Shown: one piece after another, positions 1-64,000 of the stretch
Layout: each line of letters starts with the position of its first letter
How positions within the stretch are numbered: the stretch's first letter is position 1
Source of the DNA: a virus
Lineage: Duplodnaviria > Caudoviricetes
Length of the DNA stretch: 64,000 nucleotides
Virus record (IMG/VR): IMGVR_UViG_3300013936_000002
Coordinates: 1 to 64,000 of that record
Reading direction: 5' to 3' (one strand)
Translations under genes and position numbers: made by a program
Notes under the pieces: model-generated
Told to the model about the DNA's origin: nothing
Seen by the model: the letters and a program-made list of their open reading frames with translations, nothing else
The model's database searches: none

Positions 1-933
1 AACAAAATATATTTAGGAGATGCTTACGAATTAATCAAACAAATTCCTGATAAAAGTATTGACTTAATTGTTACTGACCCACCTTATGAGTTTGTACCTG
101 GTGGAAATGGTCATAGTGAATTAGGACAACGAAAAATTGCATCTAAAGATGAAATTTACAATCTTGATACAAATAGAACTAAACAAAATATCGTTACAGG
201 TGGTGGTTGTTTTAGAACAAAGCAAAGAGATTATTATAGTGAATTTTCTGAAACTGATGTATCTAAACAAAGGCAAGAATATTTAGATTATGTTGCTAAA
301 CATGGCAAAGATGAAGAAAGCGAAAGATTAAGAATAATTGCTAATAGAATTGATAACAATAATAATATTAGATTTATTTCAGAAGGAATATCTAATGAGA
401 TTTTAAAAGAATTTGTTAGAGTTATGAAAAAAGGTAATATTTATATCTTTTGTAATAAAAATCAATTGAGACAATACTTTGATTTCTTTGGAGATTTAGG
501 TTGGAATTTAGATTTACTTGTATGGAATAAGACAAATTGTATTCCAACAATTAATAATACATATTTAGCAAATTTAGAATACTGCGTATTTGCTAGAGAA
601 AGTGGAGCTCCATTATATGGAAGTTATGAAACAAAATCTAAATGTTATACATCATCTTGCAACAAGAAAGACAAAGATTTATTTTTACATCCAACAATTA
701 AACCTTTACCATTTATTAAAAACTTAATTATTAATTCTTCACAAGAAAATCAAGTAGTATTAGATCCATTTATGGGCAGTGGAACAACTGCAGTAGCTTG
801 TAAAGAACTTAATAGACAATTTATAGGTTTTGAATTAAATCCAAAGTTTTATGAAATTGCAAACGATAGATTAAATGATGTAACTCAAGTTGACAAGAAA
901 AAAGAACAAGAAGGTTATATGAAATTATTTTAA
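1..933 (+). CDS. DNA adenine/N4-cytosine methyltransferase, beta class (5'-partial; ORF is open from base 1, not 424)
   Basis: Frame 1 is open from base 1: NKIYLGDAYELIKQIPDKSIDLIVTDPPY (motif IV), later HPTIKP and VLDPFMGSGTT (motif I) and FIGFELN; DPPY-before-FxGxG order is the beta class. Confidence 0.92.
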   Translation, partial: NKIYLGDAYELIKQIPDKSIDLIVTDPPYEFVPGGNGHSELGQRKIASKDEIYNLDTNRTKQNIVTGGGCFRTKQRDYYSEFSETDVSKQRQEYLDYVAKHGKDEESERLRIIANRIDNNNNIRFISEGISNEILKEFVRVMKKGNIYIFCNKNQLRQYFDFFGDLGWNLDLLVWNKTNCIPTINNTYLANLEYCVFARESGAPLYGSYETKSKCYTSSCNKKDKDLFLHPTIKPLPFIKNLIINSSQENQVVLDPFMGSGTTAVACKELNRQFIGFELNPKFYEIANDRLNDVTQVDKKKEQEGYMKLF

Positions 934-943
934 AGGAGTATAT

Positions 944-1192
944 ATGGAAGTATATGGAATTATTATGACAATTATTAATGAAGATATTGAAAAAATTAAA
1001 CCTTATGTTCATTGTGTAAAAACATCTACTAATTTTAAAGAATTATCTAATGTATTAAAAATTATGTATGATAATAATAAACAAATTTATAATGAATATC
1101 ATTTGCCAACAGGTGATATTTATAAATTAGAATTTAAAGAAATTAATCCTGACCATGAAATGGTAGTTTATGAAATATTTAAATTGTATTAA
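944..1192 (+). CDS. hypothetical protein
   Basis: 82-aa ORF with AAGGAG RBS upstream. Confidence 0.65.
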   Translation: MEVYGIIMTIINEDIEKIKPYVHCVKTSTNFKELSNVLKIMYDNNKQIYNEYHLPTGDIYKLEFKEINPDHEMVVYEIFKLY

Positions 1193-1208
1193 GAAAGGAA
1201 GTGATAAA

Positions 1209-1724
1209 ATGAAAATCGATTTTGTAACCTGTCCAAAATGTGATTCAACAAATGTTGTTGTTATGGAAAAAATAACTTATATTCATCCAAGAAATTTAAA
1301 CAAATTAAGAAGTAAAACTATGACTTTAAAAGTAGAAAATTTATTAATTGAGCCAATATCATTATGTTGTAGAGATTGTAATTGGAAATTATCTAATAGT
1401 AATGAATTTAATTGTGGAAATATATTAAATAATTTAATGTATATAGAAGGCTCTTATTATGACCCACAATATAGATACCAAATTAAGCCATCATTTTTTA
1501 ATCCGACATTTAGATTAGCAGTTAAAATAACTTCTAAAGAAGAATTTGAGAAAGTTAAGCATTTTTTAAACTTTACTAACTCAAATATAACTACATTTGA
1601 TAATAAAGATTTTGAACATGATGTAATATTTACTTATGATAATTTACTATTAAATGAAGATAAAACAAAATATGATGTAATAAATTTTGAACAATTTATA
1701 AAGCATTGTATTTCAAAATTTTAA
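1209..1724 (+). CDS. hypothetical protein with CxxC...CxxC zinc-binding motif
   Basis: AAGGAAG RBS precedes ATG 1209 (track start 1170 is probably too long); CPKC and CRDC motifs. Confidence 0.65.
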   Translation: MKIDFVTCPKCDSTNVVVMEKITYIHPRNLNKLRSKTMTLKVENLLIEPISLCCRDCNWKLSNSNEFNCGNILNNLMYIEGSYYDPQYRYQIKPSFFNPTFRLAVKITSKEEFEKVKHFLNFTNSNITTFDNKDFEHDVIFTYDNLLLNEDKTKYDVINFEQFIKHCISKF

Positions 1725-1742
1725 AAGAAAGGAAAATAACAG

Positions 1743-3500
1743 ATGGCAAATAATGGTTTATCAGTATCGGAAAAAATACAAAAACTTGCTACTAAAGTTA
1801 ATACTGATGCTTTAATTGATAGATCATTAGTTGATTGGAGACCTATTTTATCAAAAGAATGTCAAGTTTATGTATGTGGTGAAAATTACATAGCAAAACG
1901 ATTTGACCAAATACATTATCAATTTTGTGATAAAGATACTGCAAAAGATATATTAGTTGATAATTTGTACGCATTATTAAGATTTAATTATTTTCAAACA
2001 ATTACTGATGATGTTGATGATAGAATTGAAGAAATTATTAAATATTTTACTAGAAACTTAAAATCAACATTAATCAAAGTATCATTTGATGAAGATAGTG
2101 ATAGCACAGTAATTAGATTTTTACCGAATGGTTGTGTTGCTTTTAGAAATGGAGTATTTAATTTTAAAACTAATAATTGGTTATTTAAATATCAAATAAC
2201 TAAAATTCCAAGTTTAACTAATACTATATATCTATATGATCCAACTTATGCGATTATGTGGTATGTTAATATAGATTTTGAGCCTTTAGATGTTGATATT
2301 AACGAAACATCTTTAAAAGACTTTTTATCTATTATGACTGAAATTGATAAAGCAAATAGACTTGAAAATGAAGAAAACAAAAACTATTGTTTAGAATTAA
2401 TGTGGAATATGGCTCATGATTCTAATGATACATTCTCATTTGATAGATTTAATCATTTATGCGAAGTATTAGGATATGCTTGTTTACAATCATTTTCTCA
2501 ATTATTTGTACTATTTATTGGTGCAGGTCAAAATGGTAAGAACTCATTGTTTGATGGTTGTTTCTCACATAAAGTAGTTCCAACACCAACTAATAATAGT
2601 TTAGATGCTTTAGAAAATGATAGATTTATTACAGGAACACTTGAAAATAAATCTCATAATATTTTCTTAGAAACATCTGCAAAAACTTATACCGATTCTC
2701 AAATGTTAAAATTATTAACTGGGTCTATGTATCAAACAATTGAAAATAAAGGCTCACCTAAGCGTTCAGGAATTATTAATTGTAAATATATTTGGTCAGG
2801 AAATGACCAAGATAAAGTTAAGTTTTCCGATACAACTCCTGGTTTTAGAAGAAGAATTAATATTATTGAAATCTTTTATCAATGGGATAAAGAAAAGCAT
2901 TACATGGCAAATAACCCTGACTATTATGATATTAGTTATTCAGATGATTTAAACGAATTAAAAAGAGATAATACAAATATTATTAGTTTTATTTATTTTG
3001 CAATGTATGGTATTTTATCAGCAACTAAGAATTTTCAAAAGAACTTCCAATTTACATCTAATGACTGGAAATTAAAATATAGTGATATTGATTTTGAATT
3101 AAAAGATGTTATAGAAAGTATTAACAATGAAAAATTATATAACTACTTAAAGAATCCAATAAACAAAAACTCAAATAAATATATATTGTTTGATTTAACT
3201 AAAAAAGTATTACATGAATCTTATACTATGAAAGAATTTGGAATTAATAATTATACTGATATGTTAGAAATATTTAAAAATGATGAAGATTTTACAAGTT
3301 ATTTTTCAGAAAATGATATATATATAACAAGAGAGGGTTTACAATATTTATGTGGTAGGTCTCAAGAATCATCTACTACATTTACTGATAAAATTAAAAA
3401 ATTATATGGTTTATCAAAAAAATTACAAACTGTTTCATCAAATAAATCAGTATTTAAAGTAAGATTTAGAAACAACAAAATGATTATATTAGGAGATTGA
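1743..3500 (+). CDS. SF3 (D5/DUF5906-like) replicative helicase without primase domain
   Basis: CVAFRNGVFNF D5-N-like motif, Walker A GAGQNGKN, motif C CKYIWSGN, arginine finger GFRRRINII. Confidence 0.8.
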   Translation: MANNGLSVSEKIQKLATKVNTDALIDRSLVDWRPILSKECQVYVCGENYIAKRFDQIHYQFCDKDTAKDILVDNLYALLRFNYFQTITDDVDDRIEEIIKYFTRNLKSTLIKVSFDEDSDSTVIRFLPNGCVAFRNGVFNFKTNNWLFKYQITKIPSLTNTIYLYDPTYAIMWYVNIDFEPLDVDINETSLKDFLSIMTEIDKANRLENEENKNYCLELMWNMAHDSNDTFSFDRFNHLCEVLGYACLQSFSQLFVLFIGAGQNGKNSLFDGCFSHKVVPTPTNNSLDALENDRFITGTLENKSHNIFLETSAKTYTDSQMLKLLTGSMYQTIENKGSPKRSGIINCKYIWSGNDQDKVKFSDTTPGFRRRINIIEIFYQWDKEKHYMANNPDYYDISYSDDLNELKRDNTNIISFIYFAMYGILSATKNFQKNFQFTSNDWKLKYSDIDFELKDVIESINNEKLYNYLKNPINKNSNKYILFDLTKKVLHESYTMKEFGINNYTDMLEIFKNDEDFTSYFSENDIYITREGLQYLCGRSQESSTTFTDKIKKLYGLSKKLQTVSSNKSVFKVRFRNNKMIILGD

Positions 3501-3504
3501 TAGT

Positions 3505-3951
3505 ATGAAAAAAAGCACAAAAATTTTATTTTCAATAATGTATTGGATTGTATCATTAACATGGGGAGCATTATTAACTTATATTGGTTTATTAATAACA
3601 TTAATATTAATTATTAGTGGAAAAAAAGTACATAGAAATGGGTGTAGTTATATTGTTGAAGTAGGTGGAAACTGGGGTGGTTTAGAATTAGGAGCCGTTG
3701 CATTATGTGGTAATTACTCACAAACTGATCCAACATGGTTTCAACATACTAGAAGGCATGAGTTTGGTCATGGTATACAACAATTAATATTTGGACCATT
3801 TCAAATTTTCTTAGTGTCAATTCCATCAGCTATAAGATATTGGTATAGAAGATTAACATCTAACAAGAAACATAAAGATTATGATGCTATTTGGTTTGAA
3901 GGAACAGCTACTAAATGGGGAACACACTTTATTAACAAGTTTGAATTTTAA
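3505..3951 (+). CDS. membrane protein with HExxH metallopeptidase-like motif
   Basis: Hydrophobic N-terminal helices, RRHEFGHGIQ, downstream WFEGTAT. Confidence 0.65.
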   Translation: MKKSTKILFSIMYWIVSLTWGALLTYIGLLITLILIISGKKVHRNGCSYIVEVGGNWGGLELGAVALCGNYSQTDPTWFQHTRRHEFGHGIQQLIFGPFQIFLVSIPSAIRYWYRRLTSNKKHKDYDAIWFEGTATKWGTHFINKFEF

Positions 3952-3974
3952 TAATATTAAGGAGAGATTATATT

Positions 3975-4736
3975 ATGAAAAAGAAAGAAGTTCCAAAAGT
4001 AGTAGTTCAAGCTGAACCAATAATACCAGTAAAAGAAACTGAAGTATTAGGTGAGGATTATGAACGAATGTTAAATCTTGATCCTAAATATTCTTTACAA
4101 GTAGATCCAACTAATATTTATTATTTAACAGATGAACAAAAGTCGTTTATTCAAGTTTATTCTCAAATTAAAGATTTAGAAGAGACTTGTGATATTATAG
4201 GAATTGATACTGATTTAGGTAAAAGATATTTAAATAGCTTTGCTGCACAACAAGAATTAAGAAGAATAGCTATGGCTCAAGTACATAGACAATTCGCTTG
4301 TAGAATGGCGACTCTTGATGAAATAGGTGGTTATTTAACAAGTTTGATAATTGACTATAATGTTCCAAAAAAAGATAGATTAAAAAATTATGAAAAAATA
4401 AAAGCAGCTAAATTATTAGTTGATATAAACAATTTAAAGCAAAATATAATAGCAAATCCAACATTAGCAAATAATGTAATTGATGTAGAAAGTGAAGTTA
4501 AAGATTTTGATATAAAATCTATAAAAAAATTAATTGAAGCAACAAAAAATGAAAAAGTAATGCAACAAAAAATTACAGATAAAGAAACAATCATTAATGA
4601 ACTAAATAAAGATAATTCGTTAACACCTGAAGATATTAATTATTTAAATACTTTAAGTGTTGATACACTTATGAGAATGGTTGAAGAGATAAATAATGAT
4701 AATGATTTAAAAGGAGATAATTATGAACAAAATTAA
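3975..4736 (+). CDS. probable terminase small subunit
   Basis: LTDEQKSFIQVY HTH-like start, ATLDEIGGYLTSLI and KIKAAKLL segments resemble the TerS pattern. Confidence 0.55.
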   Translation: MKKKEVPKVVVQAEPIIPVKETEVLGEDYERMLNLDPKYSLQVDPTNIYYLTDEQKSFIQVYSQIKDLEETCDIIGIDTDLGKRYLNSFAAQQELRRIAMAQVHRQFACRMATLDEIGGYLTSLIIDYNVPKKDRLKNYEKIKAAKLLVDINNLKQNIIANPTLANNVIDVESEVKDFDIKSIKKLIEATKNEKVMQQKITDKETIINELNKDNSLTPEDINYLNTLSVDTLMRMVEEINNDNDLKGDNYEQN

Positions 4737-4914
4737 CGAAAGACCATTTAAATTAATAGGAACAACTTATGATGATTATAAAAAATATTGCAATAAGTAT
4801 AAATATAAATTGTATACACAAACATCTAAAATTGAATTTTTTTCTAAAGTAAAGCAAGGAATTATTACTAAGACAAAAGATGGAAGATTATTAGAAAATG
4901 GAAAGGAAATTTAA
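4723..4914 (+). CDS. hypothetical protein
   Basis: 63-aa ORF, AAAGGAG RBS. Confidence 0.6.
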   Translation: MNKINERPFKLIGTTYDDYKKYCNKYKYKLYTQTSKIEFFSKVKQGIITKTKDGRLLENGKEI

Positions 4915-4917
4915 ATT

Positions 4918-5106
4918 ATGCAAAAAATAGTTATGAAAATTTATGTAAAGAATAAAAGGAGACCATTATGTATTATAGATGTTGAATCTCAAGAAACATT
5001 TGATAATTTATATGAAATGTTAAACAATGGAGATCAAGTTGTTAAATTTGGTCAAATCATCTTTGCATCAAGTGAATTTAGATATGCAACTATTGAATAC
5101 AAATAA
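4918..5106 (+). CDS. hypothetical protein
   Basis: 62-aa ORF, AAGGA RBS, followed by terminator. Confidence 0.6.
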   Translation: MQKIVMKIYVKNKRRPLCIIDVESQETFDNLYEMLNNGDQVVKFGQIIFASSEFRYATIEYK

Positions 5107-5131
5107 AAGACTAGTTTATTCTAGTTTTTTT
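5106..5131 (+). terminator. intrinsic terminator
   Basis: AAAAGACTAG-TTTATT-CTAGTTTTTT hairpin with U-tract. Confidence 0.65.
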
Positions 5132-5132
5132 A

Positions 5133-5161
5133 TTTACATTTATTTTATTTTATTTTATAAT
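5133..5161 (+). promoter_or_regulatory. sigma70-type promoter driving a short non-coding transcript
   Basis: TTTACA-17 bp-TATAAT. Confidence 0.6.
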
Positions 5162-5210
5162 AAAAGTAGGTAGAAAATACCTATCATTATCTGTTATTTT
5201 TTCAATTTGC

Positions 5211-5250
5211 AATAAAAAGTACTATTTATTAAATAGTGCTTTTTATTTTA
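5211..5250 (+). terminator. intrinsic terminator
   Basis: AATAAAAAGTACTATTT-ATT-AAATAGTGCTTTTTATT hairpin. Confidence 0.65.
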
Positions 5251-5258
5251 AAAAACTA

Positions 5259-5287
5259 TTTACATTTAATTAGTTATAAGGTATAAT
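5259..5287 (+). promoter_or_regulatory. phage consensus promoter
   Basis: AAAAACTA-TTTACA-17 bp-TATAAT. Confidence 0.75.
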
Positions 5288-5311
5288 TTTTTATAGAAAG
5301 GAGAAAAAATA

Positions 5312-6247
5312 ATGGATTATAAAATTTCAAAAATAAATAAGATAAAACCAACAATCAAAAATGGATTAAAATACATTTATTTAAATGATAGTAATATGTT
5401 TTTAATTAATGATGGATCGAGTGAGTTCTCAAGATTAATGACATATTATAAAAATGGTTTTGCTATTATATCAGCAAGTAGGCATGAAAATTCAGAATTA
5501 TATAATAAAAAATATACTGAAGAATTAGAAAAATATGTTGCTGGTATTGGTCTTGGTTATAGAAAAATGTTAGGTGGTTATCCTGAAGAAAAACAAGATG
5601 GTGATACTGTTCAAGTAGAAGAAATATCAATAGCTTTTCCTTATGACAAAAATAGAATGAGTGAACAAGATTTTTTTAATATTGCAATTAATTTATGTGA
5701 TAAATTTGAACAAGATAGTGTTTTAATATGTTTACCAACATTAACTAATGGTTATCCAACTTATTTTGATAGAAACGGAAATAAAGTAATGGAATTTAAA
5801 AGTGTTAGATTATCCGTTCCAGCTGATGAATATTACTCTAAACCAAATAAAGCACCAAAATTCACTTTTGATTCAATAGATTATCTTAATAAAAAATATT
5901 TTGGTAAGCAAATGCCTTCAAATATTTCTATAAAATATAAAGAAAATTTTGATGTTGTAACTGGTTGTCATTTAGCAAAAGATACTTTACCTTATAAAAA
6001 AGAGTTTGCACAATATACAAAATTAATAAAAGATACTATTAAGAAAAAAGGTGATGTTTCAAAATATGAAATCTCACAATTATTAACTGAACCAAAAAAT
6101 CCACATTTTAATCTAAGATATTATGATTCTAATAATAATTTTAATAAATCAAAACTTATTGAAGATATTGTTAAACAAGATAAATATTTGGATTTTAAAG
6201 ATGGTAAAATTACACTTTATAATTTTCCAAAAGAAATTTATAAATAA
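5312..6247 (+). CDS. modular protein with DUF3293-like domain
   Basis: FAIISASR...GYRKMLGGYPE...VEE...DKFEQDSVL resembles DUF3293; flanked by ND-S/ND-G and FD-S motifs. Confidence 0.55.
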   Translation: MDYKISKINKIKPTIKNGLKYIYLNDSNMFLINDGSSEFSRLMTYYKNGFAIISASRHENSELYNKKYTEELEKYVAGIGLGYRKMLGGYPEEKQDGDTVQVEEISIAFPYDKNRMSEQDFFNIAINLCDKFEQDSVLICLPTLTNGYPTYFDRNGNKVMEFKSVRLSVPADEYYSKPNKAPKFTFDSIDYLNKKYFGKQMPSNISIKYKENFDVVTGCHLAKDTLPYKKEFAQYTKLIKDTIKKKGDVSKYEISQLLTEPKNPHFNLRYYDSNNNFNKSKLIEDIVKQDKYLDFKDGKITLYNFPKEIYK

Positions 6248-6261
6248 TTATTAAAAAACTA

Positions 6262-6290
6262 TTTACATTTAGATAAAATAGTGATAATAT
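6262..6290 (+). promoter_or_regulatory. phage consensus promoter of the replication operon
   Basis: AAAAACTA-TTTACA-17 bp-TATAAT. Confidence 0.8.
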
Positions 6291-6316
6291 AAAATCACAA
6301 AGGAGAGATAACAAAG

Positions 6317-7498
6317 ATGATTAATTTAAGTCATAGTAAATTAAATACTATTATGACATGTCCAATGTCCTATTATTTAAATTATGAACAAGGCATTAGC
6401 TTAAAGCAACCAAAATCATCTTTTGCATTAGGTAGTGCCGTTCACTGGGGTATTGAGCATAACACTGAAGATTTAACTGAATATTGGAATAAAGACTTTA
6501 GAACTAAAGATAATTATACCAAAGAGCAGTTATTAGCCGAAGCTATGGTTCATGGATATTTAAAACAAAAAGATAGTCTTTTTAATGAAATATTAACTGA
6601 TCCAGAGACAGGTGAAAAATTAGAGATTTTAGATGAAATACATGAACTTGCTTTAGAAGAAGTTTTACCATCTAAAAGATATGAGGGAGGATATAATTTT
6701 GTTGGAATAATAGACTTATTATTATTAACTAATAAAGGGTTTATTATTATCGATTATAAAACATCTTCTACCGTTCCAGAATGGGATAAGTATTTAGACC
6801 AAATTTATAGATATGAATATTTATTATTTAAAAAATTTCCTGAAGAACCTATTGTTGGAGTTGGAATTATCAATTTAAGAAAAGCAGCAATTAGACAAAA
6901 AAATAACGAAAATGAAATTGATTTCTTAAATAGATTAAAATTTGAATATGAATTAAACGAAGCAAATTATATTAGTTCTCACATGTTTAGGTCAAGAGAT
7001 ATTGATATGAACTTGCTTAACAAATATATCGAAAACTTAAGATTAGAAGCCGATACAGCACAAACTATTGTTGACAATAAGATGTACTTTATTAATTACT
7101 CAAATGCAATTAATATGTATGGAAAGTCAGATTATTATGATATTTTCTATCATACACCTGAAGCATATAAACTTTATAAAATTAGAGATTTAATATGGGA
7201 TAACTCATTAGAAGAGTTTAGAAATGATAGAGATTGCAATGAATTAGATATGCAAACGATTGATTTTACAAAAAAGATTTTAAATCATTATAAAGATTTC
7301 TTAGAATTAACAAATGAGTTTTTAGAAAAAGAAAATATTAATGTCTTTAATAGAGAAGAATTGTTAGCGTATGTTACAACAAGTGGATATGTTATAGATA
7401 ATGATTTATATAATCTTTATGTATCAACATATTTTAAACAAAAAGAGAACGAAGAATTAATGAAAGGAGAGATAATTAAGGAAGATGAAAAATGTTAA
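6317..7498 (+). CDS. PD-(D/E)XK (Cas4/RecB-like) exonuclease
   Basis: LSHSKLNTIMTCP, GSAVH, GIIDLL...IIDYKTS, QIYRY motifs. Confidence 0.85.
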   Translation: MINLSHSKLNTIMTCPMSYYLNYEQGISLKQPKSSFALGSAVHWGIEHNTEDLTEYWNKDFRTKDNYTKEQLLAEAMVHGYLKQKDSLFNEILTDPETGEKLEILDEIHELALEEVLPSKRYEGGYNFVGIIDLLLLTNKGFIIIDYKTSSTVPEWDKYLDQIYRYEYLLFKKFPEEPIVGVGIINLRKAAIRQKNNENEIDFLNRLKFEYELNEANYISSHMFRSRDIDMNLLNKYIENLRLEADTAQTIVDNKMYFINYSNAINMYGKSDYYDIFYHTPEAYKLYKIRDLIWDNSLEEFRNDRDCNELDMQTIDFTKKILNHYKDFLELTNEFLEKENINVFNREELLAYVTTSGYVIDNDLYNLYVSTYFKQKENEELMKGEIIKEDEKC

Positions 7499-7826
7499 AC
7501 CACTTGAACAAGAAGAACTAGATTATATCGATAAGAATTATTTATTAACTTTAAAAGATGATTATATTATCGTACAAAAAGTTGGATATAATCGAAAAGT
7601 TATGCATGATGTAAATGAATTATTTGATTTAAATACATCAAAAAGAAAGATTAGAATCACTCCAGTAGCAATTAAATATTGGATTGATAACTTTCAAAAC
7701 AAATATTCATTAGTAGCAGTGCAAAATGCAATTAATGAATTAATCGTATGTTATCAAGATGTTTCATTAGAAAACATACAAGAACACCTCGTAAATGGCT
7801 GTTTTAAAATTAAAGAAACAAATTAA
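7485..7826 (+). CDS. hypothetical protein
   Basis: 113-aa ORF overlapping the upstream gene, with RBS. Confidence 0.65.
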   Translation: MKNVKPLEQEELDYIDKNYLLTLKDDYIIVQKVGYNRKVMHDVNELFDLNTSKRKIRITPVAIKYWIDNFQNKYSLVAVQNAINELIVCYQDVSLENIQEHLVNGCFKIKETN

Positions 7827-7843
7827 GGAGAAAATAAAAGATT

Positions 7844-8869
7844 ATGAAAAAACATGTAAAAATGGTATTATATGCCGAACCAGGAGTTGGCAAATCAACA
7901 TTTGCTAGTAAAGCTCCAAACCCTTTCTTTATTACAACTGATGGAAACTTTGAATGGTTAGATTTACCTGATAAAAACCATACACAAGTCTTTGGTTGGG
8001 ATGAAGCAAAAGCGGCGTTTAAACAAATCCCTGATTGGGCTGATACAATTGTAATAGACTTAGTAGAAGATTTATTTAAATGGTGTGAACAAGAATATTG
8101 TAAGAGAAATAAACTTGAACATATTTCTAAGCAAGGTTATGGTCAAGGTTATGACACAACAAGAAATGATTTCTTTAATGAAATCTCAAAATTGTTAGGT
8201 ATGGATAAAAACATTATCTTAATTGCACATGGTATTGCTATTGTACAAAAAGATAGAAGAGGAGTTGATTTTACTAAATATGTTCCATCTCAAAGAATCC
8301 CTGATAAAGTATGGGATATGATTGAGGGTCGTGTAAGATATTTCTTAAGAGCATTTACTCAAGCTGAAGAAAATGAAGATGGTAAATTAATTAAGAAAAG
8401 ATATCTTTCAATTATACCTAAGGAAAATGAATTTGGTATTGCAAGAGGATTAGATGAAGCTAATACACCTGATGACATTGATTTAGATTGGAACACATTT
8501 ACTTCAGTAATTGGTTTAGATTTACCTACTCAACAAGTAGAAACAATTAAACAATTTGAAGTTAAACCAACACCTACTAAAGTTGTTGCTAAACCTAAAG
8601 TAGAAGTTCAACCTAAAATGGTAGCACCTAAAGTAGAAGGACCTAAAGTTGAAGAAGTTAAAGTAGAAACACCTAAAGTTGAAGTTGAAGTAAAAGTTGA
8701 AGAACCAAAAGCTCAACCAAAAGTAGAAGTAGTAAAACCTACACCTGCACCAGCTCCAGTACCTACTCCAACTACAACATCTCAACCAAGTGAAAATAGA
8801 GTATTAACTCAAGCTGAAAAAATTGCTGCTATTAAAGCAAAGTTAGCAGCACAAAGAAATAACAAATAA
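7844..8869 (+). CDS. AAA_24/Sak4-like ATPase (single-strand annealing) with P/V/E/K-rich C-terminal linker
   Basis: LYAEPGVGKST Walker A, TIVIDL Walker B, LIAH motif; next to exonuclease and SSB-like gene. Confidence 0.85.
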   Translation: MKKHVKMVLYAEPGVGKSTFASKAPNPFFITTDGNFEWLDLPDKNHTQVFGWDEAKAAFKQIPDWADTIVIDLVEDLFKWCEQEYCKRNKLEHISKQGYGQGYDTTRNDFFNEISKLLGMDKNIILIAHGIAIVQKDRRGVDFTKYVPSQRIPDKVWDMIEGRVRYFLRAFTQAEENEDGKLIKKRYLSIIPKENEFGIARGLDEANTPDDIDLDWNTFTSVIGLDLPTQQVETIKQFEVKPTPTKVVAKPKVEVQPKMVAPKVEGPKVEEVKVETPKVEVEVKVEEPKAQPKVEVVKPTPAPAPVPTPTTTSQPSENRVLTQAEKIAAIKAKLAAQRNNK

Positions 8870-8883
8870 GGAGAAATAACAAG

Positions 8884-9429
8884 ATGTTCGGTGAAGATGA
8901 AGAAATTTTTGATGTATTAGATCAAGTATTAAAAGATACTGACCTTGAAAAAATTGATGCTGATTCTAATGGTAATAGTACATCATTACCTGATGGTTAT
9001 TATTTAAGTGAAGTACTATCCGCAAAATTAACAAAAACAAAAAAAGATGGAAGTCCTATGGTTTCTATGGAATTTGTAGTTGTTGAAGATGGTTGTAATG
9101 CAGAAAAAGATGAAAATTTAAATGTTAATATTGTTGAAATTAAAGGAACAAAAAATAAACATATTTGGAAAAACTATGTTTTAACTGATACAAAAAGTGT
9201 TCAAAGATTTGTTTCAGATATGTTAAAATTTGAAGATTCAGCAACTCAACAACCATTATTAGGTAAAGAATACTTTACTAACTCATTATTATTATGTGAT
9301 GCTTTAGATTGCTTAATTGGAATGAGAATTTATATTCAAGTTTCAACAAGTGAAAAAGATGGAAAGTCAAATACTTTCAACAATCCAATTTCTTGGAAAA
9401 GAGCAGCAGCTATCGGTTTAGCAGTATAA
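8884..9429 (+). CDS. DUF669-like single-stranded DNA-binding protein
   Basis: LPDGYYLSEV...TKKDGSPMVSMEF pattern and position after the AAA_24 gene. Confidence 0.7.
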   Translation: MFGEDEEIFDVLDQVLKDTDLEKIDADSNGNSTSLPDGYYLSEVLSAKLTKTKKDGSPMVSMEFVVVEDGCNAEKDENLNVNIVEIKGTKNKHIWKNYVLTDTKSVQRFVSDMLKFEDSATQQPLLGKEYFTNSLLLCDALDCLIGMRIYIQVSTSEKDGKSNTFNNPISWKRAAAIGLAV

Positions 9430-9433
9430 TATT

Positions 9434-10342
9434 ATGAAAGATATATTAGAAACAATTGATAAAATTACTTCTAATATTAATCTTATATCTTATGACTTAA
9501 AATATTGTTTGGTTGACAAGGATAAAAAACCTTTTACTTATCAAAATATCATGTGTCGACCAAACAATTTAAATGATTTTGTAGATTTAGAAACATTATT
9601 ATCTTGTGATAACTTAAATCAATATGCAGGTATAGGTATATCAATTCAAGCAAGTAATATTTGTGCAATTGATGTCGATAAATGTTTTTTAAAGCCTTTT
9701 GATTTATCATCAGCAGATGTTAGAGCAAAAGATTTATTAGAAATGTTTAAAGATTGTTATTGTGAATTTAGCTTTAGTGGAACAGGTTTAAGAATTTTAT
9801 TTAGTGCAAATGTAATAGAAGATTATTCTTCTATTTATTATATAAAAAATGAAAAAGTAAAAATTGAATATTATCAGCCATCTAATTCATATCGTTATGT
9901 AACATTAACTGGTCAAACCATAAAAGATAATCCTATTAATCAAAATAAGACTATCTCAAGCACGATTATAGAGTTTTTGAATAAATATATGGTTAGACCT
10001 AAAATCACTCGTAAAGTGGTTGAAAATAAAGAATATAAAGCAAATATTACATTTGAACAAGCTAGTAATTTAATTAAATATGAATATTTTACAAATCTTA
10101 GTTTCCAAAATAAATGGTTTTCAATACCTAGTGGAAGTGGTGGTAATGAAAGTGAAACAGACTTTGCTATCATTTCTTATATATTTGATCATGTTACTCA
10201 AGATAAAGAATTAATAAAAGAATTGTTTGAATCATCACCATATTTTAAGAAAAAAGATTATAAACATATATATAAATGGAATTATGGAAATTTTAGATAT
10301 TATAATTATATATATGATAGAATATTAGGAGAAGTTAAATGA
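9434..10342 (+). CDS. AEP-family primase-polymerase (NrS-1-like) with helical-bundle domain
   Basis: AIDVD, EFSFSGTGL, EYY...RYVTLTG and ESETDFAIISY motifs. Confidence 0.8.
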   Translation: MKDILETIDKITSNINLISYDLKYCLVDKDKKPFTYQNIMCRPNNLNDFVDLETLLSCDNLNQYAGIGISIQASNICAIDVDKCFLKPFDLSSADVRAKDLLEMFKDCYCEFSFSGTGLRILFSANVIEDYSSIYYIKNEKVKIEYYQPSNSYRYVTLTGQTIKDNPINQNKTISSTIIEFLNKYMVRPKITRKVVENKEYKANITFEQASNLIKYEYFTNLSFQNKWFSIPSGSGGNESETDFAIISYIFDHVTQDKELIKELFESSPYFKKKDYKHIYKWNYGNFRYYNYIYDRILGEVK

Positions 10343-12105
10343 AATTTATTATATATGATTTTGAAGTATTTAAACATGACACATTACTTGGTTGCAAAAT
10401 AATTGACAATAAAAAGATTACAAATTTTCAAACTTGGGATTTAGATGAAATAAAAGATTTTTATAACGAACATATTAATGACATGTTTATCGGTTGGAAT
10501 AACTATCATTATGATGATTTAATTTTAGAAACAATTATTAATGATAAAAATCCATATTTAACAAGTAAAAAAATTATTGATAAAAAATATGTTGAAAGAG
10601 ATAAAAATTTTAAATTAATTAGTTATGATTTAACTGAAAATCAATATTTATCTTTAAAATTAACTGAATTAATATGTGGTAAAAACATTCATACAACTGA
10701 TGTTAATTTCAATTTAGATAGAGAATTAACTGAAAAAGAAAAAAAATTAACTGAAAATTATAATATGGATGATTTGAATCAAACTTATTATAATTTTATG
10801 AAATTTTACAATCAATTTTCTTTAAGAATTGATATTATAAAAGAATTTAATTTAGATTTAGTCTCAAGTTTAAAATTAACTGAAGGTCAACTCGCAGCAA
10901 AAGTATTAGGTGCAAAAAAAATAACAGGTATTGAATATCAAAAAATAAGCCCAGTATTATATAATACTTTAAAAATTAAAAATGAAGGTTTAAAAAACTT
11001 TTATTTAAATGAATCTTTTAGAAAAGGTTATTCTTTAGAAATTAAAATATGTGGTAGTGATATTAAAATAAGTGGTGGTGGAAGCCACTCAGCTGAAAAA
11101 AAATCTTATTTTCCAAAACTTCTATATATAGATGTTGAAGGATTTTATAACTCAATAATGATTTATTATGATTTATTGCCTCGCTCAATAGATGAAAAAG
11201 GTAAAGCATTATATAAACAAATGTTTGAAGAACAATTAAAATTAAAGAAAACTAATCCACGAAAAAGAGCTGTCTATAAAAAGATATTATTAGCTGTTGG
11301 TGGTGGAATGAACAATCAATATACTGATTTCTATGATCCACAAAAATATTCGTTAATGTCAATTACAGGTCAATTATTTATATTTGACTTATTAGAGAAA
11401 TTACAAGATTCTAAAATCGATTTAACATTAGCACAAACAAACACTGATGGTTTAATGTTAGAGTTAAAAAACTGGGATAAAGATTTTATGAAAATTTGTG
11501 ATATTGTTGATGAATGGAGTAAAAGAACTAAATTCTCAGTAAAAAAAGAGATTTTATATGATGTTTATCAAAAAGATGTTAACAATTATATTTGCAAGGA
11601 TGAAAATGATGAAATTGTATTTAAAGGAAAATCAGTTAAAAACTATGATGTTTCCGATAAAGCGTATGGTTCAAAAGATTTATTTGGTTGTACTGAACCA
11701 CCAATCATAGCACAAGGAATTATTAATTTTTTATTAAATGATATTGAACCACATGACTTTGTTAATCAAAATAAAGAAAACTTATTATTGTTTCAATATC
11801 CATTAAAAAAAGGAACTTTTGATTATACAATTTATGAAGTATTTAATATTCATAATTTAGAAACAAAAACAATTAAATTACATGGTATAGATAGAGGTTT
11901 TGCTTATAACTCAGATGAAGAATATGGAAAAGTCTATAAGTGTTCAAAAAATAAAAAACAATTAATATCTGATTTACCTGCAAATATATTGATTTACAAT
12001 GATGATATAACTACAAAAGAGGCATATAACTATTTAAAAGATAAGATTGATTATAATTATTATGTAAATAGAATATGCGATAAAATAAATGAATTTATAA
12101 AATAA
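10339..12105 (+). CDS. family B DNA polymerase with 3'-5' exonuclease; atypical motif B
   Basis: ExoI YDFEV, ExoII GWNNYHYD, ExoIII YNMDD; motif A DVEGFYNS; motif C NTDG. Confidence 0.85.
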   Translation: MKFIIYDFEVFKHDTLLGCKIIDNKKITNFQTWDLDEIKDFYNEHINDMFIGWNNYHYDDLILETIINDKNPYLTSKKIIDKKYVERDKNFKLISYDLTENQYLSLKLTELICGKNIHTTDVNFNLDRELTEKEKKLTENYNMDDLNQTYYNFMKFYNQFSLRIDIIKEFNLDLVSSLKLTEGQLAAKVLGAKKITGIEYQKISPVLYNTLKIKNEGLKNFYLNESFRKGYSLEIKICGSDIKISGGGSHSAEKKSYFPKLLYIDVEGFYNSIMIYYDLLPRSIDEKGKALYKQMFEEQLKLKKTNPRKRAVYKKILLAVGGGMNNQYTDFYDPQKYSLMSITGQLFIFDLLEKLQDSKIDLTLAQTNTDGLMLELKNWDKDFMKICDIVDEWSKRTKFSVKKEILYDVYQKDVNNYICKDENDEIVFKGKSVKNYDVSDKAYGSKDLFGCTEPPIIAQGIINFLLNDIEPHDFVNQNKENLLLFQYPLKKGTFDYTIYEVFNIHNLETKTIKLHGIDRGFAYNSDEEYGKVYKCSKNKKQLISDLPANILIYNDDITTKEAYNYLKDKIDYNYYVNRICDKINEFIK

Positions 12106-12115
12106 GGAGAGAAAA

Positions 12116-12460
12116 ATGCAAGAATCAAGAATTTATAAATTATTTGAATTAAAAGGAAATATTGAAGAAGCTATTTCTAATTATGGTAAAGTAATTGAAC
12201 AACAAACTAACTTAGTTGATACATTAGAAAAATCTGAAAATAAAGAATATTTTAAAGATTTTATTAATGGTATTAAAGACTCTATTGAACAAGAAAAGAA
12301 AGATTTAGAAAAGACAAAAGAAAGATATAATGTATTAACATCTTTACTTGAAATCTATAATAAACAAGATGAACCATCAAAATTTGTTGATTATATTGTT
12401 ACTAATACATTCATTGCTTTAGGTATTGGTGATGAAACATCTAATAATAAAATTAGCTAA
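12116..12460 (+). CDS. coiled-coil hypothetical protein
   Basis: 114-aa ORF with AAGGAG RBS. Confidence 0.65.
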   Translation: MQESRIYKLFELKGNIEEAISNYGKVIEQQTNLVDTLEKSENKEYFKDFINGIKDSIEQEKKDLEKTKERYNVLTSLLEIYNKQDEPSKFVDYIVTNTFIALGIGDETSNNKIS

Positions 12461-12462
12461 TT

Positions 12463-14496
12463 ATGAATGAGATTCAAAGACAATTATACAGAGTTTTATA
12501 TAAAAAAAGCTTTTACGAATTTGTAAAAGCTTTTTGGCATTGTGCTGATCCTGCTCCTTTTATTGATGGTATTTTAATTGAATATTATTGTGAAGTTGCA
12601 CAATACATGTGTCGAGGTTGGTTTGGTTATAAACCAGTTAAAACAATAGAATTACCAAAATCCGATAATATAATTGTTATTGATATTAGAAAAGAAAACA
12701 AAAGAAATCTTAATTTAAACATTCCACCAAGACATTCAAAATCAATTATATTCAATATTATGCTTGGTGTATGGGTATGGATCAATCTACCTTTAAAAGT
12801 TGCTTCTATTTCACATAGAGATGATTTAGCTAAGAAAATGAATACTGGTAGAAAAAACATTATTAACTCATCTGAATTTAAATTCTTTTTTCCTGAGATT
12901 GAGTTAATTGCTAATACAAACTCACAATTAACTGATTCTCGTGGTGGTGAGTTATACTCAATCAATAGAAATGCTTTTACTGGTTATGGTGCTGATATTA
13001 TTGTTAATGATGATTTAACAAATGCAGAAGTAGCTAGAAAAGATAAAGAAGAAATGGATAATGCATGGGCTTATTTTGAAAACACTATGCCTTCAAGAAT
13101 TAACAATGTTGATACTGGTGTTATATTTAATATTCAACAAAGATTAGCTCCTAATGATATTACTGGTCATATTTTAGATAAACCTAAATTAAGAGATGAA
13201 TATATTTTTATTACATTACCGGCGATTTTTGAAAAAGATACTTATATCGTGTTTCCTATTAGTGGTAAAATTCATAAGTTTTCTAAAGGTGATTCTCTAT
13301 GGAAAGAAAGATTTGGAGATTATAAATCTTTAAGAAACCAAGTTGGTGAAACAATATTTCAAACTCAATATTTACAAAAACCTATTGCAAGTGATAGAAC
13401 AATCGTTAAAGAAAACATGATTATTGAAGTTGATGGGTCAGAAGCAGATGGGTTTGACATCTCAACTGGTTTAATTGATACTTATGCAGTTGATACAATT
13501 TATGCAAGTCATGACTTTCCTGTTAAAGATAAAGAGAAATCTGATAATCTTGGTTCAATATTAGCTTATAAATATGGTGCTGTTTTATATATTGTTGATG
13601 CTTTAGAAAAGAAAATGTCTTACACAGCATCTTTAGATTATGTACAATCAATCGATAATCTTTATCCTGGTTCATTACAAGTAATTGAAGATAAAGCTAA
13701 CGGAGCACCTATTATTCAACAATTACAAGATATTGTACCTGGTATACAAGTTTATTCCCCAGGAACTAATAGTAAAACTCAAAGATTAGAATCAGCTACT
13801 AACTATATACGGAATGTTAGATTTGTACGAACTATTTATGATAGATTTACTGATACTTGGAGATTATCAACTAATATGGAAAACTTGAGAAAACGATTAA
13901 TTTCATTTCCATTTGTTGATCATGATGATTTAGATGATTCATTTTCTCAATTAATAGCTTTTGTCTTTATGGATAAAAAATACATGGTTTATGGAAAATC
14001 TTTCTCGGCTAATAATATTATTAAAGATATTCCATCTATTGATTTTTCAACTATTTTCTTTAATAAAGAAGGAGATATTTGGAAAATTGTAAAAATAGGA
14101 ATACATTATGGTGAAAAAACATCAATTGTTGTTTTACAAGAAGATGTATTTAAAGCTAGTTTATCTGAAGGCATTAGTATGATAAAAGAAAAAATACCTA
14201 ATGAAACAGTCATTATTGATTGTTCTAGTACACCTGCAATGAATGGACTATATCATTGCAATTTGACTATTGAACGATATGAGATAGAAGATTTTGAAAA
14301 AAGTGTACAATCATTAGACATGGCATTTTATAACGAATCATTATTAATAGATAATCATTGCAAACAAACAATTAATGATATTGAAAAGTTTAAATTTGCA
14401 AAAACAAAAGACACTAACGACATCAAGTATAGAAGCGATAAAGATGGTCTATGTGCTTGTTTAAGAGTAGCATTAGCATATTATGGTATAAGTTAA
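12463..14496 (+). CDS. terL: terminase large subunit with extra C-terminal domain
   Basis: NIPPRHSKS Walker A, IIVNDD Walker B, QQRLAPND, QYLQKP, SHDFP, IEDKANG, HDDLDDSFSQ. Confidence 0.93.
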   Translation: MNEIQRQLYRVLYKKSFYEFVKAFWHCADPAPFIDGILIEYYCEVAQYMCRGWFGYKPVKTIELPKSDNIIVIDIRKENKRNLNLNIPPRHSKSIIFNIMLGVWVWINLPLKVASISHRDDLAKKMNTGRKNIINSSEFKFFFPEIELIANTNSQLTDSRGGELYSINRNAFTGYGADIIVNDDLTNAEVARKDKEEMDNAWAYFENTMPSRINNVDTGVIFNIQQRLAPNDITGHILDKPKLRDEYIFITLPAIFEKDTYIVFPISGKIHKFSKGDSLWKERFGDYKSLRNQVGETIFQTQYLQKPIASDRTIVKENMIIEVDGSEADGFDISTGLIDTYAVDTIYASHDFPVKDKEKSDNLGSILAYKYGAVLYIVDALEKKMSYTASLDYVQSIDNLYPGSLQVIEDKANGAPIIQQLQDIVPGIQVYSPGTNSKTQRLESATNYIRNVRFVRTIYDRFTDTWRLSTNMENLRKRLISFPFVDHDDLDDSFSQLIAFVFMDKKYMVYGKSFSANNIIKDIPSIDFSTIFFNKEGDIWKIVKIGIHYGEKTSIVVLQEDVFKASLSEGISMIKEKIPNETVIIDCSSTPAMNGLYHCNLTIERYEIEDFEKSVQSLDMAFYNESLLIDNHCKQTINDIEKFKFAKTKDTNDIKYRSDKDGLCACLRVALAYYGIS

Positions 14497-14521
14497 AAAG
14501 AGGTTCATAAGAGCCTCTTTT
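14496..14521 (+). terminator. intrinsic terminator after terL
   Basis: AAAAGAGGTTC-ATAA-GAGCCTCTTTT hairpin. Confidence 0.75.
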
Positions 14522-14528
14522 AATTAAT

Positions 14529-14662
14529 AAAAAAAGATATCGTTTGCAACCGATATCTTCTCCGTAGCTACTATAAGTTCGAAATTCCATAAGTCTTTTT
14601 TAGAATATTGAACTTGCGATTACAACATTCATTTTAAAGCATACTACTTTTTCAAACTTACT
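14529..14662 (-). ncRNA. candidate small RNA (~130 nt)
   Basis: Own promoter (14669-14697, - strand) and own terminator (AAGATATCG/CGATATCTT plus U-tract, 14529-14559); no ORF with an RBS between them. Confidence 0.45.
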
Positions 14663-14668
14663 ATATAA

Positions 14669-14697
14669 ATTATACTATATTTTTTTTGAATTGTAAA
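14669..14697 (-). promoter_or_regulatory. phage consensus promoter
   Basis: ACTA-TTTACA-17 bp-TATAAT on - strand. Confidence 0.7.
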
Positions 14698-14703
14698 TAG
14701 TTA

Positions 14704-15165
14704 TTATTCACTTTGATAACTTTTATAAAAATCATCAAAAGACCATCTTGTTATTAAACCAGTATTATCTATTGTAATAAAAATTGGAGAATATTTTAAT
14801 CTATTAACATCAAATGTTGTTATACCCGGAAAAAAAGCCTTTAAATTCATAAAGCTTCCACCTGATAAAACTAATGAAATAATATCTTTTAAATTGGAAG
14901 ACCACATAGGAAAATTTACAAAATAATTTTCATTAAATATTTTTATAATTACAATATCTGTGGAGTTTAAGCCAAAAGTACATGTGTTTATAAAGGATCT
15001 TAAATTATTTAAATCTTCTTCTTTTAATTGATATGTATTTTTAGTATCATCAAAAAATACACTGTTTAAACCATTATATATTTTAATATTAGCACATTCT
15101 TTTGCTTTTAAATTTTTATATGGTTGATATCTACCATTTCTTACATAATAATTTTTTAATTTCAT
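14704..15165 (-). CDS. hypothetical protein (last gene of the late operon)
   Basis: 153-aa ORF with AAGGAG RBS. Confidence 0.7.
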   Translation of the reverse strand: MKLKNYYVRNGRYQPYKNLKAKECANIKIYNGLNSVFFDDTKNTYQLKEEDLNNLRSFINTCTFGLNSTDIVIIKIFNENYFVNFPMWSSNLKDIISLVLSGGSFMNLKAFFPGITTFDVNRLKYSPIFITIDNTGLITRWSFDDFYKSYQSE

Positions 15166-15181
15166 ATTTTTTTATCTCCTT

Positions 15182-16156
15182 TTAAATAGCTGTTGGTGTG
15201 TCATCAACTTTAGTTATTAAAGTTCCATCTTTGAATTTCCAAACAGTGGTATATTCTATATAATTATTTTCACTAATTCTTATTTTAGTGCCGTTTTTTG
15301 CTTTTGTTAATGTTGTTAAATCTTGTAAACTATCAGCAACTAAATTACTTGAACTAATGTACTCTAAATAAATTTCATCATTTAAAGTAATAAAATGTCG
15401 ATATAAATCTATATTGCCATCACCATATAAAGTCATATCTCCAAATAGTGTTTTAAATTTTAATGCTTTCTTTTGATTAGATATTTCTACACCATCATGC
15501 TCAAGTATTATCGCACCTGTTGAATCAACATTTATATCCGTTGGTGTAACTTTAACTAATTCTTCGAATGTTTTATTGTTTCCGATTGCTTTAGTAAATA
15601 ATTTACCACTTGCAGTATCAATTTTTACTTCTTCAGTGTAATCAGTATCTTTTTCACTAGCTTTTATACCACCTAATTTTGTTTCGCTTGCTTGTGGTAA
15701 TGTATATGCACCTGCTGTATGAACATAAAGTTTCCCAGTACTTGCATCAATCTTTACTTCAGTATTGTCAATTGATGTTTTTGTTTCTGCTCTTATACCA
15801 CCTAAATCTTTTGCATTTGCTTGTGTAATTTCACTACTTATTGATTTTGCAGGGTATGAAACTACCATGTATAATGGATAAGTTCTATTGACTTCTTCGT
15901 TATTTATATAACCTATAATTTGAATTGTAAAACCAAATAGATCAATAAATTTAGGATCAATATCACATGTATTTGTACTATCAATAGTTTTAATATAAGT
16001 ATCATCTCTATCTTGTACAATTACTTTTTTAGTATCATAAGTAGACCAAATTTCATCAAAGGTAAAATTAGCAACTACATCTGCAGCTCTAGGTTTAATT
16101 TTGTTTGTATCAGTTCTTTTTAATAATTTGTCTTCTACATTAAATTGTAAATCCAT
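15182..16156 (-). CDS. tail fibre/baseplate-associated protein
   Basis: BppU-like N-terminus, two ASxxxLGGI[KR]A repeats, PTDINVDS-LEHDG module shared with 22196-24091. Confidence 0.6.
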   Translation of the reverse strand: MDLQFNVEDKLLKRTDTNKIKPRAADVVANFTFDEIWSTYDTKKVIVQDRDDTYIKTIDSTNTCDIDPKFIDLFGFTIQIIGYINNEEVNRTYPLYMVVSYPAKSISSEITQANAKDLGGIRAETKTSIDNTEVKIDASTGKLYVHTAGAYTLPQASETKLGGIKASEKDTDYTEEVKIDTASGKLFTKAIGNNKTFEELVKVTPTDINVDSTGAIILEHDGVEISNQKKALKFKTLFGDMTLYGDGNIDLYRHFITLNDEIYLEYISSSNLVADSLQDLTTLTKAKNGTKIRISENNYIEYTTVWKFKDGTLITKVDDTPTAI

Positions 16157-16194
16157 AATTTAAACTCCTTTCTTTAACATTATAATATAAATAT

Positions 16195-16857
16195 TTAATC
16201 AAATAACATTGGTAGTTTATCAAATTTCTTTAATTCATTTTGAACATACTTTTCAGTATTTTCACATCTTAATTTACTATCTTTGCAAATATCATAACTC
16301 ATCCATGTTGACAAAGAAAATGAATGTGTAAATTTTAAGTTTGTTTCTATTACTTTATCTCTTACCCAACATACACGATTAATAATAGTAAAGAAAGCAT
16401 TATCTTCATAACCTTCATTCTTTTCAGCTTCTAAATTAGGTATATCAACAATTTCAAATAATTTTCTTGATATGCACATTCCACAAAATAAAGCATTTTT
16501 TTGAGAAAAGAAAGTATTAGGATGTCGATATAATTGTTTTAAAAAGTCTTGTCCTTCTTCATAACTACCTTCAACATAACCATCATCATCAAATAAAATA
16601 ATATAATCAAAATCACTTTCTAAAAATTTTTGTCTAAGTATTCTTCTAGCTTTTGCAATACCTAATTTTTTATCGAATTTATATTCTATTAAATTTGTCT
16701 CATTTAAAGTCAAATCACGATAGTTTTGTTCAATAATGATAATTTGTATGTTAAATATAGAATTGAGTTGAGATAGCAACTTTTTACAATTATTAAATCG
16801 TTTTTCTCTAAACTCATTATCAGGCAAATAACTAACTATTCCTATACAAGGATTCAT
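16195..16857 (-). CDS. GT-A fold (GT2-like) glycosyltransferase
   Basis: IGIVSY start, LGIAKARRIL, DYIILFDDD (DxD), GYED motif. Confidence 0.75.
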   Translation of the reverse strand: MNPCIGIVSYLPDNEFREKRFNNCKKLLSQLNSIFNIQIIIIEQNYRDLTLNETNLIEYKFDKKLGIAKARRILRQKFLESDFDYIILFDDDGYVEGSYEEGQDFLKQLYRHPNTFFSQKNALFCGMCISRKLFEIVDIPNLEAEKNEGYEDNAFFTIINRVCWVRDKVIETNLKFTHSFSLSTWMSYDICKDSKLRCENTEKYVQNELKKFDKLPMLFD

Positions 16858-16860
16858 AAA

Positions 16861-19800
16861 TTAATCTCCTTTGCTTTTATAATACTCTAAATACTCAACG
16901 ATTGCATTATTATTAATAGAATCGTAAGGTGTAATTTTATTGTAGCCATTTTTGAGAAGTAATCTAGTTAAAGATGTTGCTTCAAAAGTTTGGTCAACTG
17001 TTTTGTAAGTAATAGTAATTGGATTTTGCTTGAAATAGTTGTTGACTTTTTCAACTGTCCAATTATTAAGTGAGTTGTCGGTGGAGTCATCTAGTTTGAT
17101 ATAGATAACACCATTGTTTGTTCCTATTCCTTTTTTTGCATCGACTTGTATATCACGGCATGGAACTAGTGGTAAATCACTTGTAGTGACCATAAGTTGA
17201 CTTGCATAGTTAATAGCATAATCGGTATTTAATGAATCAACATTTGGAATATTAAGCACTTGAATTGTACCATTATCACTCATAAACAAATTATTCGTTC
17301 CATCCAGTACAATCTCATTAGTTTGTCGATAAACCCCTTCATAGGTAAGATAGTCAAACTTTCGTAAAGGTTGTTTAATTAATACTTCTTTAGTGAAAGA
17401 GTAGTATGGTTCGTATTCTGGTATTTGATCACCTTCAACTACAATTAATGTCTCAAATAATAGGTTATATTCATATCGATAATTATTAGTTATTAACACA
17501 TACATATCTTTTTCAAGTTCTATTGTAGCACTAAAACCCTTAACAACTTCACCAACCTTTGAGCCTAAATCACCAGTCCAATTTATAACTTTTCCTATAA
17601 TCATATTTTTATCACTTTTAAAAGTGTATTTTCCTTTTTTTAAATAAATTACTTTCGAAACATTACCTGCATATCTATACACAATTTGATTTGAGCCACT
17701 AAATGTTACAAAAATTATAGGAGTATTTACATTATCAAACAAATTCTTCCCTTTAACATTCAAGAAAGCCGAGTATTTATCTTGATATGGTAAGAATGTT
17801 GTAGGTATTTTATTTCCTTCAACAAACATAAGTTTGAAAACCAAATTTTTGAATACTTGTTTAGGGTAAATTGAAAAACCAATTTTTTTACATTCATAAT
17901 TACTAATTGTTTTAGTTGCACTTTTTTCCCCATCTGCTAATGATATAAAATTAATCTCACTTTTTTTATCATATAAAATAATTCTCATACCATTTACAAA
18001 ACTAACTTCTTCAGGTATAAATGAGTTAAAAGAATATGATCCGTTTAAAGTCTTGACAAAATCAAACCACAACCATGTTTCACTAGTTATGCCTGTCGGT
18101 GTGCCATTTAAAGCAACGACACCATTTTTTATGCTATAAGTTACCCCTGCAATTGTGCCTTTAGTATCATGTAATTCAAGCAAATTTTTCTTATCGGCAA
18201 AGCTCTCAATGTAAGGGTCAAAATATGGTTCGTATGGAATTGATACATTGTCCGTTTCGTATAAGCCAAATGTTACATTCGATAAATTTACGGTGGTGCC
18301 TGAAGGTGAGGAATCTTGAACTGAAATCTGTACACTTTCATAATCACTAGCCCATGTAAATTTAGGATTGTCATAGCTTACAAAATATTCATAAGTTCCA
18401 TCAGTCTTTTTAATGGATGCTTGTAATATTAAAGATAAACTATTGCTACTACATTGTAAAACATAAGTTTTACCAACAACCATTTTATCAGTCATATCTT
18501 TACTATAAAATACAATATATTGTTGAGTAGATGTTCCACTAACAGTCATTTTTTGATTACTTGCATTATAAGTTAAGCCTAATAATGTAGTGCTTGCAAT
18601 ATTAGGTAAGAAAAACAAATTACTAGACTTAATCAAATTAGAAAATCCGTTAACCTTAAAATCATAACTTCTAGTAGGTTTAAAAGTTTCGGTAATAGCA
18701 TTTGGTGATGAAGTAAAATTATCATCACTTATAGTAGCGTTTGTATCTTCTTTAAAAGTCTTAAATGAAGTCGTATTAATCGTTGTTGGATTTTTAGTTT
18801 GATACATCAATAAAGTGCCTCTAATAGCCTTTTTGAATTCTTCTAATTTGTCTGAAGTGTTATAGGCTGGGTCGTAAATGATTAAATTGCCAAATTGGTC
18901 TAAAGTAATACCTTTTATTTTAGTAAATGTTTGGTCGGCTGTAATTGTATCATATCTAGTACATAATAAATTTGGTGCAATATTTGTTGCATTAGGATGT
19001 AAAATATCGCTTGCTAATTGATTACTTGCCCATCTAATTATTCCACTAGTTTGAGTATTGCTATCACTCCAATTAAAACTACCCAAGTCAACAACCTTAG
19101 TGTTCTTAGTTAGCGCATAATTGCTTAACTTGTCGCTTGCTTGATTATTTATCTTGCTTATTACATTACCTTTTAAATCTATCTCTCGTGGCTCAAGTCC
19201 GTTGTATTGCACAATTCCATTTTGCCCTAAACTTACAAAGTATGGATTTGCAAATGGTATAAATTGGCTTGGTATTACCGAGGATTTGACAAATGTTGGT
19301 TTAATAACAATATTATTAAATGTAGTTATAGTTGGTGCTGTTTGTACTGCGATATAACAAATCGAATAAATATTTGAATCCCAAACAAAGCTATTTTTCT
19401 TAGTTAAATATTGAGTTGTGCCATCTTTTTTTGCTAAAGAAAATTGTAAATATAAATTGTTATCGTTAGATATATCATTAAATGAATAAGTAGCACCATC
19501 TTCAAAATTTTCAGCACCTAATGAATTATCATAAATATGTGTATAGCCACCATTAGATGTTCCATTTACAACTATCATGCCATTTTTATAATAATATGTT
19601 AAACCATCTTTTGTCCTTTCACTTAAATCTCCTATTTCAAGCAAATTCTTAAAGTTAGGTTCAAAACTAGTCGGTGCAGTGCTACCTAAAACTAACATTG
19701 GTTTAATTATTGCATTATCTAATTCTGTATTTGGATTTACTCTAATAGTAAATGAAATGTTTGTTTGATTTTCTAAAAAATCAATACTTCTACTTGCGTT

Positions 19801-20616
19801 AGCAGTTCCTAAAGGTATAGCATTCCAAGCCACACCATTAACACCATATAATATTTGTAAGTCATCACTGCTAGCATTATTAAAACAACTCATTGAATAA
19901 TATCGCCCTGATAATCCATCAACAAGACTATAAAATGTTAGTTCAGTTGTATTACCATTACAAGTTACTACCCCATCAGCAATATCTACCTTTATGCCGT
20001 ATGAACCACTATAATATTTGGTTGGTATCGTACTACCACTTACTAATATTGGTTTGATTTCTAAGTTATCAAAAGTTGTTGCTACATTATTACTTTGAAT
20101 TTTTAAATCACATTTTGAATAAACACTTGTATTCCAAGTAAAGCTATCCTTTTTAGTTAAAAATTGAGCTGTCCCATCTATTTTAATTAAATCAATTTGC
20201 ATATAAAAATAATCGTTATTTGATATATCATTAAATGAATAAGTAGCACCATCTTCTAATAAATTTTGTATATTTTGATAATGAATAATTGAATAAGTAC
20301 CATCAGTTGTACCATTAATTGTTATAATACCATCTTTGATTGAGTATGTAATTCCATTAGTCGTTGTTTCTTCTTTATCAGGAATATTCAATAAATTAAC
20401 GCTCTTGCCAATATAGTATGTTCCATCTTCAATCCTTATTTTGTTAGCATTTGCATCCTCAATTTTTGTTGCACCATTAAAAGAAGTAGCATATTTTATT
20501 TCACCTACGCTATCTTCTATTACATCACCATTTACTTTTGCTACTTCGCTATTAAATGGCGTTCTATATGGCTCACTCATTATCAGTGCTTGTTTTCTCT
20601 TTAACTTTTTATTCAT
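16861..20616 (-). CDS. large receptor-binding/tail fibre protein with tandem beta-rich modules
   Basis: 1251 aa; repeated NL...G[ILV]TY...[NS]GT to KPxLVxG...P module; DNA-level repeat near 19470 and 20222. Confidence 0.7.
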   Translation of the reverse strand: MNKKLKRKQALIMSEPYRTPFNSEVAKVNGDVIEDSVGEIKYATSFNGATKIEDANANKIRIEDGTYYIGKSVNLLNIPDKEETTTNGITYSIKDGIITINGTTDGTYSIIHYQNIQNLLEDGATYSFNDISNNDYFYMQIDLIKIDGTAQFLTKKDSFTWNTSVYSKCDLKIQSNNVATTFDNLEIKPILVSGSTIPTKYYSGSYGIKVDIADGVVTCNGNTTELTFYSLVDGLSGRYYSMSCFNNASSDDLQILYGVNGVAWNAIPLGTANASRSIDFLENQTNISFTIRVNPNTELDNAIIKPMLVLGSTAPTSFEPNFKNLLEIGDLSERTKDGLTYYYKNGMIVVNGTSNGGYTHIYDNSLGAENFEDGATYSFNDISNDNNLYLQFSLAKKDGTTQYLTKKNSFVWDSNIYSICYIAVQTAPTITTFNNIVIKPTFVKSSVIPSQFIPFANPYFVSLGQNGIVQYNGLEPREIDLKGNVISKINNQASDKLSNYALTKNTKVVDLGSFNWSDSNTQTSGIIRWASNQLASDILHPNATNIAPNLLCTRYDTITADQTFTKIKGITLDQFGNLIIYDPAYNTSDKLEEFKKAIRGTLLMYQTKNPTTINTTSFKTFKEDTNATISDDNFTSSPNAITETFKPTRSYDFKVNGFSNLIKSSNLFFLPNIASTTLLGLTYNASNQKMTVSGTSTQQYIVFYSKDMTDKMVVGKTYVLQCSSNSLSLILQASIKKTDGTYEYFVSYDNPKFTWASDYESVQISVQDSSPSGTTVNLSNVTFGLYETDNVSIPYEPYFDPYIESFADKKNLLELHDTKGTIAGVTYSIKNGVVALNGTPTGITSETWLWFDFVKTLNGSYSFNSFIPEEVSFVNGMRIILYDKKSEINFISLADGEKSATKTISNYECKKIGFSIYPKQVFKNLVFKLMFVEGNKIPTTFLPYQDKYSAFLNVKGKNLFDNVNTPIIFVTFSGSNQIVYRYAGNVSKVIYLKKGKYTFKSDKNMIIGKVINWTGDLGSKVGEVVKGFSATIELEKDMYVLITNNYRYEYNLLFETLIVVEGDQIPEYEPYYSFTKEVLIKQPLRKFDYLTYEGVYRQTNEIVLDGTNNLFMSDNGTIQVLNIPNVDSLNTDYAINYASQLMVTTSDLPLVPCRDIQVDAKKGIGTNNGVIYIKLDDSTDNSLNNWTVEKVNNYFKQNPITITYKTVDQTFEATSLTRLLLKNGYNKITPYDSINNNAIVEYLEYYKSKGD

Positions 20617-20617
20617 C

Positions 20618-21334
20618 CTAATAACCCCTTACTACTGCTTGGAATCCGCCTTTGTCCTTCCAAAAGATTATTGAATAATGCTTGTTTGTGTCAGGAACAA
20701 AAGTATGAGTATTAGAACAATCTTCTCCAGTAAATGTTATTGTACTTGTTGTTGTAAATGCTACTAATGTCGATCCTGTTGTAAATGATATTTCACTTAA
20801 GTATTCATCACTTGCATCAGTTGGCATTATAAAGCTAAAATCACTTGTAATAGGTGATTCTAATTGATAATTGTGTAAGTCTAATAAAATATTGTCGGTT
20901 GGTAAAACATTGCTTAAAATGGTTTTTTGCTCAAACTTTCCTTCATTAAAAGTATCTTGTTTTTCTTTGAAATGTTTTAAACCATCAAATCCAATAATAA
21001 GTTTAGATGTATCAGTGTAAGAAAAATAAACTTGAAAATAAGATTGACTAGGTGAACTTGCTTCAGAAGAAGTATCTAAATCACCTAAAACTATATTCAC
21101 ATTACAATCTTTTAATGTGATATCGAATGAATCTGAAGTAAGAGTATACTCAACATTGTTGATTATCACTTTACGATTTCCAAAAGATTGAACTCCTGAA
21201 ATAGGTGAGATTAAACAATTTTCACCTAAATCTTGACCGTTAACTGCCAATACCCAATCTTGACTTGAGTCTGGATCTGGTGTGTAATATAATTCATTAT
21301 TTGTAAAGCCACTAAAATTAAGTTTAAATGCCAT
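20618..21334 (-). CDS. tail-associated protein
   Basis: Within tail fibre cluster; beta-rich C-terminal domain. Confidence 0.55.
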   Translation of the reverse strand: MAFKLNFSGFTNNELYYTPDPDSSQDWVLAVNGQDLGENCLISPISGVQSFGNRKVIINNVEYTLTSDSFDITLKDCNVNIVLGDLDTSSEASSPSQSYFQVYFSYTDTSKLIIGFDGLKHFKEKQDTFNEGKFEQKTILSNVLPTDNILLDLHNYQLESPITSDFSFIMPTDASDEYLSEISFTTGSTLVAFTTTSTITFTGEDCSNTHTFVPDTNKHYSIIFWKDKGGFQAVVRGY

Positions 21335-21349
21335 AATCTATCTCTCCTT

Positions 21350-22180
21350 TTAATTAAACATTAAATCAATCAAATCATTAGATGCTAAATTTTCACTTGT
21401 AAAATAAGTTACACCTTCTTTTTCAAGTAATACTGTTCCACTTTTTTTAGCAGGAAATTTAATAATGTAAGAAGTATTGTTTCTTTTATCTTTTTGAACG
21501 AATTTGAAAGTATAATCAAGAATATCAGGATCATAATTATATATTTGTGAAAGATAATCCTCATTTTCAAAATTAATTTTTCCCATATAGTATGTCGAAG
21601 CGATTGATTCACCCATTAATGATATTCCACGAAAATCACCATAATATTCTGATAAATCTTTATCAAAATAACTAAATCGCAGCATTGTATCATTATATGC
21701 ATAAAGAGTTTGTATTTTGCGTGGATTAAGTCGAAGAGTATCTTCGTTAACTGCGACAGTAAAGTCATTATGACCACTTTGTATTGGGTGTGGAAAATTT
21801 AAAGTCACATCAGCAAGTTCAGTATAATGACCAAATTGAAAAGTAATATAATTAGGAAATGTCCAAACTTTTTGTTGAAATAATTTATCTTTAAAATAAG
21901 ACAACATTTGTGTTGAGACAATTTTTAATGATTCTGAAAAGTTAATCGTAATATTGATTGTATCACTTCCACTTCCACTTCCACTTGATTGACCAACGAC
22001 TACTATATTTTGATTAGCTAAATTTAATGTCACATTATTAGAATAAGTATTATTATTAATTTTAGTTCCTGCTCCAGATTCAATAGTAATCACATCACCA
22101 TCTTTTAATGTATATGGACTATCGACTAAAGATTTATTAACAAATAGATAGCAATTTGAAAAAGTTAATGTATAAGCCAT
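21350..22180 (-). CDS. tail-associated protein
   Basis: Within tail fibre cluster; C-terminal ASNDLIDLMF motif similar to GTNADIDAIF of the upstream gene. Confidence 0.55.
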   Translation of the reverse strand: MAYTLTFSNCYLFVNKSLVDSPYTLKDGDVITIESGAGTKINNNTYSNNVTLNLANQNIVVVGQSSGSGSGSDTINITINFSESLKIVSTQMLSYFKDKLFQQKVWTFPNYITFQFGHYTELADVTLNFPHPIQSGHNDFTVAVNEDTLRLNPRKIQTLYAYNDTMLRFSYFDKDLSEYYGDFRGISLMGESIASTYYMGKINFENEDYLSQIYNYDPDILDYTFKFVQKDKRNNTSYIIKFPAKKSGTVLLEKEGVTYFTSENLASNDLIDLMFN

Positions 22181-22195
22181 GTTTATCTCTCCTTT

Positions 22196-24091
22196 CTAAA
22201 ATATAGCATCTATATCAGCATTTGTACCATAAGGTAAATTATTCTCAATTGCTGAATCTATATCATCTGTCAATGCAACTGTGCCACCATTATCATCTCT
22301 TAACTTAAAATCATAATCAGTATAAGTAATGTTACCTGAAGTGTGAGGTATTCTAATTTTAAAAGTAGAATATTGCAACATTAATATTACATTATCATTA
22401 AAATTAATGAAATTGCTAATTTTCAGCATATTTAATTTTAATATATCATCAAGAGTAAAAGTAGAACTACCTTCTTTAGAAAAAGGTGGTAAAACAACTT
22501 GTTTCTTTTGCCCGGTTATTTCAGTACCATCATGTTCTAATATCAAATTACCATCACTATCTACATTAATATCTGTAGGCATTACTTTAGTTAAATTCTC
22601 TAAAGCAGTACTTGTAGCATTTGAGATTGGTTTATCTAAATCACTTGTGTTATCAACATTGCCTAAACCAACTTGTTCTTTTGTAACACCATGTGGATTC
22701 TCTTTATTGGCAACATGATTATCAAAAGTTGTGACTTTATCACTTGTAATATTACTATTAATAGCTGCTAATTGTGCAGCGGTAAATGGAGTATCATTGA
22801 CTTTAAATTGTGGTTTCCATGTGCCAACTGTTTCTTCATCAGTCTTAACATAGATATATCTCCAGCCTTCATTGTTATGAGTTTCATCTTGTTCAACATA
22901 AGCATAATCATTATTTGTTGCTTTTGTAGGATTGTCATTTTGCCATTTTAATAAATCTGCATAAGTAACAAATGAACCAATAAAATATGCAGCACTTGAG
23001 TTAATACTTGAGTTAACAAAGTTTTTATCAGCTAATTGATTATCTTTATTCGCTTGTGCTGGAATTAATGCTTTAATATCGTTTGTTTCACTAATTGGAG
23101 TATAATTAGCTAAATCACTTGTTAAAGCGAATGTCCCACTCTTTGCAGGAAAAATATGTTGATAAAAATTATTACCTGCTTGTCTTAATATTTGGTTTAC
23201 ATAAAAGTTTGCATAATTATTATTTCTAATTAAAGCAATCGTTGGATTGCCAGCTTCAAAGCCTAAATGGATTTGAGTCGTATTATCATATTTCAATATA
23301 AAATCATTCAAATTTTGTTTTAAATATCTATTATCACCAAAACCAAGATTTAAAGCATCTTTATTATTAACTGGATCGTTTGTAATGATTTTACCTTGAC
23401 CATCATAAGTAACGATAGCATTAGCTAAAGCTTCACTTGATAAAGGTAAAAAACCATCAGCATTTCCGATTGTATATGCTTTCCAATTTCCACCAGTATA
23501 AGCAATTTTATCAACCTTGCCATTTAATTGTTCGACATTAACAGCATCATCATTTTCTACACCTTTTGAGATTTTGATTCTACCTTCATTGTTTCTTTGA
23601 ACTAATGCACCACCAGTATTGCCAATATCAATAGGAATTAAAGTTACATCATTATCAGTTTGAGTGTATACTCCCCATTTATTTAATGGTTTAAGTTTAC
23701 TTACTTTTGTATCAATTTTATTATAAATAGCACTTATATCACATTTTATCTCAGTATCATTCGATAAAACAAATACTAAGTTTTTGTTAGTATCATCTAA
23801 ATAAATTTCTTTAATTAAATATTCGGTTGGTAAATCTATTGAAGATGTTTGTAAGATAGTACCATCTTTTGCTAATAATTCTAAAGTAATAACACCATTA
23901 GCTGGATTATAATTAAACTTAATATTTGAACCATAAGATCCAGTAATAATATTACCATCACCATCTTTATTTGCTTTATCAACGGTTAAATCACCATCAA
24001 TAATACCTTCAATTCCATCTTCAATATTATTTAAATGGTAAGCATCAAGTTGACTTTCTTCATCAACCCATATATATCTTTTGTAAGCCAT
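22196..24091 (-). CDS. tail fibre protein
   Basis: LDAYHLNNIEDGI N-terminus, NDDAVNVEQL and HVANKENPHGVTKEQVGLGNVDNTSDLDKPIS fibre motifs. Confidence 0.75.
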   Translation of the reverse strand: MAYKRYIWVDEESQLDAYHLNNIEDGIEGIIDGDLTVDKANKDGDGNIITGSYGSNIKFNYNPANGVITLELLAKDGTILQTSSIDLPTEYLIKEIYLDDTNKNLVFVLSNDTEIKCDISAIYNKIDTKVSKLKPLNKWGVYTQTDNDVTLIPIDIGNTGGALVQRNNEGRIKISKGVENDDAVNVEQLNGKVDKIAYTGGNWKAYTIGNADGFLPLSSEALANAIVTYDGQGKIITNDPVNNKDALNLGFGDNRYLKQNLNDFILKYDNTTQIHLGFEAGNPTIALIRNNNYANFYVNQILRQAGNNFYQHIFPAKSGTFALTSDLANYTPISETNDIKALIPAQANKDNQLADKNFVNSSINSSAAYFIGSFVTYADLLKWQNDNPTKATNNDYAYVEQDETHNNEGWRYIYVKTDEETVGTWKPQFKVNDTPFTAAQLAAINSNITSDKVTTFDNHVANKENPHGVTKEQVGLGNVDNTSDLDKPISNATSTALENLTKVMPTDINVDSDGNLILEHDGTEITGQKKQVVLPPFSKEGSSTFTLDDILKLNMLKISNFINFNDNVILMLQYSTFKIRIPHTSGNITYTDYDFKLRDDNGGTVALTDDIDSAIENNLPYGTNADIDAIF

Positions 24092-24258
24092 TATAAATCT
24101 TTAACCTCCCTTTTTAATAAAAAAGTTGTTTCACCACAAAATAAACTAGGACTACAAATAGCAATAGTATCATAGTTTCCCCACCAGCCTTCAACTACTG
24201 TGGTAAAAAACTTATCCATATAATCTTTTGTTGTTACTTTATCTTGTAGTTTTTCCAT
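24091..24258 (-). CDS. small hypothetical protein (55 aa, not in ORF track)
   Basis: GGAG RBS, MEKLQDKVTTKDYMDKFF...REVKDL*, TAATG overlap with the next gene. Confidence 0.65.
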   Translation of the reverse strand: MEKLQDKVTTKDYMDKFFTTVVEGWWGNYDTIAICSPSLFCGETTFLLKREVKDL

Positions 24259-24275
24259 ATGTTTTAATCTCCAAT

Positions 24276-24995
24276 TTAAATTATACTAAAGATAGTTTTA
24301 ATTATATCAATAGTATTATCATCACCTGATATAAAATAATATTGTTCATTTTCTTTTACAACTTTTGCATTATGTTTATTTAACATGTTAGTAAAAGTAT
24401 CTTTATTTTTAATTTTAATTTTTTCAATTCTTGTCGTAGATACATCTTTAACTTTCTTACTATCTAATAATATGAAATAACCATTAGAAGATTTTTCTAC
24501 ATTTTTATTTTTTTGTCTTGCTATGAAATTTAATGTATTAACTGCATCTTCCCAATCATCAGTATAATAACTTAAATCTTCAATTAATTTACCATTAACA
24601 TATTCTTTGATAATATATTCATCATAATCATTTTTTCTTTTTACTAATGTTATATAATGATTTGAACGAGGAGCATCATTTAAATTAATAACTAAAGTAT
24701 TGTCATCTTCCCAAGCAATGTTATCACATTTAATATTGTCTTTTTTTAATGCTGCTTTAATTTTACCCATTACTTCATCTTCAATTTTAAAATTATTTAA
24801 TTTTTTAGAATCAAACAATTCTTTTTTCTTATCTAAATAATCATAAGAATATTGTTTGTTTCTATCAGTAATATAAAGTTTGCTATCTTTGACTTTGCAA
24901 CTAAAATTAAATGATTTTCCTAAATCTTCATTTTTATATTTGATAGGTTTATTTAAGCTATTTAATGCAGTTTTTAAATTATTTAATTTCATCAT
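24276..24995 (-). CDS. modular protein with D-S-K linkers (putative capsid cargo polyprotein)
   Basis: KVKDSK, FDSKK, LDSKKVKD motifs separate unrelated segments. Confidence 0.6.
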   Translation of the reverse strand: MMKLNNLKTALNSLNKPIKYKNEDLGKSFNFSCKVKDSKLYITDRNKQYSYDYLDKKKELFDSKKLNNFKIEDEVMGKIKAALKKDNIKCDNIAWEDDNTLVINLNDAPRSNHYITLVKRKNDYDEYIIKEYVNGKLIEDLSYYTDDWEDAVNTLNFIARQKNKNVEKSSNGYFILLDSKKVKDVSTTRIEKIKIKNKDTFTNMLNKHNAKVVKENEQYYFISGDDNTIDIIKTIFSII

Positions 24996-24998
24996 AAA

Positions 24999-25742
24999 TT
25001 ATCTCCTATTTTTATCTCTTCTTTTAATATCTGCCCTTAATCTTTTTTCATATTCATTTTTATCAGATAAAATTATTTGTCTAGTTTGATTAATTAAATC
25101 TTTAATTTCTTTTAATCCTTCGTTAACTATTTCATCAAATAACTTAAGAGTTTCTTCAAAAGAAAAATAATTACCAATACCATTTTGCTCAACAGTCATA
25201 TATAAAGAATTTAAATGATAAATAACATCATCAAATGTTAGTTTAAAAAGTTTTTCTTTTAAATCTTCATAAGAAATAGAAGATTTAAAATTTTCTTCAA
25301 AATCATTATCTTCATCTGAATCACTAAAAGACATAATTAAATCGGCATATCTATCCCATAAAATATTTAATAATTGTTCATATTCTTCATCAGTAATATC
25401 ACCTCTATTATGTGCAAAATCAATACGCCTTTCAACATAATCATCAGGTTCAACTGTTTCAACATGTTTTTTTAATTTTTCAAATCTTGATGAACCATCA
25501 TAAATAGGACTATCAATAGGTTTATATTTTTCATCATTACAATCAATAATTAAATACTCTAAATTATCTTCTTTTTCTAAATCATTTTTAACTTTTTTAG
25601 CATTTGATAAAGTCATTTCATGTCTTTCAACAATAGCATTATAACCATAAGTATGCCATCTTGATTCTAAGACAATTGCATAACCTTTCTTAATATCAAC
25701 TACTTTTAATTCTGCATCTTCAAAATAAACTTTGTTTTTCAT
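24999..25742 (-). CDS. modular protein (putative capsid cargo)
   Basis: Short leader ending FED-A, internal IYD-G and FSD-S boundaries; located in head module. Confidence 0.5.
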   Translation of the reverse strand: MKNKVYFEDAELKVVDIKKGYAIVLESRWHTYGYNAIVERHEMTLSNAKKVKNDLEKEDNLEYLIIDCNDEKYKPIDSPIYDGSSRFEKLKKHVETVEPDDYVERRIDFAHNRGDITDEEYEQLLNILWDRYADLIMSFSDSDEDNDFEENFKSSISYEDLKEKLFKLTFDDVIYHLNSLYMTVEQNGIGNYFSFEETLKLFDEIVNEGLKEIKDLINQTRQIILSDKNEYEKRLRADIKRRDKNRR

Positions 25743-25769
25743 TTTCTTTCTCCTTTTAATTTATTTTTT

Positions 25770-26249
25770 TTAATTTGACCCTGGTATAGGTCCAGATGTT
25801 ATAACCATTATACTTGGAACACCTTTACTTGTTAACAATGCAATTAATTCTGCACCATAAGCACTTTTGTTCCACCATACATATTCAGAACCATTAACTA
25901 AACTTTTATCTAAATCAAACGATTTACTAAACCCACCAACTGTTGCATTAGTTAATAACCCCTTAGTAACACCACCAGCAATACTACCTAATGTAGATCC
26001 ACCTGGATTTTGTTCGCTTTGACCAATGATATATAAATAATGCGCAATACATAAACTCATAGCATATTTCCAATCACTACCAAATATTGAATAAAATATT
26101 TTATTATTAGCGATTGGATATAAATTGTCAAAAGCTACTTTACCTTCATCAGTCTCCATGTATTTTTTATATTCTCTTCTCCAAAATAAAAAATCAGCTA
26201 TTGTAAATGGTGGATTTTCTTTATCAGTATTAATTCCAACAATTGCCAT
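25770..26249 (-). CDS. DUF4054-like head-tail adaptor
   Basis: AMSLCIAHYL, ATVGGFSKSF, WWNKSAYGAEL motifs. Confidence 0.8.
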   Translation of the reverse strand: MAIVGINTDKENPPFTIADFLFWRREYKKYMETDEGKVAFDNLYPIANNKIFYSIFGSDWKYAMSLCIAHYLYIIGQSEQNPGGSTLGSIAGGVTKGLLTNATVGGFSKSFDLDKSLVNGSEYVWWNKSAYGAELIALLTSKGVPSIMVITSGPIPGSN

Positions 26250-26252
26250 AAA

Positions 26253-27059
26253 TTACTCCTTTATTTTAATTGACCAACCATAAGTTGGTGAATGTATAAC
26301 TTCGGTTTGATAATCAAAATTCATAATGATAAAATCATTTGTTTTATAAGCAGATTGCATATCATCAAATCCTGCAAGTAAATTTTGCTCTGGTAAAACT
26401 TCGCTATACATAGGAGTATTCATGTCCATGATAGCTTGTTCAAGTTCATCCCATTGTTCATCACTTAATGAATCTTTTACTTTTGAATCACTAAAAACAA
26501 CTTTACCTTTTCTTAAATTCTCAAGCAATTCAATATGATGTGCTTCTTCTTTTAAAATATGACTTAATACATAAATAGCATTTTTATCATCAGTCATAGC
26601 GATTGCATTTTTATAATCTTGAACAGCTTTTCTTTCTTCAGTTAATAAATACTCAAAATCAATGCTTGGTTTCTTTTTAGGTTTTCTACCTCTTTTAGCA
26701 TCATGAATACAATCATTTGTATTATGACTAATAATCAAATCAACGATATGTTCAATATCTAATTTTTTCAAACCAAATGAATCTAAATAATCAGATAATT
26801 CTTCCCTAGTAAAAACTTCATTTTCATCAGTATAATAAAAATTTGAAAGTTTATCAAAATTAATTTTTTTATTATCAACTAAGAAATCAATCGCTTCATC
26901 ACTAGTCATTAAATCATCTAAAGAACTATAATTTTCTTCAGCCCATATTTTGCCTTTATCAATATAATCTCTAGCTAAATCATATTCATCTTCATATTTA
27001 GGTTCTTCAGGAACTGGGTTATCTATATAATCTTTGAGCTTTTTTATTTTGTATTGCAT
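26253..27059 (-). CDS. modular protein containing a ferritin-like two-helix module
   Basis: EERKAVQDY...ILKEEAHHIELL between IHD-A and SDSKVKD-S linkers. Confidence 0.65.
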   Translation of the reverse strand: MQYKIKKLKDYIDNPVPEEPKYEDEYDLARDYIDKGKIWAEENYSSLDDLMTSDEAIDFLVDNKKINFDKLSNFYYTDENEVFTREELSDYLDSFGLKKLDIEHIVDLIISHNTNDCIHDAKRGRKPKKKPSIDFEYLLTEERKAVQDYKNAIAMTDDKNAIYVLSHILKEEAHHIELLENLRKGKVVFSDSKVKDSLSDEQWDELEQAIMDMNTPMYSEVLPEQNLLAGFDDMQSAYKTNDFIIMNFDYQTEVIHSPTYGWSIKIKE

Positions 27060-27121
27060 ATTAAATAATATCCTCCTTTAACTCATTATAACATATCTTT
27101 TTTTTATAATATCATAAATAG

Positions 27122-27152
27122 AAAAAAAGATATAAAAACTTATATCTTTTTT
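27122..27152 (-). terminator. intrinsic terminator after tail tube gene
   Basis: AAAAAAGATATAA-AAAC-TTATATCTTTTT hairpin. Confidence 0.7.
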
Positions 27153-27177
27153 CTTTTTTAAATTAACAATTTAAATT

Positions 27178-27666
27178 TTAAATTGATGGATACATAATTA
27201 CTCTACCACAAGTAAAGCGCCATTCTTGAGTTTGAGATGCTGCTTGGAATTGTTGATCTGGAATTTTAGTTATATAACAATCTTCACAAATACATATTGG
27301 CATACCATCTTCACTTGAATTACTATTAATTGTAATTGTTAAACCTGGATAATTTCCTTGTATTGATTCAAAGATTGAACATAATTGAGTAAGTCTAATT
27401 ACTAAATCTGAGATTTGATTAATGTTAACAGAACAAATACCAGTTTTATCAAGACTTAATTCATGAACCCAAGAACCAGTAGCATCACCTGTTGTTTTCC
27501 AAGCATCGGTATTTCTTGAAACTGTGATTGTTCCAACAAAACTACCTTCACCATTTTCACCTGGTCCACCTATTGCAATACTTCTAGTAGAAATAACACT
27601 TGTTGGAATTTCATCAGGAATAGTAAGAATTAATTGATAATCAGCTAAACTATATCTATTTGTCAT
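27178..27666 (-). CDS. tail tube protein
   Basis: Follows sheath; WKTTGDATGSWV, DCYITKIPD, QEWRF pattern of DUF3277-like tubes. Confidence 0.75.
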   Translation of the reverse strand: MTNRYSLADYQLILTIPDEIPTSVISTRSIAIGGPGENGEGSFVGTITVSRNTDAWKTTGDATGSWVHELSLDKTGICSVNINQISDLVIRLTQLCSIFESIQGNYPGLTITINSNSSEDGMPICICEDCYITKIPDQQFQAASQTQEWRFTCGRVIMYPSI

Positions 27667-27680
27667 TGTTCTTACCTCCT

Positions 27681-28754
27681 TTAATAAACTTCACCAACTA
27701 TATTAATTAATCTAATAGCATAGCTATCAGCTATTAATAAATAAATTCTAGGTAATTGATGTTTTTTCTTTTCTTCATTGGTTAATGATGAAAAAGGCAT
27801 GATAACGAATTTATAGCCCAAAGATAATAATGTATCTTTTTTAATGATAGTTGTTTGCTCAACTACCCAATCTTCTTCTTCCCATACTTTATTTGTAGAT
27901 AAATAACCATTTGTTCTATAACGATTTAATTCATCAACTATTGTATTTGAGATAATATTTAATCCTGTTTGGTTATATCTTAATTTTGATTTTAATACAT
28001 TACATAATCTTTGAGTTAATGTTTGAGTTAACATTATTTTGTAGAAATGATTTACTAAATCTTTTCCTGATGTTGTATTACCACCAATATTGACACTATC
28101 ACCTGTTAATATAATATCAGCATTAAAATTGTTTGCTAATATGTTTTTAACAATGCTATCATCATCAATTAAATAATTTTCGCTATCTTTTTCAATAGTA
28201 AAATTATAATCATTAATTGTTCCATAATAAACATTAATTTTACTTAAATATGCTGCAATGGTCATTTCATAACCTGGTAAACCATTTGCACCAAGGTATT
28301 TAACAATTAAGTTTTCAATGTTTAATGATTCATCTAAATCACTAGCAGTATTAGAATAAGTAATAAACATTTTTTCATAAATACCAGTAAAGAATAAATC
28401 ACTATTTATATTTTCAACTAATGTTTTTGCATCGGTTAAAGTCATATTAAATAATACAACTACTATTTCTTCCATAGGTAAAGTTTTTAATGTATCTTTT
28501 TCTTTACCTTTTTCAACATTTATATAATGAATTTCTTTGCCACCATTGTCAATGAAATATTTTATATATTTTTTTAATGTATCATCTGTATTATCAGGAA
28601 TAGTTGTTGAAGATGTTATTTCAGCAGTATTTTCTCCGTTAAATTTAACACCTGAATTTCCTAATAAAACAATTGTTTCTCTTGATCCACTTAAGGTAGT
28701 AGTTTCATGATAATTAATATTTATGTCAACAAAGTTTTTTAAACTTACACTCAT
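27681..28754 (-). CDS. tail sheath protein (DUF3383-like, short)
   Basis: MSVSLKNFVDININY start; C-terminal LRYNQTGLNII...GYLS...INIVGEV typical of sheath. Confidence 0.75.
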   Translation of the reverse strand: MSVSLKNFVDININYHETTTLSGSRETIVLLGNSGVKFNGENTAEITSSTTIPDNTDDTLKKYIKYFIDNGGKEIHYINVEKGKEKDTLKTLPMEEIVVVLFNMTLTDAKTLVENINSDLFFTGIYEKMFITYSNTASDLDESLNIENLIVKYLGANGLPGYEMTIAAYLSKINVYYGTINDYNFTIEKDSENYLIDDDSIVKNILANNFNADIILTGDSVNIGGNTTSGKDLVNHFYKIMLTQTLTQRLCNVLKSKLRYNQTGLNIISNTIVDELNRYRTNGYLSTNKVWEEEDWVVEQTTIIKKDTLLSLGYKFVIMPFSSLTNEEKKKHQLPRIYLLIADSYAIRLINIVGEVY

Positions 28755-28809
28755 ATTAATACCTCCTTATAATTAGTTTTTATTTTTTTCATTTTATCTT
28801 TTCCTTTCT

Positions 28810-29370
28810 TTAAAATGATTTAACAATAAGATTAGTTTTTAAGCCACTTTCACTACAATTAGTATTAAAGGTTTCTTCATCATCATTTAAATTGATTATG
28901 TTATGTCTTACTTGTAAATTAAATGTAATATCTTTTCTCAACCACATAGTATCATTAATAAACTCATTTACTGAACTTGGATTACTTATACCTTTTAAAT
29001 AAATACCTAAATCATGTAATTGATTAACTACTTGTTCGGTTTTAAATCTTGTACAAATCTTTTGTGAGATGTAATATGAGCTATTGCCATATATTTTCAT
29101 TAAGAAAGTATAATTCGCATTGTAATCAATCGTATTGTCGTTATTAACGATAGCCACATTGCTTTCATTTACATCTTCGTTTAATTCAAAGATTATAAAG
29201 CAATCAGTGGCATCGTAAGACATTTCTTCTTCGCCATTTAATATTTTAGTAAGTTCTGGTCCACGAATACTAAACGCATTTAATATTCTATCAATATCGA
29301 CTTCAGCTTGTTTACTTAATATTTTTCTCAAATTCTTAATAATATCTTCATATCTAATAGCTTTAATCAT
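28810..29370 (-). CDS. neck/tail terminator protein
   Basis: Position before sheath; beta-rich 186 aa. Confidence 0.55.
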   Translation of the reverse strand: MIKAIRYEDIIKNLRKILSKQAEVDIDRILNAFSIRGPELTKILNGEEEMSYDATDCFIIFELNEDVNESNVAIVNNDNTIDYNANYTFLMKIYGNSSYYISQKICTRFKTEQVVNQLHDLGIYLKGISNPSSVNEFINDTMWLRKDITFNLQVRHNIINLNDDEETFNTNCSESGLKTNLIVKSF

Positions 29371-29786
29371 CTGATTTTATCTCCATTTAAATACTCAATA
29401 TATTCTTTTAAGTCTTTATAATTATTAAGATTTACAAGTCTTAATCGACAACTTCTAACACCATACTCATCATAATCATTCCAATCATCAACTAACAAGC
29501 AACGATTTTTATAAATGATAAAATCGCCATTTGTAATACGATAAATGTTCTTACAAAAGAAATCATAAGTCATACTATCGGTATTTCCATCTTTACTAAA
29601 TTGATGTGTTGTTTTTCCTGGTTGTAATGAACCTCTTATTGTCAATTTATCAAATTTAGTGATTCTACGACCTAATTCATCACATTTAAATCCTGTTTGT
29701 ACATACCAATCATAATCGAAAGCAAACAACTCAATTGCATCGTCGAACCAAGTTGGATCAACAACATGATTTTGTAAATCATTCAT
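29367..29786 (-). CDS. head closure (stopper)-like protein
   Basis: IRGSLQPG...ITNGDFIIYK pattern and position. Confidence 0.6.
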   Translation of the reverse strand: MNDLQNHVVDPTWFDDAIELFAFDYDWYVQTGFKCDELGRRITKFDKLTIRGSLQPGKTTHQFSKDGNTDSMTYDFFCKNIYRITNGDFIIYKNRCLLVDDWNDYDEYGVRSCRLRLVNLNNYKDLKEYIEYLNGDKIR

Positions 29787-29816
29787 AGAATCACCTCCTT
29801 CAATAATTTTTATATT

Positions 29817-31229
29817 TTATAAAAACCAACCTTTTTTAAGTGTTTTTGCGTATAATTCTAATTCTTCAGCTTCTTCAGTATAACCTTTTTTTCTAGCTTT
29901 TTCAGCCATTGCACTATAACTATCAACAACTCTTTCAAGTCTTGTAAGAGATGTTGTTTCTAATGAGTTGTCAATACCATTATTTAAATCGTTATACTTT
30001 TGGAAAGCATCTTTAACTGTTAATCTTAATTGTGAACTAAAAGGTAATTCTTTTGAATCTTTAGTTTTAACAATCTTAAATGGTTTTTTTCTACTATCTT
30101 GTACACCTGCTTGATAATGTTCGGCAAAATATTTAATAGCATCTTCAAAACTACTTGCTTTTTCTTCTATTTCTTCAGCAAATGCTCTATCAATACCTGC
30201 ATCAATCATAGCATTTCTTAAAGCTGTTGCAAAAGACCATCTTTCCCAAGTTCTATTTTGATATTTATTAGCACCTTCGCCTCTTTGATTACCAAATAAA
30301 AACTTAACATGTTGTGTATTGTAAGCTCTTGTTGATGTCGTCCAAGCACTAGCCATAACTTGTTTACCATCTCTAGTAATTGCACTTGCCATTTCTTCAA
30401 CGCCGCCCCATGTATCTTTTGTTTTTTTACTATCTGTAAGTCCAATGTTCCAAGCTTCTTTTAATGTATTAATAGCTGTTTCCATTCTATTAGCAATATC
30501 ATCAGTAGCCCATTTTTTAGCTAATTCTAATACACTACTATATTCTTTAATTAATTTTTTTAAAGCAAAAGGTTCTTGAGTTTCTTTATATCTTTCAATA
30601 TTTTTATTAACATCATATTCCATATCTCTTAAATACATTCTAAATGCAGCAGCAAGAGCATCTTTATCTTGTTGCTCAATAAGTTTTTTTATAGTAGTTA
30701 AATTTGTTGCAGTATTAGTAGCGACACTAGGTGCAGGATCAGCGAGTAAAGGCATATCTTTAACTTTTTTACTATCTTGTAATTTTTCAGCCCAAGCACT
30801 TGTTAAAGTATTTAAATATTTCTTATAACTTCCTTTTTGATTTGGTGTACCATGAACTTGGATTAAATCATTAATTTCATTATAAGTTTTAAGTAAAGCA
30901 GTTAATGATTTTTTTGTTTGAGTTTCTTTATATTCTTCAATATGTTTATCGACATCAGCTTTAATATCTTTTAATGCTAATAGAAAAAAGTCTTTAACTT
31001 CTTCATCTTCACCTTTTTTAATAGCTTTTTTAATATTAGTCAAAGAAGTCATAGCATTAGTAACAACATTTTCTCTTGGATCACCTAATAAAGGCATATC
31101 TTTAACTTTTTTACTATCTCTGACTAATGCTTTCATAGCATTATAAGCTCTTCTTCTAACTTCGTGGTATGACAATCCTTCACAATCTTTGATTTCAACT
31201 GTATACCCATTATTAAATTTAATTTTCAT
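29817..31229 (-). CDS. polyprotein-like protein: at least four modules separated by DSKK[VT]KD linkers
   Basis: RDSKKVKD, QDSKKVKD, TDSKKTKD, QDSRKK...TKDSK; first two modules are paralogous. Confidence 0.8.
   Translation of the reverse strand: MKIKFNNGYTVEIKDCEGLSYHEVRRRAYNAMKALVRDSKKVKDMPLLGDPRENVVTNAMTSLTNIKKAIKKGEDEEVKDFFLLALKDIKADVDKHIEEYKETQTKKSLTALLKTYNEINDLIQVHGTPNQKGSYKKYLNTLTSAWAEKLQDSKKVKDMPLLADPAPSVATNTATNLTTIKKLIEQQDKDALAAAFRMYLRDMEYDVNKNIERYKETQEPFALKKLIKEYSSVLELAKKWATDDIANRMETAINTLKEAWNIGLTDSKKTKDTWGGVEEMASAITRDGKQVMASAWTTSTRAYNTQHVKFLFGNQRGEGANKYQNRTWERWSFATALRNAMIDAGIDRAFAEEIEEKASSFEDAIKYFAEHYQAGVQDSRKKPFKIVKTKDSKELPFSSQLRLTVKDAFQKYNDLNNGIDNSLETTSLTRLERVVDSYSAMAEKARKKGYTEEAEELELYAKTLKKGWFL
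30747..31119. repeat. 31-bp direct repeat (30747-30777 and 31089-31119) encoding DSKKVKDMPL
   Basis: TAAAGGCATATCTTTAACTTTTTTACTATCT identical in both copies. Confidence 0.9.
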
Positions 31230-31258
31230 TATTCAATTTCCTTTCTTTTTATAAAAAT

Positions 31259-31312
31259 AAAAGAGCTAATAGACTGAGCTTACTTTATAAATTCAGTCTA
31301 GATCAGCCCTTT
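31259..31312 (-). terminator. extended hairpin/terminator between capsid gene and polyprotein gene
   Basis: TAGACTGA/TCAGTCTA inner stem and AAAAGAGCT/AGCCCTTTT outer stem. Confidence 0.55.
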
Positions 31313-31365
31313 TAATATATATCTAACTTATTTATATTGGAGAGATAACTAAGTTGATACCTAAA

Positions 31366-32463
31366 TTATTTTGTAAAGTCCCAATATGATACAACACCTA
31401 ATTCAGTATTTGAAGTGTTATATGGTAATTGTACTTGTGATACTTGACCTACGAAAGCAGATGTATAAGACATCTTGTCAATGTTAGGTAAAGTAATGTA
31501 GTGTTGCATTGGATAAGGCATATCAATTCTTACGAAATCTTCATCTTTTCTATAAGCAACAATTCTACCATGTCCACCAACACCCGCAGTATTTAAGTCA
31601 GGTCTTGCTTCAATAACTAATTTGAAATCTTCAGCACCTGATTGAGCTTTACCTAAGTTGTGTTCTTTAATAAAGTCAAGTAATGTATTAGTGTATAATT
31701 GTGAATATCTACTAACAGCATCACTTTGTACGAATGTTGGAACTAAAATTCTATTTGGTAAAAGTGTAATGTTCATATTAGATTGATCTAAATATGTTTC
31801 AAAGATACCATTGATGAAACCTACGAAAGCATCATCTGATAATCCTTCAAATCCTTTGCCAGTAGCTTCATTGTTATCAATTGTTGTAACTTTAACATTA
31901 GCATCATTGAATAAACCAGTGCCACCATTTAAACCTAAGTAAGCTACTTTTTGTACAAAGAAATCCCAACCTGCTAAAATAGCATTTCTATAAATTTCTT
32001 CAATTGATTTTTGTAAATCAATTTTTTTCATTTTTTCTAATTCGATAAATCTTAAATCATAAGCAACTTCATAAGTATAGACATTAACATTCTTTTGTGT
32101 TAATGAAGCATTTACTCTAGGAATGAAGTTAGCATTATTACCAACAACATTTCTCATTTCATTCATAATACCTGCCCAGTTGACAGTGTAGTATGTAACG
32201 AAATCTACAAATCCTCCACCTGGATTAATATCAATATCTTTTTGATAAGTAAAATATACTTTTGGCTCATATAATTTTTTATGTAATTTTGCTAATGATG
32301 TTGATAAGAAAGCAAAGTTAGCATCATGAATTTTTGAATCGCCAATAAATGCTTTTGCTCTTGTACCAAACATTTCATTAACTGAGAAACATCTTCCTCT
32401 ATTCTTTGCTGGAACGGAATCAACAAAGAAATTTTTTGTAACTTCTGAATCAACGAAACCCAT
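31366..32463 (-). CDS. major capsid protein (DUF2184-like)
   Basis: DANFAFLSTSLAKL...YEP start of mature-like region, VAYLG...TGLFN, GRIVAY...MPYP motifs; follows decoration gene. Confidence 0.85.
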   Translation of the reverse strand: MGFVDSEVTKNFFVDSVPAKNRGRCFSVNEMFGTRAKAFIGDSKIHDANFAFLSTSLAKLHKKLYEPKVYFTYQKDIDINPGGGFVDFVTYYTVNWAGIMNEMRNVVGNNANFIPRVNASLTQKNVNVYTYEVAYDLRFIELEKMKKIDLQKSIEEIYRNAILAGWDFFVQKVAYLGLNGGTGLFNDANVKVTTIDNNEATGKGFEGLSDDAFVGFINGIFETYLDQSNMNITLLPNRILVPTFVQSDAVSRYSQLYTNTLLDFIKEHNLGKAQSGAEDFKLVIEARPDLNTAGVGGHGRIVAYRKDEDFVRIDMPYPMQHYITLPNIDKMSYTSAFVGQVSQVQLPYNTSNTELGVVSYWDFTK

Positions 32464-32478
32464 TTCTCTTTCCTCCTA

Positions 32479-32961
32479 TTATTTCATATAAATTTCAGCA
32501 ACTAATGTGTCACCGTGTTTTTCACTAACACCAGTAAATGTCCAAGTTGTTTCAAAATTTGCACCTTTAACTGTTGTACATTTTCCTGCAGCAGTTACAT
32601 ATACTGTTGCGCCTTCTTTAACATCAGCTTCAACTGCAGTTGCATCACAATCAACAGCAATATAGCCCCATATACATAAGTTAAAACCTTCACCTGGTTT
32701 TGTTGCAATGTTTTCATCATTTGCAGGATAAGTTGTAGCAACTTTTACATTTGTTGCTAATACGATACCAGCAATATCTTTTGCACTTGTAAGAGCTGTG
32801 ATTTTCTTGTATCCACCACTTGCACTTCCAAATGTTACTAATTCACCATTATTAACGGATTGGTCACCTTCAAGAACAGCACCTGAAACATTATATTTAT
32901 CGGAAACTGTTGGATAACCTACCATTAATGCTGGAATTTTATTCTTATAAATTAATGACAT
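32479..32961 (-). CDS. head decoration/cement protein
   Basis: 160 aa, between scaffold and capsid genes; AGIVL...GYIAV pattern. Confidence 0.7.
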   Translation of the reverse strand: MSLIYKNKIPALMVGYPTVSDKYNVSGAVLEGDQSVNNGELVTFGSASGGYKKITALTSAKDIAGIVLATNVKVATTYPANDENIATKPGEGFNLCIWGYIAVDCDATAVEADVKEGATVYVTAAGKCTTVKGANFETTWTFTGVSEKHGDTLVAEIYMK

Positions 32962-32964
32962 ATT

Positions 32965-33582
32965 TTATTTTCCTCCTTTATAGCGCATTTTCCACGCTTC
33001 AGCAATTTCATTTTGTTCATCAATCTCTTTGTCACTCAAACTATCTTTAGTTGGTTTTTCTAATGAGCCAATAGATTTTTTTGAATCACATTTTCTTTTT
33101 TTATCAAAGATGACTTCATCTGTATCATCAATTGAATCATCATTTTCAACGATTTCTTCATCTTCATCTTCGACTTCTTCAGCATCATCATCAGCATCTA
33201 AGTCATCAAAATCATCTTCTTTATCGTTATCTTCTTTGATTTCTTCTTTTTCTTCTTCAATCTCTTCGATATCGATATCATCATCTTCAGGTTCGATTTC
33301 TTCTTCCTCAATTTCTTCTTCTTTTTCTTCTTTAATTGATGTATCTTCTTTTTCTAAATCTTCAAGTTTTTCAATTAAAGTTTCTAATTTAGGAGAAAGT
33401 TTAGCAAGTTTCTTTAAACCTACGATTTCTTCTTGAGTTAATGATTCATCAGCGTCTTTTTCTTGAGTATGATGCTTCAATTGTTGTTTACCTTTTAATA
33501 ATGGTCTAACAATAGCTTGTCTTTTTGGTTCTTCAACATTATATTGTTCGCCACTACGATTATCAGTAATTTTAAATCTCAT
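32965..33582 (-). CDS. acidic scaffolding protein
   Basis: Long E/D-rich tract, C-terminal AEAWKMRYK helix; start refined to ATG 33582 after AAAGGA. Confidence 0.65.
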   Translation of the reverse strand: MRFKITDNRSGEQYNVEEPKRQAIVRPLLKGKQQLKHHTQEKDADESLTQEEIVGLKKLAKLSPKLETLIEKLEDLEKEDTSIKEEKEEEIEEEEIEPEDDDIDIEEIEEEKEEIKEDNDKEDDFDDLDADDDAEEVEDEDEEIVENDDSIDDTDEVIFDKKRKCDSKKSIGSLEKPTKDSLSDKEIDEQNEIAEAWKMRYKGGK

Positions 33583-33646
33583 ATAAAAATCATCCTTTCT
33601 TGATTGCATTATAACACTACTTTTTTTTGTGATATAATGAAATTAA

Positions 33647-34147
33647 TTATTTTTTTACTAATTTACAAGTAATATATTGAGATAATCTATCTAATTTATA
33701 TAAATATTGGTTTTCATCTTCTTGTTTTAATAGATTTCCTAATGTATTACTATCTAATAAAAAATTTCTTATCATTTGTTTACATTGTATTTCTATATTG
33801 TTAGATAAAAAAAATAATTTTGAATATATATCATTTTCATTTAAATCATTATTAAAAATGCTATCAACAATTAATTCTAATTCATGATGTATATAGTTAT
33901 TAATTTTAAACAACATTTTTTCTAATACAAATTTACCTGGAATTGTCATTGTGCCATATTCAGTAAAGTACATAATATCTGCAATAGACATAAAAGTTGA
34001 AGTAATTGAACTATCTGTATTTAAGATATTCACTTCAACTTTTTTTTGTCCATTTTCAGAGCTAATTCCAAATTCAAAAGAATAATGATTTAATGAATCT
34101 AAAGCAGTAATTGTACTACCAAATAATTCATCAAATATATCTTCCAT
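33647..34147 (-). CDS. neck/tail-completion protein (gp10-like)
   Basis: ADIMYFTEYGTMTIPGKFVL resembles the A...EyGt..IP.R.F motif. Confidence 0.6.
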   Translation of the reverse strand: MEDIFDELFGSTITALDSLNHYSFEFGISSENGQKKVEVNILNTDSSITSTFMSIADIMYFTEYGTMTIPGKFVLEKMLFKINNYIHHELELIVDSIFNNDLNENDIYSKLFFLSNNIEIQCKQMIRNFLLDSNTLGNLLKQEDENQYLYKLDRLSQYITCKLVKK

Positions 34148-34150
34148 AAT

Positions 34151-34612
34151 TTATTTTGTTAAATCATCTTTGATTTTTTCTTTTTGAGTATCAGTTAAAA
34201 CTAAAGTTTTTTCGATAACTTCAATTATATCATCAATTTCTTTATTTTTACCTTTGAATAATCCAACAAATTTTTGTAATAAAAATCTGCCACCATAGTC
34301 ACGGTAAATAGGATAAAGAGCTTGTGAGCAGCCAAAGACAGAACAACTATATTTAAAAATTACAACAAATGAAAATTCTAAATTAAAGATTTTTACATAA
34401 GCGCAAGTAATTCCAATAGATAAAACTAAAGTAATTACTAAATATAAATAGCTCATGATTTTTGTTAACTTACTAGATTCACCAGTTTCATTTGCTTTTT
34501 TAGTTGGAATAACTTTAGTAAAGATTTTAATTAATCCTACTAAAATCATAACAATTAAGCTCATGCAAACAACAGGCAAACCATATTTAGTCATAATTTC
34601 TTCAAAACTCAT
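34151..34612 (-). CDS. holin-like membrane protein
   Basis: Two to three hydrophobic helices, charged C-terminus; start refined to MSFEE after AGGAGG. Confidence 0.5.
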   Translation of the reverse strand: MSFEEIMTKYGLPVVCMSLIVMILVGLIKIFTKVIPTKKANETGESSKLTKIMSYLYLVITLVLSIGITCAYVKIFNLEFSFVVIFKYSCSVFGCSQALYPIYRDYGGRFLLQKFVGLFKGKNKEIDDIIEVIEKTLVLTDTQKEKIKDDLTK

Positions 34613-34695
34613 TGTTTTATTCCTCCTTTTACATACTTTTAGATATTGCACATAATATATCCAATAATTTTTTAAAAATATCAAATGCTATTAAA

Positions 34696-35064
34696 CTAAA
34701 ACCCTAAAGTTTTATTAGCATCAGGTAATAAAGATTTAATAATATCTTTCTTTTCCATTAATGTTGCTTTAGCATGTTCAATCTTTTCATTACATTCAAC
34801 GATTTGATTTTCGTATGGTTGAACAACATTAACTTTCTTTGTTTTTAATTCTTCTAAAGCATTTTGAATTGAAGCAATTTGATTTTGATAATTAACAATT
34901 TGAGCTTCAATTGGTTTTTCAACATTGACAATTTGAGTTTTAATAACATTAATCTTTTCAGATTGTTCTTTAATTAAAGACAAAACTTGATTAACTTCAA
35001 CTTTTAAATCATCAATAGAAACTTCCTTAACTTCGTAATATTTTCCATCAATTAATTTATACAT
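34696..35064 (-). CDS. coiled-coil protein
   Basis: Start refined to MYKL after AGGAGG. Confidence 0.6.
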   Translation of the reverse strand: MYKLIDGKYYEVKEVSIDDLKVEVNQVLSLIKEQSEKINVIKTQIVNVEKPIEAQIVNYQNQIASIQNALEELKTKKVNVVQPYENQIVECNEKIEHAKATLMEKKDIIKSLLPDANKTLGF

Positions 35065-35089
35065 GTTAATTTTCCTCCTTTCATTTAGT

Positions 35090-35680
35090 TTATTGGATAA
35101 TTCCATATTTTCTTAAAAAGAACAATATGGTTAGTACAATCATTGCAACGATAAATAATGTTAATAAAAACAATATTATCTTTTTTGCAGGCTTTGTAAA
35201 TTCAGCAAATCGCAAGACTACTGCATTTACACAATCCATAGTTATATTAATAATTCCTGTAATTAATCCTATAATTGTATAATATAAGATTAAGAAAGGC
35301 ATTAATATGAACATCAAACATTTTAACATTCTATTTGGTAAAGGTTTTTTTAAACCAATTAATTCAGCTATACCTTCATAAGTACCATAGTTAGCTTCTT
35401 GTAATTTCTTTTCAGATTCTTTTGATTTGATATGTTCTTCTTTTAAAGAAGTTTCAGCACTTTGCTTTAATTCTTCTTTTTTAAGATTTGTAATATCATC
35501 AACTAAGTGTTCATCTTCAACTGCTTTAGCAGTAGCAGCTAAATTAACAATATCTTTAGCTTGCTCTTTAATTGATTTTGATTTATCAAGTTCAATATGA
35601 ATTGATTTATCAACATTAGTTAAAGTAGAAGAATCAACTTCAGTTTTTATTAACTCTTCTTTATTTTCTTCTTCTTCCAT
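35090..35680 (-). CDS. membrane protein with two C-terminal hydrophobic helices
   Basis: Start refined to MEEEE after GAGG; hydrophobic C-terminal half. Confidence 0.6.
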   Translation of the reverse strand: MEEEENKEELIKTEVDSSTLTNVDKSIHIELDKSKSIKEQAKDIVNLAATAKAVEDEHLVDDITNLKKEELKQSAETSLKEEHIKSKESEKKLQEANYGTYEGIAELIGLKKPLPNRMLKCLMFILMPFLILYYTIIGLITGIINITMDCVNAVVLRFAEFTKPAKKIILFLLTLFIVAMIVLTILFFLRKYGIIQ

Positions 35681-35681
35681 G

Positions 35682-37223
35682 TTAATCAACCTCTTTCATT
35701 TTTTCTTTGTAATCATTAATTTGATTGATAATCATTCTCTTAAATTCTTTTTTATTTTCTTCAAAATCAGGATCATCATCTTCATTGACCATGCTATCAA
35801 TTTCTTCTAAAGTCTTTCTTAAAGATTTAATAGTTTCAATATAAAAATCTTTATTGTATTTATCACTATCATCTATTGAATCTCTTCTATTTCTATAAAG
35901 TTCACCAAAGGTCATAGGTGGATTGCTAACATTTGCTCTTACACCTTTAGCAGGAGAATTATAGTTAGCTGGTTTGTAAATATCACCATTATTTGGATCA
36001 ACAAAAGCAAATATAGATTTGCCACCACCAAAATCAATTTGTAATATTTTAACCCATCTAGGTCCAATAGAATATGAATATGTATTACCAAATTTTTCGC
36101 TTTCATGTAAAGCATTTAATTTGTTAACCCAATCTTCAATTTGATTAATAATATCATCTTCGATAAATACATCATTAACACTATCTTTTTTAGATTTGTT
36201 TTCCCAATAAGATAAAGCAACTGCATATCTTTGTTTAGTATCAGGGTATTCAGATTTTGTTTCTTTCATAAATCTAGCAATGAAATCTTTTTTAGATTCA
36301 TTTTCTTTTGGATCTACATCATGAACTTTTAATGTACTAATTCCAATTTCTTTTAAAGCATTTTCAATTGAAGAGCCATTAATTAAAAGTTCAACAAATT
36401 TATCATAAGATTTTATTTCATTATAAGATGGACTAGTCATAAAATCTTCTGCATTAGCACCTGCTGTAAAAAACCAATCTCTTAAATTACTATTTAATAA
36501 AACATCATTAGTATTTTTTAATTTTATCTTTCTAACACTATTTAACCAACTATTCATTTCACTAATCCAGTGATGAACAACATTATCTTCTTTATTATTG
36601 TAAATTTTATCAAAATGTTCAATAAATTTGTTTCCTAAAGAAATACATCTATCCATAGCATCAGCTCTACTTAAAGCCATATCATTAACACTATCTTTAC
36701 TATCAACAATCTTAGCAATTCCTGCTCTACCACATTCACATAATGCAACATGGTTTCCACGAATATTTATTTGTCTTGGATTATTATCATTTGTAATATC
36801 ACAATCATAGCCACATGATAATTCGGTTCTAATGCCATTTTTAATATCTTCAATAGCATCAGGGTCTGTTATGACTAAATTGCCTAACATAACATCTTCG
36901 CCATCTTCGTTTTTACCCCTACGAATATCACGAACAAAACCAACCGATAAATCTTTATAATTATCAGTGGTAACATTTTCATTAGGATGTTCAACAGTAA
37001 TAGGTTTGTTTTCAAAAGATGCTAATGTTTCATTTGAGAAAACATCTTCTGGTTTTCTATCAATATCTATTTCAGTTGTATCACCTTCACAATCAGGGTA
37101 AACTTCACATTTCATATATGTCTGTTTTCCAGTTCTTGCTAAAACTGCGTCCTTACAAATTAAATAACCTTCGCTTGTTTCAAATTTATGTGGACTTAAT
37201 TTTGTATTTGCTAAAAATTTCAT
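35682..37223 (-). CDS. DUF2213-like prohead protease with appended modules
   Basis: [45 protein letters not shown]; C-terminal ~340 aa of modules after DSKDSVND. Confidence 0.85.
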
Positions 37224-37277
37224 AAAATCACACCTCACTTTTATTATAGATTATAATTTTTTTACAATATAATTAAT

Positions 37278-37886
37278 TTACAAATTTAATTCTATTTTTG
37301 TTTCATTACTTGTATAAATTGTGGTAACAACAAATGATAAAGAATATTTATGACCATCAACTTGACTTTCAAATTTAACAACATTCCTAACATCAGGGTG
37401 TGATGTAATAATATCTAAAGCGATTGCATCATATATTCCTTTATTTCTTACTTTATCAATTAAAGGTAAACCATAACCTGGATTATACCAAAGCTCTTTT
37501 TTTAAAACGCTCAATCTTTGAATTAATGAATCTTTAACTCCTTCTTGTGCTTTACTATAATTATTACTTCTATTAATTGTTTTAATAAAATTATCATATT
37601 CTTCAATAGTATTAAAAATTTTTAAATTTTCATATTTACTAGTTAAATCGTTTTCACTTTTAAAACCATCTTTAGTCCAAAAATAATTAACATTATTTAA
37701 AATATAACAAACATCATAATCACCTCTAGCTGGTAATTCATCAACTTCTTTTTTTATAATAGCATTTAAATAATAAGTATGTTCAACACCATAAAATAAA
37801 GCATGACCTAATTCATCTACCCCATAGCTTGAGAACCAAACAATATTGGTTGTTTTATTATTAATTTCATTTCTTCTACAAATCAT
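37278..37886 (-). CDS. baseplate wedge protein (DUF2634/gp46-like)
   Basis: QRLSVLKKELWYNPGYGLP motif; upstream neighbour is DUF2612-like. Confidence 0.7.
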   Translation of the reverse strand: MICRRNEINNKTTNIVWFSSYGVDELGHALFYGVEHTYYLNAIIKKEVDELPARGDYDVCYILNNVNYFWTKDGFKSENDLTSKYENLKIFNTIEEYDNFIKTINRSNNYSKAQEGVKDSLIQRLSVLKKELWYNPGYGLPLIDKVRNKGIYDAIALDIITSHPDVRNVVKFESQVDGHKYSLSFVVTTIYTSNETKIELNL

Positions 37887-37889
37887 AAA

Positions 37890-38714
37890 TTACCCCCATA
37901 TAGCACTTTGCGAATAATAAGTTTGACTGGAATCATAAGTTGTAGCTTGTATAAAAGTTCCATCATTATTTTTAACAAAAATATTTTCTTTATTTGTATT
38001 AAAATATCTTTCATTCATTTCATTAATTACACCAAACTCAACCTTAGAAGAACTATCATAATCATGATTATCTTCGTTAGCAAAACCAAATAAATCCCAT
38101 TCACCTATATTAACTACATTTTCTAAAAGCAAGCCATAAGTAATTCCCATGGATTCAATAGCAATCATTCTATTTAAGAATAAGTTTTGCATATTTAAAG
38201 ATAATTCATTCCAGTTATTACAATAGATTTGACACTCTGCACTAGATGTTGGAATATAAGTTAAATTAATAGGTAATAAATTATTATCTACATAAGCCTT
38301 TGCTAAATCTTCTCTAGTTCCATTAAAATGTTGTTTGATAATTTGTGAACGAATATAAGTAATAAAATCATAATTATCTAAAACAATTGTTTTTGTAGTT
38401 GTTAAATCTTCAACCTTTTTAGGATTATCACTCCATTTAATAGTCATTTGTCTATAACAATTAAATATTGCACCTATATTATCTAAAGTTTGATCTGCTT
38501 CACCATCAATATTTTTAGTAATATAATCGTTAATTGTTCCATCTAAAATATTGTATTTTTCTAATAATTTATTATAAAAATCGTTTAAAGATTCAAGGAT
38601 TAAATAAACAGCTCTTATTTGTTGATTAATACCATAAGAACCATTTAAAAACAAACTTAAATATCTAATATAATATTCATAAGTAATTAATTTCTCATTT
38701 TTAATAAGAGCCAT
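37890..38714 (-). CDS. DUF2612-like baseplate protein
   Basis: QTLDNIGAIF...R, LDNYDFITYI...HFNGT motifs; after baseplate J. Confidence 0.7.
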   Translation of the reverse strand: MALIKNEKLITYEYYIRYLSLFLNGSYGINQQIRAVYLILESLNDFYNKLLEKYNILDGTINDYITKNIDGEADQTLDNIGAIFNCYRQMTIKWSDNPKKVEDLTTTKTIVLDNYDFITYIRSQIIKQHFNGTREDLAKAYVDNNLLPINLTYIPTSSAECQIYCNNWNELSLNMQNLFLNRMIAIESMGITYGLLLENVVNIGEWDLFGFANEDNHDYDSSSKVEFGVINEMNERYFNTNKENIFVKNNDGTFIQATTYDSSQTYYSQSAIWG

Positions 38715-38728
38715 AATTTATCTCCTTT

Positions 38729-40135
38729 CTAAGATTTTTTAATAGTTAAAGTTCCAACCTTTGTACTATCATCATAAGTAAAATCAAACATACTTTCATC
38801 ATATTCAAAATATGTGTTATGTGCTTGATATGAGTTAGGCAAAGTTGTTTGAGTTTCTAAAGCCTCACTAATTGTTGCTAAAATTGGAATAAATACCAAA
38901 GTATTATTAACAATAATATTAGCTTGATTTATTGCAGTAATTAATGAATATGTTGTAATTGTGTTATTAGCTAAAGTAATGTTATTTGTATAATTCAATA
39001 TCTTTTCAATAATAGACTTTTCAATATCAGATCTATTTTCTTTAGTCCCTTTTGCATAGCCATCATAATAATTAAATTTAATTGTTAAGGTTGGTGTTTC
39101 AGGTTTACAAATTTTCCAACGAATATCATAAGATAATTTAGTAGTTTTCTTAACTTCAAATGTTTCAGTTTCACCTGTTGCACCATAAATTCCAGTTGAA
39201 TTAAACTCACTAGTTAAAATTCCTGGTGTCATTTTATTATAAATTAAATTACCAACAATACTTCTTAAATTATCTTTATCAACATTCTTATCGTATCTTA
39301 ATGTTACATAAACATCATGTACCGAAACACTAGTTAAATCATCCATTGGTTGTGCTTTAGCTGTACTATTACTATAAATCCAGCAATCTTTAATGCCAGT
39401 CGTATTAAATAAAACTCCTTGTAAACCAGTTAGCACACTAACGGATTGATTTCCTAATGCTTGTATTCTTCTACTTCTTAAAGATTCATCAGTTTCTTCA
39501 AGATTTCCCACAATTGCATCCTTTTGTTGATAGACTTGCCATTGTCCAATTTCAATAGATTGATTAATCCAGCCGTTATCAGTAGTATTCCAATCAATAT
39601 CTTTATTAGTTCCTAAAGCAGTTATATTTCCTAAGTTTTGGCAAACAACATTTTCAAGTATATTTACATCACCATTTTTAGACCATGAGATTGTAGGATT
39701 TCCGTTAATATCAACAGGGTTATTCCATTGCCAATAAATACCTGCTCTATCTCTAAAGATTAATGCAGTAGGTGTTACTACACTAGTAGAATTACCAATA
39801 TATTTAACAACTAATTGTGCAACCGAATATCCTTCATTTCTTCTAAAGACATTTGAGTATGAACATAAAATGTCTAAAAAGTGTCCAGTAGCACTTGCTG
39901 GATTTAATTGTAAATATGATGTATTAACTAATTGTAAAATATTGTTAATCAATAAAGCAATAGCATGTACATATTGTCCATCAGCACTTGCATCTGATAC
40001 ATCAATATCAGTTCCGTAAATATTTTTGAAAACATTTACTAATACATTTTTAATCTCAGGATAATTAGCAACTACTACACCACCATTATTAAATTGAATT
40101 AAATTTTTAAGTTGTTCTTCTAAATATTGATCCAT
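38729..40135 (-). CDS. baseplate J-like protein
   Basis: IYGTDID...SADGQ, LNPASATGHFLD, GNLEETDESLRSRR motifs. Confidence 0.88.
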   Translation of the reverse strand: MDQYLEEQLKNLIQFNNGGVVVANYPEIKNVLVNVFKNIYGTDIDVSDASADGQYVHAIALLINNILQLVNTSYLQLNPASATGHFLDILCSYSNVFRRNEGYSVAQLVVKYIGNSTSVVTPTALIFRDRAGIYWQWNNPVDINGNPTISWSKNGDVNILENVVCQNLGNITALGTNKDIDWNTTDNGWINQSIEIGQWQVYQQKDAIVGNLEETDESLRSRRIQALGNQSVSVLTGLQGVLFNTTGIKDCWIYSNSTAKAQPMDDLTSVSVHDVYVTLRYDKNVDKDNLRSIVGNLIYNKMTPGILTSEFNSTGIYGATGETETFEVKKTTKLSYDIRWKICKPETPTLTIKFNYYDGYAKGTKENRSDIEKSIIEKILNYTNNITLANNTITTYSLITAINQANIIVNNTLVFIPILATISEALETQTTLPNSYQAHNTYFEYDESMFDFTYDDSTKVGTLTIKKS

Positions 40136-40146
40136 ATCTTTCTCCT

Positions 40147-40599
40147 TTATCTTGTTTTAACTACTACACCATATTTTAATAAATGATAATTTTCATCATC
40201 AGTTGTTAAACAAGTTCCATTAATAGAATTTAAACTATTAATAAAATTCTTATCACAAAATACTACTAAAATTATATCATTTACTTCTAACCCAGTATGT
40301 ATGGTTAACGATTTTTCTTGATTATTATCTTTTATTACAAATTCATGTTCAGTTCCACTATTGCTTTCTTTATCAAAATAATAAGCATAAATCGAGTATG
40401 AAGATTGATTGCTTTCTAATGGAAAAGGTTTACACCTAATTATTCCAAAAGAATTATCATCATTAATAGGTTGTATTATCTCTTCTACATAAGCTAATGT
40501 AGCAACTTTTAAATCAGTAAATATATTGTGTTTTAAAATCAATAATACATCTAATAATGAGCTAGCATTATTAATTCGTTGTTCTTCAGTTTCTCTCAT
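40147..40599 (-). CDS. baseplate spike/Gp138-like protein
   Basis: GLEVNDIILVVFCD, YHLLKYGVVV resembling the H.lsDa motif. Confidence 0.65.
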   Translation of the reverse strand: MRETEEQRINNASSLLDVLLILKHNIFTDLKVATLAYVEEIIQPINDDNSFGIIRCKPFPLESNQSSYSIYAYYFDKESNSGTEHEFVIKDNNQEKSLTIHTGLEVNDIILVVFCDKNFINSLNSINGTCLTTDDENYHLLKYGVVVKTR

Positions 40600-41588
40600 T
40601 TAACATTACCTCCAACAATATTGTTAATGATATTTAATCCTATTGCTTGAATATTTAATTCAAATGTACTACCACGGTTTTGGAAGATAAAATTAATCTC
40701 TTTTATCATGTAACCACCATTAGTAGATAAATAGTTGTTTTTCCAATTCTTTTGTGCACCTTCTAAAGATGTTTCAGTTCTATTAACATACGCATTATCA
40801 ATATAAATAATATCTCCTGGAATAAAATTAAAAGTTGGAAATAAACATATTTTCAAACCATCTTTACTAATGCTAGGATTTCCTTTATTAAAATTAATAG
40901 TATTAGGATTAATAACAATTTGTCTTTTGTCATTAATTGTACTCATATTAATTACTTGGTTGTCTAAAGAAGAATCAATATTAGAGATTAAATCATTTGA
41001 ATTGTTTGATAAACTTTCAACAAAACTAGCAGGAGTATCATAAGCACTAATAACTTCATGAATGTATTTTTGTTTTAATTCTTCACTTAATGTTGATGTA
41101 TCAATGCCTTTTTGTAAACAAATATAATTTAAAATCCCATACATAGACATGTTAGGAATAAGATTAATATTAATTCTTGATTGAGAATATCTAGCAACAA
41201 ATGTAGAAGCAAAAATGATAGTACAAGTATTATCTTTTTTCATAGTGATTTCATCACTTATATAAGCAATCTCACCTTTAAAAAATCTTTCCATACTTTG
41301 TGAACGATAACCAGCCCATATCTCAATCTCATAAAATTGTCCTTCGATAATTCTATAAATTTCTGCATAAGTCAAGTTAGAGATTTTAACAGTTCCTTGA
41401 TTTAACATACTTGAGATTTGTTTAGTTCCATTTACTTCAATATTTAATTGATCGTTTATATATTCGTTTTTACCATTTCTAGTTCCGAAGACTAAATCAT
41501 CAACATTGTAAATTTTACTTTTTAACTTGATAACCAAATCACGCATCCAACATAGCTTTTTATCAGTAATAATATTTTGTTCTTTCAT
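40596..41588 (-). CDS. baseplate hub protein
   Basis: GTVKISNLT...IEIWAGY...FFKGEI pattern; start refined to MKEQ. Confidence 0.75.
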   Translation of the reverse strand: MKEQNIITDKKLCWMRDLVIKLKSKIYNVDDLVFGTRNGKNEYINDQLNIEVNGTKQISSMLNQGTVKISNLTYAEIYRIIEGQFYEIEIWAGYRSQSMERFFKGEIAYISDEITMKKDNTCTIIFASTFVARYSQSRININLIPNMSMYGILNYICLQKGIDTSTLSEELKQKYIHEVISAYDTPASFVESLSNNSNDLISNIDSSLDNQVINMSTINDKRQIVINPNTINFNKGNPSISKDGLKICLFPTFNFIPGDIIYIDNAYVNRTETSLEGAQKNWKNNYLSTNGGYMIKEINFIFQNRGSTFELNIQAIGLNIINNIVGGNVK

Positions 41589-41589
41589 A

Positions 41590-43065
41590 TTATACAAAAC
41601 CCTCACTAATTATTGCTTTATTTATAGCATCTGTAATTTTTTTTACATTGTCTTGTATTCTACCTTTTGAAACCCATATTGAATAACTAGACAATTTGTT
41701 TTTAACATTATCTATTTTTTCTTGTGTATTATTATACTCATTATTAAATGAAGCATTACACAAATAGACTTCGTATTGTTTAGTTAAATCTTTAAACCAC
41801 ATATTTTGGTTTCTATTAAAGTCAACCATGTTAGTAATTGGAGACCACTTATTTTGCATTTCAATTATCTTACCATCTAAAGTAGTAATATTTACATCCC
41901 AACTATTGTTATTCATATTATTTTTTTCAAACTTAATAATATAATAATTACCACCAATGTTTAAACTAACCTTATGTGGTTGGTCTTGATTTATAGTATA
42001 AATACTAAGATTAGAGTTAACTTTATTAACTTCAACTTCAATATCATCAAGCAAATTAGTTAATCTATTAAGATCAGGGTTAGCAGAACCATTAACTAAT
42101 TTAAATGCTATTTTTTGTCTTTCTCTTTGTTTAATTGCTTCAATATATTTAGAAATACCAGTAATCAAAATAACTGCACCTATAATTGCAATTGCAACAA
42201 TTGTTCCAACTGGTGCAACTACACTACTTGCTGCAATTGTAGCACCTGTTGAGGCTGCTGCAGTAGTCAATAAAGTTGTAGTAATAGCAGTAACTTTTAA
42301 AACAATCTTAATTAATAAAGCTGCTACAAAAGCAGTAACACCACCTGGTAAAGCAAAATCTTTAAAATACATTTGAATGTTTGCAACAAAATCATTATCA
42401 ATATAACCATTATCATTTAATGATTTAATGACACTTTCTTTTAATTGTCCTGTTTTAGCTAAAACTGTTCCTAAAGAACTTCCAATCGGTTCATCAATAC
42501 TAGGCAACCCATTGTCTCTTCTTTCAGCTTCACTTAATTGTTGAACGGTTTGAGTTTCAACCATTATCACTTCTTTAAACTCAAAAGCAAAACTCATAGA
42601 GTTTTGTTTTTCAACCCATGAACAAGATGTTAAAGCCATGTTTTTTCGAGCTTTAAATCTTGCATTTTCAGTATTGATATTATTTTCACTATCAGATTCT
42701 AAAGTTAAAACATCACATAAATAACCTTGACTTTTTATCTTTTCAAAAACATTTTGTATTCTAGTTAGTCTATCACCATTGCCTTCAAAACCATAAGAAT
42801 CACTATTCCAATTTTTACCATTTAAAGAAAAGCTACCTGATATATTTAATGTATCAGGGTTTCTAAACATGTGGTCAGTCATAGTATCGCCATCTTGTAA
42901 AGGGTATGAACAAGTAGTTGATGATGATGTGACTTTTTTATCGTTAACAATATCAAAAAGTAAATATTTAGTAGGATCTTCATTAGCTGGTAATGTTTCA
43001 TTACCCCATTGATTCATATTAACTTTAATAATAGCTTTATAACTTTTATTTGAACCATAAGCCAT
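41590..43065 (-). CDS. Dit-like tail-initiator domain fused to a hydrophobic segment and a C-terminal baseplate domain
   Basis: SYPLQDGDTMTDHMFRNPDTLNISG Dit-like motif; central Ala/Thr/Ile-rich hydrophobic stretch. Confidence 0.65.
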   Translation of the reverse strand: MAYGSNKSYKAIIKVNMNQWGNETLPANEDPTKYLLFDIVNDKKVTSSSTTCSYPLQDGDTMTDHMFRNPDTLNISGSFSLNGKNWNSDSYGFEGNGDRLTRIQNVFEKIKSQGYLCDVLTLESDSENNINTENARFKARKNMALTSCSWVEKQNSMSFAFEFKEVIMVETQTVQQLSEAERRDNGLPSIDEPIGSSLGTVLAKTGQLKESVIKSLNDNGYIDNDFVANIQMYFKDFALPGGVTAFVAALLIKIVLKVTAITTTLLTTAAASTGATIAASSVVAPVGTIVAIAIIGAVILITGISKYIEAIKQRERQKIAFKLVNGSANPDLNRLTNLLDDIEVEVNKVNSNLSIYTINQDQPHKVSLNIGGNYYIIKFEKNNMNNNSWDVNITTLDGKIIEMQNKWSPITNMVDFNRNQNMWFKDLTKQYEVYLCNASFNNEYNNTQEKIDNVKNKLSSYSIWVSKGRIQDNVKKITDAINKAIISEGFV

Positions 43066-43078
43066 ATCTCAACCCTCC

Positions 43079-44182
43079 TTAATATTTAATAGCTGTCGTT
43101 AATTGTTTAGCAATAGTTGACCATTGATTATTAATACTATCATTTATTTCATTAGCACCTTGTAAAACACCTGTAGTATTATTTGTATTATTAATATAAA
43201 CTCTAGTTGAGTTTCCAACACTTGGAGCAAACAAATTTCCAATATTACTAAAAGCATTTAAAATAGACATAACAATATTGCCTATTGCTTTAACTACTTC
43301 AAAAGTTCCTTTTAAGACTGCCATGATAGTATCTTTATTCTCAGCTACCCATGATAAAAATTCCATAGCTAATTCTTGCTTTAATTCTTCAAACTCTAAT
43401 TGCATTGATTGTATAGATGATAATGTTCCTGAACTTTCCATCTTGTTATAAAATTCAGAATATCTTTCCATATATTCTAAAAGTTTACTTCTTTGTTCAG
43501 CGTTCATCCATGGTAAATCACTTTCACTAATATTTAATAATGATGTAGCTTGAGTAAAAGCAAATGCTTGTGATGAAGATAATCCATACTTCATTCTAGT
43601 CTCTCTTGCACTAGCATTTGTGATTAATGAATCAGATGAAAAAGTTGCCATACCAGTTTTTAAATCAGTAAATTGACCAATAACATCTTTTACACCTTTA
43701 CTTAAATCTAAAAAATTAACATTTAAAACTTTTATTGATTCTCTAAAAACATTAAAACCTTTTTCTAATACTTCAAAACCTAATTTAGTAAAAAAGTTGC
43801 CTTTACTATCACCACTAGTTAAAGCATCCTTTAATGTTTCATATCCTCTTGATAAAAGATTACCTTTGCCACCAAATGCGACATTTGACGCAGTTTCTAT
43901 ACCTTTTAATAGTTTTTTACCATTTGTAGTTTTTTCGTTGTCCTTAGTGGCTGTATTTAACTTTCTAATAGATTCAGTAGCTTCATCAACATTCTTTTTA
44001 TATTGTTTCATATAAGCGTTAGTGTCTCTAACAGCTTTTCTATATGATTCAGGAAATAAATCTTTTAAGACTAATTTAATTGTATTTAATTGTTTAACTA
44101 ATTCTTTAAATTGAGTATTAAGAAGTTTAAGTTGTTCATCACCAACTTTAATATCAATACTCTTAGTAATTCTATCAGCCAT
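43079..44182 (-). CDS. tape measure protein (short, 367 aa)
   Basis: Helical low-complexity protein directly after the tail chaperone pair and before Dit-like gene. Confidence 0.7.
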   Translation of the reverse strand: MADRITKSIDIKVGDEQLKLLNTQFKELVKQLNTIKLVLKDLFPESYRKAVRDTNAYMKQYKKNVDEATESIRKLNTATKDNEKTTNGKKLLKGIETASNVAFGGKGNLLSRGYETLKDALTSGDSKGNFFTKLGFEVLEKGFNVFRESIKVLNVNFLDLSKGVKDVIGQFTDLKTGMATFSSDSLITNASARETRMKYGLSSSQAFAFTQATSLLNISESDLPWMNAEQRSKLLEYMERYSEFYNKMESSGTLSSIQSMQLEFEELKQELAMEFLSWVAENKDTIMAVLKGTFEVVKAIGNIVMSILNAFSNIGNLFAPSVGNSTRVYINNTNNTTGVLQGANEINDSINNQWSTIAKQLTTAIKY

Positions 44183-44204
44183 AACTTAAACTCCTTTCTA
44201 CTTA

Positions 44205-44725
44205 TTAATTTTCTAAAGCTATATGTTTATTGTAGATTGTTGCTAAACAAATTTCATATAAATCCACAACTTCATCAATTGAGTAAACATTTTTCAATTC
44301 ATAAAGTGTAGCAAGTTTGTTTGTAATAAGTAAATAAACAATAGGATTAATTCTTTTAGGTGTTTTAAAATCTTTTTTTTCATCTCCAGTCGAAGAAATG
44401 AAATAAGTCTCATTTATTCGCTGGATTTCTGAAAAGTTTTTAAAATTACCTCTTGCATATACTTGTTAGATAATTGAGATAAGCTAATTAAATCATTTTC
44501 AATTCCACTTGGCATATAAATTTCACGACTTGGAACTTTAACAGCTATCCATTTCTCACCTTGCTTGACTTCAATATGTTCTAAAGCAAAGTTAATAAAT
44601 TGTTTAGTTGATTCATACTTTTCAAAATCCATTTGTGAAACAATAGCAAGTAGATCTACTGGTGAGCATTTAGCAAATCTAAATGTTTCTTCTCTTGTAT
44701 CAATTTTAAACTCTTCTTGTATCAT
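44205..44725 (-). CDS. tail assembly chaperone G (44414-44725) and -1 frameshift extension GT (to 44205)
   Basis: In-frame slippery T-TTA-AAA at 44444-44438; -1 frame is open to 44205 and encodes NKLATLYELKNVYSIDEVVDLYEI. Confidence 0.75.
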
Positions 44726-44750
44726 TTTATTTATCTCTCCTTTATTTTAA

Positions 44751-45845
44751 TTAAATGCTAGTAACTTCAGCTACATCATTTATAAATTGAAATTGAACAG
44801 AACACCACATATTGAAAGATAAGTTTATATTTTCAATACTATTATTAATTGAATTCTCACTGTCAATAGTTTCTAAATAAAGGTCGACCTTTAAATCGTA
44901 TTTTGTTTCTCTACCACAATCAATTTCATATTGTCTATCTTCGTGTGGATATACTGGAACTCTCTCCATAAAAAACATCATTGCAGTTATTTTAAATCTT
45001 GTCAATGCTGAAGTTGATAAAGTACCAAATGCAACATCTTGAGATTGCTGATAACCACGATTCATATAACCATTAAATGCAGTACCAGTAATATTACCCA
45101 TTTTAACTATCGATCCGACATTTATATTAAATGAAATAACTCCCATATTATCAATAACTTTTTTTACATTTGCATCTTGTGTACTAACATCTTTACGATT
45201 AAAAAAAGCCATTTGAATAATTAATTTTTTTTCTTTTCCATTACAAACATAGTATTTTTTATCATCAAACCCTGTAGCATATAACCCCATATCATCATCC
45301 GTAAATTTTAAAGAACTACTATACATTTGTATGTTTTCTTTTACTACACCAAATTGCATAAAATTAGGCATAGGAAATCTTTTATTATCATTTAAAGGAC
45401 ATGGAATTCCAGTAAGCTTATTTATATTTTCTATTTTTGTAGAAATAGCATTATTCATTGTAAAGTTAGTTCCAATTAATGTACCTTCAGGTTTAGCTAT
45501 ATTAAATATTCCAAAATCACCATAGTCATAACCAGTTGAAATTGTACCTGCATCATAATCATCTGCAACTTTTAAATTAATAATTTGTTTTACATATTCT
45601 TCAAAAGCACTTTTTATATTAGCTGTTTGTGTATCAATGTTATCATTAGTTAACTCAGGACCAATGGTGAAACTACCATAATCTTTTAAGATATTAAAAA
45701 AAGTATATGAACCAATAGTTGCATTTCTTAAAGCAAGATTCATATCTTTTGCAATAATTAATTTTCCTTTAACAAAATCACTTAAATAATCACTTGTACT
45801 CTCTAAAGGAGTATTGCCAAATAATTTAATATTATTAGTACTCAT
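44751..45845 (-). CDS. hypothetical virion protein
   Basis: 364-aa ORF in late operon with RBS. Confidence 0.65.
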   Translation of the reverse strand: MSTNNIKLFGNTPLESTSDYLSDFVKGKLIIAKDMNLALRNATIGSYTFFNILKDYGSFTIGPELTNDNIDTQTANIKSAFEEYVKQIINLKVADDYDAGTISTGYDYGDFGIFNIAKPEGTLIGTNFTMNNAISTKIENINKLTGIPCPLNDNKRFPMPNFMQFGVVKENIQMYSSSLKFTDDDMGLYATGFDDKKYYVCNGKEKKLIIQMAFFNRKDVSTQDANVKKVIDNMGVISFNINVGSIVKMGNITGTAFNGYMNRGYQQSQDVAFGTLSTSALTRFKITAMMFFMERVPVYPHEDRQYEIDCGRETKYDLKVDLYLETIDSENSINNSIENINLSFNMWCSVQFQFINDVAEVTSI

Positions 45846-45868
45846 ATACTTTTTTCCTTTCTTTTAAA

Positions 45869-46258
45869 CTAAGCTTCTTCTTTTACTTCAGTTTCTTTTT
45901 TAAACATTGGATTAATTTGTTTTTCAAGTTGTTTATTTCTTGCATCAGCATTTTTCATTTTATTGATTGCTTCATCAATTCTTTCAACTTCTTCTTTAGA
46001 TGTGTTTCCACAATCATCAGTTTCAGCACCAATAGTTAAAAGTCTATCTCTTTCAAGTGATTTAACTGTTTTCCAATTTTTAATTTGTGCTGGATAATAA
46101 TAAGTTCCAGCTTTAATTAAATAACGAAAAGGAACCCATCCTGGTTTAACATTGAGCTTGTCAGCCATAGGTGCAGTAGGATTTGTTAAGTTAACAGAGC
46201 CTAAATCTCTAGTAACTTCAATTGTAATTGTTGATGTAATAAGTACATATTTTTTCAT
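45869..46258 (-). CDS. hypothetical protein
   Basis: 129-aa ORF, AAGGAGAG RBS. Confidence 0.7.
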   Translation of the reverse strand: MKKYVLITSTITIEVTRDLGSVNLTNPTAPMADKLNVKPGWVPFRYLIKAGTYYYPAQIKNWKTVKSLERDRLLTIGAETDDCGNTSKEEVERIDEAINKMKNADARNKQLEKQINPMFKKETEVKEEA

Positions 46259-46276
46259 ATAATTATCTCTCCTTTC

Positions 46277-46552
46277 TTATTGGTCATCAAACATATCTAT
46301 CAAATAGACTCGCATAGGTCTACCATCAAGCATTTTGGTTGTATGGTTTTTTCTTCTTAACGCATTGCAAATCTCACAACCTATAAGATTTTTATTTACT
46401 GCATTAACTTCCATACCTCTAAATTCACAAATTTGAATAATGTTATCAAATGAGTAAAGATAAACTTCATCAGTGTGGTCGTAAAATACTATATTGTATT
46501 TTTTCTTGTAAAACTTAACGACTTGAACATCATTCTTCTTGGACTTCTTCAT
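46277..46552 (-). CDS. hypothetical protein
   Basis: Start refined to MKKSKK after AGGAGAG inside the portal 3' end. Confidence 0.6.
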   Translation of the reverse strand: MKKSKKNDVQVVKFYKKKYNIVFYDHTDEVYLYSFDNIIQICEFRGMEVNAVNKNLIGCEICNALRRKNHTTKMLDGRPMRVYLIDMFDDQ

Positions 46553-48185
46553 TAACACTCTCTCCTGTATTAACTTCAACATTTTCATTGATTGGTTTAT
46601 TTTCTTCATTTAATGGTTCGTTTTCTATAGGTTGTTGATTAAATCTACTTAAAGATGGAAAACTACTTCTATCGATTGAAGAACCACCTAATTTTTCAAG
46701 TTCTTTAATACTAGACAATAAATCTTTTTGTGCTTCTAATTTAAGTTTATTAAGTTGTTCTTCAGTAAATGCAATATTAATACTTCCTTTATTCATAAAG
46801 TCTTGTATAGATAAAGCCATTTGATATTTAGAAATTAAACCTCTATCATTAATTGAAGATAACATACTAACTAAACCATTAATAGCATTTATCTTTTCGT
46901 TGTTTTCTTCTTCTTTATTTAATGAGTTAAATGAAAAGTCGACATCACCTTTAATATCATATACAGCAAAACAAATCTTTAAAAACTTATTCATCACAGG
47001 TCTAACCAAAGAATCGCAACGACCTAAGATTGTTTTTGAGTATCGTTTGAAAGCATCACTTTCTTGAGATAACCCACCTTTTAAATCACCAAATAATATT
47101 CCTTGCATTTCTAAAGCAGCCGAGATTAACCACATGTTTTTCTCAAGTAGATCTGATAATCCAGCCATTTGAGTGAAACCACCTGAAGTATATTCATCAT
47201 CTTTATCAAGTAAGGTCAATGAGTTAAAAGTTCTAGCCCAATTAACCATTTCAAGTCTTTTCATAAGTTGTTGTTTGTTAGCTTCATCTGCGCCCATAAA
47301 AACACCACGCATACCAGACATTTTAATAACTTCAATTAATGACTTGTTAACTAAAGATGTTATAGCTGACTTCAATTGGTCATCTCTACTTAATTCATTT
47401 AATATGTGAGACCCTTCAGCATAGCCCCAACCCATGAGTTGACCATTCTTAATTAAATTAGGAGCATTTCTATGTTCATATCTTAATACATAAGAATGAT
47501 GAACCTTACAAGTATGACCATCTGCGAATGTAACTTCATAATAAGCTGGTTTACCAAAATCTATATTCTTCATATTAGTAACTGTCTCACTAGATGGAAC
47601 ACAACCATACCAACGATCCGTTACATATAAAGTCATTTTCTTTCCTTTGATTTTTTCTTTATTAATAGTACGACCTAAATCTTCATCATTTAGACCATCA
47701 AACATTACAACTGCAATAGATCCACCAAATAAAGCACCCCATTTTAAAAGGTTAACTAAATCATTTTTAGAATCGTTGTATGCTTTGTAAACGGCAGTAT
47801 AATCTTCATCACCATTAATAGTAATACCACAAGTGATTTCATCTTGTGCAGGCTTATCAATAGCTCTTTTGAAAACCCAAGAATCATTATATAACGCTAA
47901 CCATAAAGTATAATTTAAAGTATCATTAGAAAATCCATAGTTAGTAAAAGAAGAAACCTTATCATCAGTTCCAGTAGAATTTAATGAGTTTCCCCAGTGA
48001 TCCTTTAAAGCAACACTCTTACTTGCAGTGTCTTTAATCTTTGACATTGTATCATCTAAATGAGTTTCTAAATCGGAATGTTTAGGTGATAAATATTGTT
48101 GCATTAAATTAATTACTTGTTCGTTAGACATTGAATTACCACTAGTACTAACATTAATGTTTAAATCTGTTTTCTTTTCAGCCAT
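46530..48185 (-). CDS. portal protein (DUF1073-like)
   Basis: LYNDSWVFKRAIDKPAQD, WGALFGG, CKVHHSYVL, GWGYAEG, LFGDLKGGL motifs. Confidence 0.88.
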   Translation of the reverse strand: MAEKKTDLNINVSTSGNSMSNEQVINLMQQYLSPKHSDLETHLDDTMSKIKDTASKSVALKDHWGNSLNSTGTDDKVSSFTNYGFSNDTLNYTLWLALYNDSWVFKRAIDKPAQDEITCGITINGDEDYTAVYKAYNDSKNDLVNLLKWGALFGGSIAVVMFDGLNDEDLGRTINKEKIKGKKMTLYVTDRWYGCVPSSETVTNMKNIDFGKPAYYEVTFADGHTCKVHHSYVLRYEHRNAPNLIKNGQLMGWGYAEGSHILNELSRDDQLKSAITSLVNKSLIEVIKMSGMRGVFMGADEANKQQLMKRLEMVNWARTFNSLTLLDKDDEYTSGGFTQMAGLSDLLEKNMWLISAALEMQGILFGDLKGGLSQESDAFKRYSKTILGRCDSLVRPVMNKFLKICFAVYDIKGDVDFSFNSLNKEEENNEKINAINGLVSMLSSINDRGLISKYQMALSIQDFMNKGSINIAFTEEQLNKLKLEAQKDLLSSIKELEKLGGSSIDRSSFPSLSRFNQQPIENEPLNEENKPINENVEVNTGESVNEEVQEE

Positions 48186-48212
48186 AATCTTATACTCTAT
48201 ACCTCAAAAATT

Positions 48213-48241
48213 ATTATAAAACCATTTTCAAAAAATGTAAA
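48213..48241 (-). promoter_or_regulatory. promoter of the morphogenesis operon
   Basis: TTTACA-17 bp-TATAAT on - strand. Confidence 0.7.
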
Positions 48242-48282
48242 TAATTTTTAATGAAATAAAAATTATTTATTTAATAAAACTA

Positions 48283-48311
48283 TTCACATTTAACTATTAT
48301 TATGATATAAT
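48283..48311 (+). promoter_or_regulatory. divergent phage consensus promoter
   Basis: AAAACTA-TTCACA-17 bp-TATAAT. Confidence 0.7.
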
Positions 48312-48376
48312 AAAGGTTGAGTAATATAATTATATAAAAAAAATATGGTATTATGTAATATAGGAGTGTAGAAAAT

Positions 48377-48742
48377 ATGATAGAAGCCGATTACAAATTG
48401 AATTTTAAAAAGATGTCAAGACTAGACATGAAGAAAATTCAAAAGGAAATTAACAAAGAAATCAAAGTCAAAGGGTTAAAGATTAAATGTACTGGAGTTT
48501 ATTACTCAAGCGAAAAACCAATTGACTTAGTTTCAAGTGAAGATACCGAACACGATCCACATCACATTCATACATTTACTTTTTATATTAGAGAAATATA
48601 TTTTGATATATGTTATATGAAAAAAAAGCCAACAAGTATATCATTATATATAACTCCTAAAACGAAATTAAAAGATATAGCAACAATTCTCATTCGTGAT
48701 TATTCGTGTTATTGGATTGCTGAACAATTTGTTTCCGATTAA
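48377..48742 (+). CDS. hypothetical protein
   Basis: 121 aa, AGGAG RBS, own promoter and terminator. Confidence 0.7.
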   Translation: MIEADYKLNFKKMSRLDMKKIQKEINKEIKVKGLKIKCTGVYYSSEKPIDLVSSEDTEHDPHHIHTFTFYIREIYFDICYMKKKPTSISLYITPKTKLKDIATILIRDYSCYWIAEQFVSD

Positions 48743-48765
48743 AAGTCTTTATCCACAAGACTTTT
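48741..48765 (+). terminator. intrinsic terminator
   Basis: AAAAGTCTT...AAGACTTTT hairpin plus U-tract. Confidence 0.7.
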
Positions 48766-48791
48766 TATTTTACTCAATTTGCTTAAAACTA

Positions 48792-48820
48792 TTAACATTT
48801 AACTTTAAATGTGATATAAT
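48792..48820 (+). promoter_or_regulatory. phage consensus promoter
   Basis: AAAACTA-TTAACA-17 bp-TATAAT. Confidence 0.7.
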
Positions 48821-48845
48821 AGAATAAAAAAGGAGAGATAACGCA

Positions 48846-50417
48846 ATGAGTATTTATGAGAAATTATTTGATTGGCAAAAGGAAATTGTACAAGATTTAA
48901 AAGATAAAAACTCTTATGGATTATTTTTAGACATGGGGTTAGGTAAAACTCCAATATCTTTAGCATTAGCCGAAGTTAATGATTGTGAAAAGGTTTTAGT
49001 CGTTTCATTAAATGCTAAAGCTCTTGAAGATAAAGATGTTAAAGGATCATTTTGTTGGTGGGGTAGTCAAAGTGCAATGAAATGGAATTGTTATTGCAAA
49101 AAGTCCATTTTTAATACTAACAAAAAAGGCAAGTGGAATGTAAATGTTAGTACATCAACAAAAGATTTATATTGTATAAATTATGAAGGATTATATGAAA
49201 GATTAAAAACCGAAAAGCGTGGAGTTGTTTTGAACAACAATCTAATGGAATTCTTGAATAGCTGTGGTGGAAAGAAAGTTGCTTTAATATTAGATGAAAG
49301 CCATAAGGTTAAAAATCTTAACTCAATCCAAACACAAGCAATTAAGAAAATAATTCAAACATTGCATTTATATAATTGTACAATTAAAACATATTTGTTA
49401 ACTGGAACACCGTTCACTTGTGGTTATGAAGATTTATACTCGCAACTAAAGATATTAGGATACCCTGAAAACAAAACTCATTTCTTAGATAGATATTGTA
49501 TTCGTGGGAACATTAGAAATCTACCTGGCTGGGCGCAACCTATAATTGGTTATAAGAATGAAGATGAGTTAATCGATATTGTTCATCAATATGCAATCAC
49601 AATTAAATCTGTAGAGAAATTAGGAGACAAATTACCAGCAATGGTATTCTCAGACCATGTATTAAAAGAGTCTTTAGATATGAGATTGTTTTCTTCTCAA
49701 AAAATAAAAGTAAAAGAATTAAATAAGATATTAGATGAAAGACAAATAAAATTAGATAGAGAACTCTGGGAATTAGATAATCCTAAAGATATTCAAGTTC
49801 CAAATCCATTTTATAGAAACATTGATTGCTCAAGTGAAAAGTGGTTAGCAAATACTGCAGCATTAGCTTGGATGAGAGCAAGGCAACTATCAATAGGTTT
49901 TCAAGGTAATAGTGAAGAAGCAAAATGGTTTGATAGAACAAGATTGCAAGTACTTAAAGACTTTTTAGAAAACAATAGAGATAACTATGTATTGTTTTAT
50001 AACTTTACTCCAGAGCTTTTAGAGATATACGATATTTGTCAAGAGCTTGGTTATAACATTGACATTTTTTGTGGAGAGATTAAATCATTAACATTTTATG
50101 AAAGGTTTTCCAAACTGCCTAAAAATGAGAAATTAACAAATGTTGGAAATATAATAATCTCAAATTATGCAAGTGGATCGACTGGAAAAAACTGGCAAGA
50201 ATACAATAAATGTATTTTGTTTTCGATCCCTTTGTTTGCAGATTATGAGCAAGGTTTAAAAAGAATAAATAGATTAGGTCAAGAAAGCAAAATCACAATC
50301 TATCATAGATTCTACTCAAACAATTATTTAGATACTTCTATGCTTAAAGCTCTTGACCAAAAAAAGCAGTATGATTCAGATATGTTCTTGGTTGCTGAAA
50401 AAAATCAAAATATTTAA
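48846..50417 (+). CDS. SNF2-like (SF2) helicase
   Basis: LDMGLGKT, LILDESH, LLTGTP, QGLKRINRLGQ motifs. Confidence 0.88.
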   Translation: MSIYEKLFDWQKEIVQDLKDKNSYGLFLDMGLGKTPISLALAEVNDCEKVLVVSLNAKALEDKDVKGSFCWWGSQSAMKWNCYCKKSIFNTNKKGKWNVNVSTSTKDLYCINYEGLYERLKTEKRGVVLNNNLMEFLNSCGGKKVALILDESHKVKNLNSIQTQAIKKIIQTLHLYNCTIKTYLLTGTPFTCGYEDLYSQLKILGYPENKTHFLDRYCIRGNIRNLPGWAQPIIGYKNEDELIDIVHQYAITIKSVEKLGDKLPAMVFSDHVLKESLDMRLFSSQKIKVKELNKILDERQIKLDRELWELDNPKDIQVPNPFYRNIDCSSEKWLANTAALAWMRARQLSIGFQGNSEEAKWFDRTRLQVLKDFLENNRDNYVLFYNFTPELLEIYDICQELGYNIDIFCGEIKSLTFYERFSKLPKNEKLTNVGNIIISNYASGSTGKNWQEYNKCILFSIPLFADYEQGLKRINRLGQESKITIYHRFYSNNYLDTSMLKALDQKKQYDSDMFLVAEKNQNI

Positions 50418-50426
50418 TAAAAACTA

Positions 50427-50455
50427 TTTACATTTAACTTAATATTTGCTAAACT
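50427..50455 (+). promoter_or_regulatory. phage consensus promoter
   Basis: AAAACTA-TTTACA-17 bp-TAAACT. Confidence 0.65.
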
Positions 50456-50485
50456 ATACTTGTGATTAGTAAAGGAGAAAGAAAA

Positions 50486-50920
50486 ATGGAGAACACAAAA
50501 GAAATTGAAAACTATATCGCAAGTTTAAGAAATGGAACATTCCATTGTATTAAGTTCAGAAGAACTATGAGTGAAGCGAGAGCTGCATTCAAAGGTCAAG
50601 TAGAGAAAGAAACAACACTTGTTGCAAGGATTGGTGTTAGCTACAAGAATATGAGTATTAACAAAGATAAAGATTATGTTAACCCACTTCCTTACGGAGA
50701 ATGGACTTTAACAAATAAAATCATTACTCATAATGAAACAAAATTATTAAGATTAACATCTACATTTAATCATTTATTAAAACCTCAAACAAGATATTTT
50801 TATAAAGGTGTAGAAACAACTAAAGAAGAATTAATTAGAATTGGTGCTATTCCTGATAGACCTTCTAAACCAACACCAGTATTCAATATTAAAATTAGTG
50901 ATATTATTTATATTAAATAA
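50486..50920 (+). CDS. hypothetical protein
   Basis: Start refined to MENTK after AAGGAG. Confidence 0.7.
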   Translation: MENTKEIENYIASLRNGTFHCIKFRRTMSEARAAFKGQVEKETTLVARIGVSYKNMSINKDKDYVNPLPYGEWTLTNKIITHNETKLLRLTSTFNHLLKPQTRYFYKGVETTKEELIRIGAIPDRPSKPTPVFNIKISDIIYIK

Positions 50921-50930
50921 TATCAAACTA

Positions 50931-50959
50931 TTTACATTTAGTTAAAGATTTGGTAAAAT
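50931..50959 (+). promoter_or_regulatory. phage consensus promoter
   Basis: AAACTA-TTTACA-17 bp-TAAAAT. Confidence 0.7.
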
Positions 50960-50964
50960 AATAA

Positions 50965-51087
50965 TAGAGCGGTAAGTTGTGAAACTTCAATAAAGCAAAG
51001 TTAAAGATTGCAAAATTTGTTTGTCATAAAACCTTTAAACATCCCCTATAAAAAATATAGCAAAATTAAAAATCTTTAATCGCTCTA
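50965..51087 (+). ncRNA. candidate structured leader or small RNA
   Basis: TAGAGCG/CGCTCTA closing stem, AAGTT-GTGA-AACTT GNRA hairpin, TTAAAGATT/AATCTTTAA stem; begins right after the promoter. Confidence 0.45.
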
Positions 51088-51155
51088 AATTATTTAATAT
51101 AAAAATGAAATTAAATATATAATATAATTAATCATAAAAGGAGGATAAAAAGATT

Positions 51156-51431
51156 ATGATTACAACAATTGAAGTTAAAAGAGAATTAGATTTTGATGAT
51201 TTACAAGAAATGGTCTGGGGTCAAGCAATTGATACTCTTGACACAATCTATCAAAAAGGTAAAGAAGAAGAATTAATGCAATTTTTGGCTGAACAATTTG
51301 AAGGTGGAGAAATTCCAACTGAAACACAAGTCAACGACATCTTAGCTTATGACTGGGAATATGTATTTGAAGCTCTTGGTATAAGTGAAAATGATGAAGA
51401 TGATGATGAAGATTCTGAAGAAGAGGAATAA
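51156..51431 (+). CDS. very acidic small protein (DNA-mimic candidate)
   Basis: About 31 D/E versus 4 K/R in 91 aa by my count. Confidence 0.7.
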   Translation: MITTIEVKRELDFDDLQEMVWGQAIDTLDTIYQKGKEEELMQFLAEQFEGGEIPTETQVNDILAYDWEYVFEALGISENDEDDDEDSEEEE

Positions 51432-51436
51432 TTGTT

Positions 51437-51730
51437 ATGGCAACACTTGGAAAGAAAATGAGACAAAGTAATTATTTTAAAAGTAGCTACGAAGATTATT
51501 TACCATTAAGAGGCAAAAGCATGGAGTTTCCTAATGGTGAGACCTTAGCATTAGATGTTGATAAAGTGTCTTCAGGAGAAGCAATCTTATATTTAGGTAG
51601 ACCAACAAATGTTGGTTCAATTAATATTATTGAAATGGTAGCTGATAGCGATTTGTCAGTTGATGAAAATTTAAATAATTTGTATTTAAAAGCAATTGAT
51701 AAATTTCCTGAACTAGAGGAAGAATTATGA
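51437..51730 (+). CDS. hypothetical protein
   Basis: 97-aa ORF, ATGA overlap with the next gene. Confidence 0.65.
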   Translation: MATLGKKMRQSNYFKSSYEDYLPLRGKSMEFPNGETLALDVDKVSSGEAILYLGRPTNVGSINIIEMVADSDLSVDENLNNLYLKAIDKFPELEEEL

Positions 51731-52239
51731 TTATAACTGATTCAACACTTCTTAAATTAAAATTTAAGAAAGCTAAAGACTTTGAAGATTTATATGAAGA
51801 TGGAGATATTGAAACATCTTTATATGATAAAGTAGTTGATTTAGGAAAAGAAAATGAATTAATGGATTTATTAGTTAAGAAATTTGGTAAACAAGCATTT
51901 AATGATGATGTGTTAAAATTCTTAAATAAAAATGAAAATGAAATTATTAGACAATTAAAAAATACTAAATCTTCTAATGGTTCAAAAACAATTGAATTAT
52001 ATAAAATATATGAACCACATGAGTTCACTGATTATACTGAGTTCTTAGGTAATTCACAATTCCAAGACTTAATGGAAGAAGTAAATGAATATGATACTGA
52101 AGTTGTAAATAAAGTATTTTCAGATATATATGAAGAAAATTTTAAAGGTAGTATTCCAACTTATGATGACTTTATGGATTATGTAGTTCAAAACAAAGAA
52201 AGTATTTTAAGAAAATTAAAAGACTCAATTAATAATTAA
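51727..52239 (+). CDS. acidic protein with two repeats resembling 51156-51431
   Basis: GKENELMDLL...FNDDVL versus GKEEELMQFL...VNDIL; FKGSIPTYDD versus FEGGEIPTET. Confidence 0.6.
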   Translation: MIITDSTLLKLKFKKAKDFEDLYEDGDIETSLYDKVVDLGKENELMDLLVKKFGKQAFNDDVLKFLNKNENEIIRQLKNTKSSNGSKTIELYKIYEPHEFTDYTEFLGNSQFQDLMEEVNEYDTEVVNKVFSDIYEENFKGSIPTYDDFMDYVVQNKESILRKLKDSINN

Positions 52240-52254
52240 ACAAAACCGAAAACA

Positions 52255-52596
52255 GAGTTGATAGTTAGTGTCGTTTCCTTGTTAATAATTTTTATAAATA
52301 AATTTATATTCTAATGTTCAAATGTATAAATAATTTACACGACATTCAAAGCTAACTAGTGATTACTCAGAATATTGCTTCTCTTATTAGATTAAGTTTG
52401 GATATTCAAACCTTTACTCATTGATTAATTGTAAGGGGTCCTCATTTATTATTCATTGCCTATACAATTAATCAAATTCTTTCATTTATGGAGAATATAA
52501 AAAATACTAGTCTTTCAAAAAAATATATTCTCCAATTCCTAATGGTATCGTATAAAAGTAATACTAAGAATGTAAGTGCAAGACTTACTACCATTA
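52255..52596. ncRNA. candidate large structured non-coding RNA (~340 nt)
   Basis: Five stem systems including a 13-bp and an 11-bp perfect stem in an ORF-free intergenic region. Confidence 0.5.
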
Positions 52597-52627
52597 TCAA
52601 ATAAAAGCAAAGGAGATGAAAAAATAA

Positions 52628-53065
52628 ATGGAAGTGTGGATTGCAATAATAGTGATTGTAATTCTAATTGTTGTTGCAGGATGTACACCAACAGTCACTG
52701 ATACTTTAAAACATACTGCAGAGTATGGAAAGAAAGTTGAAGAATGTCGTAAAAAAGAAAATGAGACACGCTGGCAAGCGTTTCAAGAAGAATACGATAG
52801 ATATGTTGAGTTGTGTAAAAAGTACAAGCAAAAACCTATTCCTGTCTTTAAGTATTTAGAGAGTTGGAATGAGAAAAATCCACAACAACGCATAGAACCA
52901 AGTTGGAGTTCTTCAGATGATGAAGAAGAAAAGAAACCAAAACTCAAAACATCAAGAGGTGGGTTCAATCGTGATGGAAAAGGTTGGACTTACAATGTTA
53001 CAAAGGATCAAGATGGAAACACAATCTATTATGAAGAACATCCTGATGACCATGTAGTTTGGTAG
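52628..53065 (+). CDS. membrane-anchored/lipoprotein-like protein
   Basis: Hydrophobic N-terminus ending VVAGC (lipobox-like), charged remainder. Confidence 0.6.
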   Translation: MEVWIAIIVIVILIVVAGCTPTVTDTLKHTAEYGKKVEECRKKENETRWQAFQEEYDRYVELCKKYKQKPIPVFKYLESWNEKNPQQRIEPSWSSSDDEEEKKPKLKTSRGGFNRDGKGWTYNVTKDQDGNTIYYEEHPDDHVVW

Positions 53066-53074
53066 AAACAACAA

Positions 53075-53203
53075 GATAATTCCTTAATGTAGTCAAGATT
53101 ATAAAATATATTTATATCAATTCCTTTTACTATTTACAAACAATCAAAAAAACTATATTTGTGTTTCTCCAAAACATAATCTTGATTACATTAAGGAATT
53201 ATC
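53075..53203. repeat. 28-bp inverted repeat (53075-53102 / 53176-53203) enclosing 73 bp
   Basis: GATAATTCCTTAATGTAGTCAAGATTAT versus ATAATCTTGATTACATTAAGGAATTATC, one mismatch. Confidence 0.9.
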
Positions 53204-53267
53204 GAAAATAGAGAATTGATAAAATTCTCTTTTTTTGTAATTAAAAAAATCGAAAGGAGGAAAAGTC

Positions 53268-53591
53268 GTGTCAAGAAGAACACCTGAAACCGATTTAAAG
53301 GATCAAGTATGTAAAAAACTAGACAAAATGCAATGTGATGGATATGCAATAATCTATTGGAGAAGGAATGCCGATGGTATAAATTTTCATCAAGGCGATC
53401 CAGATATTTATGGTTCATTTAATGGTTATCATTTTGAGATTGAATTAAAAGCAAAAGACGGAGAGCTATCTTCGGCGCAAAAGCGTGTTATAGAGCGATT
53501 TAAACAATTTAAGATAAATTATATATTGTTAGACAAAATCGACAACCTTGAGCCGTTTTTGTTAGAAATAGCGCATATTGAGAAAAAATAA
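53268..53591 (+). CDS. VRR-NUC/Holliday-junction-resolvase-like nuclease
   Basis: PETDLK, GDPDIY, FEIELKAKDGELSSAQ motifs. Confidence 0.85.
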   Translation: MSRRTPETDLKDQVCKKLDKMQCDGYAIIYWRRNADGINFHQGDPDIYGSFNGYHFEIELKAKDGELSSAQKRVIERFKQFKINYILLDKIDNLEPFLLEIAHIEKK

Positions 53592-53612
53592 GGAGGTGAA
53601 AAGTAGTAAAAC

Positions 53613-53771
53613 ATGTTTAATTATCGAAATAACTGGGTTAAAACACCATGTAAAGATTGTTGCAAACGACATTTAAATTGTCATTCTAATTGTGTTGATT
53701 ATAAAAACTACAAAATAGAAATGCAAAAAATTCAAAATAAAGAAATTGAACGAAAAAGAAATAGCTGGTAA
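53613..53771 (+). CDS. small Cys/His-rich protein (52 aa, not in ORF track)
   Basis: AGGAGG RBS; PCKDCCKRHLNCHSNC motif. Confidence 0.7.
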   Translation: MFNYRNNWVKTPCKDCCKRHLNCHSNCVDYKNYKIEMQKIQNKEIERKRNSW

Positions 53772-53879
53772 ATCTAGCTATTTTTATTTTGCATATTGTT
53801 GCTATATTTGTTGTTAGATGTACAAGTAGATCCACTCGTATATCAACAATATCTTCAGTTTTAACTAACAACTTGATTG

Positions 53880-54360
53880 TTGATACAAGATTTTGACACT
53901 TAGATTTTTACATAATTTGAAGATACAAAAAATAGGTCAAATTTTGAGTCCAAAAATTAGCTCTTTTCGAAAAAATCAAACCCATGTAAATATAAAAATA
54001 TACCCTCCCCCCAAAATCCAAAAATAAAATATATTATATATATAATATATTTTACCTTTTTTTATTTTTCCTTATATATATTTTTTAAAAAATATCTAAT
54101 AGAAGATATTTTATATTTATTTATTTATATAAATAAATATATAAATTATTAGGTCATATAAAATGGGGTTAAAAAATCACTAAAAATAAAAATAATTTTT
54201 TTTACTCATTTTAAACCAAAAAATTAAAAATTAAGTTAACCCCCCCAATTTTTGAAGATTTTTTAATCCCATTTGATAAGGGTTAATAATAAAAAACTGC
54301 TCAAAAAAGTATATAAAAAAGAAATATGCAAATTTTACGATTAGAAAAAATAATCATTTT
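53880..54360. other. non-coding AT-rich region with palindromes and C-tracts (origin or genome-end candidate)
   Basis: No credible ORF; AT palindromes near 54027-54055 and 54110-54142; CCCTCCCCCC and C7 tracts; precedes the early promoter. Confidence 0.4.
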
Positions 54361-54372
54361 TAATAAAAACTA

Positions 54373-54401
54373 TTTACATTAAATAAAATCAATGATATAA
54401 T
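54373..54401 (+). promoter_or_regulatory. phage consensus early promoter
   Basis: AAAAACTA-TTTACA-17 bp-TATAAT. Confidence 0.8.
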
Positions 54402-54437
54402 GACAGTACAAAAGTTGAAAGGAGAAAGAAAACAACT

Positions 54438-54575
54438 ATGGAAAGAAAGATTGAATGGTATAAGGAGTTTTGTAGAACTAATTATTTAAAGGAAGGGGAT
54501 GCAAAGTCGTTAAAAATATTTTATGACTATGTAGATAAACTAGAGAAGATGATAAAAGGTGAAAAGGGCTGTTAA
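54438..54575 (+). CDS. small early protein (45 aa, not in ORF track)
   Basis: AAGGAG RBS; MERKIEWYKEFCRTNYL...EKGC*. Confidence 0.6.
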   Translation: MERKIEWYKEFCRTNYLKEGDAKSLKIFYDYVDKLEKMIKGEKGC

Positions 54576-54707
54576 AGACAGCTCTTATCAAAAAGATATT
54601 GTTGTTACAAGTGTAAAAACAAATATTAGTTTGCAAACAATGATTGCATATTAGAAAATTGCATTGCAAAAAGTCCAGTGGAAAATAAGATAAAAGGAGA
54701 AGAAAAA

Positions 54708-54833
54708 ATGGATAATAAGAAAAATAATAAAAGTAGAGATGAAGCAGTAGTGAAATGTTTTGAAAAGAAATTTAATAAATTTTTTGTAGGTTTCAATACA
54801 GGGAGAAAAGGAAATGGAAAGTGTAAGAAATAA
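54708..54833 (+). CDS. small basic protein (41 aa, not in ORF track)
   Basis: AAGGAG RBS; MDNKKNNKSRDEAVV... Confidence 0.5.
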   Translation: MDNKKNNKSRDEAVVKCFEKKFNKFFVGFNTGRKGNGKCKK

Positions 54834-55158
54834 TATATTGTATAATGGACTTTATTATAATGGTAGTGAAAGAAGTATTAATTGTGTAAAGAGATATATA
54901 GAAAGAGATTTAAACAAAAAATCCATATTAAAGAATAATGGATTTGAAGTAAGATTAATGCGTGATTATAAAAATACTAAAGGTGCATATTTCTACGCTG
55001 CATTATTCAAAAATAATGAGATGATATGTAGATTAACAAATCAATCTGCTTATGGTAGTAAAGTTTGTAAAGATTTAAAGAAATATTATAACTATGGATT
55101 TTTAGAAACACATATCAAACAAATATTAGAGAAGGAGAAAGAAAATGGCAAGCATTAG
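54814..55158 (+). CDS. hypothetical early protein
   Basis: 114-aa ORF. Confidence 0.65.
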   Translation: MESVRNNILYNGLYYNGSERSINCVKRYIERDLNKKSILKNNGFEVRLMRDYKNTKGAYFYAALFKNNEMICRLTNQSAYGSKVCKDLKKYYNYGFLETHIKQILEKEKENGKH

Positions 55159-55903
55159 AAAGTCATTGATATTACATCCAGTAATAATGGTAAGTCTAAA
55201 TGAGAATGAGTTATTAGAGTTATATAAGAACTATGAGATAAAGCACATAAAGAAAGACAATCCAGGAACACATAGTAGAGATGATAGGAAAGTATTTGTA
55301 ACGACTGCAATGCCTTTAAATTATAAAGGAAAAGTATATGTATGTTATGAAGGTTTAGTGATTGGAAGATTTGATTCAAACGGAACGATCGACATCTTTA
55401 GAAGTAGATATAATGATGATGGAGAGATGACAATTTTTAGACCATTAAAAGTAGATATAAAAGAAGAGGATTGGTGCAAGCGTAGAAAAACAATAAAAGC
55501 TAATTCTATGACTTTTCAAAAAGAGATTGAGTATTTATTTGGAATAAGTCTAAATGAGCTTAAATCAAGTCTAATAAGCGAAAATGATTGTAATCAAATA
55601 ATGAGTATTGCACATTTAGAGATGTTTGAGAGCCCACATTCAATAAGTGAGTTTTATAAATGTGCTGAGCCAATATGTTTAGATTATGTTGGTTCGGAGT
55701 GTAAAGGATCTAACTGCAAATATTTCAATGCAATCAATGGAAAGAAACATAATGGTTGTGGTAGAGATTGTAAATATTGTATCAACACTCAATTAATTTA
55801 TACACCAAAAGAAGGAAGTTATTGTTGGTGTTATGATTTAATGTACTCCAAAAATTGGAATGAAAAATATATCAATGCAAAGAAAATAAAAAAAGTTAAT
55901 TAA
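55145..55903 (+). CDS. protein with possible ASCH/PUA-like N-terminus and Cys-rich C-terminus
   Basis: VIMVSL...GKVYVCYEGLVIGRF weakly resembles ASCH; multiple C-terminal Cys. Confidence 0.5.
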   Translation: MASIRKSLILHPVIMVSLNENELLELYKNYEIKHIKKDNPGTHSRDDRKVFVTTAMPLNYKGKVYVCYEGLVIGRFDSNGTIDIFRSRYNDDGEMTIFRPLKVDIKEEDWCKRRKTIKANSMTFQKEIEYLFGISLNELKSSLISENDCNQIMSIAHLEMFESPHSISEFYKCAEPICLDYVGSECKGSNCKYFNAINGKKHNGCGRDCKYCINTQLIYTPKEGSYCWCYDLMYSKNWNEKYINAKKIKKVN

Positions 55904-55908
55904 AACTA

Positions 55909-55937
55909 TTTACATTTAACTTTAATCATGCTATATT
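55909..55937 (+). promoter_or_regulatory. phage consensus promoter
   Basis: AAAACTA-TTTACA-17 bp-TATATT. Confidence 0.75.
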
Positions 55938-55969
55938 ATACTTGTCAAATGGAAAAGGAGAAAACAAAA

Positions 55970-56173
55970 ATGAAATTGAATGAATTAGTAAAAAATATGT
56001 TTGGTGTTGGCGTAAATGTTGTGAATAATGAAGATTATAAAACTATTTACAAAGGAAGCACTACAGGAATTAAAATAAATTCTAAAGAATTTGAAAAATA
56101 TAATGTTAGTACTATATTTGCTAGTGTAGAGACTAGTTACGCTTTAACTATTTATGTAGAGGAGGTGAAATAA
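55970..56173 (+). CDS. MKLx[DE] family small protein, paralog 1
   Basis: Start refined after AAGGAG; MKLNELV...TIYKG. Confidence 0.7.
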   Translation: MKLNELVKNMFGVGVNVVNNEDYKTIYKGSTTGIKINSKEFEKYNVSTIFASVETSYALTIYVEEVK

Positions 56174-56174
56174 A

Positions 56175-56393
56175 ATGAAATTAACTGAATTTACTAGTGT
56201 TATGCACGATATTAATGTAGAAATTACTGATTTTATAAGTGAACAAACTATTTATTGTGGAAATATAAACGGGGTTAAATTTACTCTAAACACCTTTAAA
56301 GATAACACATTTAACAAATATGATGTTGTTGCTGTATTTAGTAGTTGTGAAGAAAATTGCAACATGCAAATCTATGTAGTAGAGGAGAAATAA
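56175..56393 (+). CDS. MKLx[DE] family small protein, paralog 2
   Basis: MKLTEF...TIYCG; GAGGAGG RBS. Confidence 0.7.
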   Translation: MKLTEFTSVMHDINVEITDFISEQTIYCGNINGVKFTLNTFKDNTFNKYDVVAVFSSCEENCNMQIYVVEEK

Positions 56394-56395
56394 AT

Positions 56396-56575
56396 ATGAC
56401 TGAAGAAAGAAAACAACAAGCTAATATTCTTTTAAATGAATTTACAAATAATATTATTAGTCAACAAAGAATAGCACTTTCTAAGAATGATAAAAAGGAA
56501 TATGAGAAATTATGTAAAGCACAAGATTTAATTAATGATATTCAAAATTTATTGATAAATGGAGAGAGTAAATAA
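56396..56575 (+). CDS. small helical protein
   Basis: Start refined to MTEERK after GAGGAG. Confidence 0.6.
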   Translation: MTEERKQQANILLNEFTNNIISQQRIALSKNDKKEYEKLCKAQDLINDIQNLLINGESK

Positions 56576-56578
56576 ATT

Positions 56579-56779
56579 ATGAAACTAAAAGATTTACTAA
56601 AAGTTGTTAATGAACTTATTACATTACAAATAATTCGTTGTAATGATTATAAAGTAATCTTTAAAGGTAATAGTTATTATGCTGAGAAAGAATTAAGTTC
56701 TTTATTAGAAAGTAAAGTAAAAGAGATAACAACTTTTAAAGATAAAAGTTTAGGTGTTTTTATTAAAGAGGAGAGATAA
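56579..56779 (+). CDS. MKLx[DE] family small protein, paralog 3
   Basis: MKLKDLL...VIFKG. Confidence 0.7.
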   Translation: MKLKDLLKVVNELITLQIIRCNDYKVIFKGNSYYAEKELSSLLESKVKEITTFKDKSLGVFIKEER

Positions 56780-56781
56780 AT

Positions 56782-56988
56782 ATGAAAAAGAATTATGGTG
56801 TATGGATTGAAAGAACAAAAAAATTTGTTAGCGAAGTTCATTTTGAAACAAAAAAAGAAGCTAAGCAATTCATAAATAATGAAGTATTAAAATATAATGA
56901 TATTGATAAAATAGCAATAATTGAATATAAGTATAATGATAGAGATATGTTGATTGAAAGTAAAACTAATTATTATTATGAATGGTAA
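56782..56988 (+). CDS. hypothetical protein
   Basis: 68 aa, GAGGAG RBS. Confidence 0.65.
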   Translation: MKKNYGVWIERTKKFVSEVHFETKKEAKQFINNEVLKYNDIDKIAIIEYKYNDRDMLIESKTNYYYEW

Positions 56989-57000
56989 AAGAGATAAGAT

Positions 57001-57201
57001 ATGATATTAAAAGATTTATTAAAAGTAATACACGGATATGATGATATACAAATTGTATATAAAGATAAAATGTTCTCAGGAAAGAAAAGTGAATTTAAAA
57101 ATTATAAATATAAAAATGAATTAATTAATTGTGAAGTAAAAGAAATTGAATTAGGTGATTGTTTGTTATCAATTATGTTAAAGGAGAAGAAAAATGGATA
57201 A
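57001..57201 (+). CDS. MKLx[DE] family small protein, paralog 4
   Basis: MILKDLL...MFSG. Confidence 0.65.
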   Translation: MILKDLLKVIHGYDDIQIVYKDKMFSGKKSEFKNYKYKNELINCEVKEIELGDCLLSIMLKEKKNG

Positions 57202-57445
57202 TAAAGAAATGTTAGAAGAATTTGTTTCAATAGTTATTGATAAAGCTAATGAAAAGATTAAAGTTGATGATGTATTATCAATACTACAAGTTGTGAGTAA
57301 ATCAATAGATGATAGTGTAGATGTACAAACAGTTAATACAATTATACTTGGAATAATTACAGGATTAGCAACTATATTAGATGGTGATAAAACTGACAAA
57401 ATATTAGATGATTATATAAAAGATTTAAAGGATTCATTGGCTTAA
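57194..57445 (+). CDS. hypothetical protein
   Basis: 83 aa, AAGGAG RBS. Confidence 0.65.
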   Translation: MDNKEMLEEFVSIVIDKANEKIKVDDVLSILQVVSKSIDDSVDVQTVNTIILGIITGLATILDGDKTDKILDDYIKDLKDSLA

Positions 57446-57448
57446 TAT

Positions 57449-57751
57449 ATGACTATAAATTGTGAGCTAAAACTTGATACAAAAGATTTTGAGATAATGT
57501 TAGAAAATAGTCTTAATGACTCTTTAAAAGAACATTATCTAAGAATTAAATTAATAAGTATAACTTATAGATTATCTCATAATGAGATATTATCAAAAAT
57601 AGTCAAAGTTATAGTTGATCAAATTGAATATAATTTATACGATTGTGATGAAGATGTTGATTATGGAGTATTTGTTTACAAATGTGATAAGCAAGATTTA
57701 ATAAAAGATATTGTTGATGCAATTGTATATCAAAAATTAATGAAAGGGTAG
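57449..57751 (+). CDS. hypothetical protein
   Basis: 100-aa ORF in operon. Confidence 0.6.
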   Translation: MTINCELKLDTKDFEIMLENSLNDSLKEHYLRIKLISITYRLSHNEILSKIVKVIVDQIEYNLYDCDEDVDYGVFVYKCDKQDLIKDIVDAIVYQKLMKG

Positions 57752-57754
57752 AGT

Positions 57755-57973
57755 ATGAAATTAAAAGAAATTATAAAGTATTTTAGTAGATATGAAAAGA
57801 TAACATTATCATATAGAAATGAAAATGAACCAAAATTTGAGGGTATAGTGCTTGAACTATGTGATGGCACAATAATGCATGATAAATTATTAAATTCAAA
57901 AATAGTAAAAATTGGAGCTACTCTATTCAATTTATGTATTGAATTGAAAAAAGGAGAAAAAATAAGATTATGA
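57755..57973 (+). CDS. MKLx[DE] family small protein, paralog 5
   Basis: MKLKEII...KFEG. Confidence 0.65.
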   Translation: MKLKEIIKYFSRYEKITLSYRNENEPKFEGIVLELCDGTIMHDKLLNSKIVKIGATLFNLCIELKKGEKIRL

Positions 57974-58413
57974 AAATTAAATTAAAAGATTTAACAGCTA
58001 AACAATGGAACGACAACATGGGTTGCGAGTGTAACAAATATAAAGACTGTAATGGTTGTAGATTTAGATATATAGATTGCTCTACCTCAAACTTTGAAAG
58101 CTCATGGATTAATCACAAAGAAATATTCAATGATAAATTTTTAGATCAAGAAATAGAAATTGAAATGCCTGATATTTTAAATGAACAAGAAAAAGAATAT
58201 TTAAAAGCGGTTATCAAACCATTCAGAGATAGAGTTATTTCAATAAGAAAAAATTTTGATGTGTTTAAAGATGCTTACTCTATATTTATTTATATTAAGA
58301 GCACAATGGAGATAGGTAAAGTAGAAAGTATAGGTTTACCATTTTTCAAAAATAATATGTATATGGGAATGGAACACACCACAAATTATACTTTAGAAGA
58401 ATTAGGATTATAA
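57970..58413 (+). CDS. two-domain hypothetical protein (Cys-rich N-terminus; ...YTLEELGL C-terminus)
   Basis: CxC..C..C...C domain paralogous to the 58417 N-terminus. Confidence 0.7.
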   Translation: MKIKLKDLTAKQWNDNMGCECNKYKDCNGCRFRYIDCSTSNFESSWINHKEIFNDKFLDQEIEIEMPDILNEQEKEYLKAVIKPFRDRVISIRKNFDVFKDAYSIFIYIKSTMEIGKVESIGLPFFKNNMYMGMEHTTNYTLEELGL

Positions 58414-58416
58414 AAT

Positions 58417-59401
58417 ATGAAACAATCAATTAAATTGAAAAATATGGTAGAAGAACAATGGGAGCATTTTAAAATGAATGAATGTTATAATGAGATTATA
58501 GAATGTGAAAATTGTCCATTTAAGTATATTGATTGTAATGAATTTGAACTTGAAGATGCATGGGTTAACCATAAAGATTTATTTAGTGATAAATTTTTAG
58601 ATCAAGAAGTTGAAATAGAAGATGAAGAGCTATTATCTGAAGAAGATAAAGAAAAGGAAATAAAAATGGAATTAAACAAAATATATTTAGGAGATGCTTA
58701 CGAATTAATCAAACAAATTCCTGATAAAAGTATTGACTTAATTGTTACTGATCCACCTTATGAAATAAATAGTTTAACAGGTGGTGGTATGTTAAAAGAA
58801 AAAAGAATAGAAAATTTAATGGACAGTTTAGAAAATGAGAATCTACATATAGGAATTAAAGAAGATATTCTAAACGAATTTATAAGAGTTTGCAAAAAAA
58901 TAAATGTTTATATATGGTGCAATAAAACCTTGATTCCTAAGCTATTAGATTTTTTTGTTATCAAGCATAAATGTACATTTGATATAATCACTTGGCACAA
59001 AACAAATGCAATGCCTTTATGTGGTGGGAAATATTTAACCGATACAGAATATTGCTTATATTTCAAAGATGGAGTAAAACTTAATACAACTTATGATACA
59101 GCTAAAACTCATTATGAACTACCTATTAATATTCAAGATAAAGCACTTTATTCTCATCCTACTATTAAGCCAATACAAATTATTAAGAACTTAATAACTA
59201 ACTCAAGCCTTGAGGGGGGGGGTAGTGCTAGACCCATTTATAGGTTCAGGAACAACAGCTGTTGCATGTAAAGAATTAAATAGACAATTCATAGGTTTTG
59301 AATTAAATCCAAAGTTTTATGAAATTGCAAACGATAGATTAAATGATGTAACTCAAGTTGATAAAAAGAAAGAAGAACAAGGCTATATGAAATTGTTTTA
59401 G
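58417..59401 (+). CDS. beta-class DNA methyltransferase interrupted by a +1 frameshift in a G9 tract (likely phase-variable); internal start at 58666
   Basis: DPPY and HPTIKP in ORF 58417-59271; VLDPFIGSGTT...FIGFELN in the next frame; removing one G joins them as LEGGVVLDPF. Confidence 0.85.
59214..59222 (+). repeat. G9 homopolymer (contingency tract)
   Basis: CTTGA-GGGGGGGGG-TAGTG. Confidence 0.95.
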
Positions 59402-59413
59402 AAAGGAAAAAAC

Positions 59414-60944
59414 ATGAAAAAAGTTGATGAAGAACAAATATCTTTATTTAGTATGATATATGATGAATTTAAGATTACAAAACCAATTAGATTAATTGAA
59501 TTATTTGCAGGCTATGGAAGTCAATCATTAGCATTAAAATATTTAAATGTTAATTTTGAACATTGGAAAATTGCAGAATGGGCAGTAAAATCAATCATTG
59601 CTTATAAAGATTTACATTTTAGTGAAAATAATCAAGATTATTCCAAAAATTTAAGTTTTGAAGAAATAATTAATTATTTAAACGATTTAGGAATATCAAT
59701 GGATTATAATGAACCTATGAATTTAAAACAAATAAAATCTATGGGTGAAAATAAATGTCGTATGGTATTTAATGATATAAAAGCAAGTAATAATCTTGTT
59801 AATATATCAAAAGTGAAGGGGGGGGGATTTAAACATTGTTGATAGTGATAAGTTTCAATATATAATGACTTATTCCTATCCATGTTGAAAATGACAAGAT
59901 TTATCATTAGCTGGAAAGCAATTAGGAATGACTAAAGGTAGTGGAACAAGAAGCGGTTTATTATGGGAAGTAGAAAGAATTTTAGATGAATTAAAACAAG
60001 ATAATATTCAAGAAATGCCGATACTCTTAATGGAAAATGTTCCAGAAGTTCATTCTAAAAATAATATTAAAGATTTTAGATTATGGATTCAAAAATTAGA
60101 ATCCTTAGGTTATACAAATTTTTGTGAAGATTTAAATGCCAAAAATTATGGAATACCTCAAAATAGAGTTAGAACATTTATGATTTCTATTCCAAAAGAA
60201 TGTATATATTATTTTCCAAAAAAGAAAAAATTAGATATTTTATTAAAAGATTTATACATTAAAAATGTAGATGAAAAATATTTTTTAAAAAACAAACAAA
60301 TAAATGATATTATCCATTGGAAAGCACAACAAGATCCAATCGAAACAATGGATAAAGTAAATAAAACAGGTATTATACCTATTATAACTACAAGAAGTGG
60401 AGACTATACAGCTGGTATGATATTAATACCTATTAAAAATAATACTTCTCAAGGATATGAAATGGCAACATTTGGTGATGGTATTAATATTAGTGGTAGA
60501 ATGAAATATCAAAGAGGTAATGTGCAGCATGGATTATCTCAAACTTTAACTACTAAAAGTAATGTAGGTATTATTAATGAGTTACAATTACTTGGAAATG
60601 CAACAAATAAAACATTTAACAATGGAAAAGATATTCATCAACAAGATAGATGTTATAATGATAATTTATTGACAACTATTAATACTCATGTATTTCCATA
60701 TCATTTAGATAATTTAAGATTTAGAAGATTGATACCTAAAGAACATTTTAGGTTAATGGGAGTTAAAGATAAAGATTTTGAAAAAATTAAATTAAACCAA
60801 TCTGACCAATCATTATATCATTTAGCTGGGGATAGCATTGTTGCAACTTGTTTAATGGGTTTATTTGGACAATTATTAGGAATTAATTGGCAAGATAAAT
60901 TTAATATAAAAGAATGGTTTGATTATTTACCTAAAAAAATTTAA
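59414..60944 (+). pseudogene. C5-cytosine methyltransferase (M.SssI-like N-terminus) disrupted by a G9 frameshift and a 9-nt stop-containing insert
   Basis: LFAGYGS (motif I), YSYPC-[TGA AAA TGA]-QDLS (motif IV), GTRSGLLWE, LMENV (VI), QNRVR (VIII), LAGDSI (X). Confidence 0.85.
59818..59826 (+). repeat. G9 homopolymer (contingency tract)
   Basis: GTGAA-GGGGGGGGG-ATTTA. Confidence 0.95.
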
Positions 60945-60972
60945 AAAAGTAAGAAGAAAAGGAGATAAAATT

Positions 60973-61218
60973 ATGTGGATTAGAACACAAGATAGAGAAG
61001 AATTAGTTAATGCTGATAGAGTAAAAAATATATTTATAAATAAATTAATTAAATTAACAAATCCTAGATGGGAAATAAAAGCTGATGAATTAACTTTAGG
61101 TGTTTACACTTCTGAAGATAATGCTATTGATGTTTTAGCTTATATTCAAGAATGTATTTATTTAGGCAAAGCTGAAATGAATATGCCATTAGAAAAAGAT
61201 GGAGAGTTGTTAAAATAA
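60973..61218 (+). CDS. hypothetical protein
   Basis: Start refined to MWIRTQD after AAGGAG. Confidence 0.7.
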   Translation: MWIRTQDREELVNADRVKNIFINKLIKLTNPRWEIKADELTLGVYTSEDNAIDVLAYIQECIYLGKAEMNMPLEKDGELLK

Positions 61219-61219
61219 T

Positions 61220-61702
61220 ATGTTCGAAGAAGAAAAAGAATTTATAGATAATCAAATAAAAGGCATAAATTTATCATTAGATAATGTTAATGATTATGAT
61301 ACTGAAGATTATATTGAAGATTTAAATTGTGCATTAAAAACCTTTCAAAGTATAAAAAAGATAATTCTTGATTATGAAAAAGAAAATGAAGAAACAAAAA
61401 GTTTCCCAGAATGTTCAGAACTAGCATATAATGATGAATTGCCTTTAGTAAATACAATATTACAAAGAAACAATGAAATTCTTAGTTCACTTGTACAATT
61501 AGATGATGTATTACAAAAACTAGATAACAATACGATTGTTGCTGTTTATGATACAAGCAATAAAATATTATATGATGGATCAAAAGAAGATATCTATAAG
61601 TCAAATTTAGTAATTGATAATTTATATATTAATAATATTAAACTTTATGCTGATAAAAACATCAATCCATTTATGTTAATATTAGCAAAAAAATTAAATT
61701 AA
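61220..61702 (+). CDS. hypothetical protein
   Basis: 160-aa ORF. Confidence 0.65.
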   Translation: MFEEEKEFIDNQIKGINLSLDNVNDYDTEDYIEDLNCALKTFQSIKKIILDYEKENEETKSFPECSELAYNDELPLVNTILQRNNEILSSLVQLDDVLQKLDNNTIVAVYDTSNKILYDGSKEDIYKSNLVIDNLYINNIKLYADKNINPFMLILAKKLN

Positions 61703-61729
61703 ATAATTTAAAAAAGTTAAATGATTTTA

Positions 61730-61758
61730 TTTACATTTAACTTTTTTTATTGTATAAT
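61730..61758 (+). promoter_or_regulatory. phage consensus promoter
   Basis: TTTACA-TTTAAC...17 bp-TATAAT. Confidence 0.7.
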
Positions 61759-61787
61759 AAAATCAATAAAAGAAAGGAATTGATAGA

Positions 61788-62333
61788 ATGAAAAAAGTAA
61801 AAGTGTTATTATATTGTACTAAAGCAAAACCATTTTTGCTTGAGCATAAAACAGATGACAATCAAGTATTATATGTAACTACTGAATTTGGTAGTTTATA
61901 CTATTGGAGAATTAATCATAAAAAAGTATTAAATGGTAAAATTGTTGCTGAATGTGAAGTTGAAACCGAAGAAATTAGATTAAGTGAATATACATATTAT
62001 GATGATTGTAAGATAGCTTATTTTGATACTCCTACATTACTAAACGGTGAATTATTATACAAAAGTTGTTTAGATAATGGTGAATTAGAAAATTATCTTA
62101 TAAATCAAAAAGGGTATGCTTTACATATTAGCAATTTAAGAACATTTGATGAACCAAAAGGGTTATATGAATATAATATAATAAAAGCACCACAAAATAT
62201 GATGAGAGTATTTGATGATAATAGAAATAAATATATTTTAATTAGCGTTCAATCTGAATGGTTATGCAAAATCTTAAATGGTGAAAAAACTATTGGAGTT
62301 AGAAAAAAAGTTTTAAAGGAGATGCTAGAATGA
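61788..62333 (+). CDS. circularly permuted ASCH/PUA-like protein
   Basis: ILISVQSEWLCKILNGEKTIGVRK, normally the ASCH N-terminus, is at the C-terminus; N-terminus starts at VLLYCT...GKIVAEC. Confidence 0.65.
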   Translation: MKKVKVLLYCTKAKPFLLEHKTDDNQVLYVTTEFGSLYYWRINHKKVLNGKIVAECEVETEEIRLSEYTYYDDCKIAYFDTPTLLNGELLYKSCLDNGELENYLINQKGYALHISNLRTFDEPKGLYEYNIIKAPQNMMRVFDDNRNKYILISVQSEWLCKILNGEKTIGVRKKVLKEMLE

Positions 62334-62599
62334 GTAAAGAAATACGAATGGTAACTCTAAATAGAATAAAATACTGCTTATTAAGAATATTTGAAGCAGA
62401 AGATGATGATATTCCTAATCTTAAAATTATTGCAGCAAATGAAAGAGCAATTATGCATTATTTAAAAGGTTATTCTAAACATGAAAAAGATGAATTATTA
62501 AGACTTATTCGTTGGACTAATGATGCTAATGCTTCAGAATTAGAAAAACATGGTTGGAGAGTTATAAGAGAGAAAAATAAAAATGAACGAAAAAATTAA
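62330..62599 (+). CDS. hypothetical protein
   Basis: 89 aa, ATGA overlap with upstream gene. Confidence 0.65.
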   Translation: MSKEIRMVTLNRIKYCLLRIFEAEDDDIPNLKIIAANERAIMHYLKGYSKHEKDELLRLIRWTNDANASELEKHGWRVIREKNKNERKN

Positions 62600-62953
62600 A
62601 CTATACAAGCAAAGAAAAAAAGAAAAAAAGAAAAAATTAAAATATACAAACAAATAAAAGTTAAAGGAGTTAAATATAAACAAGCTATAGAAGCTGAAAA
62701 ATTTATTCACCCTGATTTCACTGATTTAGCAATATTTAAAGATAAAAAGGAAAATGGAATCATTCTTGATATTAAAACTGGATTAGTTGTTGCAATAGCA
62801 AAATGGAAGAAGCAAGTGATTAAAATTTTCAATGACATTTGTGCTGATTCATATTATGAATTTATTAAAACTAAAGAATATCAAAAAATAATTAAAGAAT
62901 TTAACGAGCTTGAAGAGTATCATCTAGAATTAAAGGAGATAAAAGAAAAATGA
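62583..62953 (+). CDS. hypothetical protein split by a -1 frameshift in an A-rich repeat (not in ORF track)
   Basis: ATG 62583 frame stops at 62657; the -1 frame runs to TGA 62953, overlapping the next ATG; A-AAA-AAG at 62624-62630. Confidence 0.6.
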
Positions 62954-63324
62954 GTAAAACGGATAAAAGCGACAATGAAATTTTACATAGTAGGTTCAAT
63001 GTAGAAGTACATTCAAAACACTTTATAAATTATTGTGAAGTAATTGTCTTACCTAATGGAGAAGTAGAATATGCAATCCCTTCACATGAAAGAAAAGCTA
63101 TTGAGATTTTTAAAAGACAATTTAATTTAAGTAATGAAGATTTAAATAATTTATCTAAGGAACTTTCAATAGAATATATTTGTGAAAAATGCCACCTAAT
63201 AATGTTATGGTATGAGTATGCTTTTACACCTATTAAAATAACTCAAGAACAAGTAAATACTTTAAATGAATTAATATCACATAAATGTATAAGTGAAAAT
63301 ATTTGGAAATATATTTATAAATAA
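62950..63324 (+). CDS. hypothetical protein
   Basis: FINYCEVIVLPNGEVEYAIPSH; AAGGAG RBS. Confidence 0.7.
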   Translation: MSKTDKSDNEILHSRFNVEVHSKHFINYCEVIVLPNGEVEYAIPSHERKAIEIFKRQFNLSNEDLNNLSKELSIEYICEKCHLIMLWYEYAFTPIKITQEQVNTLNELISHKCISENIWKYIYK

Positions 63325-63329
63325 ATTCT

Positions 63330-63788
63330 ATGAAAGGAAAAATTAAAATAATGAAACATTTTGAATATGAAGATAGATTAACAAAAAAGAAAAACCAAAA
63401 AGAAGTAGAGAAGAAAATATGCGAATCTTTAGGCTTTGATTTAAAAGAAGCACACCTTATTAATGAAGGCAAATATCAAATAAAAGATGATGTTATGATA
63501 CATAATGCAATAGATAAGTTAGGTCAATTAGAAGATATAGAGGAAAGACTAGGTATTAAATTGTTAACCTTAATCAAGGCGGTTGATAATAGAATCTATT
63601 CTAAAGAATATAATGAAATGAGAAAGGTTGATTTAACTCGTCTTGAATTGATACCTGGTTTTCCAATTACTGAGTATGAATATCCTTCCGAAGATTTATG
63701 CCTATATGATGATGATTTAGAAGAATGTTATTTTTTTAAAGATTATGGTAAAACATGGGCTTTAACAAAAAAGGAGATAAAAAAATGA
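63330..63788 (+). CDS. hypothetical protein (start may be 63351)
   Basis: KLGQLEDIEE...YGKTWALT segments. Confidence 0.7.
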   Translation: MKGKIKIMKHFEYEDRLTKKKNQKEVEKKICESLGFDLKEAHLINEGKYQIKDDVMIHNAIDKLGQLEDIEERLGIKLLTLIKAVDNRIYSKEYNEMRKVDLTRLELIPGFPITEYEYPSEDLCLYDDDLEECYFFKDYGKTWALTKKEIKK

Positions 63789-64000
63789 AATTAAAAGACT
63801 TATTAACAGGAACAGACATGGAACATTGCAAAATTAGAATTATAGAGGTAAGACCTAAACCTTTGCACAATATAGATATTGCTTATTTATACGATTTTAC
63901 AAAATATCAAATAAAAAATGGAATAGTTCAAGATTATTTAGATTTTAATATTTCAAAAATTAGAACAGATGAAGAAGGTTACATGGTTTTATTTTTAAGC
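63785..64000 (+). CDS. MKLx[DE] family small protein, paralog 6 (3'-partial)
   Basis: MKLKDLLTG...; AAGGAG RBS; open to window end. Confidence 0.6.
   Translation, partial: MKLKDLLTGTDMEHCKIRIIEVRPKPLHNIDIAYLYDFTKYQIKNGIVQDYLDFNISKIRTDEEGYMVLFLS

Follow-up and report, generated by a model that had tools for sequence, protein, structure and literature searches.

The window, that is, the whole 64,000-nucleotide stretch analysed here, belongs to the 74-kb genome of an uncultured phage. As summarized in Table 1, its minus strand encodes a DUF2213 protease polyprotein, an acidic scaffold-like protein, the major capsid protein (MCP), a DUF4054 head protein and four multi-module proteins of 470, 268, 247 and 239 aa, and a short peptide of the general form D-[SA]-K(0-2)-[VILM]-x-D recurs in this region.

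Table 1. Genes, modules and candidate sites in the head region of the window.
Feature	Position	Strand	Description
Protease polyprotein	35682..37238	-	518 aa from GTG; DUF2213/gp21-fold domain (predicted) and three appended modules
Protease domain	36705..37223	-	aa 6-178; ends ..GRAGIAKIV
Junction 1, DSKDSVND	36681..36704	-	candidate self-cleavage site after protease domain
Appended module P2	36186..36680	-	165 aa
Junction 2, DSVND	36171..36185	-	kept in L029
Appended module P3 (DUF7717 type)	35883..36170	-	Pfam PF24835 at aa 379-439; PHROGs 818, 3274, 5014
Junction 3, DSIDD	35868..35882	-	kept in L029
C-terminal acidic helical tail	35685..35867	-	61 aa, pI 4.6
Acidic scaffold-like protein	32965..33609	-	214 aa, pI 4.3
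Scaffold sites	33124-33138; 33076-33087; 33031-33045	-	DSIDD; DSKK; DSLSD
Major capsid protein (PF09950)	31366..32463	-	Pfam 103 bits
Capsid junction, DSKIHD	32323-32340	-	between leader and N-arm; N-arm from ANFAFL
Post-capsid polyprotein	29817..31229	-	470 aa
Sites of 470-aa protein	31098-31118, 30756-30776; 30414-30434; 30048-30098	-	DSKKVKD (two); DSKKTKD; DSRKK..KDSKE
268-aa protein	26253..27059	-	N-terminal part, di-iron hairpin, junction, 67-aa module
Ferritin-like di-iron hairpin	26490-26681	-	in 268-aa protein
Junction of 268-aa protein, DSKVKDSLSD	26460-26489	-	
DUF4054 / E217_gp27 head protein	25770..26249	-	Pfam
247-aa protein	24999..25742	-	two modules joined at ..SFSDSDEDND (25302-25322)
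239-aa protein	24276..24995	-	DSK at aa 37, 62, 178; DSKKVKD at 24444-24464

The protease polyprotein matched Pfam PF09979 (DUF2213 / Pa193_gp24) over aa 20-174 with 130.7 bits (cut-off 22) as well as PHROG 530, described as 'head maturation protease', and PF09979 scored 134-147 bits in all eight of the relatives' protease ORFs scanned. The relatives' ORFs start at the ATG equivalent to position 37223. An AlphaFold2 model of the protease domain (pTM 0.72) aligned with T4 gp21 (5jbl_B) at a Z score of 12.9 and an rmsd of 2.7 over 144 aa, while the next entry reached Z 5.6 and the HCMV and EBV proteases Z ~5; Foldseek gave a probability of 1.0, and H84, S141 and H163 were invariant in 14 aligned sequences. 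As modelled, the DUF2213 domain is of the T4 gp21/assemblin fold. Its terminus reads ..ARIVDS..D in nearly all 17 relatives, with DSVDN in L011. As for the appendages, no Pfam or PHROG family was found for P2, whose C-terminal part L022 and L023 also carry in their protease fusions, and P3-type modules occur in other phages as stand-alone small proteins. The acidic tail is a candidate capsid- or scaffold-binding end, by analogy with residues 286-326 of Pa193 gp24, which are bound inside the capsid (PMC11456595).

The capsid leader comprises aa 1-47 and contains h-x-D-S (h, hydrophobic) at aa 5, 15 and 42, and its junction, D-x-[KR]-h-H-D-[AT]-NFAFL, was conserved in 22 relatives. The alignment of the Pam3 MCP (8hdt) to the window capsid begins at aa 46. 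The MCP models of the cultured Pbunaviruses Pa193 and E217 have N66 as their first residue, directly after AMDS, with the E217 deposit beginning NFTAP, and this AMD-S aligns with IHD-A of the window capsid. A cut at or adjoining Asp would fit the point at which the capsid chain becomes ordered in Pa193 and E217. In the scaffold-like protein the sites precede a conserved C-terminal ..AWxxRYxGGK, and DSKKS.GS is kept in the scaffold-position ORFs of the relatives.

In the 470-aa protein a leader (aa 1-37) is followed by a diverged pair of helical modules of 114 aa each, then by one alpha/beta module and finally by a helical tail; the junctions, at aa 38, 152, 266 and 378/391, are kept in its homologues P0001-P0004. 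The segments with AlphaFold2 pLDDT <50 (39-54, 152-175, 262-276 and 375-429) coincide with these junctions, and the model places the sites in linkers predicted to be disordered, with folded modules on either side; of the five sites, two sit in the duplicated module and are thus not independent. The 268-aa gene was regarded as the positional homologue of the post-capsid polyprotein, since the DUF4054 gene of the relatives directly follows the latter. The N-module of the 247-aa protein reappears inside the relatives' protease fusions, and in L021 and L015 the protease domain is immediately followed by aa 117-162 of the 239-aa protein. A common leader of ~28 aa, with DSK.KD behind it, opens the relatives' post-capsid proteins; its profile matched none of the window proteins, the 239-, 247-, 268- and 470-aa proteins all lacking this leader, and the 37-aa leader of the 470-aa protein is similar to it in topology only. 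Because the modules are protease-fused or encoded after the capsid gene in the relatives, these sequence relationships suggest indirectly that the four proteins may enter the head.

Every motif instance listed in a sequence-only reading of this DNA was found in place, and the motif proved more frequent in the head-region genes than in the rest of the genome. DS[KR] occurred 12 times in 24276-37238 versus 2.6 expected (within-protein shuffle; 0 of 3000 shuffles reached 12) and five times in the other 18,875 aa versus 8.9 expected, DSKK six times versus none in the other proteins, and D[SAT]K{0,2}[VILMC]xD 11 times versus 1.2 expected and elsewhere four times versus 4.0, the region having been picked post hoc and the independent confirmation coming from the relatives. 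In the seven candidate proteins [ILVMFY]-x-D-S was counted 17 times (3.9 expected), and the control dipeptides SD, ES, DT and NS were flat in the same comparison. Judged from these sequences, the motif is best taken as a tandem of two h-x-D|[S/A] sites, the single site being hydrophobic-x-Asp followed by Ser or Ala, usually in a tandem pair [ILV]-x-D-S-(K)-[VI]-x-D-[A/S]. Partial sites, which lack the second Asp and are weaker, were also seen in the 239-aa protein (aa 37 and 62) and in the 470-aa protein (aa 378 and 391); such sites may be non-sites. Eleven different Asp-Ser codon pairs were used, with Ser from both TCN and AGY, indicating selection on the protein level.

The relatives comprised 26 IMG/VR loci, all members of the clade being metagenomic, with capsids ~68% identical and GC contents of 26-46%, across which the peptide was kept. 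The enrichment was also seen among them: the motif occurred 64 times in 17 protease ORFs (3.5 expected), 25 times in 18 post-capsid ORFs (1.6 expected) and 18 times in 22 capsid leaders, as against 33 occurrences in the remaining ORFs (102,000 aa; 21.5 expected), i.e., ~6 per 1000 aa in protease-fused and post-capsid proteins versus 0.3 in other ORFs. DS..D ranked first of 605 patterns in an unbiased count (57 vs 23, 16-fold, p = 5e-33). Among 150 representatives (<=50% identity) 228 sites were counted versus 17.6 expected; these counts take in related loci, and deduplication lowers their non-independence but does not abolish it. A single chain in the relatives carries the motif up to eight times, separating up to eight small modules. 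The sequences support one protein-level signal common to the capsid leader junction, the protease-domain end, the scaffold and the junctions of unrelated modules.

The modules are a fast-changing, mostly uncharacterised set with one conserved member, a ferritin-like di-iron hairpin. They appear in differing contexts among the relatives, and three swaps relative to L029, an 84-96% identical phage, had their breakpoints exactly at DS junctions. In L029 the 67-aa module of the 268-aa protein (26256-26456) is absent, the C-module of the 247-aa protein lies on a different gene and the C-terminal module of the 239-aa protein is swapped; such differences by whole modules between near-identical phages bear out the earlier description of the set as expandable. 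Except for weak ferritin-like hits, no Pfam or PHROG match was obtained for the modules of the window and of ten relatives' polyproteins, nor did any module of the window or the relatives match known effector or anti-defence families in Pfam or PHROGs. One distant member carries HHH_2.

In the hairpin, E16, Y23, E46 and H49 were invariant in 17 sequences of 21-38% identity, corresponding to the ferritin-like ligand set E ... E-x-x-H with a second-shell Tyr. Its profile matched bacterioferritin (9viw, 4.8e-9), NE0167 (3k6c, 9e-5), EncC (7s8t, 2.7e-4) and designed di-iron proteins (E down to 3.5e-16). Against the encapsulated ferritin family PF22277 (cut-off 27), the window module reached 21.4 bits and full-length representatives 19-20 bits, both below the cut-off, and five of the 17 members matched at E <= 0.1 (best 2e-7). 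A C-terminal encapsulin targeting peptide is absent, the hairpin module ending in the junction DSVKD / DSKVKD. This is the only module whose chemistry can be read from its sequence, and its ferritin-like character points to an in-capsid role rather than to an injected weapon.

We consider it likely that the repeated peptide is the substrate site at which the phage's own DUF2213 head-maturation protease cuts cargo polyproteins, and the protease-site polyprotein as such is well supported. During prohead maturation the protease would release itself from its C-terminal appendages, then dice the 47-residue capsid leader and trim the scaffold, and then cut the chains of small folded modules (~55-115 aa) apart. 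The modules would reach the prohead either fused to the C-terminus of the protease or in polyproteins of their own, from genes that follow the capsid gene, and in the window phage a block of such genes would have been relocated behind the tail tube gene. Since the linker peptide also marks the trimming sites of capsid and protease, the modules probably enter the head as chains, to be separated by cleavage inside it. As to the earlier claim that the DUF2213 protease cuts the linkers after Asp, the motif does behave as a recognition site, and a cut at Asp fits the capsid start of Pa193 and E217; the cleavage, the exact bond (candidates being the one behind the first Asp, behind the last Asp or behind Asp-Ser) and the later role of the released modules are what we infer. 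The earlier interpretation is thus supported in part, and the modules may or may not be retained, ejected and used as effectors.

The presence of the peptide in every candidate head-internal protein, together with the use of short address peptides by encapsulin cargo, would also suit an uncut docking or flexible-linker motif, maybe binding the capsid interior or the protease, that addresses proteins to the prohead. We regard this as quite improbable, however, for the peptide marks the border between capsid leader and N-arm, where N-termini are lost in related capsids, and in nearly all 17 relatives it falls exactly where the protease fold ends, and up to eight copies per chain are needless for an address. 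Still less credit is due to the idea that the conserved element is a DNA recombination joint for module shuffling and the peptide its by-product. Although ten codons are identical at both DSKKVKDMPL linkers in the 470-aa gene, while the modules are only ~35-40% identical, and the swap breakpoints fall at joints, this is opposed by both Ser codon classes, the 11 codon pairs and the persistence of the peptide across GC contents, and the sites in the capsid and at the protease end do not serve as module joints; a short stretch of identical DNA may aid exchange as a side effect.

A somewhat stronger, but in our view still unlikely, alternative grants that the sites are cut and takes the modules as disposable assembly parts (extra scaffold or core) that are cleared before DNA entry and not delivered as cargo. 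The same sites do occur in scaffold and capsid leader, two of the modules in the 470-aa protein form plain helical bundles of the scaffolding-protein kind, and in SPN3US clearance is known to be aided by multiple sites (PMC5694885). However, folded, diverse and mostly unrelated modules that are swapped between near-identical phages would be odd if they had to fit one capsid, the invariant ligands of the conserved di-iron hairpin imply chemistry and not filling, and a piece of the Pa193 gp24 C-terminal region remains in the virion (PMC11456595).

Beyond the protease-site reading, we offer only tentatively, and with more doubt than belief, the picture of a partly encapsulin-like capsid, in which a conserved di-iron half-ferritin and changing small proteins are loaded via protease-cut polyproteins and stay with the DNA. 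The ferritin-like part might shield the genome from iron/peroxide or act at entry, and the variable modules might be first-minute host-takeover or anti-defence factors, cassette-swapped at the junctions.

DUF2213/Pa193_gp24 is the head protease-scaffold of many phages, among them therapeutic Pseudomonas Pbunaviruses and numerous phages of Klebsiella, Escherichia and Vibrio (844 records). In the literature, no paper was found that states a cleavage rule of these proteins. A rule of h-x-D followed by S/A would permit predicting mature capsid termini, spotting head-internal proteins by sequence alone, cataloguing a large pool of small 'dark' phage proteins as candidates for co-delivery with DNA, and designing cargo loading into such capsids. 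It has recently been proposed that encapsulin-like cargo may be contained in procapsids (PMC13669383), and the ferritin-like module would furnish a concrete case.

The system had been put forward as not previously described, which was too strong, as T4, phiKZ/SPN3US, P1 Dar and polyvalent proteins are close precedents. Like polyvalent proteins (Iyer et al. 2017, PMC5512222) and P1 Dar (PMC9024508, PMC12810830), the window proteins are multi-module and encoded among head genes; packaging and delivery together with the DNA is assumed for those proteins, and their domain content evolves fast. Polyvalent proteins, however, are defined by enzyme domains that can be recognised and by embedded peptidases (zincin or other), whereas several recognisable effector or enzyme domains per chain were not found in the window modules and the putative cutter is the prohead protease. 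With encapsulated ferritins (EncFtn/Flp of Family 1 encapsulins: 5da5, 7s8t, 2e0z) the hairpin shares the two-helix form with E-x6-Y and E-x2-H and a gene adjoining that of an HK97-fold shell; it differs in that single sequences of the window clade lie below Pfam cut-offs, that protease junctions flank it in place of an encapsulin targeting peptide, and that the shell is a DNA-packaging capsid.

The gp24-type 'scaffolding protein' of Pa193/E217/PB1 (9b40 chain G; PMC11456595) similarly has an N-terminal PF09979 domain, which in Pa193 gp24 matches the window protease domain (E 3e-6), followed by a C-terminal extension with recurring x-D-S (AADS, PTDS, AMDS, AQDS), and the Pa193/E217 capsid loses ~65 N-terminal residues directly after M-D-S. 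That extension is a single acidic scaffold, in contrast to the chain of diverse modules in the window; part of the C-terminal region of Pa193 gp24 stays inside the mature capsid, and the authors of the structure did not name the domain a protease and left gp24 cleavage undecided (PMC11456595).

Known gp21-type proteases cut after the acidic residue at h/small-x-E, with C-terminal self-cleavage and several sites per propeptide (PMC5694885). In phiKZ, 201phi2-1 and SPN3US, head and ejection proteins are cut at [S/A/G]-x-E by gp175/gp245 (PMC5694885, PMC10052503, PMC7411985), and a single motif likewise serves the capsid, numerous head-internal proteins and the protease, which cleaves itself at the C-terminus, again with several sites per propeptide; these giant phages use separate genes with long propeptides, unlike the bead-on-string 55-115-aa modules of the window, and differ in protease family and P1 residue. 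With T4 IPI-III/Alt and gp21 (PMC9026906, PMC9958956, PMC5694885) the window clade shares a gp21-fold protease and a hydrophobic-x-acidic rule, as well as a short N-terminal leader ending in a site, here in the relatives' post-capsid proteins and removed in T4. A T4-type 10-20-residue N-terminal targeting peptide ending in a protease site was not found in the window proteins, nor was there sequence similarity between the window modules and the T4 capsid targeting sequence or internal proteins. T4 loads non-structural internal proteins into the prohead and trims them, to which the window modules may be likened from sequence alone. The window system is a variant on the T4/phiKZ theme, in which the clade would use Asp followed by Ser/Ala where T4 uses Glu, and the modules are many per chain and often protease-fused.

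The sequence-only reading had proposed that short Asp-Ser-Lys linkers, shared by the capsid leader and neighbouring proteins, mark sites of a head protease. All of its quoted peptides were found in the window sequence, and the motif was commoner in the genes of this region than elsewhere, DS[KR] occurring 12 times in 24276-37238 (2.6 expected from within-protein shuffles, with 0 of 3000 shuffles reaching 12) as against five times in the remaining 18,875 aa of the proteome (8.9 expected), and DSKK six times as against none. Since the Ser codons at the window motifs were AGC, AGT, TCT and TCA, the constraint acts on the peptide and not on a DNA word.

For comparison, 26 relatives from IMG/VR (capsid approximately 68% identical, GC 26-46%) were used. 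The capsid leader junction D-[ASTQ]-[KR]-[VIML]-H-D-[AT]-NFAFL was present in 22/22 complete copies from the relatives, and the DUF2213 domain ended in ..GRAGIARIV-DS-(0-4 residues)-D in nearly all of 17 copies, with the variants DSVND, DSVDD, DSIHD, DSKVED and DSKKVKD, and DSVDN in one locus (L011). Because these domain-end motifs are often without Lys, the Lys of the window motif is optional, and the 'second' motifs of the earlier reading (DSVND and DSLSD) are, judging from these sequences, the same motif as the DSK form. Counted with the generalised pattern D[SAT]K{0,2}[VILMC]xD, the window region contained 11 sites (1.2 expected) and the rest of the genome four (4.0 expected); the relatives' protease ORFs contained 64 (3.5 expected), their ORFs after the capsid gene 25 (1.6 expected), their capsid leaders 18, and their other ORFs (102,000 aa) 33 (21.5 expected), several of the latter representing unrecognised polyproteins. 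To avoid fitting our own regular expression, we also tallied 605 patterns, both exact and gapped, in a deduplicated polyprotein set against the background, whereupon DS..D ranked at the top (57 vs 23, 16-fold, p = 5e-33), followed by pieces of [IV]-x-D-S-[VIK]-K-D. Chance or composition as the source of the clustering was thus rejected by the shuffle and pattern counts. Among 82 distinct sites, the position two before the first Asp was hydrophobic in approximately 78%, the last Asp was followed mostly by Ala, Ser or an acidic residue, and 11 different Asp-Ser codon pairs were used. The shorter form [ILVMFY]-x-D-S was found 17 times in the window's seven candidate proteins (3.9 expected), including three sites in the capsid leader (aa 5, 15 and 42), and at 0.15 per 100 aa elsewhere.

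Features of the head region of the window and how they were assigned
Feature	Position	Strand	Basis
239-aa protein	24276-24995	-	
247-aa protein	24999-25742	-	
268-aa protein	26253-27059	-	
Ferritin-like hairpin in the 268-aa protein (aa 127-196)	26490-26681	-	Hairpin alignment A4
470-aa post-capsid polyprotein	29817-31229	-	
Major capsid protein	31366-32463	-	Pfam PF09950
Cement protein, E217/Pam3-type	32479-32961	-	Pfam
199-, 177- and 136-aa ORFs	34151-35689	-	
DUF2213 protein with added DUF7717	35682-37238	-	Pfam
Protease domain	36705-37223	-	Protease-domain alignment A2

The window genome, a single contig of 74,407 bp with 26% GC, is that of a tailed phage whose minus strand carries the head, neck and tail genes; Pfam also named the neck terminator, sheath, tube and DUF4054 proteins, and the DUF2213 family is annotated as 'head maturation protease' in PHROGs. 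No close relative of the capsid (<30% identity) or of the 470-aa protein was found in the cultured-phage collection, and Pam3 was the sole match of the capsid in the PDB. The usual order in the relatives is portal, two small genes, protease, several ORFs, scaffold, cement, capsid, the polyprotein where present, DUF4054, adaptor, neck, sheath and tube. The window and its close kin, L029 among them, instead carry DUF4054 and its neighbours after the tube gene, so that DUF4054 and three cargo-type genes encoding the 268-, 247- and 239-aa proteins (24276-29786) follow the tail tube and do not lie between capsid and adaptor as in L012, L021 and L023; despite this rearrangement, the 268-aa gene directly precedes DUF4054. 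Between the protease and scaffold genes lie two ORFs (199 and 177 aa) with predicted membrane-spanning stretches, the former conserved in L012, and a coiled-coil ORF (136 aa), all three without the junction motif.

The protease ORFs of the relatives ranged from 275 to 1133 aa and, after the protease domain, comprised segments of approximately 55-110 aa, each with a terminal DS[IVM][KN]D, the sites numbering eight in L012 and L023, six in L022 and five in L017. Most of these segments were singletons by BLAST, and searches of 10 window modules and 10 polyproteins of relatives against Pfam and PHROGs gave nothing above threshold. In the AlphaFold2 model of the 470-aa protein, pLDDT fell below 50 at residues 39-54, 152-175, 262-276 and 375-429, which are the motif positions, and between these stretches the model folds into a leader of beta-beta-alpha form, a pair of helical bundles, a unit with four strands and three helices, and a helical tail. 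Foldseek with this model returned generic helical repeats only, and an Atlas search with the alpha/beta module only unnamed small viral proteins. The two helical modules were revealed to be diverged duplicates (approximately 35-40% identical) with ten identical codons in their linkers. Separately, a distant post-capsid polyprotein (P0069, L030:3665-5014) carries, before its ferritin-like module, a weak HAM1_C-like stretch and an HHH_2 helix-hairpin-helix (28.9 bits), the one nucleic-acid-type domain observed in any of the chains.

In the relatives, stretches of the 268-, 247- and 239-aa window proteins reappear within protease fusions or in the ORF that follows the capsid gene. In the close relative L029, whose protease and 470-aa protein are 96% and 84% identical to those of the window, the 268-aa counterpart is 90% identical up to ..DS and ends there, the window protein continuing with a 67-aa module. 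The 239-aa pair is 94% identical up to ..LLDSK, beyond which the C-termini differ, that of L029 corresponding to the second half of the window's 247-aa protein, and the 247-aa pair diverges after ..SFSDS. All three breakpoints (3/3) of these module swaps fall at a junction.

The model of the protease domain (pTM 0.72) was most similar to T4 gp21 (Z 12.9, rmsd 2.7 over 144 residues), the next entry scoring 5.6 and the herpesvirus assemblins approximately 5, and H84, S141 and H163 were invariant in the alignment. Also invariant across the clade, though not in Pa193 gp24, were C28, C142, C146 and C167, which might bind a metal or pair as disulfides. While the mechanically called ORF starts at GTG 37238, the relatives all start at the Met equivalent to ATG 37223, giving the window protease a probable length of 513 aa. 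Among cultured phages, the closest DUF2213 protein is that of Bordetella phage IFTN9 (44% identical); this protein was rejected as a cultured case of a module chain, since its tail is that of a normal acidic scaffold and such a chain is absent.

The known proteases of the gp21 fold cleave after Glu at [LIASG]-x-E, with C-terminal self-cleavage and several sites per propeptide (PMC5694885); our search of the literature on DUF2213 found no paper on its cleavage. The DUF2213 domain profile matched the 'scaffolding protein' gp24 of Pa193 (9b40_G, E 3e-6), residues 286-326 of which are bound inside the mature capsid, although that study was unable to say whether gp24 is cleaved; its capsid protein was modelled from residue 66 onward (PMC11456595). 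The PB1 and Pa193 capsid sequence reads ..GSAM-D64-S65-N66-FTAP, and the E217 deposit 8frs_B begins with NFTAP. Because 'AMD-S-NF' aligns with 'IHD-A-NF' of the window, the cut is predicted either at the final Asp of the window motif or one residue further on. The PB1 protease-scaffold also contains AADS, PTDS, AMDS and AQDS. The simplest predicted rule would be hydrophobic-x-Asp followed by Ser or Ala, the junction comprising two such sites in tandem.

The post-capsid ORF of almost every relative has as its conserved core a helix hairpin of approximately 60 residues, whose invariant positions (L, E, A, Y, I, E, H, L) give E-x6-Y ... E-x2-H. The hairpin profile matched bacterioferritin (4.8e-9), NE0167 (9e-5) and M. 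xanthus EncC (2.7e-4), as well as Dps-like proteins, encapsulated ferritins (approximately 1e-2) and designed di-iron proteins (down to 3.5e-16). Since single hairpin sequences fell below the Pfam cut-offs, we class the hairpin as ferritin-like and not as EncFtn. A search of the protein library with the profile gave 2111 cluster representatives (257 of them at 1e-10), which are 79-716 aa long and differ in where the module lies; 150 representatives at <=50% identity held 228 junction motifs against 17.6 expected, and two sampled contigs showed the same synteny. Most representatives begin with a common 28-aa leader followed directly by DSK.KD. This leader, MKK[FY]x[IV]..G.KK.[IV][YF]A....A[ILV] (approximately 28 aa; post-capsid ORFs of L002-L026 and homologues P0007-P0156), is a candidate capsid-address tag, and its profile from the relatives gave no match among the window proteins. 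'DAKSHD' at residue 12 of the post-capsid ORFs of L017, L018 and L022 was rejected as a junction, as it belongs to the leader.

Taken together, the comparative evidence well supports the part of the earlier proposal in which the motif is a head-protease site joining modules, whereas cleavage at the junctions, entry of the unfused proteins into the head, retention there, ejection and an effector role of any kind are inferences. The clade resembles EncFtn/encapsulin operons in that its di-iron hairpin gene adjoins the capsid gene, and the concept has precedents in T4, phiKZ/SPN3US, P1 Dar and the polyvalent proteins. The new elements are a putative Asp-Ser rule that would apply to the DUF2213 family, chains of as many as eight modules fused to the protease, the exchange of modules at joints between near-identical phages, and a half-ferritin as a conserved member of the module set.

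Follow-up and report, generated by a model that had tools for sequence, protein, structure and literature searches.

Phase-variable methylases are textbook systems of bacterial pathogens, and contingency loci of phages, mostly in receptor-binding genes, have been recognised only recently. The bacterial examples include the mod genes of Haemophilus and Neisseria, the poly-G gene cj0031 of C. jejuni (PMC4889913) and the phase-variable methylases of H. pylori (PMC3936762); there, slippage within a methyltransferase (MTase) ORF turns methylation ON or OFF, and the systems are cellular, usually of type I, IIG or III, and act on a host regulon. Phage contingency loci, in which repeat-driven reversible frameshifts provide bet-hedging, were formalised for T2 and T4 in a 2025 preprint (bioRxiv 10.1101/2025.10.21.683753). 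By the account given there, the AT-rich Fletchervirus phages of Campylobacter carry hypermutable poly-G tracts of 7–11 nt inside genes, and these create ON/OFF subpopulations; the genes named encode receptor-binding proteins, and adsorption is altered (Sorensen et al. 2021, Cell Rep 35:109214; cited in 10.1101/2025.10.21.683753, PMC12823448). The same account mentions a poly-G tract in the methylase gene of the Bordetella phage BPP-1, which was noted (Liu et al. 2004, via 10.1101/2025.10.21.683753) and, as far as that account goes, never studied. A 2026 review of prokaryotic methyltransferase regulation has no phase-variable phage methylase among those it lists.

The locus described here resembles that of Fletchervirus, as summarised above, in having G tracts inside genes of an AT-rich phage, but the genes are two orphan DNA MTase genes rather than receptor-binding protein genes, and the phage is an uncultured one of gut or rumen type, known from its sequence. 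It shares repeat-driven frameshifts with the T2/T4 loci and slippage in an MTase ORF with the bacterial phasevarions; unlike the latter, its genes are phage-borne. We found no type I or type III restriction-modification operon with a partner gene, the gene order being methylase, methylase, then unknowns, and the few neighbouring small ORFs that were scanned gave no Pfam or PHROG match to a partner nuclease. BPP-1, as briefly recorded in the source above, is a precedent for poly-G in a phage methylase gene; beyond that record, the present case has two adjacent switches, length polymorphism across genomes and a family-wide enrichment of repeats in DNA-modification genes. The window, by which we mean the whole stretch of 64,000 nt that was analysed, covers the opening 64 kb of an IMG/VR record of 74,407 bp, which has 26% G+C, 99-bp direct terminal repeats and a CheckV completeness of 100%. 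A close relative was absent from the INPHARED phage collection, and the terminase was at most 27% identical to those of cultured phages. A scan of genome contigs for a host or prophage was empty, and a DNA-pattern scan of metagenomes returned nothing but a duplicate of the related genome G001 and chance matches. The features discussed below are as follows.

1..933, + strand: intact paralogous N6/N4 MTase, repeat-free (PF01555, E 8e-31; N-terminus MKLNKIYLGDAYELIKQIPDKSIDLIVTDPPY; longest G run 3)
58417..58665, + strand: small upstream ORF, fused in frame to the N6/N4 MTase here; a separate 80-aa protein in relatives (P0269, P0274)
58666..59220, + strand: beta-class N6/N4 MTase, N-terminal part up to the tract, with the TDPPY motif IV (PF01555 positions 1–182, E 1e-8)
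59214..59222, + strand: G9 tract 1, in frame if G8, so that this allele is predicted OFF (run scan; relatives' alleles)
59216..59401, + strand: C-terminal part of the same N6/N4 MTase, read in the +1 frame as GGVVLDPFIGSGTT with motif I and closed by TAG (PF01555 positions 182–220, E 1.7e-15)
59414..59817, + strand: C5 MTase, N-terminal part before tract 2, with motif I ELFAGYGSQ (96% identity to the N-terminus of the intact 513-aa P0010)
59818..59826, + strand: G9 tract 2; G8 would carry the frame on to the PC motif, so that this allele is predicted OFF (run scan; relatives' alleles)
59826..59885, + strand: 20 codons (DLNIVDSDKFQYIMTYSYPC) in the G8 frame, the last being the catalytic Cys codon (aligns to motif IV of M.MpeI, PDB 4dkj)
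59886..59894, + strand: 9-nt insert TGA AAA TGA, which puts two in-frame stops after the Cys codon and before the Gln codon of motif IV (3-residue gap against PDB 4dkj and 8c56)
59895..60944, + strand: C5 MTase, C-terminal part, with QDLSLAGK, ENV, QNR, the target-recognition region and the GDSIV motif X (PF00145, E 1.6e-30)

The upstream gene of the pair is split by tract 1 just before motif I. Its N-terminal part is 96–98% identical to intact 244-aa homologs such as P0265 and P0268, TDPPY stands near the N-terminus and DPFIGSGTT (motif I) after the tract, and PF01555 matches both halves; since motif IV lies ahead of motif I, the enzyme belongs to the beta class. Reading across the tract with G8 gives ...SSLEGGVVLDPFIGSGTT and joins the two PF01555 halves into a complete 244-aa N6/N4 protein, as in P0265 and P0268, which upholds the proposal of the initial annotation that G8 restores the frame of this beta-class MTase. 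Apart from the tract the gene is intact. Judged by its reading frames, the N6/N4 gene is predicted to be a straightforward poly-G ON/OFF switch that is OFF in the present genome.

Tract 2 lies in the adjacent C5 MTase gene, before motif IV and 60 nt upstream of the PC codons. The closest solved structures are of the M.MpeI type (PDB 4dkj and 8c56, E about 1e-25), and from motif IV onward the gene aligns with these M.MpeI/M.SssI-type enzymes. All C5 motifs are present and in order: ELFAGYGSQ (I), SYPC (IV), MENVP (VI), PQNRVR (VIII) and AGDSIV (X). What sets the window's gene apart from M.MpeI and M.SssI is its poly-G tract, a stop-bearing insert of three codons after the catalytic Cys, and a target-recognition region unlike theirs; in the intact P0010, KGKD replaces KGGD and the insert is absent. 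With G8, the reading across tract 2 is ...KVKGGDLNIV...TYSYPC, and the frame runs ...KVKGGDLNIVDSDKFQYIMTYSYPC. The claim that G8 restores the C5 frame (KGGDLNIV) thus held up to the PC motif, to which the frame is open, but not for the whole gene, as no full ORF results and two TGA codons follow the Cys. The C5 gene is predicted to be the same kind of switch, likewise OFF, gating a frame that would need a second event to give the full enzyme.

The two G9 tracts are exceptional in this genome. It had been claimed that they are the only G9 runs in the window and that both lie in MTase genes; this extends to the full 74,407 bp, in which we found no other G run of at least 5 nt. Dinucleotide-preserving shuffles of the window gave a mean of 0.03 G8 matches against four overlapping matches observed, and none of 100 shuffles reached four. 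Both tracts are slippage-prone repeats within coding sequence and longer than composition predicts. The MTase genes make up ~7% of the genome, and the chance of both tracts falling inside them is ~0.005. Each tract is also an anomaly of codon choice (two adjacent GGG codons flanked by G), because GGG accounts for only 4.8% of the Gly codons of the phage. Runs of five to seven C number three genome-wide, one of each length; those of six and of seven, the latter at 54240, lie in ORF-free DNA, and the run of five is at 37893. The extra G7/G8 tracts of relatives, like the window's C6 and C7 tracts, are in ORF-free DNA, and these are mutually non-homologous.

We next consider tract length in close relatives, which for the many from ENA and Logan was deduced from product lengths and C-terminal tails; the counts refer to consensus assemblies and cluster representatives rather than independent samples or rates of switching, and some contigs may be re-assemblies of samples already counted. 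The related genome G002 has G8 in both genes, both in frame; in G001 the N6 gene has G7, which is in frame there because the flank differs, and the C5 gene has G8. Among the 15 listed N-terminal members of the C5 cluster at 90% identity, G8 occurs in 11 and G9 in 4. The window's own 142-aa C5 product (P0241, G9), which recurs on nine contigs from JGI, ENA and Logan, differs from the 157-aa P0245 (G8) at 0/134 residues; P0251 (G9) is likewise identical over 134 residues to P0242 and P0250 (G8), and two further G9 forms are 1–2 residues from G8 forms. G9 is found in at least three C5 backgrounds. The N6 alleles within one 90%-identity cluster are 244 aa (ON), 284 aa (G9) and 185 aa (G7) long. 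The 244-aa ON forms are the commonest, the window's G9 form is present on seven contigs, and P0277, which ends ...SSLEGG, is deduced to be G7 and OFF. The comparison across relatives that the initial annotation had suggested as a check therefore reveals polymorphic tracts, with G8 and G9 on identical C5 backgrounds (P0241/P0245; P0251/P0242/P0250) and G7, G8 and G9 in the N6 gene, that is, differing repeat lengths in near-identical genomes. A change of repeat length toggles the frame of an otherwise intact gene, which in the case of C5 is then stopped by the TGA insert. Since both genes are out of frame here and near-identical relatives have G8, it is very likely that the phage turns the methylation of its own DNA on and off.

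The same sites vary across the wider enzyme families. In the N6/N4 family of IMG/VR, ten loci carry G6–G10 before motif I and 6/10 are frameshifted there, versus 0 of about 55 loci lacking the tract (Fisher P 2.5e-6). Among the best 120 representatives in the protein database, truncation at the tract was seen in 10/25 alleles with a GG tract versus 4/94 others (P 1.8e-5). A distant locus, L010 (54% identity), has a G8 tract in its N6 gene, which would be in frame only with G9, and a G9 tract in the next gene, a phrog_757 DNA MTase, which would be in frame with G8; as each tract is out of frame, both adjacent MTases appear OFF there too. Within the C5 family (82 loci), 19 have a long in-gene repeat, which may be poly-G, (ACTT)4–5, (AT)n or (GA)n, and the (ACTT)4–5 repeat encodes TYLLTYS immediately ahead of PC. 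These repeats number 23 over 116 kb of gene and 11 over 268 kb of flanking DNA (P 2e-9), a density of 0.20 versus 0.04 per kb, or ~5-fold, and those in the flanks are mostly inside neighbouring N6_N4 or Dam methylase genes, with one in a PAPS-reductase-domain gene. With G8 and G9 on identical backgrounds, and with tract lengths of G6–G10 at the homologous sites of relatives, roughly half of these out of frame, the proposal that the tracts are ON/OFF switches was supported, and they behave like hypermutable ones.

Such variation raises the question of whether the out-of-frame tracts are homopolymer errors of sequencing or assembly, the true length being G8 at both sites and both genes being constitutively in frame. 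G runs of 8–10 are error-prone on several platforms, and the JGI, ENA and Logan contigs may share overlapping read sets. However, the exact OFF products recur on the nine (C5) and seven (N6) contigs, from three assembly sources; none of the 22 A8/T8 runs disrupts an identified gene, metK being intact despite an A8; and the out-of-frame states are both +1 and −1, span G6 to G10 and come from many unrelated assemblies. Moreover, (ACTT)n alleles of the C5 family, being tetranucleotide repeats that are not prone to homopolymer error, are also found out of frame (five in frame, two out), so that this kind of error cannot explain these frameshifts. We consider error at both sites very improbable.

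The stop-bearing insert sets the C5 gene apart. An uninterrupted ORF through the catalytic loop is lacking, as TGA AAA TGA stands between PC and QDLS. The insert is common to all close relatives, its counterpart in G001 and G002 being TGA CAA TGA, and all eleven listed 157-aa N-terminal products of the 90%-identity cluster end ...SYPC. Because of these two TGA codons, G8 alone would yield only a 157-aa C5 fragment unless the stops are bypassed, and C5 ‘ON’ would need bypass or read-through. This phage does use TGA to end translation, since it closes 15 of the 90 long ORFs and occurs in ATGA start/stop overlaps; on these grounds, and with Trp always encoded by TGG, an alternative code in which TGA specifies Trp or Gly was ruled out. 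The only two TGA codons inside a real gene are those of the C5 gene, and the whole genome has no tRNA genes, suppressor included. Folding of the RNA near the tracts and the insert gave nothing significant (z −1.8 to +0.3). Features bearing on a bypass are the stop straight after UGU and a candidate landing UGA that matches UGU at 2/3 positions, with no significant fold. As in the bypass of T4 gene 60, a stop comes right after the last sense codon, the gap is short and the gene is under selection; unlike in gene 60, the gap is 9 nt rather than 50, the UGU/UGA match is partial and no take-off hairpin was detected. We see four possibilities for the C5 gene: the ribosome might hop from UGU to the second UGA and so restore PC-QDLS; it might read through the stops; the enzyme might be a split one; or the gene might recombine repeatedly with intact alleles.

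Stop-bearing inserts at the Pro-Cys site recur in the M.MpeI-like C5 family in two forms, TGA-NAA-TGA following the Cys, and TAA with a further 3–5 nt following CCG. One common origin of the ‘CCG TAA’ inserts found no support in a tree of the conserved C-terminal block, and the N- and C-terminal halves recombine. Differences near the tract and insert were too few to judge whether divergence dips there.

The insert invites a second explanation, namely that both MTases are pseudogenes in irreversible decay and the tracts chance break points, an account that fits the C5 gene best. That gene does have two kinds of lesion, a frameshift and a stop-bearing insert, and the phage keeps two other intact MTases, so that loss of these two would be tolerable. 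Selection speaks otherwise. In a comparison of three genomes (the window, G001 and G002), dN/dS was 0.03–0.15 at dS 0.15–0.35 over the 134 codons before tract 2 and 0.17–0.31 over the C-terminal part, and about 500 codons of the C5 gene contained no extra stop or frameshift. Of the listed C5 N-terminal alleles, 11/15 are in frame against a chance expectation of 1/3 (P 0.002, relatedness ignored). The low dN/dS, the lack of extra lesions and the majority of in-frame alleles together indicate that the C5 gene is kept functional despite the shared insert. The initial annotation had named G9 only, with further decay and no tracts in relatives, as one outcome that would count against it; instead, relatives carry the tracts, and the C5 gene shows no additional lesions. 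Irreversible decay, which runs against the dN/dS of 0.03–0.31 at dS up to 0.35, the in-frame G8 majority among relatives, and an N6 gene that is otherwise intact and has ON alleles on identical backgrounds, is accordingly an unlikely account of the pair.

A third explanation places the slippage in expression alone. Homopolymer runs of about 9 permit transcriptional slippage, and tRNA-Gly re-pairs in any frame on a G run; if RNA polymerase or the ribosome slipped on the run, G9 could give a constant, low proportion of full-length enzyme, a form of dosage control with no heritable switch, and there is sense in keeping the dose low when a methylase could do harm. Yet a fixed recoding signal would be expected to hold one length, whereas tract length varies among near-identical genomes and the directly in-frame G8 is the commonest, and the sequence near the tracts showed no stimulatory RNA structure. 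Slippage confined to expression seems to us quite unlikely. Expression-level slippage and DNA-level switching are not mutually exclusive.

The length polymorphism on identical backgrounds, the out-of-frame alleles and the enrichment of repeats lead us to conclude that the tracts are probably contingency loci with heritable repeat switching, in a genome that is OFF/OFF. Under this model, polymerase slippage during phage DNA replication would add or drop one G and so move each MTase gene into or out of frame, a change both heritable and reversible. Each gene would switch independently of the other, both being OFF in the present genome. At the N6/N4 gene, G8 would lead to the complete 244-aa enzyme; at the C5 gene, it would open the frame up to the two-stop insert, and ON would take a second decoding event, by hop or read-through, or a split product. 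We infer that switching occurs within populations and would change the phage methylome. The enzymes presumably act on the phage genome itself, and it is reasonable to suppose that the phage may thereby hedge against two kinds of host, one restricting DNA that lacks methylation and the other DNA that carries it, which is the trade-off between type I–III and type IV restriction proposed in the initial annotation.

The pair does not stand alone in the genome. The paralogous N6_N4 MTase at 1–933, which starts near the other end of the record and runs across its ends, is intact, as had been annotated, and free of repeats; a second repeat-free N6_N4 MTase of 446 aa lies at genome positions 65824–67164, and the phage also encodes a SAM synthetase and a resolvase-type recombinase. 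Given this complement, the tract-bearing genes are a putative variable methylation layer on top of a constant one. A wider reading, which we put forward tentatively and hold to be doubtful as a whole, is that gut and rumen phages keep DNA-modification genes as a dedicated contingency set, with poly-G, (ACTT)n, (AT)n and (GA)n repeats at the edges of catalytic motifs, so that each virion lineage would carry a stochastic, heritable combination of methylation marks, and that the C5 family adds a second layer of stop-bearing inserts that are hopped or otherwise decoded. On that reading the inserts, which persist under purifying selection, would have to be hopped or otherwise decoded, and with both a tract and an insert in one gene, methylase output would hang on two independent low-probability events.

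Together, these observations suggest that the phage's epigenetic camouflage is itself under a switch that is stochastic and heritable. Two independent switches would give four possible states, and the design recurs in many unrelated uncultured phages. In practice, a methylase gene that looks ‘broken’ in a viral metagenome should not be dismissed as a pseudogene or a sequencing error. If true, such switching would explain how one lineage persists among hosts that punish both unmethylated and methylated DNA.

Short inserts, either stop-bearing or frame-breaking, cluster at the catalytic motifs of the C5 methylase family. The loci concerned, numbered L in other phage records, and the forms that the inserts take are as follows.

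Inserts in the C5 methylase family
Loci: window 59886-59894 (+), TGA AAA TGA; L039, L043, L007, L069, L186, L028, L044, L049
After the Cys codon: TGA-NAA-TGA, in the window's clade
After 'CCG': TAA plus 3, 4 or 5 nt (TAACTT, TAAACA, TAACTA, TAAGGCG, TAAATTCA)
Within QDLSL-AGK, at the hyphen: inserts of 7 nt
Within motif I (FA-GYG), at the hyphen: inserts of 4 nt and 8 nt

The lineages with TAA inserts are scattered over the tree. In the protein database, the best 120 N-terminal fragments include 14 ending in ..SFP, 5 in ..SFPC and 10 in ..SFPCQ. The family also has a second, independent repeat type, (ACTT)4-5, which lies about 30 nt upstream of the catalytic Pro-Cys codons in L037, L041, L054, L079, L086, L098 and L104, and is translated as TYLLTYS directly before Pro-Cys. 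Five of these seven alleles are in frame and two (L054 and L104) are out.

At such C5 methylase loci of other phages, most repeats fall in DNA-modification genes. We also observed (GA)8 within a gene with a PAPS-reductase domain (L045:827) and (AT)8 within a gene for a Dam-family methylase (L046:3094), each gene adjoining the C5 methylase of another phage. Both the window and its close relatives G001 and G002 have further G/C tracts, all of them in ORF-free DNA.

G/C tracts in ORF-free DNA
Window 54007: C6
Window 54240: C7
G001:54093: G7
G002:75489: G8

These four tracts have no homology to one another; they might be set in promoter spacers.

Homologs of the N6/N4 methylase recurrently carry a motif I frameshift without a repeat tract. 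In L158 and L159 the lesion is a single added A, by which LDCF-AGSGTT (hyphen at the break) becomes LDCFSRKW...; three database proteins, known here from protein sequence alone (P0295, P0300 and P0305) have similar frameshifted tails. In the window, the N6/N4 methylase is preceded by a further ORF.

Window 58417-58665 (+): 83-codon ORF, in frame with the N6/N4 methylase start, no intervening stop

This ORF and the one before it (57970-58413) have paralogous N-termini, and the homolog of the 83-codon ORF in relatives is a stand-alone 80-aa protein (P0269, P0274).

Towards its C-terminus, in the target-recognition part (window 60400-60944), the C5 methylase differs from its counterparts in G001 and G002 (L025/L026) in both length and sequence, with 349 codons after the insert in the window and 275-277 in the relatives. 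This difference suggests a swap of the specificity module between phages whose remaining sequence is ~95% identical. Downstream of the window, the stretch 64548-71387 of the same genome (L024) encodes a serine recombinase of the resolvase type, together with the SAM synthetase MetK and a 446-aa N6_N4 methyltransferase, the third of its kind in this phage; with these last two, the phage therefore has four methylases and its own SAM supply.
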